In this document: in pieces, positions 1-64,000 of the stretch
How positions within the stretch are numbered: the stretch's first letter is position 1
Layout: each line of letters opens with the position of its first letter
DNA from: Nanobdellota archaeon
GTDB lineage: Archaea > Nanobdellota > Nanobdellia > CSSed11-243R1
Reading direction: 5' to 3'
NCBI GenBank assembly: GCA_021162365.1
Contig: JAGGYW010000013.1
Location: 8,960 to 72,959, forward strand
Length of the DNA: 64,000 nt
The notes under the pieces: generated by a model
Databases searched by the model: none
What the model was told of the DNA's origin: nothing
The model's input: only the letters and a program-made list of their open reading frames with translations
Translations under genes and position numbers: made by a program

Positions 1-2246
1 ATAATGTAATCCCAAACTGCTTGGTCGCTCCAGCTTCTGCCCGCGTCTAAGAAACCGTCATATACAGAATATAAAGCAAGTATCACTTTGGATTCATTTT
101 TGTCTGTTATGTTAAAGCCCGATTCTTTTATTAGTTTGTCAAGTAAATCCATTCCGTCCATGTAACCCCCAAGATTCATTGGATATCCTGTTATTGTAGT
201 GGATGAAGTGACATTATGCAATCTTATGAATAATGCTCTCTTTTCTAAATCAGTCAGATTTTCATAAGCATTAACTATATCCACTATCATCTGGGCTTCG
301 CTTGCATTTATACCATCATGGAAATTATCGTCTTCAGAAAGCAAGAGCGTTAGGTTTCCATAGTTTTTCAATCTTGAAGTAACATTAAATAAGTCTGGAA
401 TTACGTTAAATTCTTCTTTAGATAGCATGTTGCTTGCAATATACCTCGCAAGCAACATTGGATTTATTTTACCTGTTGTTACTAATGCACGACTTGCATT
501 ATAGTGCCAGTCATCTCCTGCGGGGAACCAACTTAAAAAATCGGATGTGAAATTCATGTTTTCCTGTGTTCCATTTAGTTGGCGGAATACATTATTCCAA
601 TATAATGTAAACCAGTCGGTTGCTCTTGTCCCCACCGTTCCATTTAAAGGCGTTCCTCTTGAACCAAATAAGTTGTATTTATCATTTCCACCCAGCATTA
701 AAATTGGGAGTATTTCCTTAAGTGTGCTGTTTGTATCCTCTATGTATTTTGCTAAATTATTAACCCCGATTGTATCAACTTGTTTTTCAGCTAAATCAAA
801 TGCACCTTTAGTACTTAGTTTGTCTTCTTTTAGAAGAGGGAAGATTTCAGTGTAAAGCGCCCAAACAATTCTTGCTTGAGTTTCATTTTGCATGTTTATC
901 CCTTTCTTCTTTGCGAATTCGCCGGCAAGATATCCTATTGCATCACCTCCATCTCCATCGTACTTTTCTATTTCTTTTTTGATTTCACTTATTTCTTGTT
1001 GTGATGTTGTACTTTGCTCTGAGGTATTAATCTGTGAAGAATTATTATTTCCTTTTTTTGTTGGTATAACAAATGGATAGTTTGTTTTGTTCATTAACTC
1101 AAGGGGAACTATGTTCTTTTCTGGTTGGGTGAGTCTTACATATGAAGTGAATATATCTTTGATTAGTTGAGTTTCGCTTGCGTTTATTCCATCTTGAAAG
1201 TTGTTATTTTCTGAAAGCAGAAGGGTTAGGTTAGAATATTTACTTAAGTTTCCATCAACAGAGAGAATCTTTGGGAGGATGTTGAATTCTTCTCTTGAAA
1301 GTTGACTGCTTTTAATTAGATTGAAGAATTGGTCACCTGTTATGTTACCATCTGCTATAATTGATTGGGTTGCGTTGAAGTGCTCCCAGTTTGTGGCATT
1401 AAATGCACTGAGGAAGTGATCAAGGGCCGTGGAATTTATTGGTTCATTGAATAATTCACTATACATAGTATCCCAATGTGGCGGTTCAGGCATTTTTTGG
1501 AATGCTGCATATGCTGCTGTGAGGAGCGTTCCAAGTGCTACCCCAATAGCGACAATCTTTTTGAAGAGGGATTTTCTCTTTTTCTTCTTTGAAGGGACCC
1601 CACCTTTTTTATTATTCTCACATCCGTTTATGAATCCCTCTCTTGGTGCTTTTCCATTGTCTATGCTATTCCCATTTGTAAGTCCCTGTCTTATTGTTTT
1701 TGGAGAACGAAGGTTTAGCGGGTAACTATGGTTTTCTATTCTTTCGAGGAGATCTACCGCACCATGCTCTATAGCTGCTACTGCGAGATTTGCTTTGTGT
1801 TCTATTTCATCTTCATCACCATAATACTCTAGTCTATGCTCTTTTGGATTAAATTTAAATGGGAGGTTTTCTTCTTCTAAGATTTTTTCAAGAGTTGCTT
1901 GCTCCTCCTCGTTTAGCGGTTGTGTTATCTCTTCTTTTCTTTTCTTGTAAGCACCCCATACCCATGAGAATAAAATTCCATCTGCAACTTCTTTTGGAAT
2001 TCCGAAGTAGGAATCTAGCTTCTTTAAGATATCTCCAACGAAGAGAGTGGGAGCTATACTAATATTTCCTGCCTCATCTAGGCGTTCTAAGAAAGGCCAT
2101 AGTGCATTTACGGTGTAATTTACTAATTCCGGCGTTTCTTCTGGTGATAATTCCTTAGTTTCCCCAAATTTTATGAGCTCCTGCTCTATTGGTGAGAGTA
2201 AATTCATATCCCAAGGCGTCATTAGCGGTTCCGCTTCAGTTGACAT
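1..2246 (-). CDS. Partial CDS (N-terminal >748 aa; C-terminus beyond window start). Single-pass membrane glycoprotein: ~210-aa cytoplasmic N-domain, polybasic stretch KKKKRKSLFKK, TM IVAIGVALGTLLTAAYAAF, then an extracellular region dense in N-x-S/T sequons. Contains an internal ~300-aa tandem duplication (e.g. GNLTLLLSENNNFQDGINASETQ / GNLTLLLSEDDNFHDGINASEAQ).
   Basis: Manual reverse-complement translation from ATG at 2246 gives an uninterrupted frame to position 1. The ORF track omits it because it has no in-window stop. The repeat is visible at DNA level: ~1180-1310 resembles ~290-420. Confidence 0.6.
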   Translation of the reverse strand, partial: MSTEAEPLMTPWDMNLLSPIEQELIKFGETKELSPEETPELVNYTVNALWPFLERLDEAGNISIAPTLFVGDILKKLDSYFGIPKEVADGILFSWVWGAYKKRKEEITQPLNEEEQATLEKILEEENLPFKFNPKEHRLEYYGDEDEIEHKANLAVAAIEHGAVDLLERIENHSYPLNLRSPKTIRQGLTNGNSIDNGKAPREGFINGCENNKKGGVPSKKKKRKSLFKKIVAIGVALGTLLTAAYAAFQKMPEPPHWDTMYSELFNEPINSTALDHFLSAFNATNWEHFNATQSIIADGNITGDQFFNLIKSSQLSREEFNILPKILSVDGNLSKYSNLTLLLSENNNFQDGINASETQLIKDIFTSYVRLTQPEKNIVPLELMNKTNYPFVIPTKKGNNNSSQINTSEQSTTSQQEISEIKKEIEKYDGDGGDAIGYLAGEFAKKKGINMQNETQARIVWALYTEIFPLLKEDKLSTKGAFDLAEKQVDTIGVNNLAKYIEDTNSTLKEILPILMLGGNDKYNLFGSRGTPLNGTVGTRATDWFTLYWNNVFRQLNGTQENMNFTSDFLSWFPAGDDWHYNASRALVTTGKINPMLLARYIASNMLSKEEFNVIPDLFNVTSRLKNYGNLTLLLSEDDNFHDGINASEAQMIVDIVNAYENLTDLEKRALFIRLHNVTSSTTITGYPMNLGGYMDGMDLLDKLIKESGFNITDKNESKVILALYSVYDGFLDAGRSWSDQAVWDYI

Positions 2247-2368
2247 AATTTATAAAAAGAAGATTCCCTTTTTAATATTTACTATTTTTGAGTAACTACT
2301 ACCACGTAGGGTGTGAAAATTTCCTACAACCTTTTTAAGGGAGGAATGATTATGTCGTATAGGTAGAA
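2247..2368. promoter_or_regulatory. Divergent intergenic region between the two giant membrane-protein genes. AT-rich TATA-like boxes (tttataaaaaga, ttttaatattt), a GGAGG Shine-Dalgarno and a 4-codon uORF (atg tcg tat agg tag, 2352-2366) ending 2 nt before the 2369 start.
   Basis: Read directly from sequence. Archaeal BRE/TATA-like A/T hexamers. SD-like GGAGG at 2338-2342. Confidence 0.4.
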
Positions 2369-5300
2369 ATGCGTCGATGGGTGCTCCTTCTTTTGTTGGC
2401 TTTTATTAGCGTGAGCTTTTTAGGTGTTGCTAATGCAGAAGTTTATTTTAACGATTCTAACCCTTCTCCTGGGGAGACGATTTCATTTGATGGGAATGTC
2501 ACGATCTGTGGGAGCAGTCCTCGAATTTTAATTAAAGATCCCTCCGGAAAATATAATCTTAATCCGGATTATGTTGATATAGATGTCAAATACATCAAAA
2601 GCATTGGTTATTGTACTAATAAATATCACGTGAATGGGACCATTAGAATCGGAAGTAATTTTACCTCTGGTGAGTATTCTCTTGTTTTAGATTTCTTGTA
2701 TGGTCTATCTGATCGCATTGTATCATATAAATTCGTTGTTGGCAGTGTTAGCCCTTGGAAATATTTGACTAATTCTCCCGATGGTGACTGGAAAAGTGTT
2801 AACTATGACGATTCAAATTGGGGGGAAGGCGATCCACCTTTTGGGAACCCATCTTTATTTCCAGATTCTGTAAATACTAGTTGGAGTTCTCGAGAGATTT
2901 ATCTAAGGAAGGAAGTCTATCTTGACAACTACTCACAAGCAATGCTAAGGATGTTTGCAGAGAACCACATTGAATGTTGGGTTAATGGAAATTATGTTGG
3001 TGAGCATAGTAGTATTAGTGCATTGAGATCCCTCAATTGTTATGGTGCTGATAATGTGTATTATGGAGATGTTGGTGTTACAGCAATAGGTGATTACACC
3101 TATAACGGGATCAAGTATGTAGATATCTCTAAATACCTAAAGCCAGGGAAAAATGTAATTGCTTGTAGAGCGGAAATATTCAATCAAGTTTATAGAAGGT
3201 GTTTTAACTTCTGTAGGTACTATCCCGGGAGGCAATTCGTGGATGTGGAATTTCTTCCACAACAAGGTAATGAGATATATTGGTCAGTGGATAGAGTTGG
3301 CACATATTACTACAAAAGAAACTACGATGCGTACTCAATTTACAGGGAGTATGGATGTAAAGAAGTGGTAGGTAGTTCTTACATTACACACAGATATGTC
3401 CCTGTGAGAGAATGGGAAGGATATTGGCAATGGAATCAATTGGATATAACTGATGACACAACTTTTTATCATAAGCCAAATCATTTTAACTGGGCATACG
3501 ACGAGTTGGATAGGACAATTTACTGGGGTATATCTCCATTTAATGGAAGAGCAACTTACATTAGGAAGTGGATTTGGAGTAGTGAAGATAAGTATTCTGT
3601 TTTAAAGGTGGCGAGTTTAAGCGAGCCAGTATGTTTTATAAATAACAAGCAAATTGCATTTTATGATTATAATCATAACTATTGGAGATATGTCTCTTAT
3701 GTCCATCTAACAGAGGGAGCAAATTTAGTCGCATGTTCCCTTCCATACAACGAATTTAATCTGTTTGATATATCCCTTTCTGCATTTGATGGAAAATTTA
3801 AGATTGATAATGTAAGATATGGTGATGGGAAGTTATTTATTGATCTGAGTGGCTTAGCGCATCCTGAAGTAAATTCTTTAGTTGAGGTAAATATTAGTAA
3901 TAAATCATACACTCTCCCAGTTGTAGATGCAGAGATAAATAAGAATACTGTTGTTGGGAATGTTTCTATTCCAAGTAAATCCCCCACTTGGGAAGAAAAT
4001 GCTACTTTGAGTGCAGTAGAAAATGCAGCACACACTTCAAATATTTTGGACGGAAATTGGAATAGTTACTGTTTTGCGTCACGCGGAGACCGGAATATGA
4101 CTGTTGAAGAAACATTTCATCTTCTTTCAAATCTTACTCTTTCAGAACTTAGAATCAAGTATAAATTCTTAAATAATGTTGAAGTGTATTTGTTTAATTA
4201 TAATACGAGCTCGTTTGATTTAGTAGATAAAAAATTCGCTAACTTAGTTTCAATGAGAACAATAGAAATTTCGAATGCTACTAGTTATTTCTCCCCAAGT
4301 GGCGAGGTGATAGTTAAATTAGTTGCTTCTGGAGATGCACGCCTGTATGAAGTTGCAATAATGTATGATGGGTTGCGAAATGTTTTTACTAATTATACTT
4401 ATATTCTTTCTTCGAAAGAAGTTGAGATTCCCATTTCAGTTGATCCAGGAATGTACAACTTAACTATCTCTGCTATTGATTTAATAGATGGTGAAATGGA
4501 TGTGTTTTTTGGTGAGATTTCTATTCCACAATATACTCCTGTTAACATTGGGTTTGTCCCAGTAAGTGGGAGCGGCAAATCAAATGATGGTGTAAAAGTT
4601 AATGGGGCTGTTGCCGTTGCTGCAATTGCTACATCTGCTGCCTTGGTTGCTATTCGTGTTGTGAGGGATAGTAGGAGCCCAGTTGGGCAGATTGAGAAAT
4701 CATTACAAAAGATGGATAAGATATTATCGCGTTTGGAGAGGCACAGACAAAGTTCAATACGTTCAAATTTATTTTCTTTTGTTAGTTTGGTGAATAAGAA
4801 ATATAATCTATTTAAACAACACTTAATGGAACGCAGGGAAGAAGAGAAGAGGGTGGATGAGTTAAAGGAGGAGATTAAAGAGCGCCGGAAGAAGATGAAG
4901 GAAGAGAGGGATTCTCTGTCTGAGAAGTTAGTGAAGGTGTTATTATCTAATCTTAGTGGGTCTATTGAAGAGCAGATAAGGGAAATAGATAGTTTGCTAA
5001 GTGGGTATGAGCTTAACTACAAAGATGCAAAGTTGCTTCTTAGGTATAGAAGGATGCTGTTTGCTAAGCTATTTGATATCGACAGCGAGAAAGTGGATGC
5101 ACTTGTCAAAGAGTTTGCAAGGGAGCATAAGTTAGGTTATCTGAAGTTGGGCAGGTGGTCGGATAGACTTCGTCTTATAATAGATGACTCAAGCTTAAGA
5201 AGTGAGTTTGAGGAGTTCTTGAATGGCAAGGATACAGGGGAGTTTTCCGATGAGATTACCCTAATTGAGGAGACATCTAGCGCTGAAGAAATTGATGATG

Positions 5301-7078
5301 AAGTCGAAGTAGTTGGCATTAGTGATGAAATAAATATAATTAATGAGATAATAGATACTTTTTCTGAGTGGGTTAATAAAATTGACTTTGATAATATTAG
5401 TGATGTTGAGTTATCATTTATATCCATCTATCTTGGAGAGTTAAAGGAGAAAATAAATGGATTATGGAAAAGGATAACTACTGAGTTAAATCCGAGCAAG
5501 GCTGAAATAGCTTTTGCAAATCAGAAATTTATTGAACTTTTGGGAAAAGAGAATGTACCTTTTGATATTTATAATCCATTTTTTGACAACAATGATTTCT
5601 TAGAGAATGCAATTGGGGTATCCGAAGAAAAGGTTAATATTCTGACTAAGCTGTTTATGTTGTCCCGTACAATGTATGATCTGAACAAAAGTGTTTTATT
5701 TAAAATAGATCCTGCCTCTGCTGCTCTAGAGTATTTTGATGAATTCGATTTGGCGATAGGATTTGTTCCACTCGCAGGGGATGTAGTTGATCTAGCTAAT
5801 TCTGTGGCGCATGTGATTTATGGATTTTGGAAAAATAACAAAGAGGAGGCGATCTTAAACATTATCTTAGCTACTATTGCGGTATGGGGTAGTGTAAGTG
5901 CATTTAGAGAGATGGGAAAGTTAAGCAAATCATCCCTAACTAAATTCAGAAAGACTCTACTTAGGAAGTTAATAGATATGGGAGTACCTGAGGAGGAAGC
6001 AGATAACATTGTTAGGAAGTTCGTTAGTTCTATGGATGATATGTCTGAAGCCATGTTTAATAAATTTAAAAATGCTTTAGATGATTTTGTTGAATTAGGC
6101 ATAGATTTAAGCAAAATAGACGATGTAGCTAGAGTCAATCTGTTGAAGTTAAGTAAATCCAAGTTAGATAAGCTGACTGATTTTATAAGGCGTGCCCCCG
6201 CAGGGGAAGTTGATGTTTCCACTTTGTTAAATAATATTCTTTCACATTCGGATGATGTTCTCCCGGTAATATCTAAGCTGAATTTGGATGATTTGAGTCC
6301 GGCTTTCTTTAAGTTGTTAAATGAAATGGATGATACCTCTCAAGTTTTCAAGTACCTCTCAAAAGCAGATGATGCCACTGATGTTGCTAATAAGTTGGCT
6401 GAGTTAAGAGCATTGGGGCTTAGTATAAATAAGATTAAGAAAATATTTTCTTGGCCAAAGATAAAGTTTGACATGGGAGGTAATGCTTTTGAAAGTTTTG
6501 TAAAGAATTTTGATGAGTGGGCGAAGGGATTTGATAAATTAAAAGACATAGTCTCAGAGGACATGGTGATAACGCTTAAAGATACAGTTTCAAGCGATGC
6601 AGGGGGAATATCGTGGGGTAAACATGGTGGATATGAGCACTGGATTGAGTTGAACGTTGGAGCGATATCCGAGTATCCGGAAGTTGCACCATCGATTATT
6701 CTTCACGAGGCTATTGAGAATAAGATATGGGCAAAGTTGGAGGGTTTATTCCCAAATAGAAGTTACGGCGAACAAGAGGTAATTGTTGAGTCTCTTGTAA
6801 GAAAGTTGCTTGGGAAAGGAGAATACAAATTTGCTACTCTTTCATCGCTTATGGATGAGATAGAAGAGATGATTAAAAATTGGCACTTACTTTCTGAGTT
6901 AGATAGAGATGTTTTAGCTAAGGATATGGCAATCCTTAGTGGCTTAGATATGCAATCCTATAAGGCATTTGAGAGCAAATTAATAAATATGAATGCGTGG
7001 TTTAGTATTAGTGAGGATATAAGCAAATATGCTGATGTTTTTAATAACGATTGGGCGAATTTATTGCTAGGGGGGTGA
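2369..7078 (+). CDS. Giant (1569 aa) single-pass membrane protein. Cleavable signal peptide (MRRWVLLLLLAFISVSFLGVANA), ~730-aa extracellular region with many N-glycosylation sequons and a possible galactose-binding-like/jelly-roll region. TM at VAVAAIATSAALVAIRVV. ~800-aa cytoplasmic coiled-coil/charged domain.
   Basis: ORF track. Hydrophobicity pattern and sequon density read from the translation. No catalytic motif recognised. Confidence 0.7.
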   Translation: MRRWVLLLLLAFISVSFLGVANAEVYFNDSNPSPGETISFDGNVTICGSSPRILIKDPSGKYNLNPDYVDIDVKYIKSIGYCTNKYHVNGTIRIGSNFTSGEYSLVLDFLYGLSDRIVSYKFVVGSVSPWKYLTNSPDGDWKSVNYDDSNWGEGDPPFGNPSLFPDSVNTSWSSREIYLRKEVYLDNYSQAMLRMFAENHIECWVNGNYVGEHSSISALRSLNCYGADNVYYGDVGVTAIGDYTYNGIKYVDISKYLKPGKNVIACRAEIFNQVYRRCFNFCRYYPGRQFVDVEFLPQQGNEIYWSVDRVGTYYYKRNYDAYSIYREYGCKEVVGSSYITHRYVPVREWEGYWQWNQLDITDDTTFYHKPNHFNWAYDELDRTIYWGISPFNGRATYIRKWIWSSEDKYSVLKVASLSEPVCFINNKQIAFYDYNHNYWRYVSYVHLTEGANLVACSLPYNEFNLFDISLSAFDGKFKIDNVRYGDGKLFIDLSGLAHPEVNSLVEVNISNKSYTLPVVDAEINKNTVVGNVSIPSKSPTWEENATLSAVENAAHTSNILDGNWNSYCFASRGDRNMTVEETFHLLSNLTLSELRIKYKFLNNVEVYLFNYNTSSFDLVDKKFANLVSMRTIEISNATSYFSPSGEVIVKLVASGDARLYEVAIMYDGLRNVFTNYTYILSSKEVEIPISVDPGMYNLTISAIDLIDGEMDVFFGEISIPQYTPVNIGFVPVSGSGKSNDGVKVNGAVAVAAIATSAALVAIRVVRDSRSPVGQIEKSLQKMDKILSRLERHRQSSIRSNLFSFVSLVNKKYNLFKQHLMERREEEKRVDELKEEIKERRKKMKEERDSLSEKLVKVLLSNLSGSIEEQIREIDSLLSGYELNYKDAKLLLRYRRMLFAKLFDIDSEKVDALVKEFAREHKLGYLKLGRWSDRLRLIIDDSSLRSEFEEFLNGKDTGEFSDEITLIEETSSAEEIDDEVEVVGISDEINIINEIIDTFSEWVNKIDFDNISDVELSFISIYLGELKEKINGLWKRITTELNPSKAEIAFANQKFIELLGKENVPFDIYNPFFDNNDFLENAIGVSEEKVNILTKLFMLSRTMYDLNKSVLFKIDPASAALEYFDEFDLAIGFVPLAGDVVDLANSVAHVIYGFWKNNKEEAILNIILATIAVWGSVSAFREMGKLSKSSLTKFRKTLLRKLIDMGVPEEEADNIVRKFVSSMDDMSEAMFNKFKNALDDFVELGIDLSKIDDVARVNLLKLSKSKLDKLTDFIRRAPAGEVDVSTLLNNILSHSDDVLPVISKLNLDDLSPAFFKLLNEMDDTSQVFKYLSKADDATDVANKLAELRALGLSINKIKKIFSWPKIKFDMGGNAFESFVKNFDEWAKGFDKLKDIVSEDMVITLKDTVSSDAGGISWGKHGGYEHWIELNVGAISEYPEVAPSIILHEAIENKIWAKLEGLFPNRSYGEQEVIVESLVRKLLGKGEYKFATLSSLMDEIEEMIKNWHLLSELDRDVLAKDMAILSGLDMQSYKAFESKLINMNAWFSISEDISKYADVFNNDWANLLLGG

Positions 7079-7542
7079 AAGATATTTTGAGATATCATTC
7101 ACACATCTTTTATGGTGATAAGAAAATTCATGAAGGTATTGTTAAGGAATTGAGTGAATTAGAGCACAGTCTAAAAGACAGATTAAGATGTGCTAAAATA
7201 AAATTTTACGGTGTTAGTTTGGCGGCGAGATGGCTAGAGAATGTGCTCCCTAAGGAGAAGAGTTCATATATCCCACGTGTAGCCTTATACTATATATTTG
7301 AAAGAGCACATGATAGAAAGATACCTATTTTATTGAGGAGCGAATCAGTATCTGAGTTTAGAGCCCCCACATCCAGAGACTTAAAAATAGTGAAAAGTGT
7401 ATTAGAGATAGACAAAGTGAGAGGATGGAAGTCTATAATAACTCGAATGGAAAAGATTGGTAAGGATATAGTTTCGACATCCTCTGGCGAATCGTTTGAT
7501 AAGGTTGTGGATCATTGGATAAAGGGGACCATTCCAATGTAA
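7051..7542 (+). CDS. Hypothetical protein (163 aa). Overlaps the 3' end of the giant ORF by 28 nt in another frame.
   Basis: ORF track. No recognisable motif. Confidence 0.45.
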   Translation: MGEFIARGVKDILRYHSHIFYGDKKIHEGIVKELSELEHSLKDRLRCAKIKFYGVSLAARWLENVLPKEKSSYIPRVALYYIFERAHDRKIPILLRSESVSEFRAPTSRDLKIVKSVLEIDKVRGWKSIITRMEKIGKDIVSTSSGESFDKVVDHWIKGTIPM

Positions 7543-7569
7543 TGTGTAGGCGATCTCTATCTTTGGTGG

Positions 7570-8067
7570 TTGAATATGGTAATATATTTATCTAATTCGG
7601 TTAAGGGTTTGCGGAAAGATAATTTCTTTAGAGATTTGGCTCGGTTAAGTGTGCCTATCCCATTTAAGTTGTTGGTATACCTACTTGACCTAAGGAGGTT
7701 TAGGAAGAATCTTCCTAAAGATGTGATGGCTAGGAGAGATTTGCTGGTAGATGCACTACTAGTTTCACTAGTTTCATATAAATTACGATTTTCATCTAAG
7801 GATAGTTTAAGTGGAGTAGAGATGTTATATTATTCTTTGGGAGAGTATGAAAATTATCTTAAGAGGATATTGAGAGGGATGTTTACTAATAGAAAGGACA
7901 TTACCATGTTGCCTGGTGATGTGGTGCAATCTCTAGCGAAGAAAATACTCAACCTTCAACTTAAGAAGGGCCTTTTCAAACTTAAAGATGGGAAGTTAAT
8001 TCCCACAAAGAAGTGGGAGAAGTTAAAGAAGGATTTAACTCCATTTATTGAGTATCTTATAGATTAA
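7570..8067 (+). CDS. Hypothetical protein (165 aa), basic and helical.
   Basis: ORF track. Co-oriented with and downstream of the giant ORF. Confidence 0.45.
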   Translation: MNMVIYLSNSVKGLRKDNFFRDLARLSVPIPFKLLVYLLDLRRFRKNLPKDVMARRDLLVDALLVSLVSYKLRFSSKDSLSGVEMLYYSLGEYENYLKRILRGMFTNRKDITMLPGDVVQSLAKKILNLQLKKGLFKLKDGKLIPTKKWEKLKKDLTPFIEYLID

Positions 8068-8121
8068 TATGAAATTTTTAAGTTAGGGTGGAAAGGTTAA
8101 GTACTAGTATCCCTAGTTGTA

Positions 8122-9225
8122 TTAGATAGCACATGTATAAATATCATTATCTTGAATCCACGCTATTCTTCTCCAAAATACAACCGGGTTTGTTTCGTTA
8201 GTTTTTGAGTTTGTTACTTGGATAATTTTTTTGTTGTGTATGTTATATGCGTAAATATCCCATTGATTGTTCTCGAGTTTTTGCCAAACTATGTAGTATG
8301 AAGAAACCCATGGGTTGATATCTGCGCTTTTGTCGCTTGTTATTCTAACTGTCTTGTTGGTAGATAAATCATGGTAGTATATGTTCCAGTTATTGTCTCT
8401 TTCTTGCCAGGCAATTATGTTTTTATATACCATTACATTCTTCATGTTGTTGCCTTTTTTGATTGTGTGTATGTCATCTTTATTAAATGTGTAATAACAC
8501 GAGAGGAAACAGATAACCCCATAATCAGTTGGGCGGTCATAACACGCTTCGGTTTTTTCAGCAGTTTTGTTTGATAGATTGTAATACTTCACCATAGTTT
8601 GATTATTAATACTTGAGATCCATGCTAGATTATTTTTGAATACATCAAGGGATAAGATACTATTTGGATTGTCTTTTATCTCATGTTTGCATTGGTTTTC
8701 AGAAAGGTTTAAGCAGAATATCTTATAAGATCCTACCCTATCTGAATAACATAAAATATTCTCCGATAGTTTTGGCGTACTTGCGCTTCTGGATGGTATA
8801 ACTTCACTTTTGTTAGTGACCATATCAAAGATTTTAATATCAAAGTCTGTTCTAAATAGTAAATATTCATCAAATATATCTCTCTCTTTTGATGACAGAT
8901 ACATCTCCAATTCTTTTGTTTTATTCTTGAGTGCATCATATAGGAACAAATGATAATTTGATCCCTCTTTTGTCTCCCAGACAATTTTATTCTCCCACAT
9001 GTTTAGGTTTACTTTTTTATTATGGTCATTAGTTATTTTGGTAATGTTACATAGTGATTCTGTCATGTTGTTTTCATTTGATTTGTTTATTTCAATTTTT
9101 GATGGTGTATTTGGTACATCGGTTGAGACATTCTCTACTGCTTCTTCTTTTACATTTTGGTGTGCCACACAGCCAAGAGAGAGTATAAGTGTGAATGTAA
9201 GAAAGAGCATTAGTATTTTTTTCAT
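8122..9225 (-). CDS. Secreted beta-propeller (TolB/PD40-like repeat) protein, probably a lipoprotein (signal peptide ending LSLGC).
   Basis: Repeated W-x-x...Y/W blades (KIVWETKEGSNYHLFLYD, NIIAWQERDNNWNIYYHDL, YYIVWQKLENNQWDIYAYN, RRIAWIQDNDIYTC). N-terminal hydrophobic signal with Cys. Confidence 0.55.
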   Translation of the reverse strand: MKKILMLFLTFTLILSLGCVAHQNVKEEAVENVSTDVPNTPSKIEINKSNENNMTESLCNITKITNDHNKKVNLNMWENKIVWETKEGSNYHLFLYDALKNKTKELEMYLSSKERDIFDEYLLFRTDFDIKIFDMVTNKSEVIPSRSASTPKLSENILCYSDRVGSYKIFCLNLSENQCKHEIKDNPNSILSLDVFKNNLAWISSINNQTMVKYYNLSNKTAEKTEACYDRPTDYGVICFLSCYYTFNKDDIHTIKKGNNMKNVMVYKNIIAWQERDNNWNIYYHDLSTNKTVRITSDKSADINPWVSSYYIVWQKLENNQWDIYAYNIHNKKIIQVTNSKTNETNPVVFWRRIAWIQDNDIYTCAI

Positions 9226-9309
9226 ATTTTATGAAACCCCTTCTGTCAATTTATATTTTACGTTCAATAGCAAAACATTTTTTAAGTAGTCATGGCTAGA
9301 TAAATTGGA

Positions 9310-10086
9310 ATGAAAAAATTATTTTTACTTTTAGTGGTAGTTTCCTTTGCGATTTTTATAGCTCCGAGTTTGGCGAATGCAGCTTGTAATGGAGTTACTA
9401 TTTGTGGAGTTAACTACACATGTGGTGTAAGTGATGGTGTATGTCCTGAAGACTTCTCTGCATGTGATAGATGTTCTACATGCGATCCCGACTGCGGACC
9501 TTGCGGTGGCGTTGGTGCAGCAGGCGGTGGAGGAGAGCAGACATATAGATGTCGAGCGGATTTTGAATCATATTATATATTTAGCCTTGAGGCAGGTGGG
9601 GTGTTTAGTACAATAGAAGATAGATATTGTACAGATTTACATTTGTATAAATTAAAGGTAAGCAATCCTATTAAGGATGCAACTACAAAGGTTGTTTTGA
9701 TTGAGCCCGAGGTAATTCCTCCGGAGGGGAAAGTATACAACTATTATAATTTCTCTGTGGATGATATGAAAAATTCTGATGTCGATGTAGTTGAATTTAG
9801 ATATAGGGTGCCTAATGAGTGGATAAGTAACAACAGTGTTGCTGAAGATAGAGTTGTGTTATACAAGCAAAGGAATGTGTTTTGGGAGAGGTTGGACAGC
9901 GAGAGATTAGGAAAAGACGAGCAATATAACTATTATTCTGCGAAGAGCAATTCCTTTGGAGTTTATGCTATTGTAGGTCATGGATTAGAGATTTGGGATG
10001 TACTTGAGAAGATTAGTTTATACTATTCTGGGGACATAGATTTCATAGAAGTGTTACATGTTATCGATATGTACTATTCATTCTAA
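9310..10086 (+). CDS. Secreted cysteine-rich protein. Signal peptide, Cys-rich N-module (CNGVTICGVNYTCGVSDGVCPEDFSACDRCSTCDPDCGPCGG), Gly-rich linker, ~170-aa C-domain.
   Basis: ORF track and manual inspection. Confidence 0.55.
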   Translation: MKKLFLLLVVVSFAIFIAPSLANAACNGVTICGVNYTCGVSDGVCPEDFSACDRCSTCDPDCGPCGGVGAAGGGGEQTYRCRADFESYYIFSLEAGGVFSTIEDRYCTDLHLYKLKVSNPIKDATTKVVLIEPEVIPPEGKVYNYYNFSVDDMKNSDVDVVEFRYRVPNEWISNNSVAEDRVVLYKQRNVFWERLDSERLGKDEQYNYYSAKSNSFGVYAIVGHGLEIWDVLEKISLYYSGDIDFIEVLHVIDMYYSF

Positions 10087-10126
10087 TTGACAACCTTTAA
10101 ATTCTAATTCTTCTTTAATTTATTCG

Positions 10127-11422
10127 GTGAGTTGGATGGCAAAAGGATATTTACATTACATAAATCTTGGCTACAAGCCAAAAAAAGACGAGCTTATAGC
10201 TGTATACAAGTTTAAACCAAGGAAAGGGGTGGGTAAGAAAGAAGCAGCGGGAGCAATTGCAGCAGAATCCTCTACAGGAACTTGGACAACACTTTCTACA
10301 ATGACTTTGAAGAGAATGACAAAGATAGGTGCGAAGGTTTACAAAATGTATGGGGACTATGCAGAGATAGCATACCCGCTTGATTTATTTGAATTGGGTA
10401 ATATGCCTGAGATTCTTTCTTCTATTGCTGGAAATATTTTTGGTATGAAGGAAGTTGACACTATAAGGCTTGTTGATGTCAAGTGGCCAACGAAGTTAAA
10501 GAATTCTTTTAAGGGACCGCAGTTTGGTATAAAAGGTGTGAGGAAACTTTTAGGTGTAAAAAAGCGCCCATTAGTTGGCACTATTGTAAAGCCAAAACTT
10601 GGATTGACTTCCAAGGAGCATGCCAAAGTTGCTTATGAAGCGTGGGTTGGTGGATTAGACATAGTAAAAGATGATGAGAATTTAACATCACAGCCATTTA
10701 ACAAGTTTAAGAAAAGAGTTGAAGAAACATTGAAGCTAAAATGGAAGGCAGAAAAAGAAACAGGCGAAAGAAAAATGTATATGGCAAATGTAACAGCAGA
10801 AACAAGAGAGATGCTAAAGCGTGCAAAGTTCCTTAAGGATATGGGAAATGAATATGCAATGGTTGACATTCTTACTGTTGGGTTTGCTGGATTGCAAACT
10901 TTACGTGATGAAATGGATAAACTAAAGCTTGTTTTGCATGGCCACCGTGCTATGCATGCTGCACTTACAAGGAATCCGAATCATGGCATATCTATGTCTG
11001 TGCTTGCAGAGATTTCAAGATTGATTGGAACAGACCAGCTACATGTTGGTACCGCGGTTGGTAAGATGGAAGGCAAGAAGAAAGATATCATCTATATAGT
11101 AGATGATGTTGAAGGGAAGTTCATAAGGAAGAGGGGGCACATGCTAGCAGAGAACTGGGGAAAGATAAAACCTATGTTTGCGGTTTGTTCTGGTGGATTG
11201 CATCCAGGATTAGTTCCACCACTAGTTAAGATGTTTGGCGAGGACATAATTATTCAAGCTGGTGGAGGGGTGCATGGACATCCGAGAGGAACAAGAAAGG
11301 GTGCAACTGCAATGAGGCAAGCAGTAGATGCAACTCTGAGAGGAGTCCCACTTAGAGAATATGCAAAGACACACAAGGAGTTAAAAGAAGCAATTGAAAA
11401 GTGGGGAGTTTACAAGGGGTGA
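10127..11422 (+). CDS. rbcL: Ribulose-1,5-bisphosphate carboxylase/oxygenase, archaeal form III large subunit.
   Basis: Family signatures GAIAAESSTGTWTT, GGLDIVKDDENLTSQPF, HGHRAMHAALTR. Length 431 aa. Confidence 0.9.
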   Translation: MSWMAKGYLHYINLGYKPKKDELIAVYKFKPRKGVGKKEAAGAIAAESSTGTWTTLSTMTLKRMTKIGAKVYKMYGDYAEIAYPLDLFELGNMPEILSSIAGNIFGMKEVDTIRLVDVKWPTKLKNSFKGPQFGIKGVRKLLGVKKRPLVGTIVKPKLGLTSKEHAKVAYEAWVGGLDIVKDDENLTSQPFNKFKKRVEETLKLKWKAEKETGERKMYMANVTAETREMLKRAKFLKDMGNEYAMVDILTVGFAGLQTLRDEMDKLKLVLHGHRAMHAALTRNPNHGISMSVLAEISRLIGTDQLHVGTAVGKMEGKKKDIIYIVDDVEGKFIRKRGHMLAENWGKIKPMFAVCSGGLHPGLVPPLVKMFGEDIIIQAGGGVHGHPRGTRKGATAMRQAVDATLRGVPLREYAKTHKELKEAIEKWGVYKG

Positions 11423-12920
11423 TATAGTGTTTCAGCTGAGAGCAAAGATTGTTGATATTGAAACGGGCGGCATGCCTGTTATTTCTTTAAATGAAGATTT
11501 TGCTAAAGAAAATGATTTTCACAATATGGATAGGGTGGTAGTTAGTTTTAATGGGAAATCTCTTGTTGCAGCAGTTGATACTTCTGAAAAGATAGTTTCA
11601 AAGGAAGAGGTAGGTATATTTGAAGATGTGTGGAAAAAGTTGAAAATTAAGAATGGGGACATTGTTGAGATTACTCCAGTTGGTAAGCCGGAGTCGACAA
11701 AGTATATACGCAAGAAGATGGATAGGGAAGAACTTTTCGATAAAGAGATTAGAGCGATTGTGAAAGACATTGTTGATGAAAAGTTGACAGATGTTGAAAT
11801 GGCAGCATTTGTTGCTGCGTCATATATGGAAGGATTAAGTATGTCGGAGACGACAAGCCTAACTCGTGCAATTGTAGAAACGGGTGGTCGTTTGAAGTTA
11901 AGGAAGAAAATAATTGCGGATAAGCATTCCATTGGTGGAGTGCCCGGAAACAGAGTTACTATGGTGTTGGTCCCCATAATTGCATCTCTTGGAATCACAA
12001 TCCCAAAAACATCTAGTCGTGCTATAACTTCCCCTTCAGGTACAGCGGACACCATGGAAGTTTTAGCAAACGTTAGTTTCTCAACGGAAGAATTAACTAA
12101 AATTGTAGAAAAGACAAATGGGTGCATTGCATGGGGTGGGGCAATTAATCTTGCGGCTGCGGATGACAAGCTTATCAGAATTAGACACCCACTTTCTTTG
12201 GATCCTGAAGGTTTAATGCTCGCATCTGTTATGGCAAAGAAAGTTGCAGTTGGGGCTACTCATGTTATATTTGACTTGCCAATAGGTGAGGAAGCAAAGC
12301 TCCAATCTTTAGGTGAGGCGAGACACCTTGAGAGAGAATTTACAAAACTTGCAGAGAAATTTGGTATTAAGGTTGAAACTTTAGTGACAGATGGAAACAA
12401 CCCAATTGGCAATGGGATCGGACCCAATCTTGAAGCAAGAGATGTTCTTTGGCTTTTAAAGAACGATAGAAGGGGACCTTTAGATTTGAGGAGAAAGTCT
12501 GTCTTGCTTGCAGGTAAACTTCTCGAATTAGTTGGTTATGCAAAGGAAGGAGAAGGGGAGAAAATTGCGGATGCACAGATAGACAACGGAAAGGCGTATC
12601 AGAAGATGAAAGAGATAATTGAAGCGCAGGGTGGAAATCCAAATGTCAATCCAGAAGATTTGCATGTTGGGGAGTTTACATGTGATTATGAAGCTGAAAA
12701 GTATGGTAGAATAACAAATATGAGTAATCATGCTCTCGCGAAGATAGCAAGGGCTGCAGGCTCTCCAGTGGATAAGGAAGCAGGCATTTACATCTATAAG
12801 AAGTATGGTTCTAATGTTAAGCAAGGAGAAAAAATATTTACTGTATACTCTAAAAGTGAAAGGCGCATAGAGCGTGCTATAAAGCTTATGAAGGAATTGA
12901 ATCCTGTTACAATTGAGTGA
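11394..12920 (+). CDS. deoA: AMP phosphorylase (thymidine-phosphorylase family with N-terminal extension).
   Basis: Pyrimidine-nucleoside phosphorylase core (SIGGVPGNRVTMVLVPIIASLG, TSSRAITSPSGTADT) plus the N-terminal domain typical of archaeal AMPpase. Start overlaps the rbcL stop. Confidence 0.85.
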   Translation: MKSGEFTRGDIVFQLRAKIVDIETGGMPVISLNEDFAKENDFHNMDRVVVSFNGKSLVAAVDTSEKIVSKEEVGIFEDVWKKLKIKNGDIVEITPVGKPESTKYIRKKMDREELFDKEIRAIVKDIVDEKLTDVEMAAFVAASYMEGLSMSETTSLTRAIVETGGRLKLRKKIIADKHSIGGVPGNRVTMVLVPIIASLGITIPKTSSRAITSPSGTADTMEVLANVSFSTEELTKIVEKTNGCIAWGGAINLAAADDKLIRIRHPLSLDPEGLMLASVMAKKVAVGATHVIFDLPIGEEAKLQSLGEARHLEREFTKLAEKFGIKVETLVTDGNNPIGNGIGPNLEARDVLWLLKNDRRGPLDLRRKSVLLAGKLLELVGYAKEGEGEKIADAQIDNGKAYQKMKEIIEAQGGNPNVNPEDLHVGEFTCDYEAEKYGRITNMSNHALAKIARAAGSPVDKEAGIYIYKKYGSNVKQGEKIFTVYSKSERRIERAIKLMKELNPVTIE

Positions 12921-15588
12921 TATGATGGGAGAAAGTGCATGGCATACACTAAAGATAAAAGAAATATTTAGGGTGCTCGAGACAAGTGAGAATGGATTAA
13001 CCAGTGAGGAAGCAGAAAGAAGGCTTTCGGAGTTTGGCCCAAATGAGTTAACTAAAGAAAAAAAGAAAACCATACTCTCAATTTTTTTAAATCAGTTCAA
13101 GTCGTTTTTGATAATAATTTTAATAATTGCTGCGCTTATCTCGTTTGCAGTTGGTGAGACACTCAACTCAATTGTTATTTTAATCATACTTCTTATTAAC
13201 GCTTTTCTTGGATTCTTTCAAGAGTACAAGGCAGAAAAAGCTGTGGAAGCACTAAAGAAAATGACTGCCCCCCGAGCTCTTGTTTTACGTGATGGTGTTA
13301 AAAAAGAAATTTTTTCGCGAGAGCTTGTTCCCGGCGATATTGTTTATCTGGAGGAAGGGAAGCAGGTGCCGGCTGATGTGAGAATTATTGAGTCTCAAAA
13401 CTTAAAGGTGGATGAAAGCATTCTAACAGGAGAATCCTTGCCGGTTCTAAAAGAAGTTTGCACTCTTAAGAAGGAAGTTCCTCTTTCTGAGATGAAAAAT
13501 ATGGCTTTCTTTGGCACATATGTTACATATGGCCATGGTAAAGGTGTTGTAGTAAGAACAGGAATGGAAACAGAGATGGGTAAAATCGCTGAGCTTGTTC
13601 AGGAAACAATAGAAGAAGAAACCCCACTTAAGAGAAAATTAAACAATTTAGCTAAGCAATTGGGTTTAATTGTTCTGTTCATAATTGGACTTGTTTTCTT
13701 GCTAAATATCTATGTTCATTCTAAAGAATTAATTGAAATTTTCATTTTAGCAATTGCCATGGCAATATCTGCTGTCCCAGAAGGACTGCCTATGGTTGTA
13801 ACTTTAACATTGGCTTTGGGTATGCAGGCAATGGCAAAACAAAACGCAATTGTTAGAAAACTAATGGCTGTTGAGACGTTGGGCGCCACAACTGTAATTT
13901 GCTCGGATAAAACAGGGACCTTAACAAAAAATGAGATGACTGTGACTGAAATATATGCTAACGGTAAATTCATCGAAGTAACTGGGGCAGGATATAAACC
14001 AATTGGTAAGTTTTTACTTGATGGGAAAGAGATAAATCCATCATCAGATAAGACGTTATCTCGCCTTCTTGAGATTGGGGCACTTTGCAATAATGCTGAA
14101 ATGATTAAAGATGATGGATGGAGAGTAATTGGTGATCCCACAGAGGGAGCATTAATATCTCTTGCTGAGAAGGGAGGATTTTCGCCGGAGAAGTTAAAAA
14201 AGCAAGCCAAGTTTATCACAGAAGTCCCCTTTTCTTCTGAAAGAAAGATGATGAGTGTTGCTTATTCTAATAAGAAAGTCATTTCATATGTTAAGGGAGC
14301 TCCTGAAAAAATTATTGATAGATGCAATTTCATCTTAGAGAATGGCAAAGTAAAGAAAATTACCCCTGCAATCAAGAAACAACTCATTAAAACATCTAAT
14401 AAAATGGCTGGGAAGCCACTTAGGGTTCTTGCATTTGCATATAAGGAACTTCCAAAGAGAAAGAAATACACATTCAAGGATATGGAATATGGATTGACTT
14501 TTGTTGGATTTGTTGGTATGATTGATCCTCCACGAGAGGGCGTTAAAGACGCTATCAGAAAATGTAACGAAGCTGGAATAAGAGTGATAATGATAACTGG
14601 GGACCACAAGACAACAGCAGTTGCAATTGCAAAAGAGATTGGTATAATGAAAGAAGGTGATATTTGCATTACCGGTATGGAACTAGAAGGAATGTCTCTT
14701 AAAGAGTTAGAGGAAGTTGTTGACAAAGTTTCTGTCTTTGCGAGGGTGTCTCCTGAGCATAAAGTTAAGATTTTACAGGCGTTGGATTCCAAAGGTGAAA
14801 CAGTTGCAATGACTGGCGATGGGGTTAATGATGCTCCTGCTCTTAAGCGGGCGCATATAGGGGTTGCTATGGGTATAAAGGGAACGGATGTTGCGAAACA
14901 AGCAAGCGATATGATTTTGGAAGATGATAACTTTTCAACAATTGTAAAGGCAGTGGAAAGCGGCAGAAGAATTTATGATAATATAAAGAAGTTTGTTAGG
15001 TTTGAACTGGCGGCTAACTTTGATGAGATTGCAGTTATCTCTTTTGCAGCGATATCTGGCCTTCCACTTCCGCTTTTGCCACTTCAGCTCTTGTGGATAA
15101 ATCTTGTTACGGATACAATTCCTGCCACCACATTAGCTATCGATCCGCCTGAAAAAGATATAATGAGACGACCGCCGAGAAAGAGAAATGAAAATATGAT
15201 TTTGGATATGCTACCTTATCTTTTGGCAACAATAGTGGTATGTACTTTTGTTGATACATGGTTGTTCTTGTGGGGACTGCAATATGGAATTCAAAAGGCA
15301 AGGACCCTTGTATTTACAGGTACAGTTATGTTCCAGCTTTTCTTGGTCTTCAATATACGTTCTGAAAGAAGGCCTTTCCTAAGAACAAATCCATTTGAGA
15401 ATAAGTATTTAGTGCTTGGTGTTTTTGCATCTTTCTTATTACAACTCGCAGTAGTTTATCTTCCACCACTTCAGGCAATATTTGGGACATTCCCATTAGA
15501 TTTGATAGATTGGGTTGTTGTAATGCTCTTTGCATTAATTGCCCTTGCAATTTCGCCAATAATATTTAGGTGGAGAAAGTCTACATGA
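12913..15588 (+). CDS. P-type cation-transporting ATPase (type II, Ca2+/cation pump-like).
   Basis: DKTGTLT phosphorylation motif, TGDGVNDAPAL hinge motif, ~10 TM helices. 891 aa. Confidence 0.9.
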   Translation: MSDMMGESAWHTLKIKEIFRVLETSENGLTSEEAERRLSEFGPNELTKEKKKTILSIFLNQFKSFLIIILIIAALISFAVGETLNSIVILIILLINAFLGFFQEYKAEKAVEALKKMTAPRALVLRDGVKKEIFSRELVPGDIVYLEEGKQVPADVRIIESQNLKVDESILTGESLPVLKEVCTLKKEVPLSEMKNMAFFGTYVTYGHGKGVVVRTGMETEMGKIAELVQETIEEETPLKRKLNNLAKQLGLIVLFIIGLVFLLNIYVHSKELIEIFILAIAMAISAVPEGLPMVVTLTLALGMQAMAKQNAIVRKLMAVETLGATTVICSDKTGTLTKNEMTVTEIYANGKFIEVTGAGYKPIGKFLLDGKEINPSSDKTLSRLLEIGALCNNAEMIKDDGWRVIGDPTEGALISLAEKGGFSPEKLKKQAKFITEVPFSSERKMMSVAYSNKKVISYVKGAPEKIIDRCNFILENGKVKKITPAIKKQLIKTSNKMAGKPLRVLAFAYKELPKRKKYTFKDMEYGLTFVGFVGMIDPPREGVKDAIRKCNEAGIRVIMITGDHKTTAVAIAKEIGIMKEGDICITGMELEGMSLKELEEVVDKVSVFARVSPEHKVKILQALDSKGETVAMTGDGVNDAPALKRAHIGVAMGIKGTDVAKQASDMILEDDNFSTIVKAVESGRRIYDNIKKFVRFELAANFDEIAVISFAAISGLPLPLLPLQLLWINLVTDTIPATTLAIDPPEKDIMRRPPRKRNENMILDMLPYLLATIVVCTFVDTWLFLWGLQYGIQKARTLVFTGTVMFQLFLVFNIRSERRPFLRTNPFENKYLVLGVFASFLLQLAVVYLPPLQAIFGTFPLDLIDWVVVMLFALIALAISPIIFRWRKST

Positions 15589-17239
15589 AGTTTGGAGCAT
15601 CTATACCCAATATCCAAAGTACGTTTTTTATTGTGTTTTTATACACTTTTACAATAAGCGCCCTTGTCATTTTTTTATTTTCATCCTTCTCGCTGATTAT
15701 TGGTGATGTTTCGTAGAAGTTGTTGAAGAGGTTTGCTAATTCATATGCATAGTGGGCAATTTTATGTATACTGTAATCCCTTGCTGTGCTTTCAATTATA
15801 CTTGGAAGTTCCGCTATTTTCTTTATGAGTTCAGTTTCAATATCATTTACTAAGATGTCTTTTGGTTGTTTTATTCTACCTAACTTTTCTAATATCCTCT
15901 TGCTTCTGACATAGGTATATTGGATATATGGTGCGCTATTTCCTTCAAAGTTCAGTGCCTCATCCCATTCGAATATTACGTTTTTATCTGGACTGACTCT
16001 TAGAATAGAGTATTTAAGTGCTCCATACCCAATTACCTTTGAAAGTTTTTCTAATTCTTTTGCAGCGATGTCTGGGTTTCTTTTTAATATTTCTTCCTTT
16101 GCTTTTTCTACAGCTTCTTTCATGAAATCTGTTAATAAAACCACATTTCCTTTTCTTGTTGACATCTTCCCTTCCGGCAGAAGGATGAAAGAGTAATGGA
16201 TTACTTCTGGTGCTTTGTGGCCAAGAATGCTTAGCGCCGCTTTTATTTGTTGGAATTCCAACTTGTGATCTTCTCCAAGGACGACTATATTCTTACCCTT
16301 CTTTACTTTTTTTGCCTTGTACACATTATAGGCAATATCTCTTAGTGCATAAAGAGATGTACCATTCGCTCTTGTTAATGGTAAGTATGGTTCCCTCATT
16401 GGAAGATTGAATTCAGATAAGTCAAGGACAGTCCTTCCATCTTCTGCCTGTTTAAGTTTTCTTTTTTTCTTGAATGTTTCAAGAATGTCTTTTAGCAACT
16501 TTGATTTTAGAAATTTGCTTTCGTAGTCAAAGTAGTCGTATTTTATTCCAAGCTCTCCAAGGATTTTTGTCTGCCCCTTGACACAAATACTTACTATTTT
16601 TTCAAATTCTTTTATCGTTTTTTTATCTCCAGATTCAAGTTTTTCTAAGAGCTCAAAAATCTCCCTTTCAATTGAGGCATTTTCAATTACTTTTCTGTTT
16701 ATCTCTATGTAATGTTTTAACATATCCTCAAATTTTGGTTTTCCTTTCAACTCTTTTGTAGCATAAACAAGCATGGCAATCTGTTTCCCGACATCATTCA
16801 CGAAGTAATGGACTTCTGTTTGATGGCCATAAAATTTAAGCAATCTTGTTATTGCATCCCCGATTAGAGCATTTCTTGCCCTTCCTACATGTGGGCTTGC
16901 GTTTGGATTGATTGATGTGTGTTCTATTAATGCCTTGCCTTTCCTTTTACCTTTACCAAAGTTTGGTTTTAAAATTTCTTTTAGTGCCTTTTTAGCAAAT
17001 TTTTTGCTGTCTATGAAAAAGTTGACATAAGGTCCCATTGGAACAACTTTTCCAATTAATCCAGTTGGTTTTACTTTTTCGGCAATTTCTTTTGCAACTT
17101 CGCTTGGGTTTTTCCCCTTTGCAATTTCAAAGCAAGGAAAAGATAAGTCACCAAATTTTGGATTTGGCGGTTTCTCTAGTTTGATTTTTTTCACTCCAGC
17201 CTTTTTTAGAGCTTTTTCAACTTCCTTTTGAAATTGCAT
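15581..17239 (-). CDS. argS: Arginyl-tRNA synthetase.
   Basis: Class I HIGH-type motif (HVGRARNALIGD), anticodon-binding C-terminal domain. 552 aa. Convergent 8-nt overlap with the ATPase gene. Confidence 0.9.
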   Translation of the reverse strand: MQFQKEVEKALKKAGVKKIKLEKPPNPKFGDLSFPCFEIAKGKNPSEVAKEIAEKVKPTGLIGKVVPMGPYVNFFIDSKKFAKKALKEILKPNFGKGKRKGKALIEHTSINPNASPHVGRARNALIGDAITRLLKFYGHQTEVHYFVNDVGKQIAMLVYATKELKGKPKFEDMLKHYIEINRKVIENASIEREIFELLEKLESGDKKTIKEFEKIVSICVKGQTKILGELGIKYDYFDYESKFLKSKLLKDILETFKKKRKLKQAEDGRTVLDLSEFNLPMREPYLPLTRANGTSLYALRDIAYNVYKAKKVKKGKNIVVLGEDHKLEFQQIKAALSILGHKAPEVIHYSFILLPEGKMSTRKGNVVLLTDFMKEAVEKAKEEILKRNPDIAAKELEKLSKVIGYGALKYSILRVSPDKNVIFEWDEALNFEGNSAPYIQYTYVRSKRILEKLGRIKQPKDILVNDIETELIKKIAELPSIIESTARDYSIHKIAHYAYELANLFNNFYETSPIISEKDENKKMTRALIVKVYKNTIKNVLWILGIDAPNFM

Positions 17240-17262
17240 GATTAATCACAGGAGTTAGTTCT

Positions 17263-18066
17263 TTAAAATTGTTTTGAGATTGAGGCAACTTCTAGGATAA
17301 TTTTTGCGGCAAGATTTGTTGTTAGGTTGTTTGTGTCTTTTGACGGGTTTACTTCCACCATGTCAGAGCCAATTATGGTGAAATTCTTACCTATATTATG
17401 TAGTAAGTTCAGGGAATCCCTGCTTGAAATCCCTCCAGGTTCTATGCATCCAGTTCCTGGGGCAAATGCGGCGTCAATAAAGTCGATGTCGAATGAGATG
17501 TACACTTTGTTGGGTAGGTGTTTTTTTGCTAGTTCGATTGCCTTTTCAATCGTGAAATCCTTTGCCTGTAGGAATGGGATTTTGTTTTCAATTAGGAAGT
17601 TATATTCATCTTCACTCCAATTGCGGACCCCAATTATTACAATTGGAATTTGCATCTCAACGATTTTTGAAACAACATCCCCAAATGGGAAGTAATCTTT
17701 CTGGCAGTCTGGATGGGCGTCTAGGAATATTATTCCAAAATTTTTATGCTTTTTAGAAAATGCTTTAACAATTGGTGCGGTTACGGAGTGATTTCCGCCA
17801 ATTGATATTATTGGCTTTTTATGCTTTAGAAGCTCGGAAATTTTTTTCTCAATTTTCTCCATTGTTTTTTCGAAATCTTCTTCTTCTACCACGTCACTTA
17901 CGTCATAAATCTTGCTTTCTTTTGCATTTTCTGAGAAGTAGAAGTTATCAAATGCTTTTCTTACTTCTGCCGGTGCATCTTTGGTTCCTTTGTTTTCTGT
18001 TCCTTGATCTACAGGAAATCCTATAATGATTGCATCTGCTTCCTCAATTGTTTTGGCGAATTTCAT
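17263..18066 (-). CDS. speB: Agmatinase/arginase-family ureohydrolase.
   Basis: GGNHSVT, DAHPD, SFDIDFID Mn-binding motifs. Confidence 0.75.
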   Translation of the reverse strand: MKFAKTIEEADAIIIGFPVDQGTENKGTKDAPAEVRKAFDNFYFSENAKESKIYDVSDVVEEEDFEKTMEKIEKKISELLKHKKPIISIGGNHSVTAPIVKAFSKKHKNFGIIFLDAHPDCQKDYFPFGDVVSKIVEMQIPIVIIGVRNWSEDEYNFLIENKIPFLQAKDFTIEKAIELAKKHLPNKVYISFDIDFIDAAFAPGTGCIEPGGISSRDSLNLLHNIGKNFTIIGSDMVEVNPSKDTNNLTTNLAAKIILEVASISKQF

Positions 18067-18070
18067 ACCA

Positions 18071-18730
18071 TCATCTAAATTTTGGTAGTTTAAATTTTAT
18101 TCCTTTTGATATAAGCTTTTCAATTATTTGCCTAAACACTTTTGGCGTGCTGAAATCATGAATTAGTATAATTGCTTCTTTTGCTTTAAGGCGAGGACTA
18201 TCATCTATGCGTTTGAAGACTTTATCAATTGGGAGTTCATATTCAAGGCAATCAAATGTCCAAATCACATCTCTGTCTTTTTTATTATGCTTTAAGGGTT
18301 TTAGTAGATTTATGTCTATGTTTTTGTATCCAAGTTTCTTTAAGATTTTCTGGATTTCTCTTGCGTGTTTGTTTTTTGGTTTTACCTCTTCAAAATCTCC
18401 GTTACCTTTGTCGCCGAAGGGAAATCTAAACAATTTAACTTTCCTTTTCGCTTTTGCTTTTTTGTATGCTTCTTCAATTAGTTTGTCTGTTTCTTCTATT
18501 TGCCATTTTGCATCTTTGATCGAAATTTTTGAGAAGTAAGGGTGGTTGTAGGAGTGATTACCAATTATAAATCCTTTCTTTATTGTATACACTACAATAT
18601 TCATCTTTTTCTTAATTAGCTCTCCAGGACAGAACAGAATTGCTGATATCTTTTTTGAAATGAGGTAATCTAATTTTTTCTTTGTATATCTTGTTGGCGC
18701 ATCATCAATGGTAAGATATCCAACTGGCAT
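18071..18730 (-). CDS. Polysaccharide deacetylase (NodB/CE4 family).
   Basis: NodB signature GNHSYNHP. Asp/His-containing motifs. Confidence 0.65.
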   Translation of the reverse strand: MPVGYLTIDDAPTRYTKKKLDYLISKKISAILFCPGELIKKKMNIVVYTIKKGFIIGNHSYNHPYFSKISIKDAKWQIEETDKLIEEAYKKAKAKRKVKLFRFPFGDKGNGDFEEVKPKNKHAREIQKILKKLGYKNIDINLLKPLKHNKKDRDVIWTFDCLEYELPIDKVFKRIDDSPRLKAKEAIILIHDFSTPKVFRQIIEKLISKGIKFKLPKFR

Positions 18731-18771
18731 AATACAAAAACAATAAATAATGTAAAAAAGATTTCTATTTT

Positions 18772-19380
18772 ATGATAAAATTAATTGCTTTTGATTTGAA
18801 TGGTGTTCTCTTAAAGAGCGGGCACTTAGTTAGCGAGAATTTGATGAGTTTTGTGGAAAAGCCATACTCTTTTGTTAAGAAGCAGTATTTGAAATATAGC
18901 GTTGGTAAAATTTCACGAGAGGAGTTTTGGGGTTCTGTTGGGATGGACTTAAAAGAAGGGGAGAGGAAGTTATATGAACGGGTTAAACTAAATGTAAATT
19001 TGAATTTATTAGAAATGCTTTCTAAAAGATACACTCTTGTAATTGTTTCTAACCTGCCAAAGGAGTGGATTAAAATCCTGTTTTTTGATAGAGCCCCCAA
19101 GCTCTTTTTTAAGCATGTTATCATCTCTGGGGATGTTGGGGTAAGAAAACCAGATAGGAAAATGTATGAAAAATTGCTCTCGGAGAGTAAGGTTTCTCCA
19201 AACGAGATTGTGTTTATAGATGATAAAAAATCAAATTTAATGGTTGCACGGGATTTTGGTATGATTACAATTTGGATGAGGGGAAGGGGTGACGATGCTC
19301 CATTTGAGCCGGATTTTACTATTAGTTCTCTTGAAGAGTTGCCAAGCATTCTCAGTAACATAGAAAAAGATATTAAGTAA
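18772..19380 (+). CDS. HAD-superfamily hydrolase.
   Basis: Motif I AFDLNGVLL, later Lys/Asp motifs (GVRKPD, DDKKSN). Confidence 0.65.
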   Translation: MIKLIAFDLNGVLLKSGHLVSENLMSFVEKPYSFVKKQYLKYSVGKISREEFWGSVGMDLKEGERKLYERVKLNVNLNLLEMLSKRYTLVIVSNLPKEWIKILFFDRAPKLFFKHVIISGDVGVRKPDRKMYEKLLSESKVSPNEIVFIDDKKSNLMVARDFGMITIWMRGRGDDAPFEPDFTISSLEELPSILSNIEKDIK

Positions 19381-19401
19381 TCTCTGCATTTCCTTTTGTG
19401 C

Positions 19402-19475
19402 GGGCCGATAGCTTAACCTGGTAAAGCGCCGCCCTCGCACGGCGGAGACTCGGGGTTCAAATCCCCGTCGGTCCA
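19402..19475 (+). tRNA. tRNA-Ala (anticodon CGC). Intron-less. G3:U70 identity pair. CCA not encoded.
   Basis: Manual cloverleaf. Acceptor GGGCCGA/TCGGTCC, anticodon loop CTCGCAC, T-arm CGGGG-TTCAAAT-CCCCG. Confidence 0.85.
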
Positions 19476-19554
19476 CTAAAACCTTTTTCTTAAAAAGAAA
19501 AAGCTTTACCAAAAAGAAGGAATTGGAGAAGTCTTGAGGAAAAGAAGTTCTAGA
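19476..19554. repeat. tRNA 3' trailer carrying an AT-rich palindromic mini-hairpin (ctttttcttaaaaagaaaaag). Member of the TTTCTT..AAGAAA hairpin family seen elsewhere in the window.
   Basis: Seen in sequence. Confidence 0.4.
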
Positions 19555-20001
19555 TTATGTTACTGCTAATTCACCAGAATATTCAGTTATTATGTCAAGT
19601 AAGAATGCCGCATCCCCAAAAGGTTCTACCCTTTTTTCCTGTGCAGCTTTATGTAATGGCGTTCCTTCTTCAGCGAGGAGACTTGGATCAACGTACTCCC
19701 TTAGAACATCATAAAATGTATCTCCCCTATGTGTTTTGTAAAATATCTCGTATGTGTCCTGTAATAAGTTATCAATAGTGGAGTTTACCTCTTTTGTGAG
19801 TGATTCTTCTAATCTTGTTATGTAAGGTATAGGATAACCAATGATTTCCCAGAATTCTTTTTTAACTTTAAATATTATGCTTGAAGTGTCTGTTTTTTTC
19901 TCGATTTTGTGTACTAATGGGGGAAGTACCTCTTTATCTAGGTCGATTGCTTTTTTTCTAAGGTAGGAAGAGTCAACGTTCTTACCAGAAAGCCTTTTCA
20001 T
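19555..20001 (-). CDS. Hypothetical protein (148 aa). Possibly an all-alpha NTP-pyrophosphohydrolase-like protein (weak call) adjacent to the dNTP module.
   Basis: ORF track. Acidic helical sequence. No firm motif. Confidence 0.4.
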   Translation of the reverse strand: MKRLSGKNVDSSYLRKKAIDLDKEVLPPLVHKIEKKTDTSSIIFKVKKEFWEIIGYPIPYITRLEESLTKEVNSTIDNLLQDTYEIFYKTHRGDTFYDVLREYVDPSLLAEEGTPLHKAAQEKRVEPFGDAAFLLDIITEYSGELAVT

Positions 20002-20229
20002 TAAGTAGTTTTCAAGCTCTCTCTTCTAAATTCAGTGTATTCCTTCACCGTTTGAGATACGTTCATAATACCACTACTATCAAGTAGTGATTACGTATTT
20101 ATATATTTTTCGATAAAGTTTTCCTTCTTTTAGCAAAGCTCTTTTTAGTGCAGGTTTTCTCGTAGAGAAAAAGTGCTAAAGAAAGAAATTTTTCTCTTTG
20201 GTAAAGCTTTCTCTTTCTAAGAGAAAGGT

Positions 20230-20715
20230 TTATTGGTTGTCATATTTCATGACTTCATCTTGAAGCACTTCTAATTTGACTCCTGCTTGTTTGAAAAATT
20301 CCCTGGTTAGTTTGCCAGCATGGTATCTCTTTTTGCAAACGACTCTTTTTATTCCAGCATTGATTATCATTTTTGCGCAGGTTAAGCAAGGCTCCATGGT
20401 GCAATACATCGTTGCTCCATTTATTGCAATTCCATGTTTTGCTGCTTGTACTATTGCATTTTGTTCTGCATGTGTCGTCCTAATGCAATGCATAGATTCG
20501 TTTCCATCCTCATCTATGTATTTCATCATTAAATGCCCGACATCGTCACAATGTGGCAAGCCTGCAGGTGCACCTACATATCCTGTTGATAGGATCTGCT
20601 TGTCTTTTACTATTATTGCTCCACTTTTTCCTCTATTACATGTTGCTCTTTGGGCAACTGCATCAACAATTTGCATAAAATATTCATCCCAACTTGGACG
20701 TGCCATTTGTATCAC
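20230..20715 (-). CDS. dCMP deaminase (cytidine/deoxycytidylate deaminase zinc-binding family).
   Basis: HAEQNAI ... PCLTCAKMII zinc-ligand motifs. Confidence 0.85.
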   Translation of the reverse strand: MIQMARPSWDEYFMQIVDAVAQRATCNRGKSGAIIVKDKQILSTGYVGAPAGLPHCDDVGHLMMKYIDEDGNESMHCIRTTHAEQNAIVQAAKHGIAINGATMYCTMEPCLTCAKMIINAGIKRVVCKKRYHAGKLTREFFKQAGVKLEVLQDEVMKYDNQ

Positions 20716-20716
20716 C

Positions 20717-21223
20717 TCAAAAATCTAGTCCTTCTATGGCAGGTTTGCCTTTTTGAAAAGGATGTTTTATTTCTTTCATCTCAGTTACTAGGTCTGCTTT
20801 GTCAATTAATTCTTGTTTTGCATATCTCCCTGTTATGATAATATGTGTTTCTTCAGGGATGTTGCTTAACATTTCTAATACCTCTTCAACACTAAGTAAG
20901 TTTGCAGCAATTGCCACGTTTAACTCATCTAAAACAAGCAGGAATGGTTTTTCTTTTAGCTTTTCTTTTGCGAAGTTTAATCCTTCTTTTGCAAGCTGTT
21001 TATCTTTCTCTGTTGGATTTTTGAAATCTACAAATTTTTCTGTGCCAAACTGGTAAAACTCGTATCCATGTTTTTGGAAGAATTTTTTTTCTCCTGTCTC
21101 TCTTTTTTTCATGAATTGAATCACGACAACTTTTTTTCCGTAGCCGATTGCTCTTATTGCTGTTCCAAGTGCGGAAGTTGTTTTTCCTTTTCCATTCCCT
21201 GTGAATAAGTAAATCATCCCCAT
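20717..21223 (-). CDS. cobA: Cob(I)alamin adenosyltransferase, CobA/CobO/BtuR type. Likely real start is MGMIYLFTG...; the track start at 21277 overlaps the RNR gene.
   Basis: P-loop GNGKGKTT and family-typical VVVIQFMK, LLVLDELN motifs. Confidence 0.8.
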   Translation of the reverse strand: MGMIYLFTGNGKGKTTSALGTAIRAIGYGKKVVVIQFMKKRETGEKKFFQKHGYEFYQFGTEKFVDFKNPTEKDKQLAKEGLNFAKEKLKEKPFLLVLDELNVAIAANLLSVEEVLEMLSNIPEETHIIITGRYAKQELIDKADLVTEMKEIKHPFQKGKPAIEGLDF

Positions 21224-21228
21224 TTGCA

Positions 21229-23877
21229 TCACGAGATTATACATTCGCTCCATCCACAATCTTTGCAGACAACACACCCCGCTTCATAAACCAAATTTTT
21301 GCTGCCGCATACCGGGCATTTTTCTATTTCCGGTTTTTCGACAGGCTTGTGCTCTTCGCTTTCTACTTCTTTTTCTTCTGCAATTATTGGAGGTTTTGAT
21401 TCAACTTCTTCTTTTTTCTTTCCAATTTCAATGTATTCATTCATCCACGGTTTCTCAGCAAGGATTTCATTCAACCATTTCATTGCATAATCAGATGGTT
21501 TTGGTTTAACTCGTAGCTCCTTTTTCTCTGAGGTTACGCTAAGCACTTGCGCTGTTTTTGATCCGTCTCTATATACTGTTGTGCCTTTACACCCCATTTC
21601 ATGTGCAATTAAATATGCTTGTTTCACATCTTCGACAGTTACATCATTTGGCATGTTAATTGTTTTCGAAATGGAATCTGTTATTGCTAACTGCAAGACT
21701 GCTTGTGCAACTACATGGTCTAACCAATGGATGTCCATAGATGTTACAAATACATCTCTTATTTCTTTTGGAATTTCTTCTATGCCTTGCACGCTGCCGT
21801 AGTTTTCAGAAATTTTCTTTAATATCTCATCGCTGTAGAGTCCTGCTTCTCTCAACTTCTTTTCGAATACATTGTCTATATAATAAAATGAGCCAACGGT
21901 TACATTTTTTTCATAGACGAGAGAGAAAACTGGCTCAATTCCATTACTTGTATCCGCAATCATGGATATTGAACCTGTAGGTGCATTTGTTGTCACCATT
22001 GCATTTCTTAGCCCATACTTCTTTATCTTTTCAACAAGTTCATCCCAATTTAAGCTCCACAAATCTCTTCTGTAAAATATTTCGACTGGCATCTTCCCGT
22101 TTACATAATCTGTTTCTTTGTAAAGTGGGAATGTACCTCTTTCTTTTGCAAGTTCAATTGAAGATTCGTATGCATAGTATGTTAAGTATTCTGCTAGTTT
22201 CCTCATGAATTCATATCCTTCTTTTGAGTTGTATTTGATGCCCAATTCGAAGAGCAAATCCGCAACACCCATTAAACCAAGGCCGATTCTTCTTGTTTCT
22301 TTCGTTCTGATGTCAATTTCCGGAATTGGGTATTTGTTCATAGTTATTATGTTCTCCAATGCACGTGCAGTGAATTTAATTACTTCTTTATATGTTTCCC
22401 AATCAAAATCTTTCTTCCCATTTCTGTCAATTACAAATCTTGCAACATTTATACTACCTAAGTTGCAGGATTCATATGGATACAATGGTTCCTCGCCACA
22501 AGGATTAGTTACATTTATCTTCCCACCCCTGGCGTTAATTAACACATTTCTTTTATTGACGTTATCGAAGAAAAGCACTCCTGGGTCTGCTTTGTGCCAT
22601 GCATGATATGCAATTGAGTGTAGTAGTGATTTTGGACTTGTGTGTTTCCAAACTTTTTTGGTTCTTGGATTGATAAGTGGGTAATCTGTGTCTTTTGCAA
22701 GGTATTCCCAGAAATCTTTCCATATCCCCACAGATATGTTAAAGTTTTCAAATACGCCTTCCTTGTCTTTTAGTGCAATGAACTTTTCAATTTCTGGGTG
22801 CCAAATTTCTAATATCCCCATGTTTGCTCCTCTTCTGACACCTCCCTGCTTTATTACATCTGAAACGGCGTCTATAATTTTCATGAAGGAAATTGGGCCT
22901 GACGCGCTTCCCATAGTTGATTTAACAACATCGCCTGATGGGCGAATCTTGGAGAAGTTCATGCCGGTTCCTCCACCAGCCTTTTGTATGAGTGCGACAT
23001 CCCTTGCAAGTTTCATTATGGATTCAATGTTGTCCTCTACGTCGAGAGTAAAGCAGGCAGAAAGCATTCCTAGCTTTTTACCGGCATTTATTAGGGTTGG
23101 AGTGTTTGGCATAAATACTTGGTTTACCATTAAATTAAAGTATCTGTCAAAGACTTCTTCGTATTCTTCAAAAGTTCCATTTTGAAGCATGCTCATTAAC
23201 TCGTCAAATCCAATCTTCATTTTTCCTTTGTTTGCATGCTCTTCGTATGCTGAGATAAATCTCTCCAAGTGCCATTTAGTGAGTGTATACTTTCCGATTT
23301 TGATTTTTTTATCCCACGCATCTAAGTTGCCTAAATACTTGGAAATTGTAATTGGTATTTGATACTTCCCATCTTTATCGTAAACTCTCTTATCATAAAG
23401 AATTTCAGAGAGGCCAATGGTTATGGCAACTCTTTGGAATAGCTCTTTTGGAGACTCAATTACTTTTCCTTCATCATCTTTTGTTAGGTATCTAAATGCT
23501 AGGACTCTTAGTGCGTTTACACTAAATCTCTTGTCAATGTCGTCAAGTACTTCTTTGTTTAGAATTTTCTTTTTTTCTTCTCTAATCTCCGTCTTTTTTT
23601 GCCTATATAATATGTATGCTTTGGCGGTTTTTGCATGCCCATTCTCAATTAAGACCTTTTCTACTATGTCTTGGATTTCTTCAACTGTCGGGATTGTGTG
23701 TCCATCATATTTTTCTTCTAGTATTTTAACAACTTGATCTGAAAGGAATTTGGCTCTTTCATAATCTTCTCCACCAACCGCTTTTGCAGCTTTGAATATG
23801 GCTTGGGTTATTTTTTCTTGGTTGAAATCAACTATTCTTCCATCCCTTTTCTTTACTTTTTTAAGGGTTAGTTTCAT
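21229..23877 (-). CDS. nrdJ: Ribonucleoside-diphosphate reductase, class II (adenosylcobalamin-dependent), with N-terminal ATP-cone and C-terminal zinc ribbon.
   Basis: ATP-cone (KRDGRIVDFNQEKI), class I/II catalytic core motifs (NPCGEEPL, radical Cys region), C-terminal CPVCGS...CKDCG. 882 aa. Confidence 0.9.
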   Translation of the reverse strand: MKLTLKKVKKRDGRIVDFNQEKITQAIFKAAKAVGGEDYERAKFLSDQVVKILEEKYDGHTIPTVEEIQDIVEKVLIENGHAKTAKAYILYRQKKTEIREEKKKILNKEVLDDIDKRFSVNALRVLAFRYLTKDDEGKVIESPKELFQRVAITIGLSEILYDKRVYDKDGKYQIPITISKYLGNLDAWDKKIKIGKYTLTKWHLERFISAYEEHANKGKMKIGFDELMSMLQNGTFEEYEEVFDRYFNLMVNQVFMPNTPTLINAGKKLGMLSACFTLDVEDNIESIMKLARDVALIQKAGGGTGMNFSKIRPSGDVVKSTMGSASGPISFMKIIDAVSDVIKQGGVRRGANMGILEIWHPEIEKFIALKDKEGVFENFNISVGIWKDFWEYLAKDTDYPLINPRTKKVWKHTSPKSLLHSIAYHAWHKADPGVLFFDNVNKRNVLINARGGKINVTNPCGEEPLYPYESCNLGSINVARFVIDRNGKKDFDWETYKEVIKFTARALENIITMNKYPIPEIDIRTKETRRIGLGLMGVADLLFELGIKYNSKEGYEFMRKLAEYLTYYAYESSIELAKERGTFPLYKETDYVNGKMPVEIFYRRDLWSLNWDELVEKIKKYGLRNAMVTTNAPTGSISMIADTSNGIEPVFSLVYEKNVTVGSFYYIDNVFEKKLREAGLYSDEILKKISENYGSVQGIEEIPKEIRDVFVTSMDIHWLDHVVAQAVLQLAITDSISKTINMPNDVTVEDVKQAYLIAHEMGCKGTTVYRDGSKTAQVLSVTSEKKELRVKPKPSDYAMKWLNEILAEKPWMNEYIEIGKKKEEVESKPPIIAEEKEVESEEHKPVEKPEIEKCPVCGSKNLVYEAGCVVCKDCGWSECIIS

Positions 23878-23881
23878 TCTC

Positions 23882-24331
23882 TCACCTCTTGAGTGCTTTT
23901 AGTTCTTTTTCAAAATCTTTTGTATCTTTGAAGGATTTATATACCGAAGCAAACCTAAGGTATGCAATTTTATCAACTATTTTTAGTTTTTTAATCACCA
24001 TAGCTCCAATAGTACTGCTTTTGATTTCTGTACTTTTATATCTCCTAATTCTGCGTTCAATATCATCGACTATTTTATCAATTTGTTCTTCGGTAATGGG
24101 TCTTTTTTCGCACGCTTTTAGAATTCCGGCTTTTATCTTCTCTCTTACAAATGGTTCTCGTCTGCCATCTTTCTTTAAAACAAATATATTTGTTCCTTCT
24201 ACTCGCTCATATGTTGTAAATCTTTTCTTGCAGGAGAGACACACTCTACGTCGCCTGTTTACTTCTCCATTAGCAATGCTACGTTTGTCAATCACCTTTG
24301 TATTTAATGAACCACAAAAAGGACATTTCAC
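23882..24331 (-). CDS. nrdR: NrdR transcriptional repressor (zinc ribbon plus ATP-cone).
   Basis: MKCPFCGS...CLSCKKRFTTYE zinc ribbon followed by ATP-cone. 149 aa. Immediately upstream of and co-oriented with nrdJ. Confidence 0.85.
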   Translation of the reverse strand: MKCPFCGSLNTKVIDKRSIANGEVNRRRRVCLSCKKRFTTYERVEGTNIFVLKKDGRREPFVREKIKAGILKACEKRPITEEQIDKIVDDIERRIRRYKSTEIKSSTIGAMVIKKLKIVDKIAYLRFASVYKSFKDTKDFEKELKALKR

Positions 24332-24522
24332 TTTCTCACCACAATATGTTGTGTTATGTGTTGTAAAAAATTACAATATGTTGCAAACTTTCATGTATAA
24401 GTGTGGGGTTGTATATAAACAATTTCATACTACAGAATATATCTTGGAGTTTGGAATTACTGCTAAGTGATTTTTGGGTTTCTTTAAAAACATTTATAAT
24501 AAGCGGGCTTTTTGGTCAATTT

Positions 24523-26283
24523 ATGTGTGGGATAATAGGGTATATCGGTAGTAAAAATGCTGTTCCTCTTGTAATTAACGGTTTGAGGAATTTGGAGTAC
24601 AGGGGGTATGACAGTGCTGGAATTGCTGCTGTCGTTGATGGTAAGCTTATAGTTAAAAAAGATGTTGGAAAATTAGATGAAGTATTCTCTAAGGTAGATA
24701 TATCTAATTTGAAAAGTAATGTTGCAATTGGGCATACCCGTTGGGCAACACATGGTAAGGTCACCAAGGAAAATGCGCATCCCCACACAGACTGCAAGGG
24801 CGAAATTGCAATTGTTCATAATGGTATAATTGAGAATTATCAGGAACTAAAAAAGGAGTTGGAGTCGAAAGGGCACATATTCAGAAGTGAAACTGATTCT
24901 GAAGTTATAGCACATCTTATAGAGGAGGGTATGAAAACGAAAAACTTTGTGGACGCATTTAATGAGATGATTAAGAAAATTGTGGGGAGCTATGCTATTG
25001 TTGCTATAAACAAAGATGGTAAAGAAATGATAGGAGCAAGGAAAGATTCTCCTTTAGTTGTGGGTATATCAGAAGATGGATACTTTATTGCTTCTGATGT
25101 TCCCTCTTTTTTGGATGAAACTAAAAAGGTTATTTATCTATATGATGGAGATGTGGTTGTTGTTAACAAGAAGATTGTTATTTACCATGATGGCAAGCCG
25201 GTGGAGAGGGATATAGACAGCATAGAGTGGGATGCGGAGCAAGCAAAAAAAGGTGTTTTCAAGCATTTTATGCTTAAGGAAATAAGTGAGCAGGCAGATG
25301 TAATTAAAAGGGCCATTATGCAAGATGATAAAATAATAAATGAAATTGCAAATGAGATAAAAAAATCAAAAGGTGTTTTCTTTGTCGGGTGTGGGACTGC
25401 ATATCACGCTTGTTTGGAAGGAAGTTATATCTTTTCAAAAGTTGCGAATATGCATGTGAATGTTACATATGCTCATGAGTTTCCTAATTATGTTCACTTT
25501 CTAACCCCAGAAAGTTTAGTTATTGCTGTGTCACAATCAGGGGAGACAGCAGATACACTCGAGGCAATTAGGGCAGCGAAAGCAAAAGGTGCTAAAGTGA
25601 TATCTATAGTAAATGTTGCTGGTTCAACTTTAGTTAGGGAGTCAGATAAGGTTTTACTTCAGCATGCTGGACCTGAAATTTGTGTTCTTTCAACGAAGAG
25701 CTATACATCTCAGCTTGCGGTTTTGACTTTACTTGCATACTCTCTTGCCGGAAGACTTGAGGAAGGAAAATCCAAATTAAAAGAATTAATTAGGTATATC
25801 TACTACTTGACTTCAAGGAACACACGAGATTATATAAGAAAACTTGCAGAGAAGCTAAAAGATGTGAAGGATATATACATAATTGGGAGAGATTTACAAT
25901 ATCCAACAGCTCTTGAGGCGGCTTTGAAGATAAAGGAGGTTTCCTACATACATGCAGAGGGATTCGCTGGAGGAGAGTTGAAGCATGGGAACATCGCACT
26001 AATAGAAGAAGGGACCCCATGTATTGTATTTACATCCAAAGAAAATGAGAAGGAAATAATTTCTAATGCGGCAGAGTTAAAAGCGAGAGGTGCATACATA
26101 ATAGGGGTTGGTCCAAGGAATAATGAGGTGTTTGACTTTTTCATCAAAGTTAGAGAAGCAGAGGAGGCAAATTCCATCGTGCAGATAATTCCTATTCAGA
26201 TACTTGCATACCAGCTTGCGATATTGAGGGGGCTCGACCCGGACAAGCCAAGAAACTTGGCAAAAAGTGTGACGGTGAAATAA
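24523..26283 (+). CDS. glmS: Glutamine--fructose-6-phosphate aminotransferase (GlmS). Start corrected to MCGIIGY (catalytic Cys2); the track start at 24403 is over-extended.
   Basis: N-terminal Ntn amidotransferase (CGIIGY), two SIS domains, C-terminal ...SVTVK. Confidence 0.9.
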   Translation: MCGIIGYIGSKNAVPLVINGLRNLEYRGYDSAGIAAVVDGKLIVKKDVGKLDEVFSKVDISNLKSNVAIGHTRWATHGKVTKENAHPHTDCKGEIAIVHNGIIENYQELKKELESKGHIFRSETDSEVIAHLIEEGMKTKNFVDAFNEMIKKIVGSYAIVAINKDGKEMIGARKDSPLVVGISEDGYFIASDVPSFLDETKKVIYLYDGDVVVVNKKIVIYHDGKPVERDIDSIEWDAEQAKKGVFKHFMLKEISEQADVIKRAIMQDDKIINEIANEIKKSKGVFFVGCGTAYHACLEGSYIFSKVANMHVNVTYAHEFPNYVHFLTPESLVIAVSQSGETADTLEAIRAAKAKGAKVISIVNVAGSTLVRESDKVLLQHAGPEICVLSTKSYTSQLAVLTLLAYSLAGRLEEGKSKLKELIRYIYYLTSRNTRDYIRKLAEKLKDVKDIYIIGRDLQYPTALEAALKIKEVSYIHAEGFAGGELKHGNIALIEEGTPCIVFTSKENEKEIISNAAELKARGAYIIGVGPRNNEVFDFFIKVREAEEANSIVQIIPIQILAYQLAILRGLDPDKPRNLAKSVTVK

Positions 26284-26927
26284 TGGAAAGAGATGTAAAG
26301 TATTATTTTAAAAAAGTTGAAGATTTTCCATTTCCGGAGATATTTAAAGTTGATGATGTCATAAAAGTCCTTGACGAAAAGGACAAGTTGTTGTCTAAAT
26401 TTAAGGAATCTGAAATTAAAGGCACGATGGGTAAGAATGTACATTTTGAGGGTGTAGTGATTCTTGAAGAAGGTGCAAGGGTTTTACACAATAGTATCAT
26501 AATTGGACCGGTATATGTAGGCAAAAATACAGTTGTTGGTCCTGATGCACATATAAGGAGCGGCACAATAATCGGTAACAATTGCAAGATAGGAAAAACA
26601 GAGATAAAAGGAAGTGTTATTATGAATAATGTTCGCGCGGACCACTTTGGATATGTTGGTGATTCAATTCTTGGGGATTCGTCTCATTTGGGTGCTGGAG
26701 CTGTAACCGCGAATTTTCGCTTTGATGGAAAGGAAACTTTTGGGCGTCGCAAGCTTGGGGCAATAGTTGGTGACAACACTCAAGTTGGGGTAAATGCAAC
26801 TACACTTCCTGGAACATTTATAGGTTCAAATTCTTGGATATACCCTGGAGTTGTGGTAAGGGGGTTTGTTCCTGAGAATTCTATCTTAAAGTGGAAGCCC
26901 AATTATGAAATTGTTGAAAAGAAGTAA
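26283..26927 (+). CDS. Left-handed beta-helix (hexapeptide-repeat) acyl/acetyltransferase, GlmU C-terminal-domain-like. No nucleotidyltransferase domain.
   Basis: Repeating [LIV]G-x-x-x-x hexapeptides (IGPVYVGKNTVVGPDAHIRSGTIIGNNCKIG...). Directly follows glmS. Confidence 0.6.
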   Translation: MERDVKYYFKKVEDFPFPEIFKVDDVIKVLDEKDKLLSKFKESEIKGTMGKNVHFEGVVILEEGARVLHNSIIIGPVYVGKNTVVGPDAHIRSGTIIGNNCKIGKTEIKGSVIMNNVRADHFGYVGDSILGDSSHLGAGAVTANFRFDGKETFGRRKLGAIVGDNTQVGVNATTLPGTFIGSNSWIYPGVVVRGFVPENSILKWKPNYEIVEKK

Positions 26928-27174
26928 GGCCCCGACGGGACTTTCGTGCAAGCCTTTTCTTAAAAAGAAAAGCCTTGAGGGAAAAGAAGTTTCTTTCCCT
27001 GCAGACTTTCTTTCCTAAAGAAAGGCTGCTTTCGAACCCGCAACCACCTGGTTTCTCCTCTCTTCTTTGCTCAAGCTTTCTTTCTAAGAAAGCTTGTCCG
27101 AAGCCAGGCGCTCTATCCAGGTTGCTTCAACACCTCTTCTTTCTAAGAAAAGGTGCTGATTAAGCTACGGGGCC
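26927..27174 (-). tRNA. tRNA-Arg (anticodon TCG) interrupted by three introns: D-loop, canonical anticodon-loop 37/38, and T-loop 59/60. 248 nt for a ~73-nt mature tRNA.
   Basis: Manual parse of the minus strand. Exons GGCCCCG-TA-GCTT-A..CCTGGATA-GAGC-G-CCTGG-CTTCGG[intron]A-CCAGG-TGGTT-GCGGG-TTCGAA[intron]T-CCCGT-CGGGGCC-T. Introns carry palindromic TTTCTT..AAGAAA mini-hairpins. Confidence 0.6.
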
Positions 27175-27213
27175 ATAAGAAAAAGAGCAATTAGTGCTTA
27201 AAATTATTTCTAT

Positions 27214-28437
27214 TCAGCGGAGTTTGTATTTTTGTTCTAAATCAGCAATTTCGTTTTTGATATCCTCTATTTTTTCGTGCACCTTTTTAAGCTCATTTAG
27301 CTTTGCTCCGAAGTTTTTTCCCTTTCGGGTTTTCATTTTTTTGAGCTTGCTTTCTATATCGTTAGATTTTGAATATAACCCATTCAGCTTTGCCTTAAGG
27401 CGCGTCAACTTTTGCTTGGCTTTTCTTTTTTCCTCTAATGGTATTATTTCTTCCTTTGTCAAATAATACATAAATAAGGAGATTCCAACGACTACAAGCA
27501 TCCAACAGCAGATGCTGAGCTGCTGGCTTTCCATTATTTCGTTAGGGAAGAATATAACTTTTGGAGGTTCGCTACTAGTTGCATTATTTTTTTCTCCGTA
27601 AATTATGAATTCTGAGAAGCCCATTGTTTTAAAGTAGAAGTAAACATTGCCCTCATCCTCACTTATTCTATATGGAATTATTCTGTTTACACCATTTGAA
27701 ATTTCAATTATGCCTATTTTTGAATCGTTTATGTTATTAGAATTGATCCATTCCTTTGGTATTTTGAAATGAATAACTGCATTTTCGTATTGTTCTTTAT
27801 AGATATCTTCTAAGTCAACAGACAAGCAATCAAAAACAATTCCTGAAGATAGAGAATAATCCTTGTTGCATCTTTGAATGTTTATTGTACCAGATGATAT
27901 TTGTTGAGATGTATATATTGTTAATTTTTGAAAGTTTTCTAATATATCCAATCCAATTGTGAGGTTTGTGTTTGGTGGAACTGGAAGAATGTTCATGCTT
28001 TGGTTTCCAACTTTTATTACTATAAATGAATTTCCACCACCACTCGACATGCTTTTAAACGATATTCTGACACCAAATTCTTTAATTTGTTCTACATATC
28101 CCACTTTCTTGGCGGTTATCTTTGTAAAGTACACACCTGTTGTATCAAATTTTTTCTTGAATATAAAGGCAGAATTCGAAGGACTATATGCCATCTGGTA
28201 TGTTTTCCCATCTACAGAAATTGTAACATTTGCATCCACAATGTCAGTACCATTTTCATCTTCATAATCTGCTATAAACATAACTTCTTGATTTACCCTT
28301 GGGTTTTCTGGAGTATAGCTAGTTTTTAGTGTTGTATTTACTAGCGGTGGAACAGTTAAAGATGCACCAAGGGACGCAGCGCTAGCTACAGAAATCACTA
28401 AAAGTACTAGAGTTAAAGCTAAAGTTGCCTTTCTCAT
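27214..28437 (-). CDS. Single-pass membrane protein (407 aa). Signal peptide, ~300-aa extracellular beta-rich domain, TM (ICCWMLVVVGISLFMYYL), cytoplasmic coiled-coil tail.
   Basis: ORF track and manual topology reading. Confidence 0.55.
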   Translation of the reverse strand: MRKATLALTLVLLVISVASAASLGASLTVPPLVNTTLKTSYTPENPRVNQEVMFIADYEDENGTDIVDANVTISVDGKTYQMAYSPSNSAFIFKKKFDTTGVYFTKITAKKVGYVEQIKEFGVRISFKSMSSGGGNSFIVIKVGNQSMNILPVPPNTNLTIGLDILENFQKLTIYTSQQISSGTINIQRCNKDYSLSSGIVFDCLSVDLEDIYKEQYENAVIHFKIPKEWINSNNINDSKIGIIEISNGVNRIIPYRISEDEGNVYFYFKTMGFSEFIIYGEKNNATSSEPPKVIFFPNEIMESQQLSICCWMLVVVGISLFMYYLTKEEIIPLEEKRKAKQKLTRLKAKLNGLYSKSNDIESKLKKMKTRKGKNFGAKLNELKKVHEKIEDIKNEIADLEQKYKLR

Positions 28438-28462
28438 AATTAAAAAATAAAAAATTAAGGGT

Positions 28463-28957
28463 TTAACAGTTCATTGTTATTGTAATTGTTTGTGTGTATG
28501 TTGCTGGGTATTGTGCGTTTGGTACTCCTACTCCAAAGTACAATGTGAACGAGCTACCTGCTGCAAGGCTTGCGCCTGCGGGTATTGCTGTGTCTGTAGT
28601 TGTAAGTGGTGTTCCGCTGGTAGAATAGTCAAATGAGGATGTACTCCATTTTGTTTGTCCAACAGCCATTGTGTGTCCTGCACCATCATCCCAGTTTGTA
28701 CCTTTTATTGTTGTGTTTGTTGTAGGTGTGTTACCTCCATTTGTAACAGTTACTTGTTGGTTTGTGCTCCCTGTATCAGTTCCTGGTGTAACGCTGTTAA
28801 AGTTAATCGTGTTTGTTGATAGATTTACTGTACAAATTGCTGGGACTGTTACTGTTGCTGTAATTGTGTCGCTATCTGTGTATGCTTTTGCTATTCCCAC
28901 GAATGCAATTCCTGCTGCTAGCAAGATTACAAACGCAGCAATTATTTTCGCATCCAT
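28463..28957 (-). CDS. Small secreted protein (164 aa) consisting of a signal peptide plus a ~130-aa Thr/Asn-rich beta domain. That domain is paralogous to the C-terminal domain of the adjacent 1325-aa protein and resembles a SCPU/Csu-pilin-like fold (both end ...YTQTITITMNC).
   Basis: Direct alignment of the two protein sequences from the ORF track. The fold assignment is a weak inference. Confidence 0.55.
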   Translation of the reverse strand: MDAKIIAAFVILLAAGIAFVGIAKAYTDSDTITATVTVPAICTVNLSTNTINFNSVTPGTDTGSTNQQVTVTNGGNTPTTNTTIKGTNWDDGAGHTMAVGQTKWSTSSFDYSTSGTPLTTTDTAIPAGASLAAGSSFTLYFGVGVPNAQYPATYTQTITITMNC

Positions 28958-29439
28958 CTCTTCTTACCTCCTTTTAGCTTATAATAATATATGGAAAGGA
29001 ATATTAAAAATATTACTATACCCCCAAAAAATAGCCATTTTGAGGGGAATTCTTGTTTTTTTATAACTTCAAACTTATAATTCTTTTCTAGTTCAACATT
29101 GAAGACAATTGTGCCTGTGACATTTTGAAGCGCCCTTGCTGTTATTTTGCCGCTGAAATTTCCAGTTTCGTTAGCTATTGCTGTGACTTTCATTTCTTGT
29201 TGGCTGTGCGGTAGTATTGTTCCATTAGTGGGTTCAACTACGATATTACCTGAATATGTAATTATCTCAAATTCTATTGGTTCATTGCCTGTATTTACAA
29301 GCCAATATGTTAATGTTTTGTTTTCTCCAAGGGTTATTTCACCGAAGTCGAGCACGCCCGCAGATTGTCCGAAGTCGGCGTTTGCAATTGCAGTTGCTAC
29401 GAAAATCAATCCAATTAAAATGATTGTTTTTCCTTTCAT
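28942..29439 (-). CDS. Secreted Ig-like (PapD-like/ASH/DUF1573-like) domain protein with a C-terminal TM anchor and a basic tail.
   Basis: LDFGEITLGENKTLTYWLVNTGNEPIEFEI pattern. C-terminal KWLFFGGIVIFLIFLSIYYYKLKGGKKRWMRK. Confidence 0.5.
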   Translation of the reverse strand: MKGKTIILIGLIFVATAIANADFGQSAGVLDFGEITLGENKTLTYWLVNTGNEPIEFEIITYSGNIVVEPTNGTILPHSQQEMKVTAIANETGNFSGKITARALQNVTGTIVFNVELEKNYKFEVIKKQEFPSKWLFFGGIVIFLIFLSIYYYKLKGGKKRWMRK

Positions 29440-29448
29440 TTTTTCACC

Positions 29449-32400
29449 TCAACAGTTCATGGTTATTGTGATAGTTTGAGTATAACTACTTGCGGCTTGG
29501 TATTGTGGTACTCCTACTCCAAAGTAGGTTGTTATCGAATTTCCTGCTCCAAGATTTGTTGTTATCGCAGCATCTGTTGTTGTCAAGTCAGTTCCGCTTC
29601 CGTATGTAAATGCACTTGTACTCCATTCTGTGTTCCCAACTGCGAATGTGTTTCCTCCTCCATCACTCCAATCTGTTCCTCTAATGGTAACATTTGTTGC
29701 TGTTCCACTTCCAGAGTTGGTAATAGTAACATTTTGGTTTGTGCTTCCAGTATTTGTTCCTGGATTCACACTTCCAAAACTAATTGTGTTTGTGGATAGA
29801 GAAACTACACATGTTTGTGTGTTTAAAATTGTTAGATTTGTGAGTGGGTCATAATAATTGCTATATGTATTTGTTCCGTCCACATCTATTGCCCTGCATC
29901 TCAAATCAACATTTGTTTGGTCAGGGATGTTGGATACGTTCCATACAAATGTGCTTCCTTCGGTATGGTTCCCTATAGTTCTCCATTTTTTAACTAATCC
30001 CCAAGCACATTGGCTACATGATTGGCAGGATGTTTGGCTTGTGTATGTGTCACAATTTAAGTTTCCATTACAAGATTGGGGTACACTTTTTATGCCTGTG
30101 ATGTTCACACAGTCTAGGTAAGCATCATCTCTATTTCCCGAAAACTCTGTTTCAAATCTAATTGTAACCGAGTCATCAAATGTGCAATCGCTTGGAGTAA
30201 TTGTTACACACTGTTCATCTGTGCATCCATTTAGCCATTGGCCTTCCGTACCTTTTTCGTTTGGGCAGTAGGTCCACACTATGTTTCCATCACATTTTAG
30301 GTCTATACACTCTCCCGCCTCTATGCTTGTATAATATGCGGACCAGCTTATGGTTACGTTGGTATATCCTGTAAAGTTGAATGACTTTTCTGTATATGAG
30401 GTAGTGGTATCGTCTTGAAGGTGCCATGAGTAACTTCCTCCACTACTCCCATCATCTTGACAATTACTTGTTACACTACTCCAGTCCGAATCTGATCCTG
30501 GATCAGTCCATCCGTCTGGTCCCGATTCCCAGCCAGTATAGTAAATATTTGTCTTAGATGTTCCTCCTCCCCAGCTGCATCCTGCTGATGAACAATTACT
30601 ACAACTGCTCGAATCGCTGCATGCACTACAGCTTCCATTGTTGTAGCAGGAGTAATCACTATAATTTGCTTCTATAACGTACGTAATTGTATCTCCGTCC
30701 GGATCAGTGGAGCCGGAGCAAGTTATATTTACGCTGTTAGAGAAAGTTCTGTTACAGCTTCCTCCGTCACAACTTATGTTGGTAGGGGTGGTTGGTGGGC
30801 CCTCTTCTCCAAATAGATATTGGGTAGTTGAGTCTCTGCTCTGACTAATTGGGAATATAGCTCTATAGGCACTGCCGTCTTGTTCAAATTGAATCTGTGT
30901 GGCACTTAAGATTTGAGTCCAAATTCCATTTGAGTATTTGTATACCATACCGTTTGCATGGGATAAGTTGGTTACTTCTATGTATAGTTTTTCTGTGCCT
31001 TGGTCCCAATTTGAGTTTCCTGTAATATTGAATTTTATGTCTTTACCTGTATTTCTCTGTATTTTGTATATAAATTCTTTTGAGTCAAAACCAGTTATGG
31101 TACAATTTTCTACAGCAGTTATTGTTGCGGGATTCTCATGAAGAGAGTATATATTTTTTACGGTTGCATTTGAATTTCCGTCATAAAGGACAGTTATTGT
31201 AAATATATCATCATAGTTTTGTATGGAATTTGCGGAATACCAGAATTGATCGAAATAATCACTTCCATTCGTTTCTATATCTATTGTTGAGCTGTCTTGA
31301 TCTGTGGCTCCACTTGGCATTGCCTTTATTATCTTTCCGAATGCTAAATCGTTTGTAGTTGATCCATACCAACTAACCCACGAATTACTTGATTGATCAA
31401 ATACGTCATACACAGAATTTGAAGTTGAGGTTGTTGTGTCTGTCGGTCCCGCTTTGCTTCCGCCAGTATAATGTAAGCCATATGAATCATATCCACTTGT
31501 AGTATTTGTGTCATTTACCACGGTTAAAATTCGTAACCCATCATTGTATGTTCCAGCAAAGTTTATTGTTTTTATTCTTCCTACATAATAGTCATTATAG
31601 AAGTACCAATCTATGTATATCTGGCCCGACCAGTTTACCTCTACAGCGACTCTATAAGAGCCATTTTCTAAAATTGTTATATCTGTTGGAGTTACTTGGT
31701 TCGAGATTATATCGCTTATTGGTACGGTGATAAGTGGTTTGTATACTAATGCTACATAATCTGCTATGTAGCCTTGAGATAATTCTACGTTTGGATCGTA
31801 TTCTTTTGACCAGAAGTCTTTAACGTACCCCCATGATGTATAGGATGTGTTGTTACTGATACATACTTTGTATTTGTTTGTTTCCACAGTTATACATGTT
31901 CCATCTGCACTTACTACATATGCTGGGTCATTTGCAGATATATGGAGGGTGTAATTCTGTCCAGGTGTAACGTCAGCAATTTTTGTCCAGCTTCCTTCAC
32001 ATTCTCTTGAGCTAAAATTCCAATCTTTACATTTGTATATGAAGTTCCCCTTTGGTGTTATGGTTACATTCCCTTCAACAAATTTAACCTTTGGATCTAT
32101 TGCAAAAGATTGAACAGCATCTTGGATATTTGATGGAATATCTAAATCTAAGTCAACTATCTCATTTAATGTGGATTGTATCTCCACATTCTTTAGAGTT
32201 ATTGATTTAACAATGTGGTTTCTTGGAATTAATTTGATAGTATAGTTCCCCTTCTTTACGCTGATTGGAGTTCCTTCGGAGATAGCAATTAGCTTGTTAT
32301 TTTGGAATACTTTCGCAGTTGTTGGTATGTCTTTATTTTCAAAGTCCTTAATTTTTGGTGTGATTACTATGTACATCCTACCAAAATATGACGCGCTCAT

Positions 32401-33426
32401 ATTTGTTTCGTTTTTTGGGAGTTGGAATACAAATACCTCTGATTGATTTCCAACTTGAAGTTCAAAGCGGCTTCCATCCCATTTGTAAATGGTGAGAGTT
32501 ATGTTCTCATTAGGTGGTGCTGGGTATTTACTAAACCCATATGTTACGTTACCTATGATGTAGAATGGTTCCTCTTTTGTAGAGTTATGTGAAAAAACTA
32601 TTACAAAATTATCATTTTTCCAAGAAGTAGACAAAATTTTTACATCAAAGTTTTCGTCATCTTTTATCTTTTCATAATATTTTTCACTGCTCATGTTTTG
32701 GATCGCAGAAACATTTTCTTCTTGTACCTTTACAAATGAATACTGAATTTTGAATATCTTTACTTTTCCATTTCCATGTAATTCAAAGTAGAGTTTATAT
32801 GAAGAATAATTTAACTTTTTATCAAGTAGGTTACATGTTTCTTCGCAGACATAGTTAAGGGGCACAACTCTTGTAGCTTGTGTTGGGGTTTCTCCTCCAG
32901 TTTCGCCTTCTACACCCCCTTTTTCTTTTTGAGGGAGTGCCTTTTTTACATCTTTTATAAGGAATGCCGTCACACCTTTCATGGCAAGGAAGTCTTTCGT
33001 GTTTGCAATTAGGTATCTGTTTCCATCTTTATCCTCGAGGTATATTTGCGCGTCTCCGTCCCCTTCATATACTCCGGAAATTTTTATGGAACTTAAATAG
33101 CCCTTCACTTTGTTTTGTGGTTCCCAATTTACATATTTTGAATTTTCTACAATGATGTTTACATCATCTGTGAAGGAGATAATGTTGCTTTCGGATGTTA
33201 CGAATCCTTCAATTGATGGGGATATGTGTGTTACAAGTGTGTATGATACAATTGAGAGTAGGATGAAGACAATGAAGGGAAGAAATGGTCCCGCCCTCTT
33301 CCCTTTAAGTAACCTTTCTCTTATCATTCCATCAGTTACTTTCTTTTTGATGCCAATTATTTCGAGGGACTTTATCGTTTTTGGGTTTTGAAGATTAACT
33401 TTATACAGTGTTTTCTTGCCTTCCAC
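29449..33426 (-). CDS. Giant (1325 aa by track) surface protein. N-terminal signal-anchor (most plausible start ATG at 33327: MIRERLLKGKRAGPFLPFIVFILLSIV...). Huge Thr/Ser/Asn-rich extracellular region with Cys-rich modules. C-terminal domain is homologous to the 164-aa protein at 28463-28957.
   Basis: ORF track (the track start is GTG at 33426). See finding on the in-frame wHTH-like extension up to 33588. Confidence 0.7.
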   Translation of the reverse strand: MEGKKTLYKVNLQNPKTIKSLEIIGIKKKVTDGMIRERLLKGKRAGPFLPFIVFILLSIVSYTLVTHISPSIEGFVTSESNIISFTDDVNIIVENSKYVNWEPQNKVKGYLSSIKISGVYEGDGDAQIYLEDKDGNRYLIANTKDFLAMKGVTAFLIKDVKKALPQKEKGGVEGETGGETPTQATRVVPLNYVCEETCNLLDKKLNYSSYKLYFELHGNGKVKIFKIQYSFVKVQEENVSAIQNMSSEKYYEKIKDDENFDVKILSTSWKNDNFVIVFSHNSTKEEPFYIIGNVTYGFSKYPAPPNENITLTIYKWDGSRFELQVGNQSEVFVFQLPKNETNMSASYFGRMYIVITPKIKDFENKDIPTTAKVFQNNKLIAISEGTPISVKKGNYTIKLIPRNHIVKSITLKNVEIQSTLNEIVDLDLDIPSNIQDAVQSFAIDPKVKFVEGNVTITPKGNFIYKCKDWNFSSRECEGSWTKIADVTPGQNYTLHISANDPAYVVSADGTCITVETNKYKVCISNNTSYTSWGYVKDFWSKEYDPNVELSQGYIADYVALVYKPLITVPISDIISNQVTPTDITILENGSYRVAVEVNWSGQIYIDWYFYNDYYVGRIKTINFAGTYNDGLRILTVVNDTNTTSGYDSYGLHYTGGSKAGPTDTTTSTSNSVYDVFDQSSNSWVSWYGSTTNDLAFGKIIKAMPSGATDQDSSTIDIETNGSDYFDQFWYSANSIQNYDDIFTITVLYDGNSNATVKNIYSLHENPATITAVENCTITGFDSKEFIYKIQRNTGKDIKFNITGNSNWDQGTEKLYIEVTNLSHANGMVYKYSNGIWTQILSATQIQFEQDGSAYRAIFPISQSRDSTTQYLFGEEGPPTTPTNISCDGGSCNRTFSNSVNITCSGSTDPDGDTITYVIEANYSDYSCYNNGSCSACSDSSSCSNCSSAGCSWGGGTSKTNIYYTGWESGPDGWTDPGSDSDWSSVTSNCQDDGSSGGSYSWHLQDDTTTSYTEKSFNFTGYTNVTISWSAYYTSIEAGECIDLKCDGNIVWTYCPNEKGTEGQWLNGCTDEQCVTITPSDCTFDDSVTIRFETEFSGNRDDAYLDCVNITGIKSVPQSCNGNLNCDTYTSQTSCQSCSQCAWGLVKKWRTIGNHTEGSTFVWNVSNIPDQTNVDLRCRAIDVDGTNTYSNYYDPLTNLTILNTQTCVVSLSTNTISFGSVNPGTNTGSTNQNVTITNSGSGTATNVTIRGTDWSDGGGNTFAVGNTEWSTSAFTYGSGTDLTTTDAAITTNLGAGNSITTYFGVGVPQYQAASSYTQTITITMNC

Positions 33427-33625
33427 TTTTCTAATTAGATGATTTTGTTTGACTAAGTCATTTAAATGTCTGTGCGCAGGTTCGTATGATATCTTGAGTT
33501 TATCTTGTATCTCTTTGATAGAATACCATCTATTTGGATCACTGAATGCTCTTAATACTTCTAAGTAACTGTTTATTTTCTTTATAGTACCACCAATTTA
33601 TAGGAGAAAATAAGCGCTTAAAAAA

Positions 33626-33644
33626 CTATTGGATTATCCAATAG
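33626..33644. promoter_or_regulatory. 19-bp perfect palindrome ctattggat-t-atccaatag upstream of the giant surface-protein gene. Candidate operator for a winged-helix regulator.
   Basis: Seen in sequence. Adjacent TTTTTTAA TATA-like element on the minus strand. Confidence 0.4.
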
Positions 33645-33670
33645 AAGCACTTTTCTTTCTTAAAAAGAAA

Positions 33671-33692
33671 GAAACCTGCACTAAAGAAAGAA
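33671..33692. repeat. 22-nt exact repeat gaaacctgcactaaagaaagaa (second copy at 39280-39301), flanked by a TTTCTTTCTT-AAAA-AGAAAGAAA hairpin.
   Basis: Exact string match between the two loci. Confidence 0.6.
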
Positions 33693-33789
33693 ATTACTCT
33701 TTCCACAACTTACGCTTTGACAAGACTTCGTCTCGGCATAAGCGACGGAGTCGCTCTGTCTCTTCTTCCTAAAAAAGAAAGGGCAGAAG

Positions 33790-34047
33790 AGGGCCCGGTG
33801 GGACTTCCAAGCACTCGCCAAGAGTTTCTCTCTTAGCGCAGGTTCTCTCTTTTCAAAGAGAGAAAGTGCTTTCGAACCCACGACCCCTTGCTTGCCACGC
33901 TCCCTCTTTCTTTCCCGAGGGTTTCTTTCTCGGGAGAAAGAAAGGCTCTTAGGAGGCAAGTGCTCTATCCAAGCTTTGCCACGCACCCATTCTGCCAGCG
34001 CTTTTCCGTGCACGCTTTTTTAAAGGGTGCGTTTGAGCTACGGGCCC
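33790..34047 (-). tRNA. Candidate tRNA-Arg (anticodon CCT) with multiple introns: D-loop, anticodon loop, T-loop 59/60. The variable region is atypically long (possible extra intron), so the model is tentative.
   Basis: Manual parse. GGGCCCG-TA-GCTC...CTTGGATA-GAGC-A-CTTGC-CTCCTAA[intron]GCAAG-...-GTGGG-TTCGAA[intron]T-CCCAC-CGGGCCC-T. Introns contain gtttctttctcgggagaaagaaagg-type hairpins. Confidence 0.45.
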
Positions 34048-34101
34048 TTTTGTACAATAACAATCCAATTCTTTTTAAAATTTAACTTTCTAAAATTAGA
34101 T

Positions 34102-34704
34102 ATGGGTGAGCTGATAAGGAATTTTAATTTCTTGAAAGAAAATGGGTTTAATGTAGCTGAATTTGGATTTGCTAAGACGATAGGAGATGCAATAGACATT
34201 GCGGATAGGATAGGGTATCCTATAGTACTTAAAATTCCTTCACAGATGCATAAAAGTAAAGTTGGTGGCGTTTTGACGAATATTCATAATTTAACTGACT
34301 TAAAGACTTTGAGTAAGGATTTTGTAGATACCTTAGAGGAGAGAGGGGTTTTCTTTGATGGGTTAATTGTTCAGAAGCAAATAAAGGGTGTCGAGTTAAT
34401 TGTCGGACTAAAGGAGGATAAAGTTTTTGGAAGAGTAATTTTGCTTGGCAGTGGAGGTACTCTTGCAGAGATGATTAATGATGTTACATTTAGGGTTTGT
34501 CCAATTACAGAGAGAGATGCGGTGGAGATGGTTGGAGAGATAAAGGCAAAAGCACTTCTGTCAAAGGAAGGGGTATCCTTAAATGAGCTTACAGATTTGC
34601 TTGTTAAAGTTTCTAAGATAAATATAAAAGAGATGGATTTGAATCCTGTGATTTGTAATTCTAATGGATGTTGGATTGTTGACGCAAGAATTCTTAAGGT
34701 GTAA
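34102..34704 (+). CDS. ATP-grasp domain protein, acetate--CoA ligase (ADP-forming) beta-subunit-like. Start corrected to MGELIRNF.
   Basis: IGYPIVLKIPSQMHKSKVGGV... typical of the ACD beta/ATP-grasp_5 family. Weak call. Confidence 0.5.
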   Translation: MGELIRNFNFLKENGFNVAEFGFAKTIGDAIDIADRIGYPIVLKIPSQMHKSKVGGVLTNIHNLTDLKTLSKDFVDTLEERGVFFDGLIVQKQIKGVELIVGLKEDKVFGRVILLGSGGTLAEMINDVTFRVCPITERDAVEMVGEIKAKALLSKEGVSLNELTDLLVKVSKINIKEMDLNPVICNSNGCWIVDARILKV

Positions 34705-35971
34705 GCCGTTCTGGGTCTCTTGGGGTTAGGCTTGCCTCTCTTATGTTTTGTAGTCCAAGAATTAACATGGTTAGTCTTTCTATGCCGATTGCAAATCCGC
34801 CATGGGGTGGGATACCATATTTGAAGAATCTTAAGTGATCGAATGTTTCCGGATTTAGTCCCTTTTCAATCATTTGAGATTTCCTTTTTTCATAGTTTTC
34901 TTCACGTAATCCACCAGTTGTTATTTCAATACCTTTGTATAATAAATCGAAAGACAGCGTGTTCTCCCCTTCTTTTTTTGCATAGAATACTTTGTGCTTG
35001 AATGGGAAGTGTGTTAGGAATACGAAATCGGAATCGTGCTCTTTTTTAGCCCATTCGCAGAGTGCTTTTTCCCCTGCGTGTGTTAAATCACCTTCCTCTG
35101 TTTCGACGCCCATTTTTTCTACAATTTTTTTCGCTTCTCCAAATTTTATTCGTGGTATTTTCTTTGGGAAGTTGAGAGTTACATTATAAACTTGGATTGC
35201 ATTTTCGTTTTTGATTTTTTCAAACAGATACCTTAACATTTTTTCTTCAAAATTTAATAGTTCATCGAAGTTATCTGTAATCCACTCAACATCAAATGAG
35301 TTATATTCACATAAATGTCTTATTGTGTGGTGTGGTTCCGCCCTGTAAACATTCCCTATTTCATATACCTTTTCTAATCCACCACTTAGTGCGAGCTCTT
35401 TGTAAAATTGAGGAGATTGTGCTAAGTATGCCTTTTTGTCAAAGTAATCAACTTCGAAGTATTCTGTGCCCCCCTCTGTGGGTACTCCAACAAGTTTGGA
35501 GGTGTTTATTCTAATAAACTCATTTTCATCGCAGAATCTTGAAAGGGTATTTATTATTTTGCTTTGGAGCTTAAAGATTTCATTTACTTTTGGATTGCGG
35601 ATATCTATAAATCTCCAATCTAATCTTTTGCTAAGATCCGTTTCAATCTTCCCAGAGATATCAATTGGGATTGGTGTTTCCGCTTTGGAGAGAATTTTTA
35701 TTTCACTTGGGATTAATTCTTTTCCTCCTCGCGCTTCTTTGCTGTCAATCATTTTTCCTTTAACGAAGATATAGGATTCTTGTGTCGGTTCTAATGAGAA
35801 TACTTCGTCCGGCACTTTTGCTTTTGGCATAGTTATCTGCAGTGTTCCTGTCGAATCTCTGAGAATGATGAACTTAATTTTTTTCAAGTCTCTGTAACTT
35901 TCGACCCACCCAGCTACAGCTACACTTTGCAAATTAAATGCATCTTTAATAGGAACTCGTTTTTCTAACAT
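34694..35971 (-). CDS. aspS: Aspartyl-tRNA synthetase, archaeal type (class IIb; AsnRS cannot be fully excluded).
   Basis: N-terminal OB fold, LAQSPQFYKELA, motif 2/3 (FRAE-like NVYRAEP, GGFAIGIERLTMLILG). Confidence 0.75.
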   Translation of the reverse strand: MLEKRVPIKDAFNLQSVAVAGWVESYRDLKKIKFIILRDSTGTLQITMPKAKVPDEVFSLEPTQESYIFVKGKMIDSKEARGGKELIPSEIKILSKAETPIPIDISGKIETDLSKRLDWRFIDIRNPKVNEIFKLQSKIINTLSRFCDENEFIRINTSKLVGVPTEGGTEYFEVDYFDKKAYLAQSPQFYKELALSGGLEKVYEIGNVYRAEPHHTIRHLCEYNSFDVEWITDNFDELLNFEEKMLRYLFEKIKNENAIQVYNVTLNFPKKIPRIKFGEAKKIVEKMGVETEEGDLTHAGEKALCEWAKKEHDSDFVFLTHFPFKHKVFYAKKEGENTLSFDLLYKGIEITTGGLREENYEKRKSQMIEKGLNPETFDHLRFFKYGIPPHGGFAIGIERLTMLILGLQNIREASLTPRDPERLTP

Positions 35972-35975
35972 AATA

Positions 35976-36992
35976 TCACTGCATTAATTTTTGTCGGATG
36001 AATGCATTTAGTTCTACTAGTGCATCTTGTGTGGTGATTATCTGTTGTTTTAATATTTCGATATCCTTTCTTAGCTCTTCTATTTCCCCACTCTCTACTT
36101 CTGGTTGTTTAGATTCAAGTTGAGAAATTCTTTCGTTTAATTCGTCAATTGTTTCTTGATTGGATTGAATAGTTAACTTTAATTCATCAATTTCGTCAGC
36201 TATTTCGTAGAGCTTCTTTTTTGCCTCTTCGAATTCTTTTTTCTTTGCGAAAATGTCTTTCAGCTTTTTGAACTCTTCGAGAATGGCTTCAAAGTCTGGG
36301 CCCAATCTATCTTCAATGTCCCTTATTTTTTTGGCAAGCTCTAAATCTCTCTCAGCAAGCTCTTGTGGAGTGGGATATTTGTCCATGCTTAACTGCATCA
36401 TCTCCACTTTCTTTGAAAGGTCGTTTATTTTATTCTCAAGTTCACCTTCTGTGGCAGCAATGTCCATCTTTAATTGTCCGAAACTCTTTTGAAGTTCATC
36501 TATGCTTGCAAGCTTTTTATCTGTTGCAGCTAGCTTTTTGTCTGTTTCTTTTAATTTTTCATCTGTTTTTCTTAACCTTTCAATCGCTGCATCTATTTTC
36601 TCTATTTTTTCTTTGAGGAGTTTGTCCATTTTTGAGAACTTTGAAGAGAATTCTTCTAATTCATCCTTTGTGGCAAGTTTGCTTAATTTTTTACTTAGTT
36701 CCTTCTCCTTTTTCTCTTCATTCTCTTTAAGCCACTCCTCTATTTTCTCAATGTCTTTTATTAATGAATGGAATTTCTTTTCGATTGTTTCCTCAATTGA
36801 GCGGATTCGAGCTTTATTGGCATCTGTTTCGTCATCTATTCTTTTTGAGAGTTTGTTTATTTCTACCTCTTTTTCGCCTAGTTTTGCAATTACATCTACT
36901 GCTTTTTTGATTTCTTTTTCCAGTAAGGTTACTCTTTTTTCAACATCATCTAGTTTGTCCTTAAGGGAAGCAAGCTTATTTGGGAGATCCAT
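35976..36992 (-). CDS. Long coiled-coil protein (338 aa).
   Basis: Heptad-rich K/E/L composition throughout. No globular motif. Confidence 0.5.
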   Translation of the reverse strand: MDLPNKLASLKDKLDDVEKRVTLLEKEIKKAVDVIAKLGEKEVEINKLSKRIDDETDANKARIRSIEETIEKKFHSLIKDIEKIEEWLKENEEKKEKELSKKLSKLATKDELEEFSSKFSKMDKLLKEKIEKIDAAIERLRKTDEKLKETDKKLAATDKKLASIDELQKSFGQLKMDIAATEGELENKINDLSKKVEMMQLSMDKYPTPQELAERDLELAKKIRDIEDRLGPDFEAILEEFKKLKDIFAKKKEFEEAKKKLYEIADEIDELKLTIQSNQETIDELNERISQLESKQPEVESGEIEELRKDIEILKQQIITTQDALVELNAFIRQKLMQ

Positions 36993-37438
36993 TATAACAC
37001 CTTTTCTAATTCATTAATTAATTTAGAGGTATTGTTTACTTTTATATTTATTCTTTCTATTTCTGTCACTACTTTATGCAAGCGATCTTCGAGTTGGGTT
37101 ACTCTCTTTGAGATTTCTGATACTTCTTTCTTTATTTTTCTTATTTCTTTTTCTTCTTTATCTGATTGAATTGATTTTAAGGATTTTATTTCGCTTGAGA
37201 GGCGTTCTATCTGCCTTTTGAGCAGAAGGATTTCTTTTTTGTTCTCTTTTTCCTTTTTTATCTTTTGGAGCTCAACCTCAAGTTTTCTTGTTTTTATATC
37301 TGCATTTCTTTTTGTTCGTTCAATTTCTACTTTTAATTCCTTAATTTTCTTTAGCTCTCTAAGAAGGGGAGTTATAGCATGTTTTACTTCCTTGAACTCT
37401 TTTTTGAGACCTTCCACTTCATATGGTTTTAATGTCAT
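36992..37438 (-). CDS. Coiled-coil protein (148 aa).
   Basis: As above. Start/stop overlap with its neighbours indicates an operon. Confidence 0.5.
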   Translation of the reverse strand: MTLKPYEVEGLKKEFKEVKHAITPLLRELKKIKELKVEIERTKRNADIKTRKLEVELQKIKKEKENKKEILLLKRQIERLSSEIKSLKSIQSDKEEKEIRKIKKEVSEISKRVTQLEDRLHKVVTEIERINIKVNNTSKLINELEKVL

Positions 37439-37439
37439 T

Positions 37440-38354
37440 TTAATTACCTCTCAATATTTTTGCAATATTTTCTGGAGATATTTTACACAAGTTAATTCCA
37501 TATCCTTCTTTTATTGTTGGATGAAGTGTCTTTTGGAAGATTTTTATATGGAAATGGAAGTCTTTTTCTTTGTTTGGTCTTAGATAGAATACCATCCCAT
37601 ACTTGAATGGATTTATGGCGACACTTAATCGTGTGAGGATATTTTTAATTGTTTCTGCAAGAGTGAATATTTCGAAGTCGTTTAACTCACTAATACAGGT
37701 ATAGTGTTTTTTGGGGATTATCCACACTTCGAAGTTTTCTGATGGGGAAAATGGGGCGAAAGCTATGAATGAGTCATTTTCAAGTATGTGTCGCGGGCCT
37801 TTTGCTTCTTTTTTGATTATATCGCAATAAATGCATTTTTCTGTTTTAAATTGGTAATCATTAAATGCATTTATCTTTTCTTTAATTTGTTCTGGTAGAA
37901 TTGGTAAGGTGAAAATTTTTGAATATGCATGTTCGAACTCAAGATGAAGATTATCTTTTATTATTCCTATAAACTCCACATTTTCTCTATTTCTTAGCTC
38001 CTTAACTCTTGCTGCATAAACTTTTAGAACATTTTTTATTTCTTCTGAAGGAAGCTCATGTAACTCTTTTGTGTGGTCCCGAGTTTCTACAACTACCTCG
38101 CTCCACCCATGTGCATTTATGGTGTTAAATATTCTCTCTTTTTCTTTTACCTTAAACTTTGTTGGGTGTGTTAATGGGTAGGGGTCTACTATGCTTCTGA
38201 CAAGCCACTTTCCCTTTTTATCTTCAATTTTGAATGTTTCTTCAGTTTTTTCTTCTGATCCTGGACAGAGAGCACACCCTACCGCAGAAGGTTCAATTTC
38301 AGATAATATAGACCATTCATTTATATCATAGGATTTTCTGAGCTCGTTTTGCAT
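37440..38354 (-). CDS. Galactose-1-phosphate uridylyltransferase-like / nucleotidyl-sugar phosphorylase of the HIT superfamily (GalT branch).
   Basis: N-terminal CALCPGSE (GalT CxxCPG zinc motif) and C-terminal HFHIKIFQ (HxHxQ-like). Confidence 0.6.
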   Translation of the reverse strand: MQNELRKSYDINEWSILSEIEPSAVGCALCPGSEEKTEETFKIEDKKGKWLVRSIVDPYPLTHPTKFKVKEKERIFNTINAHGWSEVVVETRDHTKELHELPSEEIKNVLKVYAARVKELRNRENVEFIGIIKDNLHLEFEHAYSKIFTLPILPEQIKEKINAFNDYQFKTEKCIYCDIIKKEAKGPRHILENDSFIAFAPFSPSENFEVWIIPKKHYTCISELNDFEIFTLAETIKNILTRLSVAINPFKYGMVFYLRPNKEKDFHFHIKIFQKTLHPTIKEGYGINLCKISPENIAKILRGN

Positions 38355-38834
38355 GATTATCCAAAGTTTATAAAATACCTTTCATTTAAATATTATATGG
38401 GTAAAGTGTTTAAGGATGTTCCTATCGCAGAGATTACGCTAAGAAAGTTTGAGAGACCCAGTAACGAAGACAAGAAGGAATTAATTCGTAAGTTTTGCAT
38501 TTCTGTTGGACTTCTTCAGCCAGGAGATTCAAGAGATGTGATTGTAGATATAATTAATCTGCTTTTGGATGCAAGTAAACATCATGAGTTTATGACATCT
38601 AAGGAAATAGAGGATGAAATTAAAAAAATTAGAACAAAGGGAGTTGCACCATCAAATATACGACGTCAGCTTTTGAGATTGGAACGTACAGGATTTATCG
38701 AGAGGGTTAACGGGAGATATAGAATAAGGGAATTTATGAATTTAAGTGATTTGATAGATGAGATTAGGCGGTTTGTAGTTGAGCCAACACTTGAGAGAAT
38801 TAAAGAATACGCGAAGCGGATTGACAACATTTGA
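38349..38834 (+). CDS. Winged-helix DNA-binding protein (161 aa).
   Basis: RRQLLRLERTGFIERVNGRYRI winged-helix-like segment. Confidence 0.45.
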   Translation: MHDYPKFIKYLSFKYYMGKVFKDVPIAEITLRKFERPSNEDKKELIRKFCISVGLLQPGDSRDVIVDIINLLLDASKHHEFMTSKEIEDEIKKIRTKGVAPSNIRRQLLRLERTGFIERVNGRYRIREFMNLSDLIDEIRRFVVEPTLERIKEYAKRIDNI

Positions 38835-39125
38835 TTATCTGTCTGCTTTCTTGAATAACCTCATTGCCTTTGAAAGATGTTCTGCTATATCTCTTCCAAG
38901 AGGAGTTAGTTTAATTGTTTTTAGTCTGCCCTTTTTGTCAAACTCTACAAGCCCATGATCTTCCATGGTTTTTAGAATCCTTACAGTGTGAGAGTATGTG
39001 CAATCAACCTCTTTTGCAAGCACAGATGCATACCTTAGCTTGTGATCTTTTGCTAAATTTAGCAATATGTTTACTGGTTTTTTTCTTAAGAAAAATGAAT
39101 AGAGATTTTTTTTCTTAGCACCCAT
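38835..39125 (-). CDS. Small winged-helix transcriptional regulator (ArsR/MarR-like, 96 aa).
   Basis: ASVLAKEVDCTYSHTVRILKTMEDHGLVEFDKKGRLKTIKLTPLG. Confidence 0.55.
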   Translation of the reverse strand: MGAKKKNLYSFFLRKKPVNILLNLAKDHKLRYASVLAKEVDCTYSHTVRILKTMEDHGLVEFDKKGRLKTIKLTPLGRDIAEHLSKAMRLFKKADR

Positions 39126-39348
39126 ACTCTAAAGTTAAAATAGTTGCTTTAATAAATCTTTCGCAGCACCTTCTTAGAAAGAAGCTGCACCAAGAAAATC
39201 TTTCTCTTAAAAAGAAAGCTTAACTAAAGAAATTTTTTTCTCTTAATGCATGTTCTCTTTTCTAAAGAGAAAATGCTAAGAAACCTGCACTAAAGAAAGA
39301 ACATTTCACTTTTCTTTTTTGTAAAGCTTTTTAAGAAAAAGGTTTTAA
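39126..39348. repeat. Intergenic block packed with TTTCTT..AAGAAA mini-hairpins (cttcttagaaagaag; tctcttttctaaagaga) and the 22-nt repeat (39280-39301).
   Basis: Seen in sequence. Same motif family as the tRNA introns. Confidence 0.45.
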
Positions 39349-39422
39349 TGGGCCCGCTGGGATTTGAACCCAGGTCCCAGCCTCCGCAGGGCTGTATTCT
39401 ATCCAAGCTAAACTACGGGCCC
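39349..39422 (-). tRNA. tRNA-Arg (anticodon GCG). Intron-less. CCA not encoded.
   Basis: Manual cloverleaf. Acceptor GGGCCCG/CGGGCCC, anticodon arm CAGCC-CTGCGGA-GGCTG, T-arm CTGGG-TTCAAAT-CCCAG. Confidence 0.8.
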
Positions 39423-39503
39423 AAATTTAAAAAGCAGAGTTTGCTTTATAAATGTTGATTTATGCTTCTCTCCAGTGACGAAATCTTTTTAACTTAACTA
39501 TTT

Positions 39504-41135
39504 GTGTGTAATTGTATGGGTGCTCTTGGAGAAGAATGTGGTGTTCTCGCAGTTGTAGGTCCAGAGTATGCGATGGATGTTGTTGTTAAAAATTTGCGTT
39601 ATATTCAGAATAGGGGGCCACAATCCGCTGGAGCTGCTGGTTCAGATGAAGATGGAGATATAATTGTTTACAAAGGTGTTGGATTAGTCAAGGATGTTTT
39701 TAAAAAATATCCATTTAGGATGTTCCATGGTAGTGCTGCAATTGGTGGCACACGTTATTCTACAGTTGGTGGAGATTTAGAAAGAGATGCGAAACCTATT
39801 GTGAGGTATATAAAATTGCCAACTGGCGAGAAAATAAATTTATCTGATGCGTATAGAATCGAGAAGCCAATCCATTTGGAGGATGTTTTGCAAATAGCAG
39901 TTGACCATAATGGTAATGATCCTTTCTTTACTGAGGTGAGAGATGAAGCAGAGAAGAAAGGTGTTACTTTTGGGAGTGAAAATGATGTGGAGGGGTTTGT
40001 ATACAGACAGGCTGAGTACTTAGTTGAACAGCATAATGAGAATCCTTATTTAGATATAGATGATGAGGTAATTTTTAACTCGATAAAATACGCTGCGGAA
40101 AGGTGGCAAGGTTCGATAAGCCTAGTGGAATTAGTTAATGGTGAGGTGTGGGTATACAGAGAACCAAAGGGGATAAAACCGCTTGTTTGGGGATATAAAG
40201 AATTAGATTGGGGAAAGATGTTTATGATTTCATCTGAATCCCTTCCACTTACTCAAGAAGGTGTTGAGTTAGAGAATATTTTCTCCTTCCCACTAGGATA
40301 TATTGGTGTGTTTAAAGATGAAGATGTAGATATTAAAAGGTTATTTGATCCGGATCCAAAATATTGTTCATTTGAGTGGGCTTATTTTGCGAATCAGTTA
40401 TCCGTAATTAATGGTGTGCCTGTGGCTAAATTTAGAGGAGATAACCTAAGTCAACTTATAGCAGAAGATATTAGGTCTCTTGGAAAGAGAGTTGATGCAG
40501 TTACAGCAGTTCCAGAAACAGCGGAGCTTTATGCATTTTCACTTGCGCATATCCTTGGAGTTCCTTATGTGAAGCTTATCATTAGGAATAGGGATTATTC
40601 AAAGAGAGCATTTCAGCTTTTAGATAGCGAAAGAAAAGATGCATACAACCTTAAGTATTTGATAACTCCTTTTGAATTAGAAAATATCAAACATCTTGTC
40701 ATAGTAGACGATAGTATCGTTAGAGGAGAAACGTTAGGTAAGTTAGTTAAAAAGATTAGAGAAATGCATCCTGAGCTGGAGGAGATTGGGGTTTATTCAG
40801 CGTTTTTCAAAATTACAAATATTTGTCCATATGGCATTGACATGCAAAGGAGAAGCAAGTTAATTGGATATGATTTTGAAAAAGGGAGAGAAAGAAGCGA
40901 AGAAGAAATAGCAAAAATACTGGGAGTTGATTGGGTTAGGTATGCAACACCAGATATGTATGAAAAGGCCCTTGTTGTGAAGAGTAAAGATGGGAGTATA
41001 CAATATAGTATCTCAAAAGAGCACCTATGTTTGGGTTGTAGTTTAGGGCAATATCCTCTGCCTATAAGCGAAGAAGATTTAGAGAGATTAGCAAGGGAGA
41101 GAGAAGAAGCCCATTCTATTTCTTCAAATAAATAG
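39504..41135 (+). CDS. purF: Amidophosphoribosyltransferase-like (class II Ntn glutamine amidotransferase plus PRTase domain). Divergent, with a short N-terminal propeptide and insertions (543 aa).
   Basis: Catalytic Cys in ...GEECGVLAVVG. PRPP-binding loop LVIVDDSIVRGETLGKLV. Confidence 0.7.
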   Translation: MCNCMGALGEECGVLAVVGPEYAMDVVVKNLRYIQNRGPQSAGAAGSDEDGDIIVYKGVGLVKDVFKKYPFRMFHGSAAIGGTRYSTVGGDLERDAKPIVRYIKLPTGEKINLSDAYRIEKPIHLEDVLQIAVDHNGNDPFFTEVRDEAEKKGVTFGSENDVEGFVYRQAEYLVEQHNENPYLDIDDEVIFNSIKYAAERWQGSISLVELVNGEVWVYREPKGIKPLVWGYKELDWGKMFMISSESLPLTQEGVELENIFSFPLGYIGVFKDEDVDIKRLFDPDPKYCSFEWAYFANQLSVINGVPVAKFRGDNLSQLIAEDIRSLGKRVDAVTAVPETAELYAFSLAHILGVPYVKLIIRNRDYSKRAFQLLDSERKDAYNLKYLITPFELENIKHLVIVDDSIVRGETLGKLVKKIREMHPELEEIGVYSAFFKITNICPYGIDMQRRSKLIGYDFEKGRERSEEEIAKILGVDWVRYATPDMYEKALVVKSKDGSIQYSISKEHLCLGCSLGQYPLPISEEDLERLAREREEAHSISSNK

Positions 41136-41682
41136 GCAGAAATGCTTCAAAGAGCAAGTATCTCTTTGAGTTTACATCTTCTTTAATTAGTTCAAAATCC
41201 TTTTTCTTTGTTAGATAAAATGGAGAGTGTAATCCAACAATCATATTTTTGTCTTTAACAATTTTTCTTTTGTTTTTGGAAACTACATCTGAATCAATTA
41301 AATACACAATGTTTATTTTTGTTAGGTCTTTTTTCATTTTTTTAAAGACAGCATGGATTGCTTCTAACTGGTTTGATGGAATACAAATCGATAGCAAGTT
41401 TGCTTTTCCATTATAAAGTTTGATTTTATCTTCTAAGATTTTCTTCCTTGGTTTCAAATGGACTTCAATTATTTCTGTGAAAGTCATCCCCTTGTATTCC
41501 CATTTCAGAAAAAGGTCTGCAACGCCCTTTCCAATCTTTTTTTCTGCTTCGATATCAATTAGCTTTCTGTTGAATGGGTCTTGGCCCTCGAGAAATAAAA
41601 GAGCAAGTATTTTTTGATAATAATTGTGTATCTTCGTGCTTGGATTTTTGTCTATTTTTTTACAAATTTCCTTAAAATTCAT
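41116..41682 (-). CDS. Hypothetical protein (188 aa).
   Basis: ORF track only. Confidence 0.4.
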   Translation of the reverse strand: MNFKEICKKIDKNPSTKIHNYYQKILALLFLEGQDPFNRKLIDIEAEKKIGKGVADLFLKWEYKGMTFTEIIEVHLKPRKKILEDKIKLYNGKANLLSICIPSNQLEAIHAVFKKMKKDLTKINIVYLIDSDVVSKNKRKIVKDKNMIVGLHSPFYLTKKKDFELIKEDVNSKRYLLFEAFLPIYLKK

Positions 41683-41742
41683 ATAACAATTTTAGAACTT
41701 GTTTTTTAAAATACTTTTCAAAAAATAAAAAAGAAAGAAATA

Positions 41743-42492
41743 TTATATTGCACAGCAAGTTCTTATGTCAATTAGTGTGTCTGTAAATTCAAATAAATCT
41801 GTTCTATCTGAGTCAATTAAATGTATAAACATTGGCTCTGGTGTGTATCCCACATATGTTACTAGCGAGTCTGTTGCTCTTAGTGTTCCTTGAAATACAA
41901 CGGGGTCCTCTCCACCGCGGAGATATATTCCTCCACCGCCCCCACCGCCTTCAAGCGAAACTATGAGGTTGTCTCCGTTAATCTCTGCTATAATAGGCTC
42001 ATTTGCAAGGCCCCATACTGGTATTATTATTGCATGGTCTATGTCGACATGTTCTGTCGTTGTTCCTATAATTGGTGCTAGTTCATCTCCATGTGGGAGG
42101 ATGATGTAATCTTTGTGTAGAGTAACTAACAATGTTTCATTTTCTAGAGGGATAAATATTGCTCTCTTGTTGTTAGTTATTTTTAAGTCATCAAATACTT
42201 TATACGGTATTGTGATTATCTTGTGCACAAAGTGTATCTCTGGTCTTTCCCCCTCGAACGGCACTATAAATATTGCACTATCGTTTATAGGTACAATTAC
42301 TGGTCTCCCATCGAATGGAATCACTAATGGTATTTTGCTATATTCAACTGGAACTACCCAAGCTTTGTCCGTATTCTCTGGTAACGTTACTGGGTTGCCC
42401 AATCCTGTTGCATCACACATGTAATCCAATGCGTTTGTTGCTGCAAAACTTAGCACAAGCACAATTCCTAACAGAAAAATTTTGGATTTCAT
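41743..42492 (-). CDS. Secreted protein. Start corrected to MKSKIFLLGIVLVLSFAATNA signal peptide. Contains a G7 tract. Ends ...RTCCAI.
   Basis: ORF track and signal-peptide inspection. Confidence 0.5.
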   Translation of the reverse strand: MKSKIFLLGIVLVLSFAATNALDYMCDATGLGNPVTLPENTDKAWVVPVEYSKIPLVIPFDGRPVIVPINDSAIFIVPFEGERPEIHFVHKIITIPYKVFDDLKITNNKRAIFIPLENETLLVTLHKDYIILPHGDELAPIIGTTTEHVDIDHAIIIPVWGLANEPIIAEINGDNLIVSLEGGGGGGGIYLRGGEDPVVFQGTLRATDSLVTYVGYTPEPMFIHLIDSDRTDLFEFTDTLIDIRTCCAI

Positions 42493-42594
42493 ACATTCAC
42501 TAAGTGAAGTTCTTTTTATTTTTTTATGTGGAAATAAAAGCCTATTTTTTGTCCAAAAGTTTATATTGCCACAGACATTAGATAGATTGGGGAA

Positions 42595-43791
42595 ATGATA
42601 AGCCACTTTGACGAAAAATTACTCAAGTTTATTTATCATCTTTCAAGAGAGCAAAGATACCTAAATTCTATTGAGGCGGCAGAATATCTTTCTAACAAGG
42701 GCATTAAAGTTACGGATAGGACCGTTAGGAGATGGTTTGATTTCTTAAAAAGTGTTGGGTTCCAATATTTTCCATCTCCCAAATACGACTCTATTGGTTT
42801 AGATTATGCAGTTGTAATATTATTTGGTGTTAAAAATGAGGGTGTATTTGATATAATTCCTTATGACATGTATATTGATAAGGTTATGAGTTTATCTCAC
42901 TGTAAGCATGCATATGTATGTTACTATTCTGTTCCATTTGGAAAGATGAATCAGTTTAAGGAGTTTTGGAGTACAGCGAAGAAGATGGGGATAGTCAAAG
43001 ATTTTATCTTACTAGAGTCTAAGGCAGCCACATTTATTTTCTCCCCATTTCATAAAGTTATAACTAATGGGGTTATCTCTTTTGAGAAAGTGGATGAAAA
43101 AGACAATGAGCACTTCATTAAATTGCTTGAAGAAAACATGAAATACACACCATCTTTAGATCCACATCCGTTGGTGAAGAAAAATCCCTTTTTAGTTCCT
43201 GTTCTTCTTGAGTACTACAGGAAGCATGTATCTTCAATTGATGTATGGAACAACCTAAAGGAAAAACTTGGGGATAGAGTATGGAAGGAATACTTACATA
43301 GGTTTAGACGGAAGTCCTCTGATGGCAGAGGTGTCTTTTTTGTCCAGCAGGCGTTGAAGCTATTAAAGAATAACTCTGATTTTGTTCAACAGATGCGGGT
43401 GATATATGATATGATTTATATCTCACACAACATAGCAATGATGTATGCATATGTTAAGCTTAGAAAAATAGAGGATGTTGTTGAGCTGGCAAGGAAAATT
43501 TCAAAGTATGGTGTCCATGTTAATATTTCCTTGCCGCGTGATAATTCAAAGAAAGAGGTTTTATTTTACATAGTGACTAACAACAAAAGTATTGTTAAAA
43601 TCGTAGGCACATGCCTGGAGTTTGCTCGCGCACGCCCTTACATTTTCATTAATGACTTTGACTACTCAAAGAAATTTTGGAATGAGGAAAGGTTTAGCTT
43701 AGATTATGCTAATCTTTTTGATCCGCGTACCTGTAGTTGGAGGTATTCGCATGAAGTATATATATCTAAGTTAAAGGAGCTTGCTTCTTGA
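42595..43791 (+). CDS. HTH protein (398 aa). N-terminal Lrp/AsnC-like wHTH followed by RAM/ACT-like repeats.
   Basis: KLLKFIYHLSREQRYLNSIEAAEYLSNKGIKVTDRTVRRWFDFL, then IGLDYAVVILFGVKNEG. Confidence 0.45.
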   Translation: MISHFDEKLLKFIYHLSREQRYLNSIEAAEYLSNKGIKVTDRTVRRWFDFLKSVGFQYFPSPKYDSIGLDYAVVILFGVKNEGVFDIIPYDMYIDKVMSLSHCKHAYVCYYSVPFGKMNQFKEFWSTAKKMGIVKDFILLESKAATFIFSPFHKVITNGVISFEKVDEKDNEHFIKLLEENMKYTPSLDPHPLVKKNPFLVPVLLEYYRKHVSSIDVWNNLKEKLGDRVWKEYLHRFRRKSSDGRGVFFVQQALKLLKNNSDFVQQMRVIYDMIYISHNIAMMYAYVKLRKIEDVVELARKISKYGVHVNISLPRDNSKKEVLFYIVTNNKSIVKIVGTCLEFARARPYIFINDFDYSKKFWNEERFSLDYANLFDPRTCSWRYSHEVYISKLKELAS

Positions 43792-44731
43792 ATAATTTGA
43801 TGACTTCTATTCTGGAGTAATTGTCGTTTTTTGCAAGAGCATAGAATTCATAATCCCCTATTCTTCCATTTGAATACACACTTGAATGATTTGTATTAAA
43901 CTCAAATTTTTCTATAACTCCATTGCTCCCGGAAATTTCTCTGTAAAAAGAGGTTACTAGCTCTGGAAATTTGTTGTAGTAATATGCAGTATCTGGGTTT
44001 GAGGAGGAAGGATATGCAATACTTAAGATGTAGCTATTGTTGCAGCGAAATAAATATTCTTTGAAGGTTGGTGTTTCAATTTTATCTTCAATGTCGCAAG
44101 GAAATGTTTTAGCGTAAATTTCCTTTGGGATAAATAGAGAGATCAATAACGATATGGCTACTACTATTGCTAATATAGCAAAGCTTCCCTTTAAGTTAAA
44201 CTCTTTTTTGTACATAGTAATTAAAAATGCGCCCCCGATTAGTCCGAAAATGTGTGCAGATTGAGCTATGTTGTCTACCCCAAAGAATGATATTACTTCT
44301 GTTATTCCCCAGATGATTGCTGCTACAGCGAGAGGAAATGGTCCAAACTGAGTGAATACAATTTGTTTTGGTTTTAGTACTGCCGCCGCTCCCATTAATC
44401 CAAATATAGCTCCACTTGCCCCAAGCGCCGGAATAAAAGGATTTGACAGTAGCATGTACCCAATGTTCCCAATGATGCCTGATATTAGGAATAATAATAC
44501 CCACTTCAGCTTTGGGATTTCTGTTTCTACAATTAAGCCAAAAATTAGGAGTCCAATTGAGTTAAGTAGGAGGTGATGTACATTTGCATGCATAAATATG
44601 GAAGTAACAAGTATGTATGGTTTGCTTAATACCTCTGCCGGCATGAAAGCAAAGGAGTCGTTAATTACTCCAATCTGTTGTAATCCGAAGACGAGAATTA
44701 TTAAAAAAATTGTTAAGTATGTTACTTTCAT
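43766..44731 (-). CDS. Rhomboid-family intramembrane serine protease with a C-terminal extracytoplasmic domain.
   Basis: GASGAIFGLMGA (catalytic Ser) and AHIFGLIGGAF (catalytic His). About 7 TM helices. Confidence 0.75.
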   Translation of the reverse strand: MKVTYLTIFLIILVFGLQQIGVINDSFAFMPAEVLSKPYILVTSIFMHANVHHLLLNSIGLLIFGLIVETEIPKLKWVLLFLISGIIGNIGYMLLSNPFIPALGASGAIFGLMGAAAVLKPKQIVFTQFGPFPLAVAAIIWGITEVISFFGVDNIAQSAHIFGLIGGAFLITMYKKEFNLKGSFAILAIVVAISLLISLFIPKEIYAKTFPCDIEDKIETPTFKEYLFRCNNSYILSIAYPSSSNPDTAYYYNKFPELVTSFYREISGSNGVIEKFEFNTNHSSVYSNGRIGDYEFYALAKNDNYSRIEVIKLFKKQAPLT

Positions 44732-44775
44732 GCGAAAAGAAAAACTTTAATTTATTTTAAACCTTTACACATGGC

Positions 44776-46068
44776 ATGAAGAAGCTCTTGTTTATTGTGA
44801 TTGATGGGGGTGCCGATACTCCACATCCAGACATTAACGGAAGAACTGCATTTGAAGCTGCTAATATACCTAATATTGACTTCTTGGCTCGAAATGGTAG
44901 AAATGGTGTCCTTCGCATTCTCCCCGTACCTCCAGAGAGTGATGAGGCTGTGCTTTCTCTTCTAGGATATGATGTTTTTAAAGTGTATACAGGTAGAGGT
45001 CCTCTTGAAGCAGTTGGTGGTGGAGTGAGATTTAAGGATGGTGATCTTGCACTGAGATGTAATTTCGGTACTGTCGAGGGGGATACAATCGTTAACATAA
45101 GGGCTGGTGGGCTGACCCCAAAAGAAGCAAAAGAGCTGGAGCGTGCAATTAAGCAGTATGTTTCTCTTACGGATGCAGAATATGAGTTTAAAGCAACTGC
45201 GGGATATAGGGGTGTTCTTGTTATAAAATCTAGGGAAGAGCTTTCTCCAAAGATAAGTAATACTCATCCCGCGTATAAACTCCACTTTTTTGATGTTACA
45301 TGGAGTAGAGACGGTTTCATAAAATCAATACCTCTTAGCGAGGCGTTGAGTGAGCCTGTTTTAAAACTTCAAAAGTGCGTTCCGTTGGAAAAAAGCAAGG
45401 CTGCAGCAACTTCTGCAAGATTGGTAAATGAATTTATAGAAAAAAGTAGGCTTGTTTTAGAGACTCATCCAATAAACAAAAGGCGGGTTAAGGAAGGAAA
45501 ACCTCCAGCGAATATAGTTTTGGTTAGGGATGCAGGGACTGCCTTGCCAAAGTTATATAATTTAAGCAAAACATTTGGTGTAAGGTGGGCATCATTTGTA
45601 GACATGCCTGTCGAGAGAGGGATTGCTCAGCTTACAGGTATGGATGTGATACCCATCCCCCCTTTGTCAGGGGATGCAAGAAAAGATATGACAATAAGAG
45701 TGCTCACGTTGCTTAAAAATCTGAATTTTTACGACGCATTTTATATTCATTTAAAAGGACCAGATGAATTTGCTCACCTAAAAGATATAGAAGGAAAAAT
45801 AAAGTCTATAGAAGCGATTGATGAATATTTCTTTAGACCGTTGTTAAAAAATATTGATTTAATGAATACAATTGTTGTTGTAACTTGCGATCACACCACA
45901 TCCACAGAAAAAGGGATCCACACAAATGATCCGGTCCCAATTACTATATTTGGAAGTGGTTTACCTGACCACATTCCAGAATTTTCTGAGAAGAGTTGCA
46001 GTAAGGGTAGCTTGGGTTCTACTGATGGTAGAAGATTGATGGGTTATTTGATGAAGCTAATAAAATGA
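44776..46068 (+). CDS. apgM: 2,3-bisphosphoglycerate-independent phosphoglycerate mutase, archaeal type.
   Basis: MKKLLFIVIDGGADTPH... metalloenzyme superfamily. ~430 aa, typical of ApgM. Confidence 0.85.
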   Translation: MKKLLFIVIDGGADTPHPDINGRTAFEAANIPNIDFLARNGRNGVLRILPVPPESDEAVLSLLGYDVFKVYTGRGPLEAVGGGVRFKDGDLALRCNFGTVEGDTIVNIRAGGLTPKEAKELERAIKQYVSLTDAEYEFKATAGYRGVLVIKSREELSPKISNTHPAYKLHFFDVTWSRDGFIKSIPLSEALSEPVLKLQKCVPLEKSKAAATSARLVNEFIEKSRLVLETHPINKRRVKEGKPPANIVLVRDAGTALPKLYNLSKTFGVRWASFVDMPVERGIAQLTGMDVIPIPPLSGDARKDMTIRVLTLLKNLNFYDAFYIHLKGPDEFAHLKDIEGKIKSIEAIDEYFFRPLLKNIDLMNTIVVVTCDHTTSTEKGIHTNDPVPITIFGSGLPDHIPEFSEKSCSKGSLGSTDGRRLMGYLMKLIK

Positions 46069-46319
46069 TAGAAGATATCATCAGAAAATATGGAAAGATA
46101 GTTGAAAAAGATGGGAATACTTTTTTATTAGAAACCTCTGGATTTGATATCGAATCTCTTGAAAAAGAACTTGGGGTTTACTCTGTTGAAATTGTGGAAC
46201 AGAAAGGTAGCTTGGTTAGAATAAAACTAAAACGCGATTTACTTAAAGAGTTCCAGAATCAAATTAAGAAATATAATGAAGATGTTCCGCCAGAAGATTT
46301 GAGGTATATGGATGATTGA
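46065..46319 (+). CDS. Small hypothetical protein (84 aa).
   Basis: ORF track. Start/stop coupling with neighbouring genes. Confidence 0.35.
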   Translation: MIEDIIRKYGKIVEKDGNTFLLETSGFDIESLEKELGVYSVEIVEQKGSLVRIKLKRDLLKEFQNQIKKYNEDVPPEDLRYMDD

Positions 46320-46986
46320 GATGAAGCTTGCAATTGTAAGTAAATTTGAAAGCGAAGCTATTGCTGCGGCAAAAAAATATTTTACCATAGTTAGTTATAA
46401 TCCTGATTTTGTTCTTGCGTATGGTGGAGATGGCACTTTGCTTTTTGCAGAAGAGTTGTATCCAAATGTTCCAAAGATTTTTGTCAAGCATAAATCAAGC
46501 TGTAGTGGGTGCAAACTTCTTGATTTGGAAAAAGTACTTAAGAAGGTTGCGAATGGAGAATATAAATTAAAAGAATTGGTAAAATTAGAAGCTGAAGTAA
46601 ATGGTAAGAAAATGGTTGCATTAAATGATGTAAATATCCACTATTCTCCTCCAGAGGCCTTGAGATTTTTTGTTTATGTTAATAACAAAAAAGTAAATGG
46701 TGAATTCATTGGGGATGGCGTTGTCGTTGCTACACCATTTGGTTCCTCGGCTTATTTTAAGTCAATAACAAGGGGAACATTCAGTAAAGGAATTGGAATT
46801 GCGTTTAATAATACAACTAATCCTCAAAAGCCAAAGGTTGTTGGAGAGAATTCAAAAATTGTTGTTAAAATAACCCGTGGTAGTGGTGTTGTTGTTGCTG
46901 ATAATCAAAAGCCAATTAAAATCAAAAAAGGAGACAAAATAAAAATCAAAAAATACAAGACAAGGGCAAAGTTAGTTGTTATATAA
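46312..46986 (+). CDS. nadK: NAD(+) kinase (short form).
   Basis: GGDGTLL and [11 protein letters not shown]-like motifs. Confidence 0.7.
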
Positions 46987-48217
46987 TGCCTTTCAACTTC
47001 ATGGCATCAACAACTCTTTTCATTGCAATCATGTATGCCGCTGTTCTATTGTCAACTTTTTCTTTTTCTGCCATTTTCACCATCTGTGAAAATGCGCTTG
47101 TTAGCTTTTCGTCTAATCTCTTGTCGACTTCTTCTTCGCTCCAATAGTCGCCTGTTCTGTTTTGCACCCATTCAAAGTAACTCACAATGACACCACCAGC
47201 GTTGCAAAGTATGTCTGGGATTAGGAACTTTCCATTTTTGTATAATATCTCGTCTGCCTCTGGTGTTGTTGGACCATTTGCTGCCTCGGCAATAATCTTT
47301 GCCTTTATCTTGTCCGCGTTATCTTTTGTTATCTGGTTTTCCAGAGCTGCTGGAATTAGTATATCACATTCAAGCTCAAGTAATTCCTCGTTTGAAATTT
47401 CCTTTGTTCCTTCAAGCCCCTTTAATGAACCTATTTCCTGCTTGTGCTTAATTGCTTTTTCGACGGAAATCCCATCTGGATTGTAAATTCCACCTTTTGA
47501 ATCAGAGAGGGCAATTATTTTTGCACCCATCTGTTCAAGCGACTTTGCTACATACATACCTACATTCCCAAAGCCTTGTATGGCGACCTTTGCACTATTT
47601 AGCTCAAGTCCAATTTTCTTTGCTGCTTCCCTTATATTGATTGCAACTCCAAACCCAGTTGCTTTTGTTCTTCCCTTGCTTCCTCCAACTTCAAGTGGCT
47701 TTCCAGTAATAACTGCTGGGGAATTTTTCCTTACTATTTTTTCGTATTCGTCGAGCATCCACGCCATTGTTTGTGGATTTGTATAAACATCTGGAGCTGG
47801 AATGTCTTTATCTGGGCCAATGAATTCTGCAATCTGCCTGATATATCCCCTGCTTAGTCTCTCTAACTCTGCTTGACTCATTTCTTTTGGATTGCAAATA
47901 ATTCCGCCCTTTGCACCACCAAATGGTATATCTGCAATTGCACATTTCCAAGTCATCCAGGCAGCCAACGCTTTTACAGTATCAAGACTTTCATTTGGAT
48001 GGTATCTTATCCCCCCTTTTGTTGGCCCACGAGCATTGTTATACTGAACTCTAAATCCTGTAAAGGTTTTAATTGAGCCATCATCCATTTTTATTGGGAT
48101 TCTTACTTGTAGGATTCTCATTGGCTCTTTTAGAGTTTCAACTACGTTCTTATCCAAGTTTAGTTTTTCAGCAGTCTTTTCAATTTGTTTTTGTGCATTT
48201 GAGAATGGATTTTCCAT
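46979..48217 (-). CDS. gdhA: Glutamate dehydrogenase (NAD(P)). Start corrected to MENPFSNAQ.
   Basis: K-region PFGGAKGGI. Rossmann GFGNVG. Confidence 0.9.
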
Positions 48218-48305
48218 CTTAGAATCGCCCCCTTGAGATTGGATAGTAAGAGTAAATAATATATATTTAAAAATATTGCTCTTTTCAAATAGCGGGGTGA
48301 TAAAT

Positions 48306-49232
48306 ATGTATGACATGCTTATAATTGGTGGCGGACCTGCAGGACTTTCTGCGGCAATTTATGCAAATAGGTATAAGATGAAAAACATAGTTATAACAAG
48401 AGAAAGGTATGGTCTTCTTGCAATGACACATTTGGTTGAGAATTGGCCGGGTGAAATTAAGATTTCTGGGATGGATTTAATGAAAAAACTTGAGAAGCAT
48501 GCCTTAGCTCTTGGAAGCGAGATTGTAGATGATGAAGTGGTTAGAATAAATAAACAGGATGATGGTAATTTTAAGGTAATCACAAAAAGCGGCAAGGAAT
48601 ACGAAGCCAAAACTGTTTTAATTGCAATTGGTATGGAAAGAAGAAAGTTAAATGTTCCCGGAGAAAAAGAGTATTTGAATCGCGGTGTAAGTTATTGTGC
48701 AACTTGTGATGGTGCGTTATTTACTGGGAGAGTTGTTGCTGTAATTGGTGGAAGTGACTCTGCTGCAAAAGAAGCTTTACTATTGACGCAATATGCAAAA
48801 AAAGTTTACATAATTTACCGCGGGGAACAAATTCATCCAGAGCCATTAAATATGGAAGCAGTTATGAAAAAAGTTGAAGAAGGAAAAATAGAGATAATTA
48901 ATAATGCAAATGTTAAGGAGATAAAAGGGAATGGCAGCGTTGTTACCGGTGTTGTTCTTGATAGAGAATATAATGGTTCAAATGAACTTCCACTTGATGG
49001 TGTTTTCGTTGAGATTGGGAGCGTGCCAAATGATGCAATTCTTAAGCCACTTGGTGTTGAATTAGATGCAAAGGGGCATATTAAAATAAACAGGAGAGCA
49101 GAAACGAATATACCCGGAGTTTATGCTGCAGGAGATATCGTTGATGATCCATTCCCTAAGCAAGCAATAACTGGAGCAGCAGAGGGGGCAATTGCCGTTA
49201 TGTGTGCATTTGAGTATTTACATAAGCGATAG
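48306..49232 (+). CDS. trxB: Thioredoxin-disulfide reductase.
   Basis: FAD GGGPAG, redox CATCDG, NAD(P) GGSDSA motifs. Confidence 0.85.
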
Positions 49233-50048
49233 TCTTTTCCATTCTTTTTTTAGTAATTGGGTGTCTCCACCAACAATTCCATTATTTGGGCTTTCGCAAA
49301 TAATTATCCCATCTGCTTTGAAATCCTTTAATGCTTTTAGCAGAGCTCTGTAGTTGAAATCAGAATATTTTAGATTTAGATGGTTCCTTTCTCCTTTTCC
49401 ATTATAATTGATTCCTGAGATGTGGATATGCATATTCCTTAGTCCTTCTTTACCAAGGTGTTTTTCTACAAGCGAAAGAATTTGTGAGAATTCTTCATAG
49501 GAGTTATATTTTTGTGTTCTTGCATGTATGTGGGCAAAGTCAATGCAAGGCATAACATCTTCTAATTCTATGCTTAGCTTTAGCAGTTCATTAATTGTCC
49601 CAAATTGAGTTAGTTTTCCAGTTGTTTCTGGGCGAAGTAAGATGTTAACATTTTCTTCTTTGAGCTTGTTAATGATCTTCTTTATTTCTTCCTTTATTTT
49701 CCCATAAACTATTTTGCTGTCTTGCCCCAAATAAAAGCCAGGGTGGAATACGACACTCTTTGCACCGGCAAGATGCGCGATTTTTGCTGATTGTAGAATT
49801 CTTTTTTTGCTTGCCTCAACCTTTGCTTTTTCTTTTGAATTTAGATTTATGAAATATGGGGCATGCGCCGTTAGAGTTATACCTTCTCTCTTTGCTGTTT
49901 TGTTTACTTTTGCTGCTTCTTCTTTTGAAAGATAAACTCCATAAACAAACTCAAGCTCCATGGCGTCAAGATTCATTTCCCTAACTTTCTTAATGCCATC
50001 AATTGTATTTTCTGAATCAAAAGGAATTCCAGCTGTGCCAAACTTCAT
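49218..50048 (-). CDS. nfo: Endonuclease IV (AP endonuclease family 2, TIM barrel).
   Basis: Family-typical HAPYFINL, FHPG, H-containing metal-ligand segments. Confidence 0.75.
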   Translation of the reverse strand: MKFGTAGIPFDSENTIDGIKKVREMNLDAMELEFVYGVYLSKEEAAKVNKTAKREGITLTAHAPYFINLNSKEKAKVEASKKRILQSAKIAHLAGAKSVVFHPGFYLGQDSKIVYGKIKEEIKKIINKLKEENVNILLRPETTGKLTQFGTINELLKLSIELEDVMPCIDFAHIHARTQKYNSYEEFSQILSLVEKHLGKEGLRNMHIHISGINYNGKGERNHLNLKYSDFNYRALLKALKDFKADGIIICESPNNGIVGGDTQLLKKEWKRLSLM

Positions 50049-50085
50049 GATTACTTTTAAATAATATTCAATTTAATAGTTATCT

Positions 50086-50730
50086 GTGGGAAAACCAATT
50101 GAAAAAATAATTAAAACTTTGGAAGAATATTACAAGAATTTTGAGGCACCTCCAGTTGTTAGGGGAAGTCCACCTTTGTTTCAATTATTAATAAGAACAA
50201 TCTTGTCTGCAAGAAATACAGATGAGAATGCAGTTGCTGCCGCCAAATTGCTTTTTTCTAAATACAAAACCCCTAAAGAAATTGCGAGAGCTCCAATAAA
50301 AGAGTTGGAAAAACTTGTCAAGCGCGGTGTTTTTTACAAAGTAAAAGCAAGAAACATAAAGAAGCTTTCTAAAATTCTCGTTGAAAAATACGGTGGAAGA
50401 GTGCCAAATTCAATGGAGGAGTTAATTAAGCTTCCAGGTGTTGGAAGAAAAACAGCAAACATTGTTTTGTCTTATGGATTTAAGAAAGCCGAGGGGATTG
50501 CGGTAGACACCCATGTTTTTAGGGTTGTAAATAGAATTGGAGTTGTTCATGAAAAAACGCCGTTGAAGATGGAGAAGGCGCTTCTAAAAGTTGTGCCTAA
50601 GAAATATTGGCTTAATTTTAACCACTTATTTGTCCTTCATGGCAGAAACATATGTAAGGCGAGAAATCCAAAATGTGAGATTTGCCCGATAAGAAAGTGG
50701 TGTGATTACTACAATTCTATTTCTTCTTAA
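50086..50730 (+). CDS. nth: Endonuclease III (HhH-GPD, [4Fe-4S]).
   Basis: LPGVGRKTANIV HhH. C-x6-C-x2-C-x5-C cluster (CKARNPKCEICPIRKWC). Confidence 0.85.
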   Translation: MGKPIEKIIKTLEEYYKNFEAPPVVRGSPPLFQLLIRTILSARNTDENAVAAAKLLFSKYKTPKEIARAPIKELEKLVKRGVFYKVKARNIKKLSKILVEKYGGRVPNSMEELIKLPGVGRKTANIVLSYGFKKAEGIAVDTHVFRVVNRIGVVHEKTPLKMEKALLKVVPKKYWLNFNHLFVLHGRNICKARNPKCEICPIRKWCDYYNSISS

Positions 50731-50860
50731 TTTTTTTCTTTAGTTCTTCGACTTCTTCGCGTAGAATTTTTACTTCTGCGGTTAGATCATCTATGCTTCT
50801 ACTAAGTGCTGCTACCATTTTTTCCAACATTCTAATTTTTTCTTTATCTTTACCAAACAT
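50717..50860 (-). CDS. Possible small coiled-coil protein (47 aa; MFGKDKEKIRMLEKMVAALSRSIDDLTAEVKILREEVEELKKKIKKK). Below the ORF-track size cut-off.
   Basis: Manual translation. ATG abuts the stop of the last pilin gene. Confidence 0.3.
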   Translation of the reverse strand: MFGKDKEKIRMLEKMVAALSRSIDDLTAEVKILREEVEELKKKIKKK

Positions 50861-51319
50861 TTAGCACCACCTTAATAAGTTTTTATTTAGATATAGCGTA
50901 ACCGTCACTTGATTTGAGGTCATATTTGTAGAATTTATTTTTGGGAGAGTGAGTCTTGCTTTGGCTTCGTCTGTGCCGTATATGTTAAATCCCCAATTTG
51001 CACTTCCAAAATGAGTAGTTAAATTTTCTTCTACACAGCCTTCCAAATCTGTTTCATTACATGGATATGGAAATGCTTCTGAGCACAAATATGTTGCAAC
51101 TTTAGCAAAGGAGATTATATCTATTTGCTTCTTTTCTATGATATTAACTCCAGTTTCAATTTTTGAGTTTTCATGTATATTCTCTGAAGTGGTTTTGTCC
51201 ATAGTTGATGTATATACTGAAAATACGACTACTACGAGAAATATTGCTATAAACACTATTGGTGTGAACATAAATCCCTTTTTGTTTAACATTTTTCCAC
51301 CTTCATCGACTTCGGCCAT
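50861..51319 (-). CDS. Type IV pilin-like protein (class III signal peptide; likely start MLNKKG|FMFTPIVFIAIFLVVVVF).
   Basis: K/R-K-G cleavage-type motif followed by a hydrophobic helix. Confidence 0.55.
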   Translation of the reverse strand: MAEVDEGGKMLNKKGFMFTPIVFIAIFLVVVVFSVYTSTMDKTTSENIHENSKIETGVNIIEKKQIDIISFAKVATYLCSEAFPYPCNETDLEGCVEENLTTHFGSANWGFNIYGTDEAKARLTLPKINSTNMTSNQVTVTLYLNKNLLRWC

Positions 51320-51801
51320 ATCCCAAGGGAAACAATAGTGAAGTTATAATTACATCCGTTGGGTAAAGTTAGATTAGCTGATGCAATAATAGCACTTTTT
51401 GTTTTAACACAGCAGCCACCATATTGGTCGGATACTTCCTTACTACATATGGCTATTGCATTTGAGGCGCAATCCCCTTCTGGACAGATAGTTAGGATAT
51501 AATTATACTCCTTTCTATTTAACTTTGAGATGATGTATTCAATTGTGTCCTCCATGTCTGCTTCTTTGTTATACCCGCAGTAGTTAAGTTTAATCATATC
51601 TGCAACGCTTGTGTTTGCGCGCGAAAAGTATAATGTGGAAGATAGAAGTTTTCGGGTGTATAAATTTTGCGAGCGAATTGCTGCTGTTGAAATAGATTCC
51701 CTGTTTAATTCTGTGCTTAGAAAGGTAATGGCAAGTGTAGATAGTATAAGGAGTAATGCAATATCTACTACAACTCCTTGCGATTTTTTATTTGCCAACA
51801 C
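51286..51801 (-). CDS. Type IV pilin-like protein (KKSQG|VVVDIALLLILSTLAI).
   Basis: Class III signal-peptide pattern. Confidence 0.55.
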   Translation of the reverse strand: MLANKKSQGVVVDIALLLILSTLAITFLSTELNRESISTAAIRSQNLYTRKLLSSTLYFSRANTSVADMIKLNYCGYNKEADMEDTIEYIISKLNRKEYNYILTICPEGDCASNAIAICSKEVSDQYGGCCVKTKSAIIASANLTLPNGCNYNFTIVSLGIWPKSMKVEKC

Positions 51802-52195
51802 TCACCACCACCGTTGCAGGTATTGTTTCGTTTTTATACGTGATTAACGTTGGTATTTTGATGGTAACTAATTTTGTTGAATCTTCTATGTTCCCCCAGC
51901 ACCACCATCTTCCATTTTCCTCATTTGTAATATTCACTTTTATTTTTTGTTTTGAGTGAATCCCAATCTCTGAAATGTTTTTGCAGCCCCATATATTTGG
52001 GGGAGAAGTTATTCCAATAGTGTTGTTAAATTTTTGATTTATGATGTAGTTCCCTATTGTAGTTGCTTCCTGTGACATTTGGATTATTTCGTCTTGTTCT
52101 GCGGAATGTAAAAATAAAGAAAATAAAAATAAGATGAACACTACAAGAATAATAGAAATAGGTACTAAGATTGGAACATCTTCACCTATAGGCAT
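51788..52195 (-). CDS. Pilin-like small membrane-anchored protein (N-terminal hydrophobic helix, weaker signal motif).
   Basis: MPIGEDVPILVPISIILVVFILF. Confidence 0.4.
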   Translation of the reverse strand: MPIGEDVPILVPISIILVVFILFLFSLFLHSAEQDEIIQMSQEATTIGNYIINQKFNNTIGITSPPNIWGCKNISEIGIHSKQKIKVNITNEENGRWWCWGNIEDSTKLVTIKIPTLITYKNETIPATVVVSVGK

Positions 52196-52611
52196 TTCTT
52201 AAGCACCACCTTTCCATAAATGTTTGTGATGTTCACACAGCTCGTAGTTAAATTTTCATCTGATCCACTTTCGTTGATTTCGAAGTAAAGAGATTTCGTT
52301 AGGTTGTGTTTGTTGTTAAATAAAGTAATATTTTTGCTTTCTACTATGATACCATAGTTATTTCCTTTGTATACACTCCATGTTTTGTATTTTGAGACGG
52401 AAACAGAATTTATTCTATTGGTTATTTCGTCTATTTCTTTTGACATCAATTTAAGAGAGTATATGTCTCTTTCAATTGATAAGACAAAGAAGAATGTAAT
52501 AGTTATTATTATTGCGAATAGGATGAAAGACATCTTTGAAAATACGAAACTTATTACTCCACGCTTATTTGAAGAAAACTTCAAGTGGCTTCGTTTCCTG
52601 CGGATAGCCAT
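52186..52611 (-). CDS. Type IV pilin-like protein (NKRG|VISFVFSKMSFILFAIIITI).
   Basis: Class III signal-peptide pattern. Confidence 0.5.
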   Translation of the reverse strand: MAIRRKRSHLKFSSNKRGVISFVFSKMSFILFAIIITITFFFVLSIERDIYSLKLMSKEIDEITNRINSVSVSKYKTWSVYKGNNYGIIVESKNITLFNNKHNLTKSLYFEINESGSDENLTTSCVNITNIYGKVVLKKCL

Positions 52612-53014
52612 AATATATCACCAAATTGTAATCTCCCGGCTGAAGAGTGTAGTTTGCTTTTATCTCTCCAAAGGCATCAGTTACATTTATTATATCTATG
52701 TCCGGTTGATTGCTTAAGTTTATTCCAGGACCACTTATTGAGATGGTATCATTTTCTGCATAAAATGTTAACTTGTATCTTTTGGGAATTGTTATGTGTA
52801 CTCGTGCAAATGAGCCAATATCTGTTGTTTCCCTTAGGTTTTTCATGGTATTAATTATCCTTTCATAGCTTTGCATTATCTCTCTCTTGGATGAAAACTC
52901 TGAGAACGCGCTTACCTGATAAAAACCAATCGTTATTACAATTGCAGCTACTAAAAGGGACAAAAATAAAAAAAATGGAAAAGATTCAACACCTTTTTTT
53001 GACATCATTGGCAA
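52565..53014 (-). CDS. Type IV pilin-like protein (SKKG|VESFPFFLFLSLLVAAIVI).
   Basis: Class III signal-peptide pattern. Confidence 0.55.
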   Translation of the reverse strand: MPMMSKKGVESFPFFLFLSLLVAAIVITIGFYQVSAFSEFSSKREIMQSYERIINTMKNLRETTDIGSFARVHITIPKRYKLTFYAENDTISISGPGINLSNQPDIDIINVTDAFGEIKANYTLQPGDYNLVIYYGYPQETKPLEVFFK

Positions 53015-53553
53015 GTCACTGTTTCAGCCACAGCATAGTTTTCGGCAGTTGCTTTATCTTTTACCCAGATGACAACGATATCTCCACTTTGTATATCATA
53101 TGTTTTATCTACTTGTGCTGGGTCTGTGAAGTTTAGTGCTCCATTTGTCCACCATGTGTTTTCTTCTTTAGATTTTACTACTAAGCTTGCAAGCCCGTTG
53201 AAGTCATTTGTGCTGTTCATTAGTTCTATCTTTGCCCATTCAACGCCACAATCATCTTCTATTTTAACACTTGTTACATTTACAATGTCATCCGATGCAT
53301 TACAAATTATGTCCCAGTTGCTTACAATAGGTTTCTCTTCGTCTAGTTCGCATGTTGTTTTTTCAGTTAGAGTTTTGTTTATTTGGGTTGCAGTACTAAT
53401 TGTTCCGCTGCGTAAGATTCCCGTAAATTGAAGTGCTATTCCAATTACCAATGCTGCCACAAGGGCAATTATAATATATCTCAGAGGTAATGCTTCTACA
53501 CCCCTTTTGTTTAATCTCATTTTAAAACCTCCTAACATGTAAAATTTTGACAA
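53005..53553 (-). CDS. Type IV pilin-like protein (NKRG|VEALPLRYIIIALVAALVIGIAL).
   Basis: Class III signal-peptide pattern. Confidence 0.55.
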   Translation of the reverse strand: MSKFYMLGGFKMRLNKRGVEALPLRYIIIALVAALVIGIALQFTGILRSGTISTATQINKTLTEKTTCELDEEKPIVSNWDIICNASDDIVNVTSVKIEDDCGVEWAKIELMNSTNDFNGLASLVVKSKEENTWWTNGALNFTDPAQVDKTYDIQSGDIVVIWVKDKATAENYAVAETVTCQ

Positions 53554-53565
53554 ACTTATAAACTT

Positions 53566-55494
53566 TTATACTCCAAGCGCAATTCTACTTCCAATTAAGG
53601 TGAATGTGAATACAAATAATGCTATTGGTATGTTACGTGCGACTTCATAACTAACCATAACTCCATCCTTCCCATATTCTAGTATTGAAACATAGCGAAT
53701 TAGTAAAACCGCGAGGAGTAACATATAAATTCCTGCGATTAGTTGTAGGGACTCTGCACTAAAGTTTGGTGTTGTTAGGAAAGAGAGATTTAGGTATTGG
53801 TACCCTAAGTTTCCAAGACCTTCCTTTACACTTCTTAGCCCGTCTTGTATTAGCTGTTGTAGGGTTATTACAATACCTGTGATAACTGGTGCAAATATGC
53901 TTGCAGTAGTTCTCATCATTGAAAGGGCATTCCTCAATGTAGTTTTCAACTTTTCTTCAGTTCTATTTAGTTGGTCATAGTGGTTGGATATTGTAAATAG
54001 CATTTGGGCGCTATTTTTAACTCCTTTCTTTAGAGATATTAAAAACACTCTAAACATTACTTTAACATTTGTAGAATGTACGTCTCTTAGGGAGCCATAC
54101 TCTGGATTGAAGAGGGCATTCTCAAGAGTGGTGTGTCTACTTCTTAGTATTTTATATGTTTTTTTCATTAGTTCACCAAATTTTGTATTTGGCATATTTT
54201 CACTTACATGTTTTATTGCTTCTTCTGGAGAACGCCCCTCATCTATTCGGCTTGCAAGGTGATACATCCCATCTATAGCTTCATTTTCAAGTTGTTTTAT
54301 TTCATCTCTTAATTTCTTTTTATACCAAGAAGTCCCATAAGAATATATTGCAATTGCAATCCCAAATCCCCAAATTATTGTGAGGGTGTTGAATCCCTTA
54401 ATCATGTTTGTAAGGAAGTTTGGAATTAGACTTACAAAAGGTGTTTCACTTAAAAGATAAAATATGCCTGGAAAGCTGATTGTTATAAAAATTAATAGCA
54501 CATAAGGTAGGGCAGGAAACTCAATTTCTTTTCCACCAATGATTAACTTTAGGTTTCCCTCTTTTGGGTAAGTTGGCAGCCATTTTGGTAGTTGTATGTT
54601 TGTGAATGAGGGTGGTCTTTTTGATATGATTTTGTTTGAGTAAAAGTAGATTATCAATAGCGACACGCTGAGAATTAGAAACATCTGAAAAGGAGATGCA
54701 AATTCTCCTCCCAAGAAGGAAAATATTGGTAACAGGGAAATTATTACGAGTGGGAGGACAGTTCCAAAGCTAAATAAAAACAAAGTTGGTAGGTATAATT
54801 TGTTTGCATAATCTCTTACTTTGTTTACTACTCCATCTAATGCTATTTTTAATGCTCTGTCGAGGGACTGATTTCTTTTTACCTCATTTTTCTCAGACAT
54901 GGAAGCTATTATCAAGTACAAACTTCTTTTTAGTTCCAGTAGGTATTCTCCCCATGTTTGGGCAAGTTTCCCAAGCTCTTCTTTTAGATTTGTTTTATAA
55001 CCCATGAGACATTTCCACAGAACATCTCTAATTTCCTTACTAATTCTTCCCTCGGAATAGTTTGATACAAATTGAAGTGCTCTTTCTAAGTTTGGATTTT
55101 GTTTTAGGAAAATTACAATTTGGGTGAGTAATGTGGGGGCATAACTAAGTGCATCTATTCTCTCAAGTGCAGCTTCTGTTTTTGGGAACTCTGTTATTAA
55201 GTGCGCTATTAAAAAAGGAATTATTGCACTAATTGAGATTATAATTATGGACGGCGGGATAAATGAAAGAGCAATTAGGTTAATCAAAAGCAAAACAACC
55301 GCACTTATAATTAGAGCCACCCTACTAAAGATGACTACTTCGTATGGCTTAACTCCCCATTTTAAGAACTTTAATGACTTTTTTAGTTCGTCTGTTACGT
55401 TTGTGTCTCTACTTGCAAGCTGTGGGAAATGTATGGAACACCATTTACATGCTTCGACATAAATTTCTCTAATTTTGCTTTCGTGTGTTGCCAT
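53566..55494 (-). CDS. FlaJ/TadC-like polytopic membrane platform protein of an archaeal type IV pilus/archaellum-type system.
   Basis: 642 aa, two blocks of TM helices separated by cytoplasmic domains. Immediately upstream of the six pilin genes on the same strand. Confidence 0.6.
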   Translation of the reverse strand: MATHESKIREIYVEACKWCSIHFPQLASRDTNVTDELKKSLKFLKWGVKPYEVVIFSRVALIISAVVLLLINLIALSFIPPSIIIISISAIIPFLIAHLITEFPKTEAALERIDALSYAPTLLTQIVIFLKQNPNLERALQFVSNYSEGRISKEIRDVLWKCLMGYKTNLKEELGKLAQTWGEYLLELKRSLYLIIASMSEKNEVKRNQSLDRALKIALDGVVNKVRDYANKLYLPTLFLFSFGTVLPLVIISLLPIFSFLGGEFASPFQMFLILSVSLLIIYFYSNKIISKRPPSFTNIQLPKWLPTYPKEGNLKLIIGGKEIEFPALPYVLLIFITISFPGIFYLLSETPFVSLIPNFLTNMIKGFNTLTIIWGFGIAIAIYSYGTSWYKKKLRDEIKQLENEAIDGMYHLASRIDEGRSPEEAIKHVSENMPNTKFGELMKKTYKILRSRHTTLENALFNPEYGSLRDVHSTNVKVMFRVFLISLKKGVKNSAQMLFTISNHYDQLNRTEEKLKTTLRNALSMMRTTASIFAPVITGIVITLQQLIQDGLRSVKEGLGNLGYQYLNLSFLTTPNFSAESLQLIAGIYMLLLAVLLIRYVSILEYGKDGVMVSYEVARNIPIALFVFTFTLIGSRIALGV

Positions 55495-55518
55495 AGCACC
55501 CCTCTAAAAGATGAAAAG

Positions 55519-55698
55519 TGGGCCCGCCCAGATTTGAATTCCCCGACCCCGTCAACTTCTTTTCCGTTGACGCTTTTCTTCTTAAGAAAAGGGTCACTGG
55601 GGACCTCCCGCGTGTAAGGCGGACGTCATAACCATTCTCCACTCCTTTCTTTGGTGCAGCTTTCTTTTCCAAAGAAAGGTGCGCTAGACCACGGGCCC
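55519..55698 (-). tRNA. tRNA-Val (anticodon TAC) with two introns: D-loop, and T-arm 53/54 or 59/60 (boundary ambiguous). No canonical anticodon-loop intron.
   Basis: Manual parse. GGGCCCG-TG-GTCT-AGC[intron]TGGTTA-TGAC-G-TCCGC-CTTACAC-GCGGG-AGGTC-CCCAG[intron]TTCAAAT-CTGGG-CGGGCCC-A. Introns contain cctttctttgg...ccaaagaaagg and cttcttaagaag hairpins. Confidence 0.55.
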
Positions 55699-55737
55699 AT
55701 CTATGAATGTAACTGAATATACTTAGTTTTAAAAGGA

Positions 55738-56016
55738 TTACGCTATCTCGCAGATATGGTTTCTACATACACATTTAATAGTTGTATTTGGCTCGCATAC
55801 TATATTCCTTTTTACTGATACACAATCTCCGCAATATTCAAAACAATCTGAATCCTCTTCGCAGTACTTCATGGAATTCGTAGTCGTTTCTTTAAATCCA
55901 ACGCCGAATTTCTGCATGTCGACATAGACCAGTATCGCAACAATTATCCCTAGGATAATTATAATTATTTTGCCGTGCTTAAGTAAAGTATAATAAAAAA
56001 ATTCACTTAGCGACAT
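55738..56016 (-). CDS. Small membrane protein with a Cys-rich extracytoplasmic tail (92 aa).
   Basis: One TM helix, then CEEDSDCFEYCGDCVSVKRNIVCEPNTTIKCVCRNHIC. Confidence 0.4.
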   Translation of the reverse strand: MSLSEFFYYTLLKHGKIIIIILGIIVAILVYVDMQKFGVGFKETTTNSMKYCEEDSDCFEYCGDCVSVKRNIVCEPNTTIKCVCRNHICEIA

Positions 56017-56018
56017 GA

Positions 56019-56300
56019 TTATTCCTTCGAATATTGTTTGAGTAGTTCTTTAATTTCAGGTTGTAGCTTCTTGCTTAATTCTAATATGATATCCTTTGAT
56101 TTCCCCTCTAGCTTCTTAGCACAGTCAATGCATATGTTCTCTCTGAAGAATTCGATTGATGGACCTCTCCATTTCATTCCAAGCTCTAGGCTGAATGATT
56201 GTGTGCATTGCTTGCAGACATCTCTTCCACAGATTGGACATTGACCGACTGCCAATCTTTCTTTACAAATGTCACAAACCCTTACTGTTACTTCCACCAT
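56019..56300 (-). CDS. Small double zinc-ribbon protein (93 aa).
   Basis: CDICKERLAVGQCPICGRDVCKQC ... CIDCAKKL. Confidence 0.45.
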   Translation of the reverse strand: MVEVTVRVCDICKERLAVGQCPICGRDVCKQCTQSFSLELGMKWRGPSIEFFRENICIDCAKKLEGKSKDIILELSKKLQPEIKELLKQYSKE

Positions 56301-56363
56301 TACAACACCTCTTTATTTTGTTAAAACATTAAATTAGGTCACCATTAATATTATTTTCTAAAA

Positions 56364-56541
56364 TGCGCCGTCCGGGATTCGAACCCGGGTTACAAGCTCT
56401 TCACACACCCTTTCCGTACACGCTTTCGCTTGCGAAAGGGTGTTGGCAAGCTCGCGTCCTAACCATTGTCCGTTCCTTTCCTTTCTTGGCAACCTACCTT
56501 CTTTTCTAAAGAAGGCGGAAAGGTCGCTAGACTAACGGCGC
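56364..56541 (-). tRNA. tRNA-Gly (anticodon GCC) with two introns: a ~60-nt D-loop intron and a canonical ~45-nt anticodon-loop intron.
   Basis: Manual parse. GCGCCGT-TA-GTCT-AGC[intron]TGGTTA-GGAC-G-CGAGC-TTGCCA[intron]A-GCTTG-TAAC-CCGGG-TTCGAAT-CCCGG-ACGGCGC-A. The anticodon intron has an ACACCC/GGGTGT helix. Confidence 0.65.
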
Positions 56542-56605
56542 ACATTTTGAGTATATTTTAGGGGATATATAAATCTTTTTAAACACACACCTTTGAAATA
56601 TTTTT

Positions 56606-57550
56606 ATGGTTCTTGCAAGGCTGACTGAGGCACAGAAGAGACTTTTCATTAGACAGCACTATGGAATAGCAGGGAATCATTCTGCAGTTAAGTTGTGTGG
56701 CTGGACGAAAAAATCTCTTCATGATAAAGGCGTTTGCTACAAGCAAAAATTTTATGGAATAGAATCCCATAGGTGTCTTCAATGCACACCTGTTATTAAT
56801 TGGTGCACACAAAATTGTGACTTTTGCTGGAGGTTAGGGAGATATCAATACCCAGAGTTAGAAGGGTGGGATGAGCCAAAGGAAATTGTTGACAAAATGA
56901 TCGAAGCGCAGAGGAAGCTACTTTCTGGCTTTCCCGGTGCTGATGTAAATATGAAAAAATGGAAGGAAGCACAAAATCCAACTCAAGTAGCAATTTCCCT
57001 CGCAGGAGAGCCAACGATATATCCAAAGCTTGGAGAATTAATTGCTGAATTTCATAAAAGAGGTATGACAACTTTTTTGGTAACAAATGGGACTTTGCCT
57101 GAGAGACTTGAAAATTTAAATCCGCTTCCAACACAACTTTATGTTACTATTGCAGCGCCAGATAAAGAAACTTGTATGGGTTTATGTCATCCGAATTTGC
57201 CTGACGCTTGGGAGCGTTTGATGAAAACTCTTGAGTTGCTTCCAAAATTGAACACTCGCAAAGTAATTCGTCTTACTCTTGTCAAAGGAGTTAATATGAA
57301 GTATCCTGAAAAATACGCCGAGCTAATAAAAAAAGCAAAACCACATTTCATTGAGGCAAAGGGATATATGTCTGTTGGCTCTGCAAGGCAGAGATTGGGA
57401 TTAGAGCACATGCCAACTCATGAAGAAATTGTTGAATTTTCTAAGGAGCTTTCCAGACATTTGGGAGTTCCAATTGCTGATGAGCACAAGCCAAGCAGAG
57501 TTGTTTTGCTAACTAATCTGCCAAAGGAAAAGTGGAAGGTTAACCGCTGA
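56606..57550 (+). CDS. taw1: tRNA 4-demethylwyosine synthase (radical SAM; Taw1/TYW1).
   Basis: Radical-SAM CTQNCDFCWR (Cx3Cx2C) plus family-typical N- and C-terminal blocks. Confidence 0.8.
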   Translation: MVLARLTEAQKRLFIRQHYGIAGNHSAVKLCGWTKKSLHDKGVCYKQKFYGIESHRCLQCTPVINWCTQNCDFCWRLGRYQYPELEGWDEPKEIVDKMIEAQRKLLSGFPGADVNMKKWKEAQNPTQVAISLAGEPTIYPKLGELIAEFHKRGMTTFLVTNGTLPERLENLNPLPTQLYVTIAAPDKETCMGLCHPNLPDAWERLMKTLELLPKLNTRKVIRLTLVKGVNMKYPEKYAELIKKAKPHFIEAKGYMSVGSARQRLGLEHMPTHEEIVEFSKELSRHLGVPIADEHKPSRVVLLTNLPKEKWKVNR

Positions 57551-57551
57551 G

Positions 57552-58046
57552 ATGAGAAAGATTCTTATAACTGGTATGCCTGGGAGCGGTAAAAGTAGAT
57601 TAATAAAAGAATTTCTTAAGTTTTATTCTGGTAGAGTTACAGGAATTTTAACAGAAGAGATTCGTGAGAATGGCAAGCGAGTTGGATTTAAAATAAGAGA
57701 TATTCAGACAGGTAGGGAAAAAGTTTTGGCACACATTAACTTTGAAGGTCCTCAGGTTTCAAAGTATCATGTTGATATAAACTCTTTAGAAGAAGTTGCA
57801 ATTCCTGCATTAAGCAGAGAAGCAGATTTGTATGTAATAGATGAGATTGGCAGGATGGAGCTTTTTTCTGAGAAGTTTGAGGAAAAGGTTAAGGAGTTGT
57901 TAACTTCTAAGAAGGATGTTTTGGCAACTTTACATAGGAATTATGTGGATAAATACAAAAATTTTGGAGAAGTAATTATCTTAGAAAAGAAATATTGGGA
58001 TAAAGTTTTCAAGAAAGTTTTAGAAGCTTTTCTCGGTAGGAAATAA
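57552..58046 (+). CDS. Nucleoside-triphosphatase THEP1 family.
   Basis: Walker A GMPGSGKS, Walker B LYVIDEIG. Confidence 0.75.
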   Translation: MRKILITGMPGSGKSRLIKEFLKFYSGRVTGILTEEIRENGKRVGFKIRDIQTGREKVLAHINFEGPQVSKYHVDINSLEEVAIPALSREADLYVIDEIGRMELFSEKFEEKVKELLTSKKDVLATLHRNYVDKYKNFGEVIILEKKYWDKVFKKVLEAFLGRK

Positions 58047-58646
58047 TTACTTCTTTGCTACTTCTTTCTTTTCCTTGAGTAGTTCTACCTTTCTGACATC
58101 AAAGAATCTAAGAGGATATACTTTGCTTATTTTCTTTTGCATTTCTCTTTGGAGTTTACCAATTGATAATGAAGCTATGAGGGACTCGATGTCTTGAGAA
58201 GGGATGCTGTTTTCTATTTCTTTTTCTATTGCTTTTACAAGTGCAGATTGTTGAGAAGAACTTGTTCTGTGTAATGTGACTGCAACAACTTTTATTCTGT
58301 ATTTCTTTCCATCTTTTAATCTCAAATCTTTGACTACTTCTATTTTTGTTGTTCTTCGTCTTATCATTCTTTGTAAGAATGGCTTTGAAAGCTCGTATGA
58401 CGCAATTGTAGTATATGCATGCTCTCCTGTGACTTTTGTTATCTTTAGTTTTATAACTATGTTGTGTTTTGTGATGTCTCCACTTATCTCTGAAAATGGA
58501 ACCTTAATTGTTCTCCCGATTATAGACTGCTCATCTTTGCCTAGCGTTTCTCCGATTTCATTTTCATTAAATATTTTTGGAGCATGTACCTTAAACCATA
58601 TCTTCCCACGCTTGATTTTCCTTCTTGTTGTGGTTTTTCTTGCCAT
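58047..58646 (-). CDS. rps3ae: 30S ribosomal protein S3Ae (eS1).
   Basis: KKIKRGKIWFKVHAPKIF... archaeal S3Ae signature. Confidence 0.85.
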   Translation of the reverse strand: MARKTTTRRKIKRGKIWFKVHAPKIFNENEIGETLGKDEQSIIGRTIKVPFSEISGDITKHNIVIKLKITKVTGEHAYTTIASYELSKPFLQRMIRRRTTKIEVVKDLRLKDGKKYRIKVVAVTLHRTSSSQQSALVKAIEKEIENSIPSQDIESLIASLSIGKLQREMQKKISKVYPLRFFDVRKVELLKEKKEVAKK

Positions 58647-58651
58647 TCACA

Positions 58652-59107
58652 TCACTTTAACAATAAGTTAATATTTTCCCTCGAGTATTTCCAGTCTTTT
58701 GGAAGTCTTTTTGTTTTCTTATAATATCTAACAAGACGTCTTATTTTTGATTCAGTTAATTGGAGCCCTCTTTTTGCAGTCATGTCCTTCCTGTTTTTTT
58801 CCATATGTTTCATAATTGCAATTACTCTTCTCATTAGATTTTTAAGATCTTCAGGAACTTTAGATGCAAGCTGATTTTCCTCTAAGATTTTTGTTATTTT
58901 TTTGCCTGTTATCGACTTAACACTTGGAATTCCATAGGAATCTCTGAGAATTAATCCTATCTCGGCAGAGCTTTTTCCTTCTTTTGCCAATTTTATAACG
59001 AGTTTTTCAACTTCTTCTGCTTTGTATTTTACCCAGCTAGGAGCGACTTTACTAACTGGCTTAGTTGATCCACTCTTTCCTCTTTTCCTTGAATGCATTC
59101 TTGCCAT
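58652..59107 (-). CDS. rps15: 30S ribosomal protein S15 (uS15; S13e type).
   Basis: [18 protein letters not shown]-terminus typical of archaeal S15P. Confidence 0.85.
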
Positions 59108-59291
59108 TTAATTCACCCGAACATGTTTCGCTTTCACGAAACATGTCTTGTTAGATAATATTTGCAATTTTGATTCCTTTTTAAATCTTTTGCTTTTGGT
59201 TTCAATATGCAGTGGTTCGTTCACACAATATGTTGTTATACCACATGTTGAGCATAACAATTTAAATACCTTTTATGTGTTACAGTTTCTC

Positions 59292-61664
59292 ATGGCAAAA
59301 AACTTCAGGTTGTTTGGGATTTTACTTTTAGCACTTGTGACTCTTAGTGTTGCTAATGCAGATTGGACGATGTTTGGTGGAAATGTTAATAGAACCTTTG
59401 CAGCGGGTGATGTAGCAGATATTGTGAACTTAGCGTTATTATGGGATTATTCAGTTTCGTGCGAGCAGGCTTTTGGCTCGGTACAGTTGATGACACCAGT
59501 AGTAGTTGATAATATTAATGGGAATACAGTTGCAGTATTCAACTCTAATTGTGGGGATGGTAAAGTTTTTGCGCTAAATCTCGATGACAAGTCAAAGCTT
59601 TGGGAGTTTAACTTGCCAAACTATTCTATGTCTCAACCAGTTTATTATAACGGTATTGTTATCATAGGGAATGACTTAGGGAATGTTTATGATGATAACT
59701 GGAATTTAATTGCATCTTACCCATCCCATCTTTATGCCATTAATGTAACTGACGGTAGCTTGGTATGGCAAAAAGATTTTGATAAATCAATAGATACTTC
59801 CCCTCTTGTTGTTGATGGAGTTCTTTACTTTGGACTTAATGGTGCTAATTCACCATTTTTAGTTTTAAATACAACAACCGGCGAAAACCTAACTGATGGA
59901 CACATAGTTTACAATGGGAACAAGGTTTACTTCCCCGGGAGTGTAATGTCTCCATTTGCGCTTCTTGGAGATAACATTGTTGCGGGAGTTACAGATTCAA
60001 ATTGGGGAAATAGTGGATGGCTTTATTTAATTAACAAGAGCGGTTATGCGGTAAAGAATGTGACAGTAGATGGGTATGTTAAGGCAGCACCAGCGATTTA
60101 CAACAACACAATTTTTCTTGGAACAGGCAGCGGGCTTCGTGTTTATGATTCTAACTTAAATTTGTTAGCAAGTTATAATACAGAACCGATACAGATGGGT
60201 GTGAATGTAAATGACTATGATGGTGATGGGAAGCCCGAGATTGTATTTGGAGTTGGAGATTATTTCACTAACAGCGAAAAGAAAGTTTACGTTCTCGAGT
60301 TTAATGGGACAGGATTAGCTTCTGAAAAGACATTTGATGCAAAAAGCTATGTTGCGTCAGTTCCTCTTGTGATGGATATTAACAACGATGGCAATCTTGA
60401 GGTAGTTTTTGAAGATAGGAGCAATAGTACTTATGTCTACAATTACACGAGTGGTGAGTTAATTAAAGAGATAGAAGGTGTTCATGGGACTGCAGCACCC
60501 GTTTTTTATAATGTCTCTGGAAAGGAATCTGTCTTACTTGCAGGAGATGATTCTTTTTTTGTGTTTAGTAATCATCCATACAATTTCTTAGTAGGTGACA
60601 TAGTGGTAAACGACTCAAGTCCAAGGGAATATAGCTTAGTGGGAATTAATATTTCGATTAAAAATGATGGATTTGAGGAGGGAAATGCAACAGTTAGACT
60701 TTACAATGGAAGTAATCTTGTTGATGAAGAAGATGTAATTAACGTATGGCATGATATCGTTAATGTCACTTTTGAAATAGCAGTTGATAGAAATACGAAT
60801 TTAACCGTTAAAATAGAAGCTGTTGAGCAAACAGATTATAACTTAAGCAATAATGAAAAACAAGTTTCAATAACAGTTCGCTATTGTGGGGATGGGATTT
60901 GTAGCCCTTGGGAAAATTGTGATAGCTGTTCAGAAGATTGTTCTTGCAGTTCAGATAATGGTGGAAGTAGTGGAAGCAGTGGTGGAACTACGAACACTTC
61001 ATTTTCAAGTGATTATGTGAACACATTGTTTAACCCAGGGAAACACGTTGAGATTAACATAACTTATGGGAAAATCGATCTGGAAAAAGTTGAGATAAAT
61101 CTAAAAAACAATTTATCTAGGATTGTCTTCAAGGTATCAAAAGTTGACAATCCAAATGTTAGTTTTAGTGGTAAAGTTTACCAATATATTAAAATAGATG
61201 TTGAAGGTGCAACTGACAGTGATATAGAAGGAGCTAATATAACTTTCAAGGTAAATGGCACTTGGCTTGATGAAAATAACATAAGTTATAACGAGGTTGC
61301 TTTGTTTAGATACCACAATGGAGATTGGCAGGAATTAAAGACGCAATTAACAAACCATAAAGATGGAGTGTATTATTTCACGGCGTTTTCCCCAGGATTT
61401 TCGTATTTCGCAATCGGAGTTAAAAATGAAACAACAGTTAAGAATGAAACAAACACAACAAGTGTGGTTAGTGAAACAAGTAGTGTTGAAAGCAGTAGCG
61501 TGGAAAAGGGGGGAAATTCAAATCCATGGATTTGGATTGGTATTTCTATTGTAATCCTTTTTGTGGCAGCGTTTTTATTTTTCAGGCCAAAAATTCCAAA
61601 AGGTGGAAAGGCAAATATAGCTACAGAAGAAGAAATCGATGACATTTTTAGACGAGTAGTTTAA
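59292..61664 (+). CDS. Secreted PQQ-like beta-propeller repeat surface protein (790 aa). Cys-rich linker, PGF-pre-PGF-like segment, C-terminal TM anchor. Start corrected to MAKNFRLFGILLLALVTLSVANA.
   Basis: Repeated ...G.LY.G...G.LYA.N..TG..LW.... propeller blades. CGDGICSPWENCDSCSEDCSC. FTAFSPGFSYFAIG. TM WIWIGISIVILFVAAFLFF. Confidence 0.65.
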   Translation: MAKNFRLFGILLLALVTLSVANADWTMFGGNVNRTFAAGDVADIVNLALLWDYSVSCEQAFGSVQLMTPVVVDNINGNTVAVFNSNCGDGKVFALNLDDKSKLWEFNLPNYSMSQPVYYNGIVIIGNDLGNVYDDNWNLIASYPSHLYAINVTDGSLVWQKDFDKSIDTSPLVVDGVLYFGLNGANSPFLVLNTTTGENLTDGHIVYNGNKVYFPGSVMSPFALLGDNIVAGVTDSNWGNSGWLYLINKSGYAVKNVTVDGYVKAAPAIYNNTIFLGTGSGLRVYDSNLNLLASYNTEPIQMGVNVNDYDGDGKPEIVFGVGDYFTNSEKKVYVLEFNGTGLASEKTFDAKSYVASVPLVMDINNDGNLEVVFEDRSNSTYVYNYTSGELIKEIEGVHGTAAPVFYNVSGKESVLLAGDDSFFVFSNHPYNFLVGDIVVNDSSPREYSLVGINISIKNDGFEEGNATVRLYNGSNLVDEEDVINVWHDIVNVTFEIAVDRNTNLTVKIEAVEQTDYNLSNNEKQVSITVRYCGDGICSPWENCDSCSEDCSCSSDNGGSSGSSGGTTNTSFSSDYVNTLFNPGKHVEINITYGKIDLEKVEINLKNNLSRIVFKVSKVDNPNVSFSGKVYQYIKIDVEGATDSDIEGANITFKVNGTWLDENNISYNEVALFRYHNGDWQELKTQLTNHKDGVYYFTAFSPGFSYFAIGVKNETTVKNETNTTSVVSETSSVESSSVEKGGNSNPWIWIGISIVILFVAAFLFFRPKIPKGGKANIATEEEIDDIFRRVV

Positions 61665-61719
61665 GCTTGACTAACAAATTTTTTGTATTCATATTTTCAA
61701 TAAAGGGAGGTAAATTGAA

Positions 61720-63813
61720 ATGTTTAAAAAAATAAAAAAAAGAGATGGGAGAATTGTAGATTTTGATATTGATAGGATTACAAGTGCAATTACTAGGGCG
61801 GGGGCTGCAACTAAAGAGTTTGATGAAGAAACTGCAAAGAAACTCACACTTAAAGTTTTAGCTTTTGCTGATAAGACAATTAAACAAGAAATACCTTCTG
61901 TAGAGGAAATTCAAGACATTGTAGAAGAAGTATTAATGGCTTCTCCTTATCGTAAAACAGCAAAAGCATATGTGATTTATCGCGAGCAACATGCAAGAAT
62001 TAGAGAGATAGTGTCGAAGGCAAATGTATCTCTTGTGGACCAATATCTGAAAAAAATAGATTGGCAAGTTAATGAAAATAGTAATATGACCTTTTCGTTG
62101 CAAGGATTAAATAATTATATCTCTTCTGAAATTAGTAAAGTTTATTGGCTAAATAGGATATACTCCAAACAAATTAGAGAAGCTCATTTGAATGGTGATT
62201 TTCATATTCATGACCTTGGTTTATTATCAGTATACTGTGTTGGATGGGATTTGTTGGATTTGTTGCTTAATGGATTTAAAGGAGTGCCTGGAAAAGTTGA
62301 AAGTAAACCTGCTAAACATTTTCGTAGTGCACTTGGCCAAATAGTAAACTTTTTTTATACTCTTCAAGGAGAATCTTCAGGAGCCCAGGCATTTTCGAAT
62401 TTTGACACATTATTGGCACCATTTATTAGATATGATGGTCTTAGTTATAAAGAAGTTAAACAAGCATTACAAGAATTTGTTTTTAATGTAAATGTGCCAA
62501 CGAGAGTTGGTTTTCAAACACCGTTTACAAACATAACTCTCGATTTAACAGTTCCATCTAACTTTGTTGATAAACGCGTAGTCATTGGGGGGAAATTTCA
62601 AAAAGAAACATATAGGGATTTTCAGAAAGAGATGGAGATGTTTAATAAGGCTTTTTTGGAGGTAATGCACGAAGGGGATGCAAAAGGAAGGGTTTTTACA
62701 TTTCCAATTCCAACATATAACATAACAAAAGAATTTGATTGGGATAACAAAAATTTAGATTTATTATGGGAGGTTACAGCTAAATATGGAATACCTTATT
62801 TTTCTAATTTCATAAACTCTGATATGAAACCAGAAGATGCTCGTTCAATGTGTTGTAGACTAAGACTTGACACTAGAAAATTAGAGAAAAGAGGTGGAGG
62901 TCTATTTGGGGCTAATCCATTGACTGGTAGTATCGGAGTGGTTACAATTAATATGCCAAGATTGGGGTATTTTGCGAAAGATGAAGAAGATTTCTTAGAT
63001 AAGTTAGAAAGTTTAATGAATCTTGCAAAGGAAAGTTTAGAAATCAAGAGGAAAGTTCTGGAGAAATTCACTGAGAGGGATCTTTATCCTTATACTAAGT
63101 ATTATTTACGAAATATTAAAAGCACCTTTGGTGAATATTGGAAAAATCATTTTTCAACTATAGGTTTGGTTGGTATGAATGAGGCATGTTTAAATTTGCT
63201 TGGGGAGGGAATCTCTTCTAACATAGGAAGAAAATTTACCTTAAGAGTTTTAGATTTTATGAGGGAAAAACTGATAAAATTTCAAGAAGAAACAGGAAAC
63301 AATTATAATCTAGAGGCGACGCCTGCAGAAGGCACAAGTTATAGATTAGCAAAAATAGATAAAGAAAAGTACCCAAAGATTATTTGTGCGAATGAAAAAA
63401 AATACGAACAAGGAGCAGAACCATTTTACACAAATTCGACTCAGTTGCCTGTCAATTTTACAGATGATATTTTTGAAGCGTTAGATTTACAAGATGAAAT
63501 TCAAACAAAATATACTGGTGGAACGGTTCTTCATTTATTTATTGGTGAAAAAATTACGGATATTGGTAGTGTGAAAAGTCTTGTGAAAAAGATATGTAAT
63601 AACTATCATTTGCCGTACTTTACACTTACCCCCACTTTTTCTGTGTGTCCGACACATGGATATATTTCTGGGGAACACGAAAACTGCCCCAAGTGTGGTG
63701 CTAAGTGTGAAATTTATTCAAGAGTTGTTGGATATCTTCGCCCTGTAAGTCAGTGGAATAAAGGTAAGCAAGAAGAATTTAGTTTGAGAAAAACATTTAA
63801 GGTGGTAGGATAA
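61720..63813 (+). CDS. nrdD: Anaerobic ribonucleoside-triphosphate reductase, class III.
   Basis: N-terminal ATP-cone, glycyl-radical enzyme core, C-terminal zinc ribbon CPKCGAKC. Confidence 0.85.
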   Translation: MFKKIKKRDGRIVDFDIDRITSAITRAGAATKEFDEETAKKLTLKVLAFADKTIKQEIPSVEEIQDIVEEVLMASPYRKTAKAYVIYREQHARIREIVSKANVSLVDQYLKKIDWQVNENSNMTFSLQGLNNYISSEISKVYWLNRIYSKQIREAHLNGDFHIHDLGLLSVYCVGWDLLDLLLNGFKGVPGKVESKPAKHFRSALGQIVNFFYTLQGESSGAQAFSNFDTLLAPFIRYDGLSYKEVKQALQEFVFNVNVPTRVGFQTPFTNITLDLTVPSNFVDKRVVIGGKFQKETYRDFQKEMEMFNKAFLEVMHEGDAKGRVFTFPIPTYNITKEFDWDNKNLDLLWEVTAKYGIPYFSNFINSDMKPEDARSMCCRLRLDTRKLEKRGGGLFGANPLTGSIGVVTINMPRLGYFAKDEEDFLDKLESLMNLAKESLEIKRKVLEKFTERDLYPYTKYYLRNIKSTFGEYWKNHFSTIGLVGMNEACLNLLGEGISSNIGRKFTLRVLDFMREKLIKFQEETGNNYNLEATPAEGTSYRLAKIDKEKYPKIICANEKKYEQGAEPFYTNSTQLPVNFTDDIFEALDLQDEIQTKYTGGTVLHLFIGEKITDIGSVKSLVKKICNNYHLPYFTLTPTFSVCPTHGYISGEHENCPKCGAKCEIYSRVVGYLRPVSQWNKGKQEEFSLRKTFKVVG

Positions 63814-63815
63814 GA

Positions 63816-64000
63816 TGTTGATAGGTGGTTTTCAGAAGGTATCTTTAATAGATTATCCCAATAAAGTATGTGCCATTGTTTTTACACAGGGATGTAATTT
63901 TAGATGTCCCTATTGCCACAATCCAGAACTTGTGGATCCCACACTATTTCAGGATCCAATAGAAGAAAAAGAGATATTTTCTTTTTTGAAAAGTAGAGTC
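63816..64000 (+). CDS. nrdG: Anaerobic RNR activating protein (radical SAM). Partial; runs off the window end.
   Basis: MLIGGFQKVSLIDYPNKVCAIVFTQGCNFRCPYCHNPE (Cx3Cx2C). Not in the ORF track because it is edge-truncated. Confidence 0.75.

Follow-up and report, generated by a model that had tools for sequence, protein, structure and literature searches.

Interrupted tRNA genes in archaea

tRNAs whose only introns are located at noncanonical positions are a documented feature of the Thermoproteales (PMC4090602, PMC4033280, PMC8450103), and for the Crenarchaeota both noncanonical and multiple tRNA introns, including those at positions 53/54 and 59/60, are textbook knowledge (PMC4090602, PMC8450103). 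There are up to three BHB introns in a single gene of the Thermoproteales, and similar introns recur across tRNA species, which has been read as the result of large-scale transposition (PMC4033280, PMC4090602). The original studies are Sugahara 2008 and Fujishima 2010, cited here through PMC4033280, PMC4090602 and PMC8450103.

Precedents also exist among DPANN archaea. The tRNA-Pro(GGG) gene of ARMAN-2 has introns at 53/54 and 59/60 only, 56% of the tRNA genes of this organism are disrupted, and its epsilon2 endonuclease cleaves relaxed motifs in vitro (PMC3239211). A survey by Kaneta et al. 2018 describes markedly increased tRNA disruption in Pacearchaeota, Woesearchaeota and Nanohaloarchaea, the occurrence in DPANN archaea of an alpha4 EndA with an L3 loop, and gaps in the predicted tRNA sets, which suggest that some disrupted genes escaped detection (PMC5829648). 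In Nanoarchaeum equitans, the pieces of split tRNAs come from distinct genes, each under its own promoter (Randau et al. 2005, via PMC4090602).

Here we describe a tRNA-Val(UAC) locus from a stretch of archaeal DNA that spans 64,000 nucleotides and is called the window throughout. The host, to judge from its ArgRS and from the label of its nearest species-representative genome, is a DPANN archaeon of the Nanoarchaeota/Nanobdellota type: the ArgRS encoded in the window matches, at 100% identity, a protein labelled 'MAG: Nanoarchaeota archaeon'. Proteins labelled as Woesearchaeota share 50-56% identity with proteins of the window.

The ARMAN-2 tRNA-Pro gene resembles the window tRNA-Val gene in that the host is a DPANN archaeon and there are two noncanonical introns, none of them at 37/38 and one of them at 53/54. 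The 59/60 site of the ARMAN-2 gene is also used by the tRNA-Val genes of two relatives of the window organism (L002 and L005, described below). However, both ARMAN-2 introns reside in the T-arm and are bounded by strict hBHBh' motifs, whereas one of the window introns resides in the D-loop and both have relaxed HBh' motifs. Furthermore, the two organisms belong to different phyla within DPANN.

The Thermoproteales share with the window the presence of multiple BHB introns per gene, the use of sites 53/54 and 59/60, the likeness of introns found in different genes, and the failure of standard finders to report the genes. They are, however, TACK hyperthermophiles of high G+C content with an (alpha-beta)2 endonuclease that carries a CSL/L1 loop, whereas the window comes from a different superphylum. 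The introns in the window are 36-90 nt long, compared to published medians of 12-25 nt. Intron density is also higher in the window, with 10 introns in 6 tRNA genes, although this is a small sample, compared to a mean of 0.84 per gene in the Thermoproteales and 71 introns in 46 genes in P. calidifontis (PMC8450103). The antisense copies of intron cassettes that are present in this clade are a further difference.

With N. equitans, the window organism shares membership in the same broad group and a BHB-dependent endonuclease chemistry. The N. equitans split tRNAs are trans-spliced from separate genes, whereas the three exons of the window tRNA-Val gene are collinear behind one promoter-like box, which argues for cis-splicing. 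A split (trans-spliced) or permuted tRNA was rejected on the same grounds, given that all exons are arranged in order within 180 nt.

With these precedents from DPANN and Crenarchaeota, the type of gene described here is already known (PMC3239211, PMC5829648, PMC4090602). What this locus adds is an evolutionary series of orthologs located at the same position, together with intron cassettes that are common to different tRNA genes. The study by Kaneta et al. is a cross-species survey, and the portion of it available to us contains neither this gene nor these intron families nor position changes followed from ortholog to ortholog (PMC5829648).

The tRNA-Val(UAC) gene

The locus is very probably a functional, spliced tRNA-Val(UAC) gene with two introns at noncanonical positions, as judged from its sequence and that of its orthologs. 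It is encoded on the minus strand of the window and extends over 180 nt unspliced, from G1 at position 55698 to A73 at position 55519, which is exactly the span proposed by the first-pass annotation of this DNA. Exon 1 (55683..55698, or ending at 55684 in an alternative splice register) comprises the acceptor 5' strand GGGCCCG, U8 and G9, the D-stem 5' strand GUCU, and A14 G15 (C16). It is followed by intron 1, which interrupts the D-loop and covers 55636..55682 (47 nt) if spliced in register 16/17, or 55635-55683 (49 nt) if spliced in register 15/16. An 11-bp hairpin formed by CCUUUCUUUGG and CCAAAGAAAGG is located inside this intron.

Exon 2 (55597..55635) carries the gene from the remaining part of the D-loop through the 5' strand of the T-stem. 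It begins with (A)UGGUUA, the D-stem 3' strand UGAC and a G, and continues with the unbroken anticodon arm UCCGC-CUUACAC-GCGGG, the variable loop AGGUC and the T-stem 5' strand CCCAG. Intron 2 (55539..55596, 58 nt) is inserted at 53/54, the junction of T-stem and T-loop, and it includes two internal hairpins and the conserved core AAAGCGUCAACGGAAA of an intron family that we call F1. Exon 3 (55519..55538) supplies the T-loop UUCAAAU, the T-stem 3' strand CUGGG, the acceptor 3' strand CGGGCCC and A73, and the encoded 3' end lacks a CCA tail. The first-pass annotation had described an uninterrupted anticodon arm without a 37/38 intron and exclusively noncanonical introns in the D-loop and T-arm, and this description stands: the arm reads intact, one intron of 47 (49) nt follows AGC (AG), and the other, of 58 nt, separates CCCAG from UUCAAAU.

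A promoter-like box, TAATCCTTTTAAAAC, which resembles archaeal BRE/TATA elements, is located on the same strand at 55726..55740, between -42 and -28 relative to the first base of the tRNA. We infer that this box acts as the promoter of the tRNA-Val gene. On the other side, the T-rich trailer CUUUUCAUCUUUUA can be read directly from the sequence at 55505..55518 (minus strand), and it is a likely site of transcription stop.

In-silico excision of both introns yields a product of 75 nt (register 16/17) or 73 nt (register 15/16) that ARAGORN calls as tRNA-Val(tac), in agreement with the identity first assigned to the locus. The spliced tRNA carries U8, A14, G18G19, A21, U33, A37, the G53-C61 pair, the T-loop UUCAAAU and A73. 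ARAGORN finds no tRNA in the unspliced precursor or in versions from which a single intron has been excised. When applied to the whole window, ARAGORN and Rfam at the gathering threshold match only tRNA-Ala(CGC) and tRNA-Arg(GCG) and miss the Val locus, and a search with Rfam at E<=1 of the region 55400-56650 gives no tRNA match. Thus, the suggestion that standard finders overlook this gene is borne out for both of these tools. We also considered the presence of a box C/D sRNA within an intron, as occurs in tRNA-Trp introns, and rejected it: there is no pair of C (RUGAUGA) and D (CUGA) boxes and no Rfam match.

BHB motifs and splice register

At the canonical intron site, the BHB consists of a 4-bp helix that involves anticodon bases 34-35 and two flanking 3-nt bulges that hold the splice sites (PMC4090602). 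In the numbering of the precursor used here, position 1 corresponds to position 55698 of the window, and a caret marks a cut. The BHB predicted for intron 2 has a 4-bp helix between C97-C100 and G155-G158 (CCCC/GGGG, 4/4 pairs). On the 5' strand this helix leads into the bulge A101 G102 U103 and then into a helix between G104-C108 and G150-C154 (GACCC/GGGUC), and its 3' strand runs into the bulge A159 A160 U161. For the tRNA to be restored, the precursor must be cut after G102 and before U161, such that the bulges are AG^U and AA^U. The inner helix has 7/8 pairs and the outer helix approximately 1/5, and the motif is present in the minimum-free-energy fold. An alternative BHB for intron 2, with cuts after precursor positions 108 and 166, is weaker: it would create the T-loop UGACCCU, which is not that of a tRNA, its helices are poor, and it is absent from the minimum-free-energy fold.

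For intron 1 in register 16/17, a helix between U11-A14 and U58-A61 (UCUA/UGGA) has 4/4 pairs, the inner helix has 7/8 pairs, and the bulges are G15 C16^G17 and G62 A63^A64. A single rule therefore fits 4/4 cut sites, namely a 4-bp helix, a 3-nt bulge and a cut between the second and third bases of the bulge, and this rule matches the canonical-site geometry of PMC4090602. Neither of the two motifs has a convincing outer helix, and they are thus of the relaxed HBh' type, which is cleaved only by broad-specificity endonucleases (PMC3239211, PMC5829648).

The splice sites in the D-loop can be placed in two registers, which differ by one nucleotide at either boundary. The 16/17 cut would leave a tRNA with the D-loop AGCAUGGUUA. 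The gene could also be real and have its D-loop intron cut at 15/16, in which case 49 nt would be removed and a 73-nt tRNA with the D-loop AGUGGUUA would result, and we give this reading a chance only slightly short of even. The 15/16 register forms a perfect GUCU/GGAC (or GGAU) helix in the tRNA-Val genes of L002, L005 and L003 and in the tRNA-Gly gene of the window, and at these four sites the bulges are AG^C and AA^U, except in L003, where they are AG^A and AA^C. This register also produces a D-loop of 7-8 nt, as found in the intron-less orthologs (AGCGGUUA or AGCGGCA), and the 73-nt product is likewise accepted by ARAGORN. However, the window sequence differs from this pattern by a C-to-G change (GGAG, not GGAC) that breaks the pair with G10, so that the helix is shifted by one pair: register 16/17 retains 4/4 pairs, whereas the central helix of register 15/16, with bulges AG^C and AA^U, has 3/4.

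More generally, the 3' ends of the D-loop introns are complementary to the D-stem of their host gene, by GUCU/GGAC in the Val and Gly genes and by GCUU/AAGC in tRNA-Arg(UCG). At the level of sequence, this matching of intron to host is covariation that supports the BHB.

Controls for chance occurrence

A loose scan for BHB motifs (central helix 4/4, inner helix >=3/4 pairs) returns dozens of candidates per 180 nt, and the motif by itself is weak evidence. Because the scan alone is not discriminating, we adopted a combined test in which every pair of BHB-flanked segments is excised and each product is given to ARAGORN. There is a tRNA-Val among the products of the real region, and there are zero tRNAs among 1,973 variants derived from 100 shuffles and among 15,781 variants derived from 200 random 180-nt genomic segments. 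BHB motifs are therefore counted as evidence here only jointly with restoration of a tRNA. In addition, the folding of the precursor has z = -4.5 relative to dinucleotide shuffles and is thus of unusual stability.

Orthologous genes and covariation

Orthologs were collected in two ways, through searches with exon 2 and through a walk outward from TYW1, a gene of the neighbourhood. The whole gene is present in identical form on an independent ENA scaffold (L001), which has a scaffolding gap nearby. The nearest species-representative genome, which is labelled 'Nanobdellati archaeon' (L002), shows ~78% nucleotide identity across an 804-nt BLAST alignment that runs from exon 2 through intron 1 and exon 1 into the upstream sequence, and the three exon stretches are letter-identical to those of the window. 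The exact exon 2 pattern recurs in L002, and the anticodon-arm part of it also in L003 and L004. These last two loci were found through the tRNA pattern alone, and L005-L008 are anchored by TYW1. Four more TYW1-anchored contigs (L009-L012) end short of the tRNA-Val site or lack it.

The intron content of these genes varies. The window gene combines its D-loop intron with one at 53/54, and the L002 gene combines a D-loop intron with one at 59/60. The gene of L005, whose TYW1 is 84% identical, has a long D-loop intron and an intron at 59/60. In L007 (TYW1 74%) there is an F1-type intron at 37/38, within which the contig ends, and no D-loop intron. The tRNA-Val genes of L006 (TYW1 75%) and L008 (TYW1 71%) are intron-less. 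Thus, the genes at the same position form a series that ranges from none to two introns, and the pattern-found L003 and L004 have one intron each, in the D-loop.

A gene for a T2SSF-like membrane protein on one side, and two small genes plus TYW1 on the other, make up a neighbourhood that is shared among the window, L005, L006, L007 and L008, and the small-gene side only is present in L002. Upstream of the orthologous genes at this site in L002, L005 and L007, the TAATCCTTTTAAAAC box recurs at equal spacing, and a TTTATAA-type box is found at equal distance in the intron-less L006 and L008. In an alignment of five distinct mature ortholog sequences, 95.2% of stem cells are paired. Seven base pairs are changed on both sides, and these are distributed across all four helices, some of them with strands that reside in different exons. 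They include acceptor pairs 6-67 and 7-66, D-stem pair 11-24, and T-stem pairs 49-65 and 52-62. This level is attained in 0/500 shuffles, and there is <=1 such pair when the pairing partners are slid by one column. Covariation, conservation of the locus and the promoter-like box together argue strongly against reading the locus as a pseudogene, as an artefact or as the product of chance.

Other interrupted tRNA genes in the window

Inspection of G+C-rich islands revealed three further hidden tRNA genes, all on the minus strand. A tRNA-Gly(GCC) gene (56541→56364) has introns in the D-loop and at 37/38, and two genes, for tRNA-Arg(CCU) (34047→33790) and tRNA-Arg(UCG) (27174→26927), each have introns in the D-loop, at 37/38 and at 59/60. 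In-silico splicing of all three genes at BHB-phased sites gives perfect tRNAs. ARAGORN and the Rfam tRNA model miss all four interrupted genes in the 64 kb. The first-pass annotation had called the architecture of the tRNA-Val gene rare, which holds across Archaea as a whole but not within this lineage, in that 4/6 tRNA genes of the window have two or three introns. The number of introns in the tRNA-Gly gene also differs among relatives: there are 0 in L006, L007, L008 and L012, 1 in L002, 2 in the window, and 3 in L005 and L011.

Intron families

Several introns of these genes are closely related to introns from other genes or other sites. The D-loop intron of the window tRNA-Val gene is 87% identical to its counterpart in the L002 tRNA-Val gene. 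With the D-loop intron of the L005 tRNA-Gly gene it shares 95% identity (z = 14.5), yet it has no significant similarity (z = 2.3) to the D-loop intron of the L005 tRNA-Val gene. Similarly, the 59/60 intron of the L002 tRNA-Val gene matches the 59/60 intron of the window tRNA-Arg(CCU) gene at 92% (60/65, z = 23.7) and is unrelated to intron 2 of the window tRNA-Val gene (z = 1.8).

Members of family F1 have the pattern ACCCUUU-hairpin-AAAGCGUnnAnGGAAA...GGGU, and intron 2 of the window tRNA-Val gene is one of them. They are found at 37/38 in the tRNA-Gly genes of the window and L005 and in the tRNA-Val gene of L007, and in the D-loop of the window tRNA-Arg(CCU) gene and the L002 tRNA-Gly gene. 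There are 3 occurrences of the 16-nt core of F1 in the window versus 0 expected, and all of them are within tRNA introns. Among orthologous tRNA-Val genes, F1 occupies 37/38 (L007), 59/60 (L005) or 53/54 (window), and the 59/60 intron of L002 is a different cassette. Near-identical introns are thus common to tRNA genes of different identity and to different positions, the pattern that in Thermoproteales has been described as large-scale intron transposition (PMC4033280, PMC4090602).

There are also two F1-like copies in antisense orientation. One is located in a leader of 85 nt that separates the promoter from an intron-less tRNA-Gly gene in L012 (81% identity, z = 12.3), and the other is located within intron 3 of the window tRNA-Arg(UCG) gene. 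These antisense copies are no more than a hint of movement at the DNA level. They would favour the insertion of a miniature element, equipped with BHB boundaries or quick to evolve them, over reverse splicing. The introns of the tRNA-Val gene are best explained as recent gains from a limited number of related cassettes, which in this clade have spread to different tRNA genes and to different positions within them. A broader view, which we advance tentatively and rate a little under an even chance, is that the clade is currently undergoing a burst of tRNA-intron gain for which a few mobile cassettes (F1, F2 and F3) are responsible.

Dead gene or assembly artefact

The same observations could be taken to mean that an intron-less ancestral gene, such as those of L006 and L008, was broken by small palindromic repeats, and that another tRNA decodes GUA and GUG. 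More distant relatives do carry an intron-less gene at the same site, the inserts do belong to repeat families, and the antisense copies in the L012 leader and within another intron look like insertions at the DNA level. However, a dead gene is not expected to keep intact exons with compensatory changes, nor exon stretches that remain letter-identical in L002 although the alignable sequence is only ~78% identical. Each insert is flanked by BHB cut sites in the correct phase, and excision at these sites restores the exact tRNA. Moreover, the same reasoning would make tRNA-Gly(GCC), tRNA-Arg(CCU) and tRNA-Arg(UCG) dead as well, which is implausible for a small genome. The search for another tRNA-Val(UAC) that the first-pass annotation had called for detected none in the window, and in the single species-representative genome that was matched the exon 2 pattern occurs once. 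We therefore regard a dead gene as very unlikely.

Less probable still, to the point of being hardly credible, is a chimera in which assembly or binning fused pieces of tRNA genes to unrelated repeats. The source is a metagenome assembly and the scaffolding gap in L001 is near the locus, but the independent ENA assembly carries the identical gene from end to end, and the same architecture is found at the same site in different species (L002 and L005) from other assemblies. A functional gene with two cis-spliced introns thus remains the preferred reading.

Predicted processing pathway

For such a functional gene, transcription would probably start downstream of the TATA-like box ~30 nt upstream and yield a precursor of ~180 nt. 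Within this precursor, each pair of exon-intron boundaries would fold into a BHB: at intron 1 the 5' strand of the D-stem would pair with the 3' end of the intron, and at intron 2 C48-C51 would pair with GGGG near the intron 3' end. EndA would then cut between the second and third bases of each 3-nt bulge, and a ligase of the RtcB type would join the exons. The D-stem and T-arm would form only after splicing, giving a normal cloverleaf of 73-75 nt to which CCA is then added.

Because both motifs lack a good outer helix (HBh'), the EndA of this organism is predicted to be a broad-specificity enzyme, which could be of the (alpha-beta)2 or epsilon2 type or the DPANN alpha4 type with an L3 loop. 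A Pfam scan of 40 window ORFs, covering ORFs of at least 110 aa other than the six largest, found no EndA or RtcB. The same scan identified form III RuBisCO, AMP phosphorylase, ArgRS, AspRS, NrdR and others.

Implications for tRNA gene complements and intron gain

The noncanonical introns reported by tRNAscan-SE 2.0 are found only in candidates first caught by its archaeal model, and the training data for its BHB models came from Crenarchaeota/Euryarchaeota and Thaumarchaeota (PMC8450103). Because ARAGORN and Rfam miss the four multi-intron genes of the window, the tRNA complements of genomes such as this one will be undercounted. According to a 2026 preprint that covers 208 complete Nanobdellota genomes, tRNA-Val was undetected in 15/54 Pacearchaeales and tRNA-Trp was undetected in many others, and the preprint leaves undecided whether loss, detection failure or split genes are responsible (10.64898/2026.05.13.725050). 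Multi-intron genes like the one described here are a concrete candidate explanation for these gaps in Nanobdellota.

The series of tRNA-Val orthologs, with no intron, an intron at 37/38, introns in the D-loop and at 59/60, or introns in the D-loop and at 53/54, captures with unusual clarity how introns have recently been gained and repositioned, and it does so outside the Thermoproteales, where intron transposition was first described. If the proposed burst of mobile cassettes is true, it might explain the absence of tRNA-Val and tRNA-Trp calls by tRNAscan-SE in many Nanobdellota genomes (10.64898/2026.05.13.725050), and the clade would be a natural system for learning how archaeal tRNA introns are gained.

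Hidden tRNA genes

There is a tRNA-Gly(GCC) gene on the minus strand at 56364-56541 that is interrupted by two introns, one in the D-loop (position 15/16) and one at the canonical position 37/38. The D-loop intron is 61 nucleotides long and its helix (GUCU/GGAC) forms all 4 of 4 pairs, while the 37/38 intron is 45 nucleotides long and belongs to F1, the family of related tRNA introns that also includes the 53/54 intron of tRNA-Val. The unspliced gene is not detected by ARAGORN or Rfam; in-silico splicing yields a 72-nucleotide tRNA that ARAGORN accepts. Intron number in the tRNA-Gly gene found at the same position in relatives ranges from none (L006, L007, L008 and L012) through one (L002) to three (L005 and L011).

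Two tRNA-Arg genes on the minus strand were likewise overlooked by standard finders until their introns were removed, and each then gives a 75-nucleotide product accepted by ARAGORN. The tRNA-Arg(CCU) gene (33790-34047) carries introns in the D-loop and at positions 37/38 and 59/60, the last of which shares 92% identity with its counterpart at 59/60 in the tRNA-Val gene of the relative's locus L002. A spurious 110-amino acid ORF (33681-34013) overlaps this gene. The tRNA-Arg(UCG) gene (26927-27174) has introns at the same three positions, of 38, 45 and 90 nucleotides, respectively. Read in reverse complement, nucleotides 26953-26991 within the third of these resemble the 53/54 intron of tRNA-Val (87% over 39 nucleotides).

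In L003 (about 5850-5900) and L004, two relatives' loci found by tRNA pattern alone, a second tRNA 5' end (TAGCCCTATCGTCTAGT...) is located upstream of tRNA-Val on the opposite strand, and is followed by a hairpin, CTTTCTTTTCTT...AAGAAAAGA. From its sequence, this looks like a candidate for an additional tRNA with a D-loop intron, in a more distant relative.

Neighbouring genes and assembly comparison

The stretch directly downstream of tRNA-Val (51788-55494, minus strand) encodes a 642-amino acid T2SSF-like membrane protein and, after it, contains five small ORFs. All five have an N-terminal hydrophobic segment and appear pilin-like by eye; the two that were scanned against Pfam gave no match. 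Judging from sequence, these genes probably form a type IV pilus or archaellum-like cluster.

On the plus strand at 10127-12920, Pfam matches identify the large subunit of a Form III-type RuBisCO (PF00016/PF02788, E = 6e-96) and, directly after it, an AMP/thymidine-phosphorylase-like gene (PF02885/PF00591/PF07831); together the two are the archaeal nucleotide-salvage pair. Such pairs of RuBisCO and AMP phosphorylase type are common in DPANN.

The independent assembly L001 is 99.7-100% identical to the window apart from a scaffolding gap inside the 642-amino acid gene and 18 nucleotides that L001 lacks, in frame, at about 56040-56060 of the window, near the 3' end of a 93-amino acid Cys-rich gene (56019-56300). 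These discrepancies are strain-level variation or an assembly difference.

The F1 core and insertions in tRNA-Gly leaders

The conserved F1 core, AAAGCGTNNANGGAAA, has three copies in the window (55561-55576, 56411-56426 and 34003-34018, all minus strand) versus zero expected, and all lie within tRNA introns. It is also present in L002, L005, L007 and L012, has no match in Rfam, and occupies four different tRNA positions when counted over genes and relatives.

The tRNA-Gly leader of L007 holds an insertion of about 80 nucleotides, unrelated in sequence to one of 85 nucleotides in the same leader of L012, which lies between the promoter box and the intron-less tRNA-Gly. Part of the L012 insertion (about 2140-2200, plus strand) is an F1-like element bordered by TAACCC...GGGTTA and 81% identical, in reverse orientation, to the tRNA-Val 53/54 intron of the window. 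The placement of this copy in the tRNA-Gly leader, antisense to the adjoining gene, suggests that the F1 cassette is capable of DNA-level insertion at sites other than introns.

Follow-up and report, generated by a model that had tools for sequence, protein, structure and literature searches.

The DNA at 56364..56541 (minus strand) of the 64-kb stretch analysed here, which we call the window, is an archaeal elongator tRNA-Gly(GCC) gene interrupted by two inserts. Our preferred reading, to which we assign a probability of roughly 0.85, is that of a functional gene of a DPANN archaeon, transcribed as a single unit and carrying two introns of the archaeal protein-spliced type, one in the D-loop and one at the canonical position 37/38. 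The host is a DPANN archaeon (Nanoarchaeota sensu lato) known as a MAG. Multi-intron archaeal tRNAs with D-loop introns are already known, and this gene adds one more. Its parts are as follows.

56364..56541, minus strand: complete pre-tRNA-Gly(GCC) coding region, 178 nt, with G1 at 56541 and the discriminator A at 56364
56566..56580, minus strand: putative archaeal promoter, read from sequence
56527..56541, minus strand: exon 1, tRNA positions 1-15, from segmentation and splice-site scan
56466..56526, minus strand: non-canonical D-loop intron, CGACCUUUCC...CGGACAA, 61 nt, between G15 and U16
56444..56465, minus strand: exon 2, positions 16-37, from in-silico splicing, segmentation and splice-site scan
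56399..56443, minus strand: canonical 37/38 intron, ACACCCUUUCGCAAGCGAAAGCGUGUACGGAAAGGGUGUGUGAAG, 45 nt, from ARAGORN, BHB scan and enforced-fold energies
56364..56398, minus strand: exon 3, positions 38-73, from in-silico splicing and ortholog alignment
56407..56445, minus strand: copy of a palindromic element inside the 37/38 intron, found with covariance model R1 (43.2 bits, E = 1.9e-11)

Default ARAGORN and Rfam at gathering threshold detected nothing at 56364..56541. The acceptor stem GCGCCGU/ACGGCGC was picked up by a stem scan, and the region forms an island of 54-60% G+C in a genome of 36% G+C. ARAGORN with the intron option, the check suggested in a preliminary description of this DNA, did place a tRNA at the locus (c[56363,56542]) but got its type wrong, modelling a Tyr(gta) with a 96-nt intron; this bogus model arises because the program permits one intron only. 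A tmRNA (Rfam RF00023) was rejected, as it reached 28.6 bits in Rfam E-value mode against a gathering score of 47 and represents a partial tRNA-like match from the same clan.

When both inserts were taken out in silico a perfect cloverleaf resulted, and ARAGORN accepted it as tRNA-Gly(gcc) in both a 72-nt and a 73-nt version, in agreement with the identity given in the preliminary description. The 72-nt sequence, GCGCCGUUAGUCUAGUGGUUAGGACGCGAGCUUGCCAAGCUUGUAACCCGGGUUCGAAUCCCGGACGGCGCA, has stems of 7/4/5/5 bp, a 7-nt anticodon loop with U33, anticodon GCC and purine 37, and a 7-nt T-loop (UUCGAAU), together with the tertiary nucleotides U8, A14, G18G19, U54U55C56 and A58. As read from the sequence, it carries C2:G71, G3:C70 and A73, the archaeal/eukaryal GlyRS identity set and identity elements of archaeal tRNA-Gly. 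Exon 1 supplies the acceptor 5' strand, U8 A9, the D-stem 5' strand GUCU and A14 G15. Exon 2 continues with UGGUUA (the rest of the D-loop), the D-stem 3' strand GGAC, G26, the anticodon stem 5' strand CGAGC and the loop sequence UUGCCA, in which the anticodon occupies 56447..56445. Exon 3 opens with A38, the anticodon stem 3' strand GCUUG and the variable loop UAAC, and ends with the T-arm CCGGG-UUCGAAU-CCCGG, the acceptor 3' strand ACGGCGC and the discriminator A.

Upstream of the gene lies an A-rich BRE-like sequence AAAAAGA (56580..56574) followed by the TATA-like box TTTATATA (56573..56566), which ends ~24 nt before tRNA position 1 and, going by the established archaeal promoter consensus, would serve as the promoter. 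Six related contigs have a tRNA-Gly(GCC) in syntenic location, upstream of TYW1. The G+C island, the upstream box and this synteny show that the feature is not due to chance.

For the D-loop insert, a scan of all splice-site pairs returned a single pair with a 4/4 central helix. Its 5' splice site lies after G15, between UAG and CGA, and its 3' splice site after pre-tRNA nt 76, between CAA and UGG. The 5' site after G15 gives a 61-nt intron and a 72-nt mature tRNA whose D-loop is AGUGGUUA. In the 4-bp central helix the intron 3'-end GGAC pairs with the D-stem strand GUCU, and the bulges, with a hyphen at the cut, are AG-C and AA-U. The inner helix h' consists of one G-C pair beside the bulge, an internal loop and then 7 bp (CCUUUCC/GGAAAGG). 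Because an outer helix is absent (h = 0 bp), the motif is of the relaxed HBh' type and not a strict BHB. The fold that permits splicing lies 1.6 kcal/mol above the MFE (ViennaRNA with enforced pairs, as for all fold costs given here), and the pair probabilities predicted for the central helices of the D-loop and 37/38 introns are at most 0.09.

Two of the related contigs, L004 and L137, have their tRNA-Gly interrupted at the identical D-loop site. In L004, where U13-G is replaced by U13-A, the same register gives four Watson-Crick pairs with an inner helix of 12 bp, and the splice helix is present in the unconstrained MFE. In L137 the best BHB register is one nt off, (16,72) versus (15,73), and the exact D-loop junction is therefore uncertain by ~1 nt. 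A single gain, in the ancestor of the small clade formed by the window, L004 and L137, probably explains the insertion.

The preliminary description had put an insert of ~60 nt between AGC and TGGTTA and arrived at a mature tRNA of 73 nt. The intron and its 3' junction before UGG were borne out, but its length is 61 nt by BHB geometry and by comparison with the intronless orthologs, the 5' junction lies most likely after AG (G15) rather than after C16, and a mature length of 72 nt is favoured on the same grounds. Taken literally, a 60-nt intron between C16 and U17 would leave the 9-nt D-loop AGCUGGUUA. Loops of 9 nt are common in tRNAs, the 73-nt product is also a tRNA-Gly(gcc) for ARAGORN, and the one-nt shift of the best register in L137 means that the junction is not rigidly set by sequence alone. 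We nevertheless regard this variant as unlikely, since the pair (16,76) lacks symmetric cleavage sites around a 4-bp helix, the only 4/4 register being (15,76), and since L004 backs a (15, x) register with its Watson-Crick pairs. Moreover, the four intronless orthologs (L005, L006, L134 and L138) are all 72 nt long, with the 8-nt D-loop AGUGGU(U/C)A.

With the D-loop insert removed, ARAGORN placed an intron of 45 nt one nucleotide past the anticodon, corresponding to the splice-site pair (98,143). The central helix UUGC/GUGA has four pairs, two of them G·U, and is flanked by the bulges CA-A and AG-A. The 3' bulge AG-A is clean, while the 5' bulge CA-A stands opposite an unpaired U (a 3x1 internal loop); pairing of A(i1) with this U would reduce the bulge to 2 nt. 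The outer helix h is the anticodon stem, with six consecutive pairs by scan, and the inner helix h' is ACACCCUUUC/GAAAGGGUGU, 9-10 bp; the ACACCC/GGGUGU helix pointed out in the preliminary description is present and is this inner helix. The strict BHB register came out at +6.2 to +6.8 kcal/mol relative to a slipped register of the same helix in enforced folds. The junction sequences in L004 are identical to those of the window gene, and reading of both introns of the tRNA-Gly gene gave no box C/D motifs (RUGAUGA, CUGA). An inability to form splice motifs had been named beforehand as grounds for giving up the two-intron model; bulge-helix-bulge-type motifs can form at both the non-canonical D-loop intron and the canonical one.

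On the two-intron reading, transcription from the TATA promoter would yield a pre-tRNA of ~180 nt. The archaeal splicing endonuclease EndA would cut the BHB at 37/38, releasing the 45-nt intron, and would free the 61-nt intron by cutting at the relaxed HBh' motif that lies between G15 and U16 of the D-loop; here the GGAC at the 3' end of the D-loop intron would mimic the D-stem 3' strand by pairing with GUCU(10-13). The three exons would then be joined by an RtcB-type ligase into the 72-nt tRNA, with the introns probably set free as circles. This sequence of events presumes a splicing order and presumes that the EndA of this lineage accepts relaxed motifs. A tblastn search of the 64-kb window with an M. 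jannaschii EndA query, which is a weak test, turned up no EndA-like ORF.

Could the gene instead be a pseudogene, that is, an intact tRNA-Gly inactivated by insertion of repeat elements, with splice motifs that are fortuitous? The 37/38 insert at least falls within a family of repeated elements with copies outside genes as well, and the strict BHB at 37/38 is thermodynamically disfavoured. The exon cloverleaf is flawless, however, and the comparison of orthologs speaks for selection. Across the seven orthologs, with 21 pairs each, 147 of 147 cells pair and 25 are compensatory, which indicates a live gene; the covariation score of 0.49, as compared to 0.17 in shuffles, was reached by none of 500 shuffles. 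Compensatory changes are present also among the three independent intron-bearing genes. Between the window and its intron-bearing relatives the D-loop intron keeps its position while its sequence diverges, and its splice helix covaries. In addition, the promoter box is intact, and ARAGORN found no second tRNA-Gly(GCC) in the window in default or intron mode. Three further tRNA genes in the window have two or three introns each and were identified after in-silico splicing as Val(UAC), Arg(CCU) and Arg(UCG), so that four of the six window tRNA genes are built in this way (ten introns in all, the other two genes being intronless), and these, with a Val and two Arg isoacceptors among them, are not all dispensable. 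Inactivation thus appears highly improbable.

We find it harder still to credit that the exons come from separate transcripts, as in the split, trans-spliced tRNAs of Nanoarchaeum equitans, with the apparent introns acting as terminator and internal promoter. The host lineage is annotated as Nanoarchaeota, the phylum in which split tRNAs were discovered (PMC4033280), and the degenerate element copies in the trailers of two intronless window tRNAs make intron and trailer sequences related. Yet the colinear exons are separated by no more than 45-61 nt, the inserts hold neither a TTTATATA-like box nor a run of five or more T, and cis splice motifs are possible for both. A permuted tRNA was rejected along with a split one, as all three exons are colinear within 178 nt. 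The tRNA-Tyr(GUA) with a single 96-nt intron at position 27 can be dismissed: it is what ARAGORN returns in intron mode when it models one intron only, while the two-intron model is a canonical Gly(GCC) collinear with six orthologs, four of them intronless, and the ortholog alignment refutes Tyr.

The 37/38 intron is one of many related archaeal introns and elements that together make up a widespread family, for which we built the covariance model R1. The copy in this intron has the left arm ACAC·C·CUUUC, the loop GCAAGC, the right arm GAAAG·C·GUGU and the tail ACGGAAAG, which leads into GAAAGGGUGU, a second right arm that is perfect. For the motif AAGCGTNNACGGAAA, 3 occurrences compare with an expectation of 0.05. 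The element is recognised by a hairpin, nnAC·C·CUUU...AAAG·C·GUnn, whose C·C mismatch is fixed and whose tail reads ACGGAAA. It is present in at least 118 reference-genome stretches, almost all of them archaeal, as singlets, tandem arrays and inverted pairs, and its helix shows strong covariation across 118 copies. The family and its covarying helix are observed directly. It matches no Rfam family, and no published description of the palindromic core was found in the literature searched, which is weak evidence as most subscription-journal papers lay outside that search; the element appears undescribed so far.

The sense strand is strongly favoured by element copies within or close to tRNAs, suggesting a constraint at the RNA level. 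With R1, degenerate copies were found in the 3' trailers of both intronless window tRNAs. A role of the element as a general feature of tRNA 3' trailers or terminators was not supported; among 21 bystander tRNAs there were just two cases, both motif-selected. CRISPR repeats were rejected as an explanation for the tandem copies, because the 'spacers' are repeated too. Nine 'viral' contigs with the element carry no standard tRNAs. Location of the element inside tRNAs was judged by a strict T-arm plus acceptor criterion with random controls; a permissive criterion (any 7-bp stem within 420 nt) was positive in 88 of 125 cases and is uninformative. The D-loop intron bears only a loose resemblance to the element (CCUUUCC...GGAAAGG, AACGGA), and R1 gave no match over 56466-56526 at an E of 10 or less. 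The D-loop intron also contains TTGCCA, a look-alike of the anticodon-loop string.

Tentatively, and with the odds in our judgement somewhat against it, the 37/38 intron could belong with many tRNA introns, some rRNA insertions, tRNA trailers and intergenic tandem arrays to one self-propagating, intron-forming element family of about 35-50 nt that is pan-archaeal, with members in DPANN, Altiarchaeota, ANME-1, Methanosarcinales, Methanocellales, Bathyarchaeia and Nitrososphaeria. Such an element may be an archaeal counterpart of the eukaryotic Introners, and its presumed mobility may work through insertion and through tandem or inverted duplication. It would be tolerated in structural RNA genes because its second right arm is the BHB inner helix. 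Alternatively, the conserved loop of the element may be a putative binding site for a conserved archaeal RNA-processing factor.

The importance of the tRNA-Gly gene itself lies mainly in annotation. As standard finders miss the four multi-intron genes, genomes of this lineage would seem to be without tRNA-Gly(GCC), Val(UAC), Arg(CCU) and Arg(UCG), an instance of the 'incomplete tRNA set' that has been remarked on in DPANN before (PMC5829648). With ten introns in six genes, the window extends very high tRNA-intron density to a Nanoarchaeota-type lineage, and by analogy with the expectation in PMC5829648 such a density would imply a splicing endonuclease of broad specificity, a property of EndA enzymes of the (alpha-beta)2, epsilon2 or loop-bearing alpha4 type. 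If an intron-forming repeat is indeed shared across archaeal phyla, the gain and movement of archaeal BHB introns would become directly testable, and could be studied through a defined family of sequences that has both filled and empty sites.

Several known systems resemble what we describe. Bacterial REP/REPIN sequences (mobilised by RAYT) and the IS200/IS605-derived palindromic elements (PATEs) share with the palindromic element a short imperfect palindrome, a fixed mismatch, a conserved single-stranded flank and a multi-copy nature, with singlets, tandem arrays and inverted pairs, and eukaryotic Introners are, like it, repeated elements that constitute introns; these are analogies only, and membership is not claimed. 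The archaeal element differs from them in that neither an associated transposase nor any target-site duplication was found, and in its sense-strand bias near tRNAs.

In Thermoproteales, which are Crenarchaeota (Sugahara 2008 and Fujishima 2010, as related in PMC4033280 and PMC8450103), tRNA genes have up to three BHB-type introns each, averaging 0.84 per gene and reaching 71 introns in 46 genes. Thermoproteales and the window have in common introns both at the canonical site and elsewhere in the tRNA, the D-arm and T-arm among these places, genes missed by standard finders, and related intron sequences at differing positions in different tRNAs. The intron density is comparable too, although ten introns in six genes is a tiny sample to set against the 0.84 average. 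Unlike these members of TACK, the window lineage belongs to DPANN/Nanoarchaeota and has a low G+C content (36%), and the core shared by its introns is a palindromic element whose conservation extends well past a single order.

Within DPANN, EndA variants are associated with increased tRNA gene disruption, and some tRNA sets are incomplete because disrupted genes were missed (PMC5829648). ARMAN/Micrarchaeota and other DPANN have non-canonical tRNA introns and an epsilon2 or L3-loop alpha4 EndA (PMC3239211, PMC5829648), and share with the window lineage introns at various tRNA positions and the need for an endonuclease of broad specificity. The window gene and its intron family are not reported in this DPANN tRNA-intron literature (PMC3239211, PMC5829648). 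The split tRNAs of N. equitans, from the same nominal phylum, are disrupted at BHB-forming junctions as is the window gene, but the window exons are contiguous and colinear in one locus, and splicing would therefore occur in cis and not in trans. The same architecture as in the window tRNA-Gly is found in the pre-tRNA-Glu(UUC) of Methanopyrus kandleri, which has a canonical 37/38 BHB intron and a relaxed HBh' D-loop intron and is cleaved by EndA in vitro, with the canonical intron first out (PMC5829648). M. kandleri differs in the tRNA species concerned, in being a euryarchaeote and in having an (alpha-beta)2 EndA without the specific loop (PMC5829648), and what cleavage has established there is for the window gene a prediction from its sequence.

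The tRNA-Gly locus was passed over both by default ARAGORN and by Rfam at the gathering threshold when the whole window was scanned; default ARAGORN returned 2 tRNAs only, Ala(CGC) at 19402-19476 and Arg(GCG) at 39348-39423, and Rfam concurred. ARAGORN in intron mode placed a tRNA at c[56363,56542] and modelled it as Tyr(gta) with a 96-nt intron, an artefact of a program that models one intron only. When the 60-nt D-loop insert proposed in a preliminary description of this DNA was deleted in silico, what remained was a perfect tRNA-Gly(GCC) interrupted by one further intron, of 45 nt, immediately 3' of position 37, and the twice-interrupted gene is therefore real:

56541..56364, minus strand: tRNA-Gly(GCC) precursor, 178 nt, with tRNA-like ends GCGCCGU...ACGGCGCA

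The locus forms an island of 54-60% G+C, as compared to 36% in the genome. The sequence before position 1 fits a putative archaeal promoter, with an A-rich stretch followed by a TTTATATA box whose end is ~24 nt upstream of the tRNA.

The genes around tRNA-Gly are archaeal (a TYW1 radical-SAM enzyme, ribosomal proteins S3Ae and S15, pilin-like proteins, form III RuBisCO with AMP phosphorylase, ArgRS and AspRS), and the next named relatives of the window AspRS are found in Ca. Nanoarchaeia (64%) and Aenigmatarchaeota (56%). Judged by its sequence, the window is DNA of a DPANN archaeon. Related contigs were retrieved via TYW1, the gene adjacent to tRNA-Gly, and the local order, with two small ORFs, tRNA-Gly on the opposite strand and TYW1, is kept in 6 of them. 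In the three contigs with the closest TYW1 relatives (L001-L003, 91% identity) a phosphoribosyltransferase gene replaces tRNA-Gly upstream of TYW1, so synteny at this spot is already lost in the nearest sampled genomes. Intronless tRNA-Gly(GCC) genes, each of exactly 72 nt and with the D-loop AGUGGU(U/C)A, are present in L005, L006, L134 and L138. The gene of L004 (GCA_024277205.1) has three introns, one of 49 nt at the same D-loop site as the window, one at 37/38 that is nearly identical to that of the window and one in the T-arm; that of L137 (GCA_003563585.1) has a 58-nt intron at the same D-loop site, a short 37/38 intron (19 nt) and a T-loop intron at a T-arm position different from that in L004. 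The three interrupted genes have exon 2 and the CGAGC/GCUUG anticodon stem in common and make up one clade, so the most parsimonious history has the D-loop intron gained once; in the T-arm, the introns of L004 and L137 are of independent origin. When the 7 orthologs were aligned, three of them spliced in silico, 147 of 147 cloverleaf cells were standard pairs and 25 were compensatory, with a covariation score of 0.49 vs. 0.17 in shuffles (0.49 was reached by 0/500) and at most 45% pairing in slid registers. Compensatory change was also seen among the interrupted genes, where pair 7-65 is U-A, G-C or A-U. Full cloverleaf pairing together with compensatory changes, including those in interrupted genes, marks the orthologs as genes under purifying selection and not as pseudogenes.

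Splice sites were scanned as bulge-helix-bulge (BHB) motifs, using all splice-site pairs around each insert, a 4-bp central helix (H) with flanking outer (h) and inner (h') helices, and two 3-nt bulges with the cut after the second bulge nucleotide. At the D-loop insert of the window a single pair gave 4/4 H pairs, after G15 (between UAG and CGA) and after pre-tRNA nt 76 (between CAA and UGG). Here GUCU(10-13) pairs with GGAC of the intron, whose end thus takes on the role of the 3' strand of the D-stem. The motif is a relaxed HBh', with h missing and an inner helix made of one G-C pair, an internal loop and CCUUUCC/GGAAAGG. In the same register L004 has four Watson-Crick H pairs (U13-G changed to U13-A) and a contiguous 12-bp h', and the register is present in its unconstrained MFE fold; for L137 the scores of the registers (16,72) and (15,73) are nearly the same. 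Enforcing the pairs of the splice-competent D-loop fold in the full pre-tRNA of the window cost +1.6 kcal/mol. Under the register (G15, nt 76) the D-loop intron is 61 nt (56526..56466) and the mature tRNA 72 nt. The preliminary description had the gene, its two-intron interpretation and the presence of the D-loop intron right, and was off by one nucleotide at the D-loop boundary, where it placed 60 nt between AGC and UGGUUA and arrived at a mature tRNA of 73 nt. With an uncertainty of one nucleotide we prefer the 61-nt/72-nt model, because the D-loop of the product then equals that of the intronless orthologs, and because of the 4/4 register. The D-loop intron also contains UUGCCAAG (56495-56502, minus strand), which is the anticodon-loop sequence formed only after removal of the 37/38 intron (UUGCCA^AG); since UUGCCAAG is absent from the orthologous D-loop introns of L004 and L137, this match is probably due to chance.

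At the canonical site, between A37 and A38, H is UUGC/GUGA, with two Watson-Crick and two G·U pairs, the outer helix was scanned as 6 pairs, and the bulges are CAA and AGA, cut after CA and AG. The inner helix ACACCCUUUC/GAAAGGGUGU is the helix previously described at these junctions, and BHB-type motifs can form at both introns of the gene. Because the inner helix is offset by one nucleotide, the 5' bulge either measures 2 nt or becomes an internal loop (3x1). A slipped register of this helix is more stable than the strict BHB by 6.2-6.8 kcal/mol, likewise in L004; elsewhere the strict motif cost +2.6 kcal/mol (short intron of L137) and +0.3 kcal/mol (L054, a minimal family member). The 37/38 junction sequences of the window and L004 are identical, which fits functional constraint.

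Three further interrupted tRNA genes on the minus strand of the window were each checked by in-silico splicing:

55698..55519, minus strand: tRNA-Val(UAC), 180-nt precursor, introns of 49 nt (D-loop) and 58 nt (T-arm), spliced 73 nt, accepted by ARAGORN
34047..33790, minus strand: tRNA-Arg(CCU), 258-nt precursor, introns of 58 nt (D-loop), 57 nt (37/38) and 67 nt (T-loop), spliced 76 nt
27174..26927, minus strand: tRNA-Arg(UCG), 248-nt precursor, introns of 37, 45 and 90 nt (the last in the T-loop), spliced 76 nt

Including tRNA-Gly the window has ten introns in six tRNA genes, a tiny sample; in the Thermoproteales, the classical intron-rich order, the mean is 0.84 introns per gene and the record 71 in 46 genes (PMC8450103). 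The Val D-loop intron closely resembles the tRNA-Gly D-loop intron of L004, and a G+C-rich stretch lies just downstream of tRNA-Arg(CCU), at about 33713-33790.

The introns are similar to one another. The sequence AAGCGTNNACGGAAA occurs exactly 3 times in the window, vs. 0.05 expected, namely in the 37/38 intron of Gly, the T-arm intron of Val and the D-loop intron of Arg(CCU). It belongs to a palindromic element, for which a covariance model (R1) was built from 118 copies and searched against the window:

55557-55598, minus strand: copy in Val T-arm intron, 51.2 bits, E 6.1e-14, best window match
56407-56445, minus strand: copy in Gly 37/38 intron, 43.2 bits, E 1.9e-11
33999-34032, minus strand: copy in Arg(CCU) D-loop intron, 42.4 bits, E 3.3e-11
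26947-26988, plus strand: antisense copy in Arg(UCG) T-loop intron, 29.2 bits, E 4.6e-07
27031-26990, minus strand: sense copy in Arg(UCG) T-loop intron, 13.4 bits
19476-19518, plus strand: copy in tRNA-Ala(CGC) 3' trailer, 21.4 bits, E 1.3e-04
39314-39348, minus strand: copy in tRNA-Arg(GCG) 3' trailer, 15.2 bits, E 0.011

The 90-nt Arg(UCG) intron thus holds an inverted pair of degenerate copies, and the Gly D-loop intron had no R1 match in this search. Ala(CGC) and Arg(GCG), the intronless tRNAs of the window, have a degenerate sense copy directly 3', T5 run included. These trailer copies may double as terminators; the association is not general among 21 bystander tRNAs of other genomes. 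In the Gly intron the tail of the element runs into a second, perfect right arm GAAAGGGUGU, and the left arm is therefore predicted to be able to pair with either the first right arm (hairpin) or the second (BHB inner helix).

The element is an imperfect palindrome, nnAC·C·CUUU...AAAG·C·GUnn, with an invariant C·C mismatch and followed by ACGGAAA. The supposedly variable NN region pairs with the three nucleotides upstream of CCC: position -3 is paired with core position 9 in 120/122 copies, where independence would give 31, and every Watson-Crick combination is used, and -2 with core position 8 in 117/122, the helix ending exactly there. In the alignment 92.6% of cells were paired vs. 77.3% in shuffles (0/500), the covariation score was 0.272 vs. 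0.065 (0/500), and slid registers paired at most 54%. Few of the pairs at the covarying basal positions are G·U, and this points weakly to a DNA-level or two-strand constraint.

The pattern CCCTTT-N(1-20)-AAAGCGTNNACGGAAA, for which we estimate about 20 chance matches, mostly bacterial, was scanned for in prokaryotes, with each species represented by one genome. At least 118 stretches were found, and all but two among the matches listed are archaeal; the phyla include Aenigmatarchaeota, Woesearchaeota, Micrarchaeota, Nanoarchaeia, Iainarchaeota, Altiarchaeota, Undinarchaeota, Nanohaloarchaea, ANME-1/Methanophagales, Methanosarcinales, Methanocellales, Bathyarchaeia, Nitrososphaeria and Thermoplasmata. 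By a strict tRNA signature, which undercounts multi-intron genes, 37/125 copies are located within a tRNA or immediately 3' of one, vs. 16/620 random controls. Copies occupy D-loop, anticodon and T-loop introns, tRNA 3' trailers and intergenic arrays, and those in or near a tRNA with intact T-arm are 28 sense vs. 0 antisense. The only tRNA-adjacent antisense copy seen outside inverted pairs within introns is of full strength and sits immediately 5' of the intronless tRNA-Gly(GCC) of L138:

L138 2141-2181, plus strand: antisense copy, 54.1 bits

In a Micrarchaeia MAG (L019 7-111, minus strand; JAWAFC010000003.1) two tandem copies lie inside the 23S rRNA gene and the 16S gene spans 2136 nt vs. 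a 1478-nt model, so its rRNA genes are interrupted too. Tandem arrays (L082, L057, L109, L101) have periods of about 66-79 nt; a five-copy array in Iainarchaeum (L082, about 150-480) is a single tRNA intron, and L057 36-184(-) has two copies in one T-loop intron. The 23-26-nt direct repeats flanking a copy in L101 and L109 look like partial tandem units, not target-site duplications. A subgroup outside tRNAs (L007, L008, L012, L013, L038, L051, L063, L088, L120; hosts ANME-1, Bathyarchaeia, Nitrosotalea and others) has a core AAGCGUUU that pairs with a downstream AAACGCUU, then CGC, and some of its copies have longer identical flanks within one genome, like parts of a larger repeat. Nine IMG/VR contigs classed as viral (L125-L133) also contain the element, 0/9 with a standard tRNA; they may be genuine viruses of archaea, able to transfer the element from host to host, or host fragments classed wrongly. 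We found no matching Rfam family and, in the literature searched, no description of the element; the searches yielded general ideas only, namely that introns undergo 'transposition' between tRNAs of Thermoproteales (PMC4033280) and that they are gained via mobile-element integration (PMC3293823). Mobile DNA, an RNA-level signal, or both are candidate readings of the element.

A D-loop and a canonical intron in one tRNA is a gene kind already known, and tRNA-Gly by itself is therefore of modest interest. Its value is that it brings to light hidden tRNA genes of a DPANN lineage, and that its 37/38 intron pointed the way to a palindromic element widely conserved among archaea and worth separate study. 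In the best-supported scenario, in which we infer transcription, cleavage and ligation alike, tRNA-Gly would be transcribed as a single precursor, the splicing endonuclease EndA would cut at both the D-loop and the 37/38 motif, and an RtcB-type ligase would join the exons. A tblastn search with an M. jannaschii query, a weak test, gave no EndA match within the 64-kb window. DPANN EndA variants bearing loops are linked to increased tRNA gene disruption, and DPANN tRNA sets seem incomplete as disrupted genes are missed (PMC5829648). Pre-tRNA-Glu(UUC) of M. kandleri carries an HBh' intron in the D-loop besides a canonical one, both cut by EndA in vitro, the canonical one first (PMC5829648). It is a direct precedent, shown by experiment, for the architecture of the tRNA-Gly of the window.
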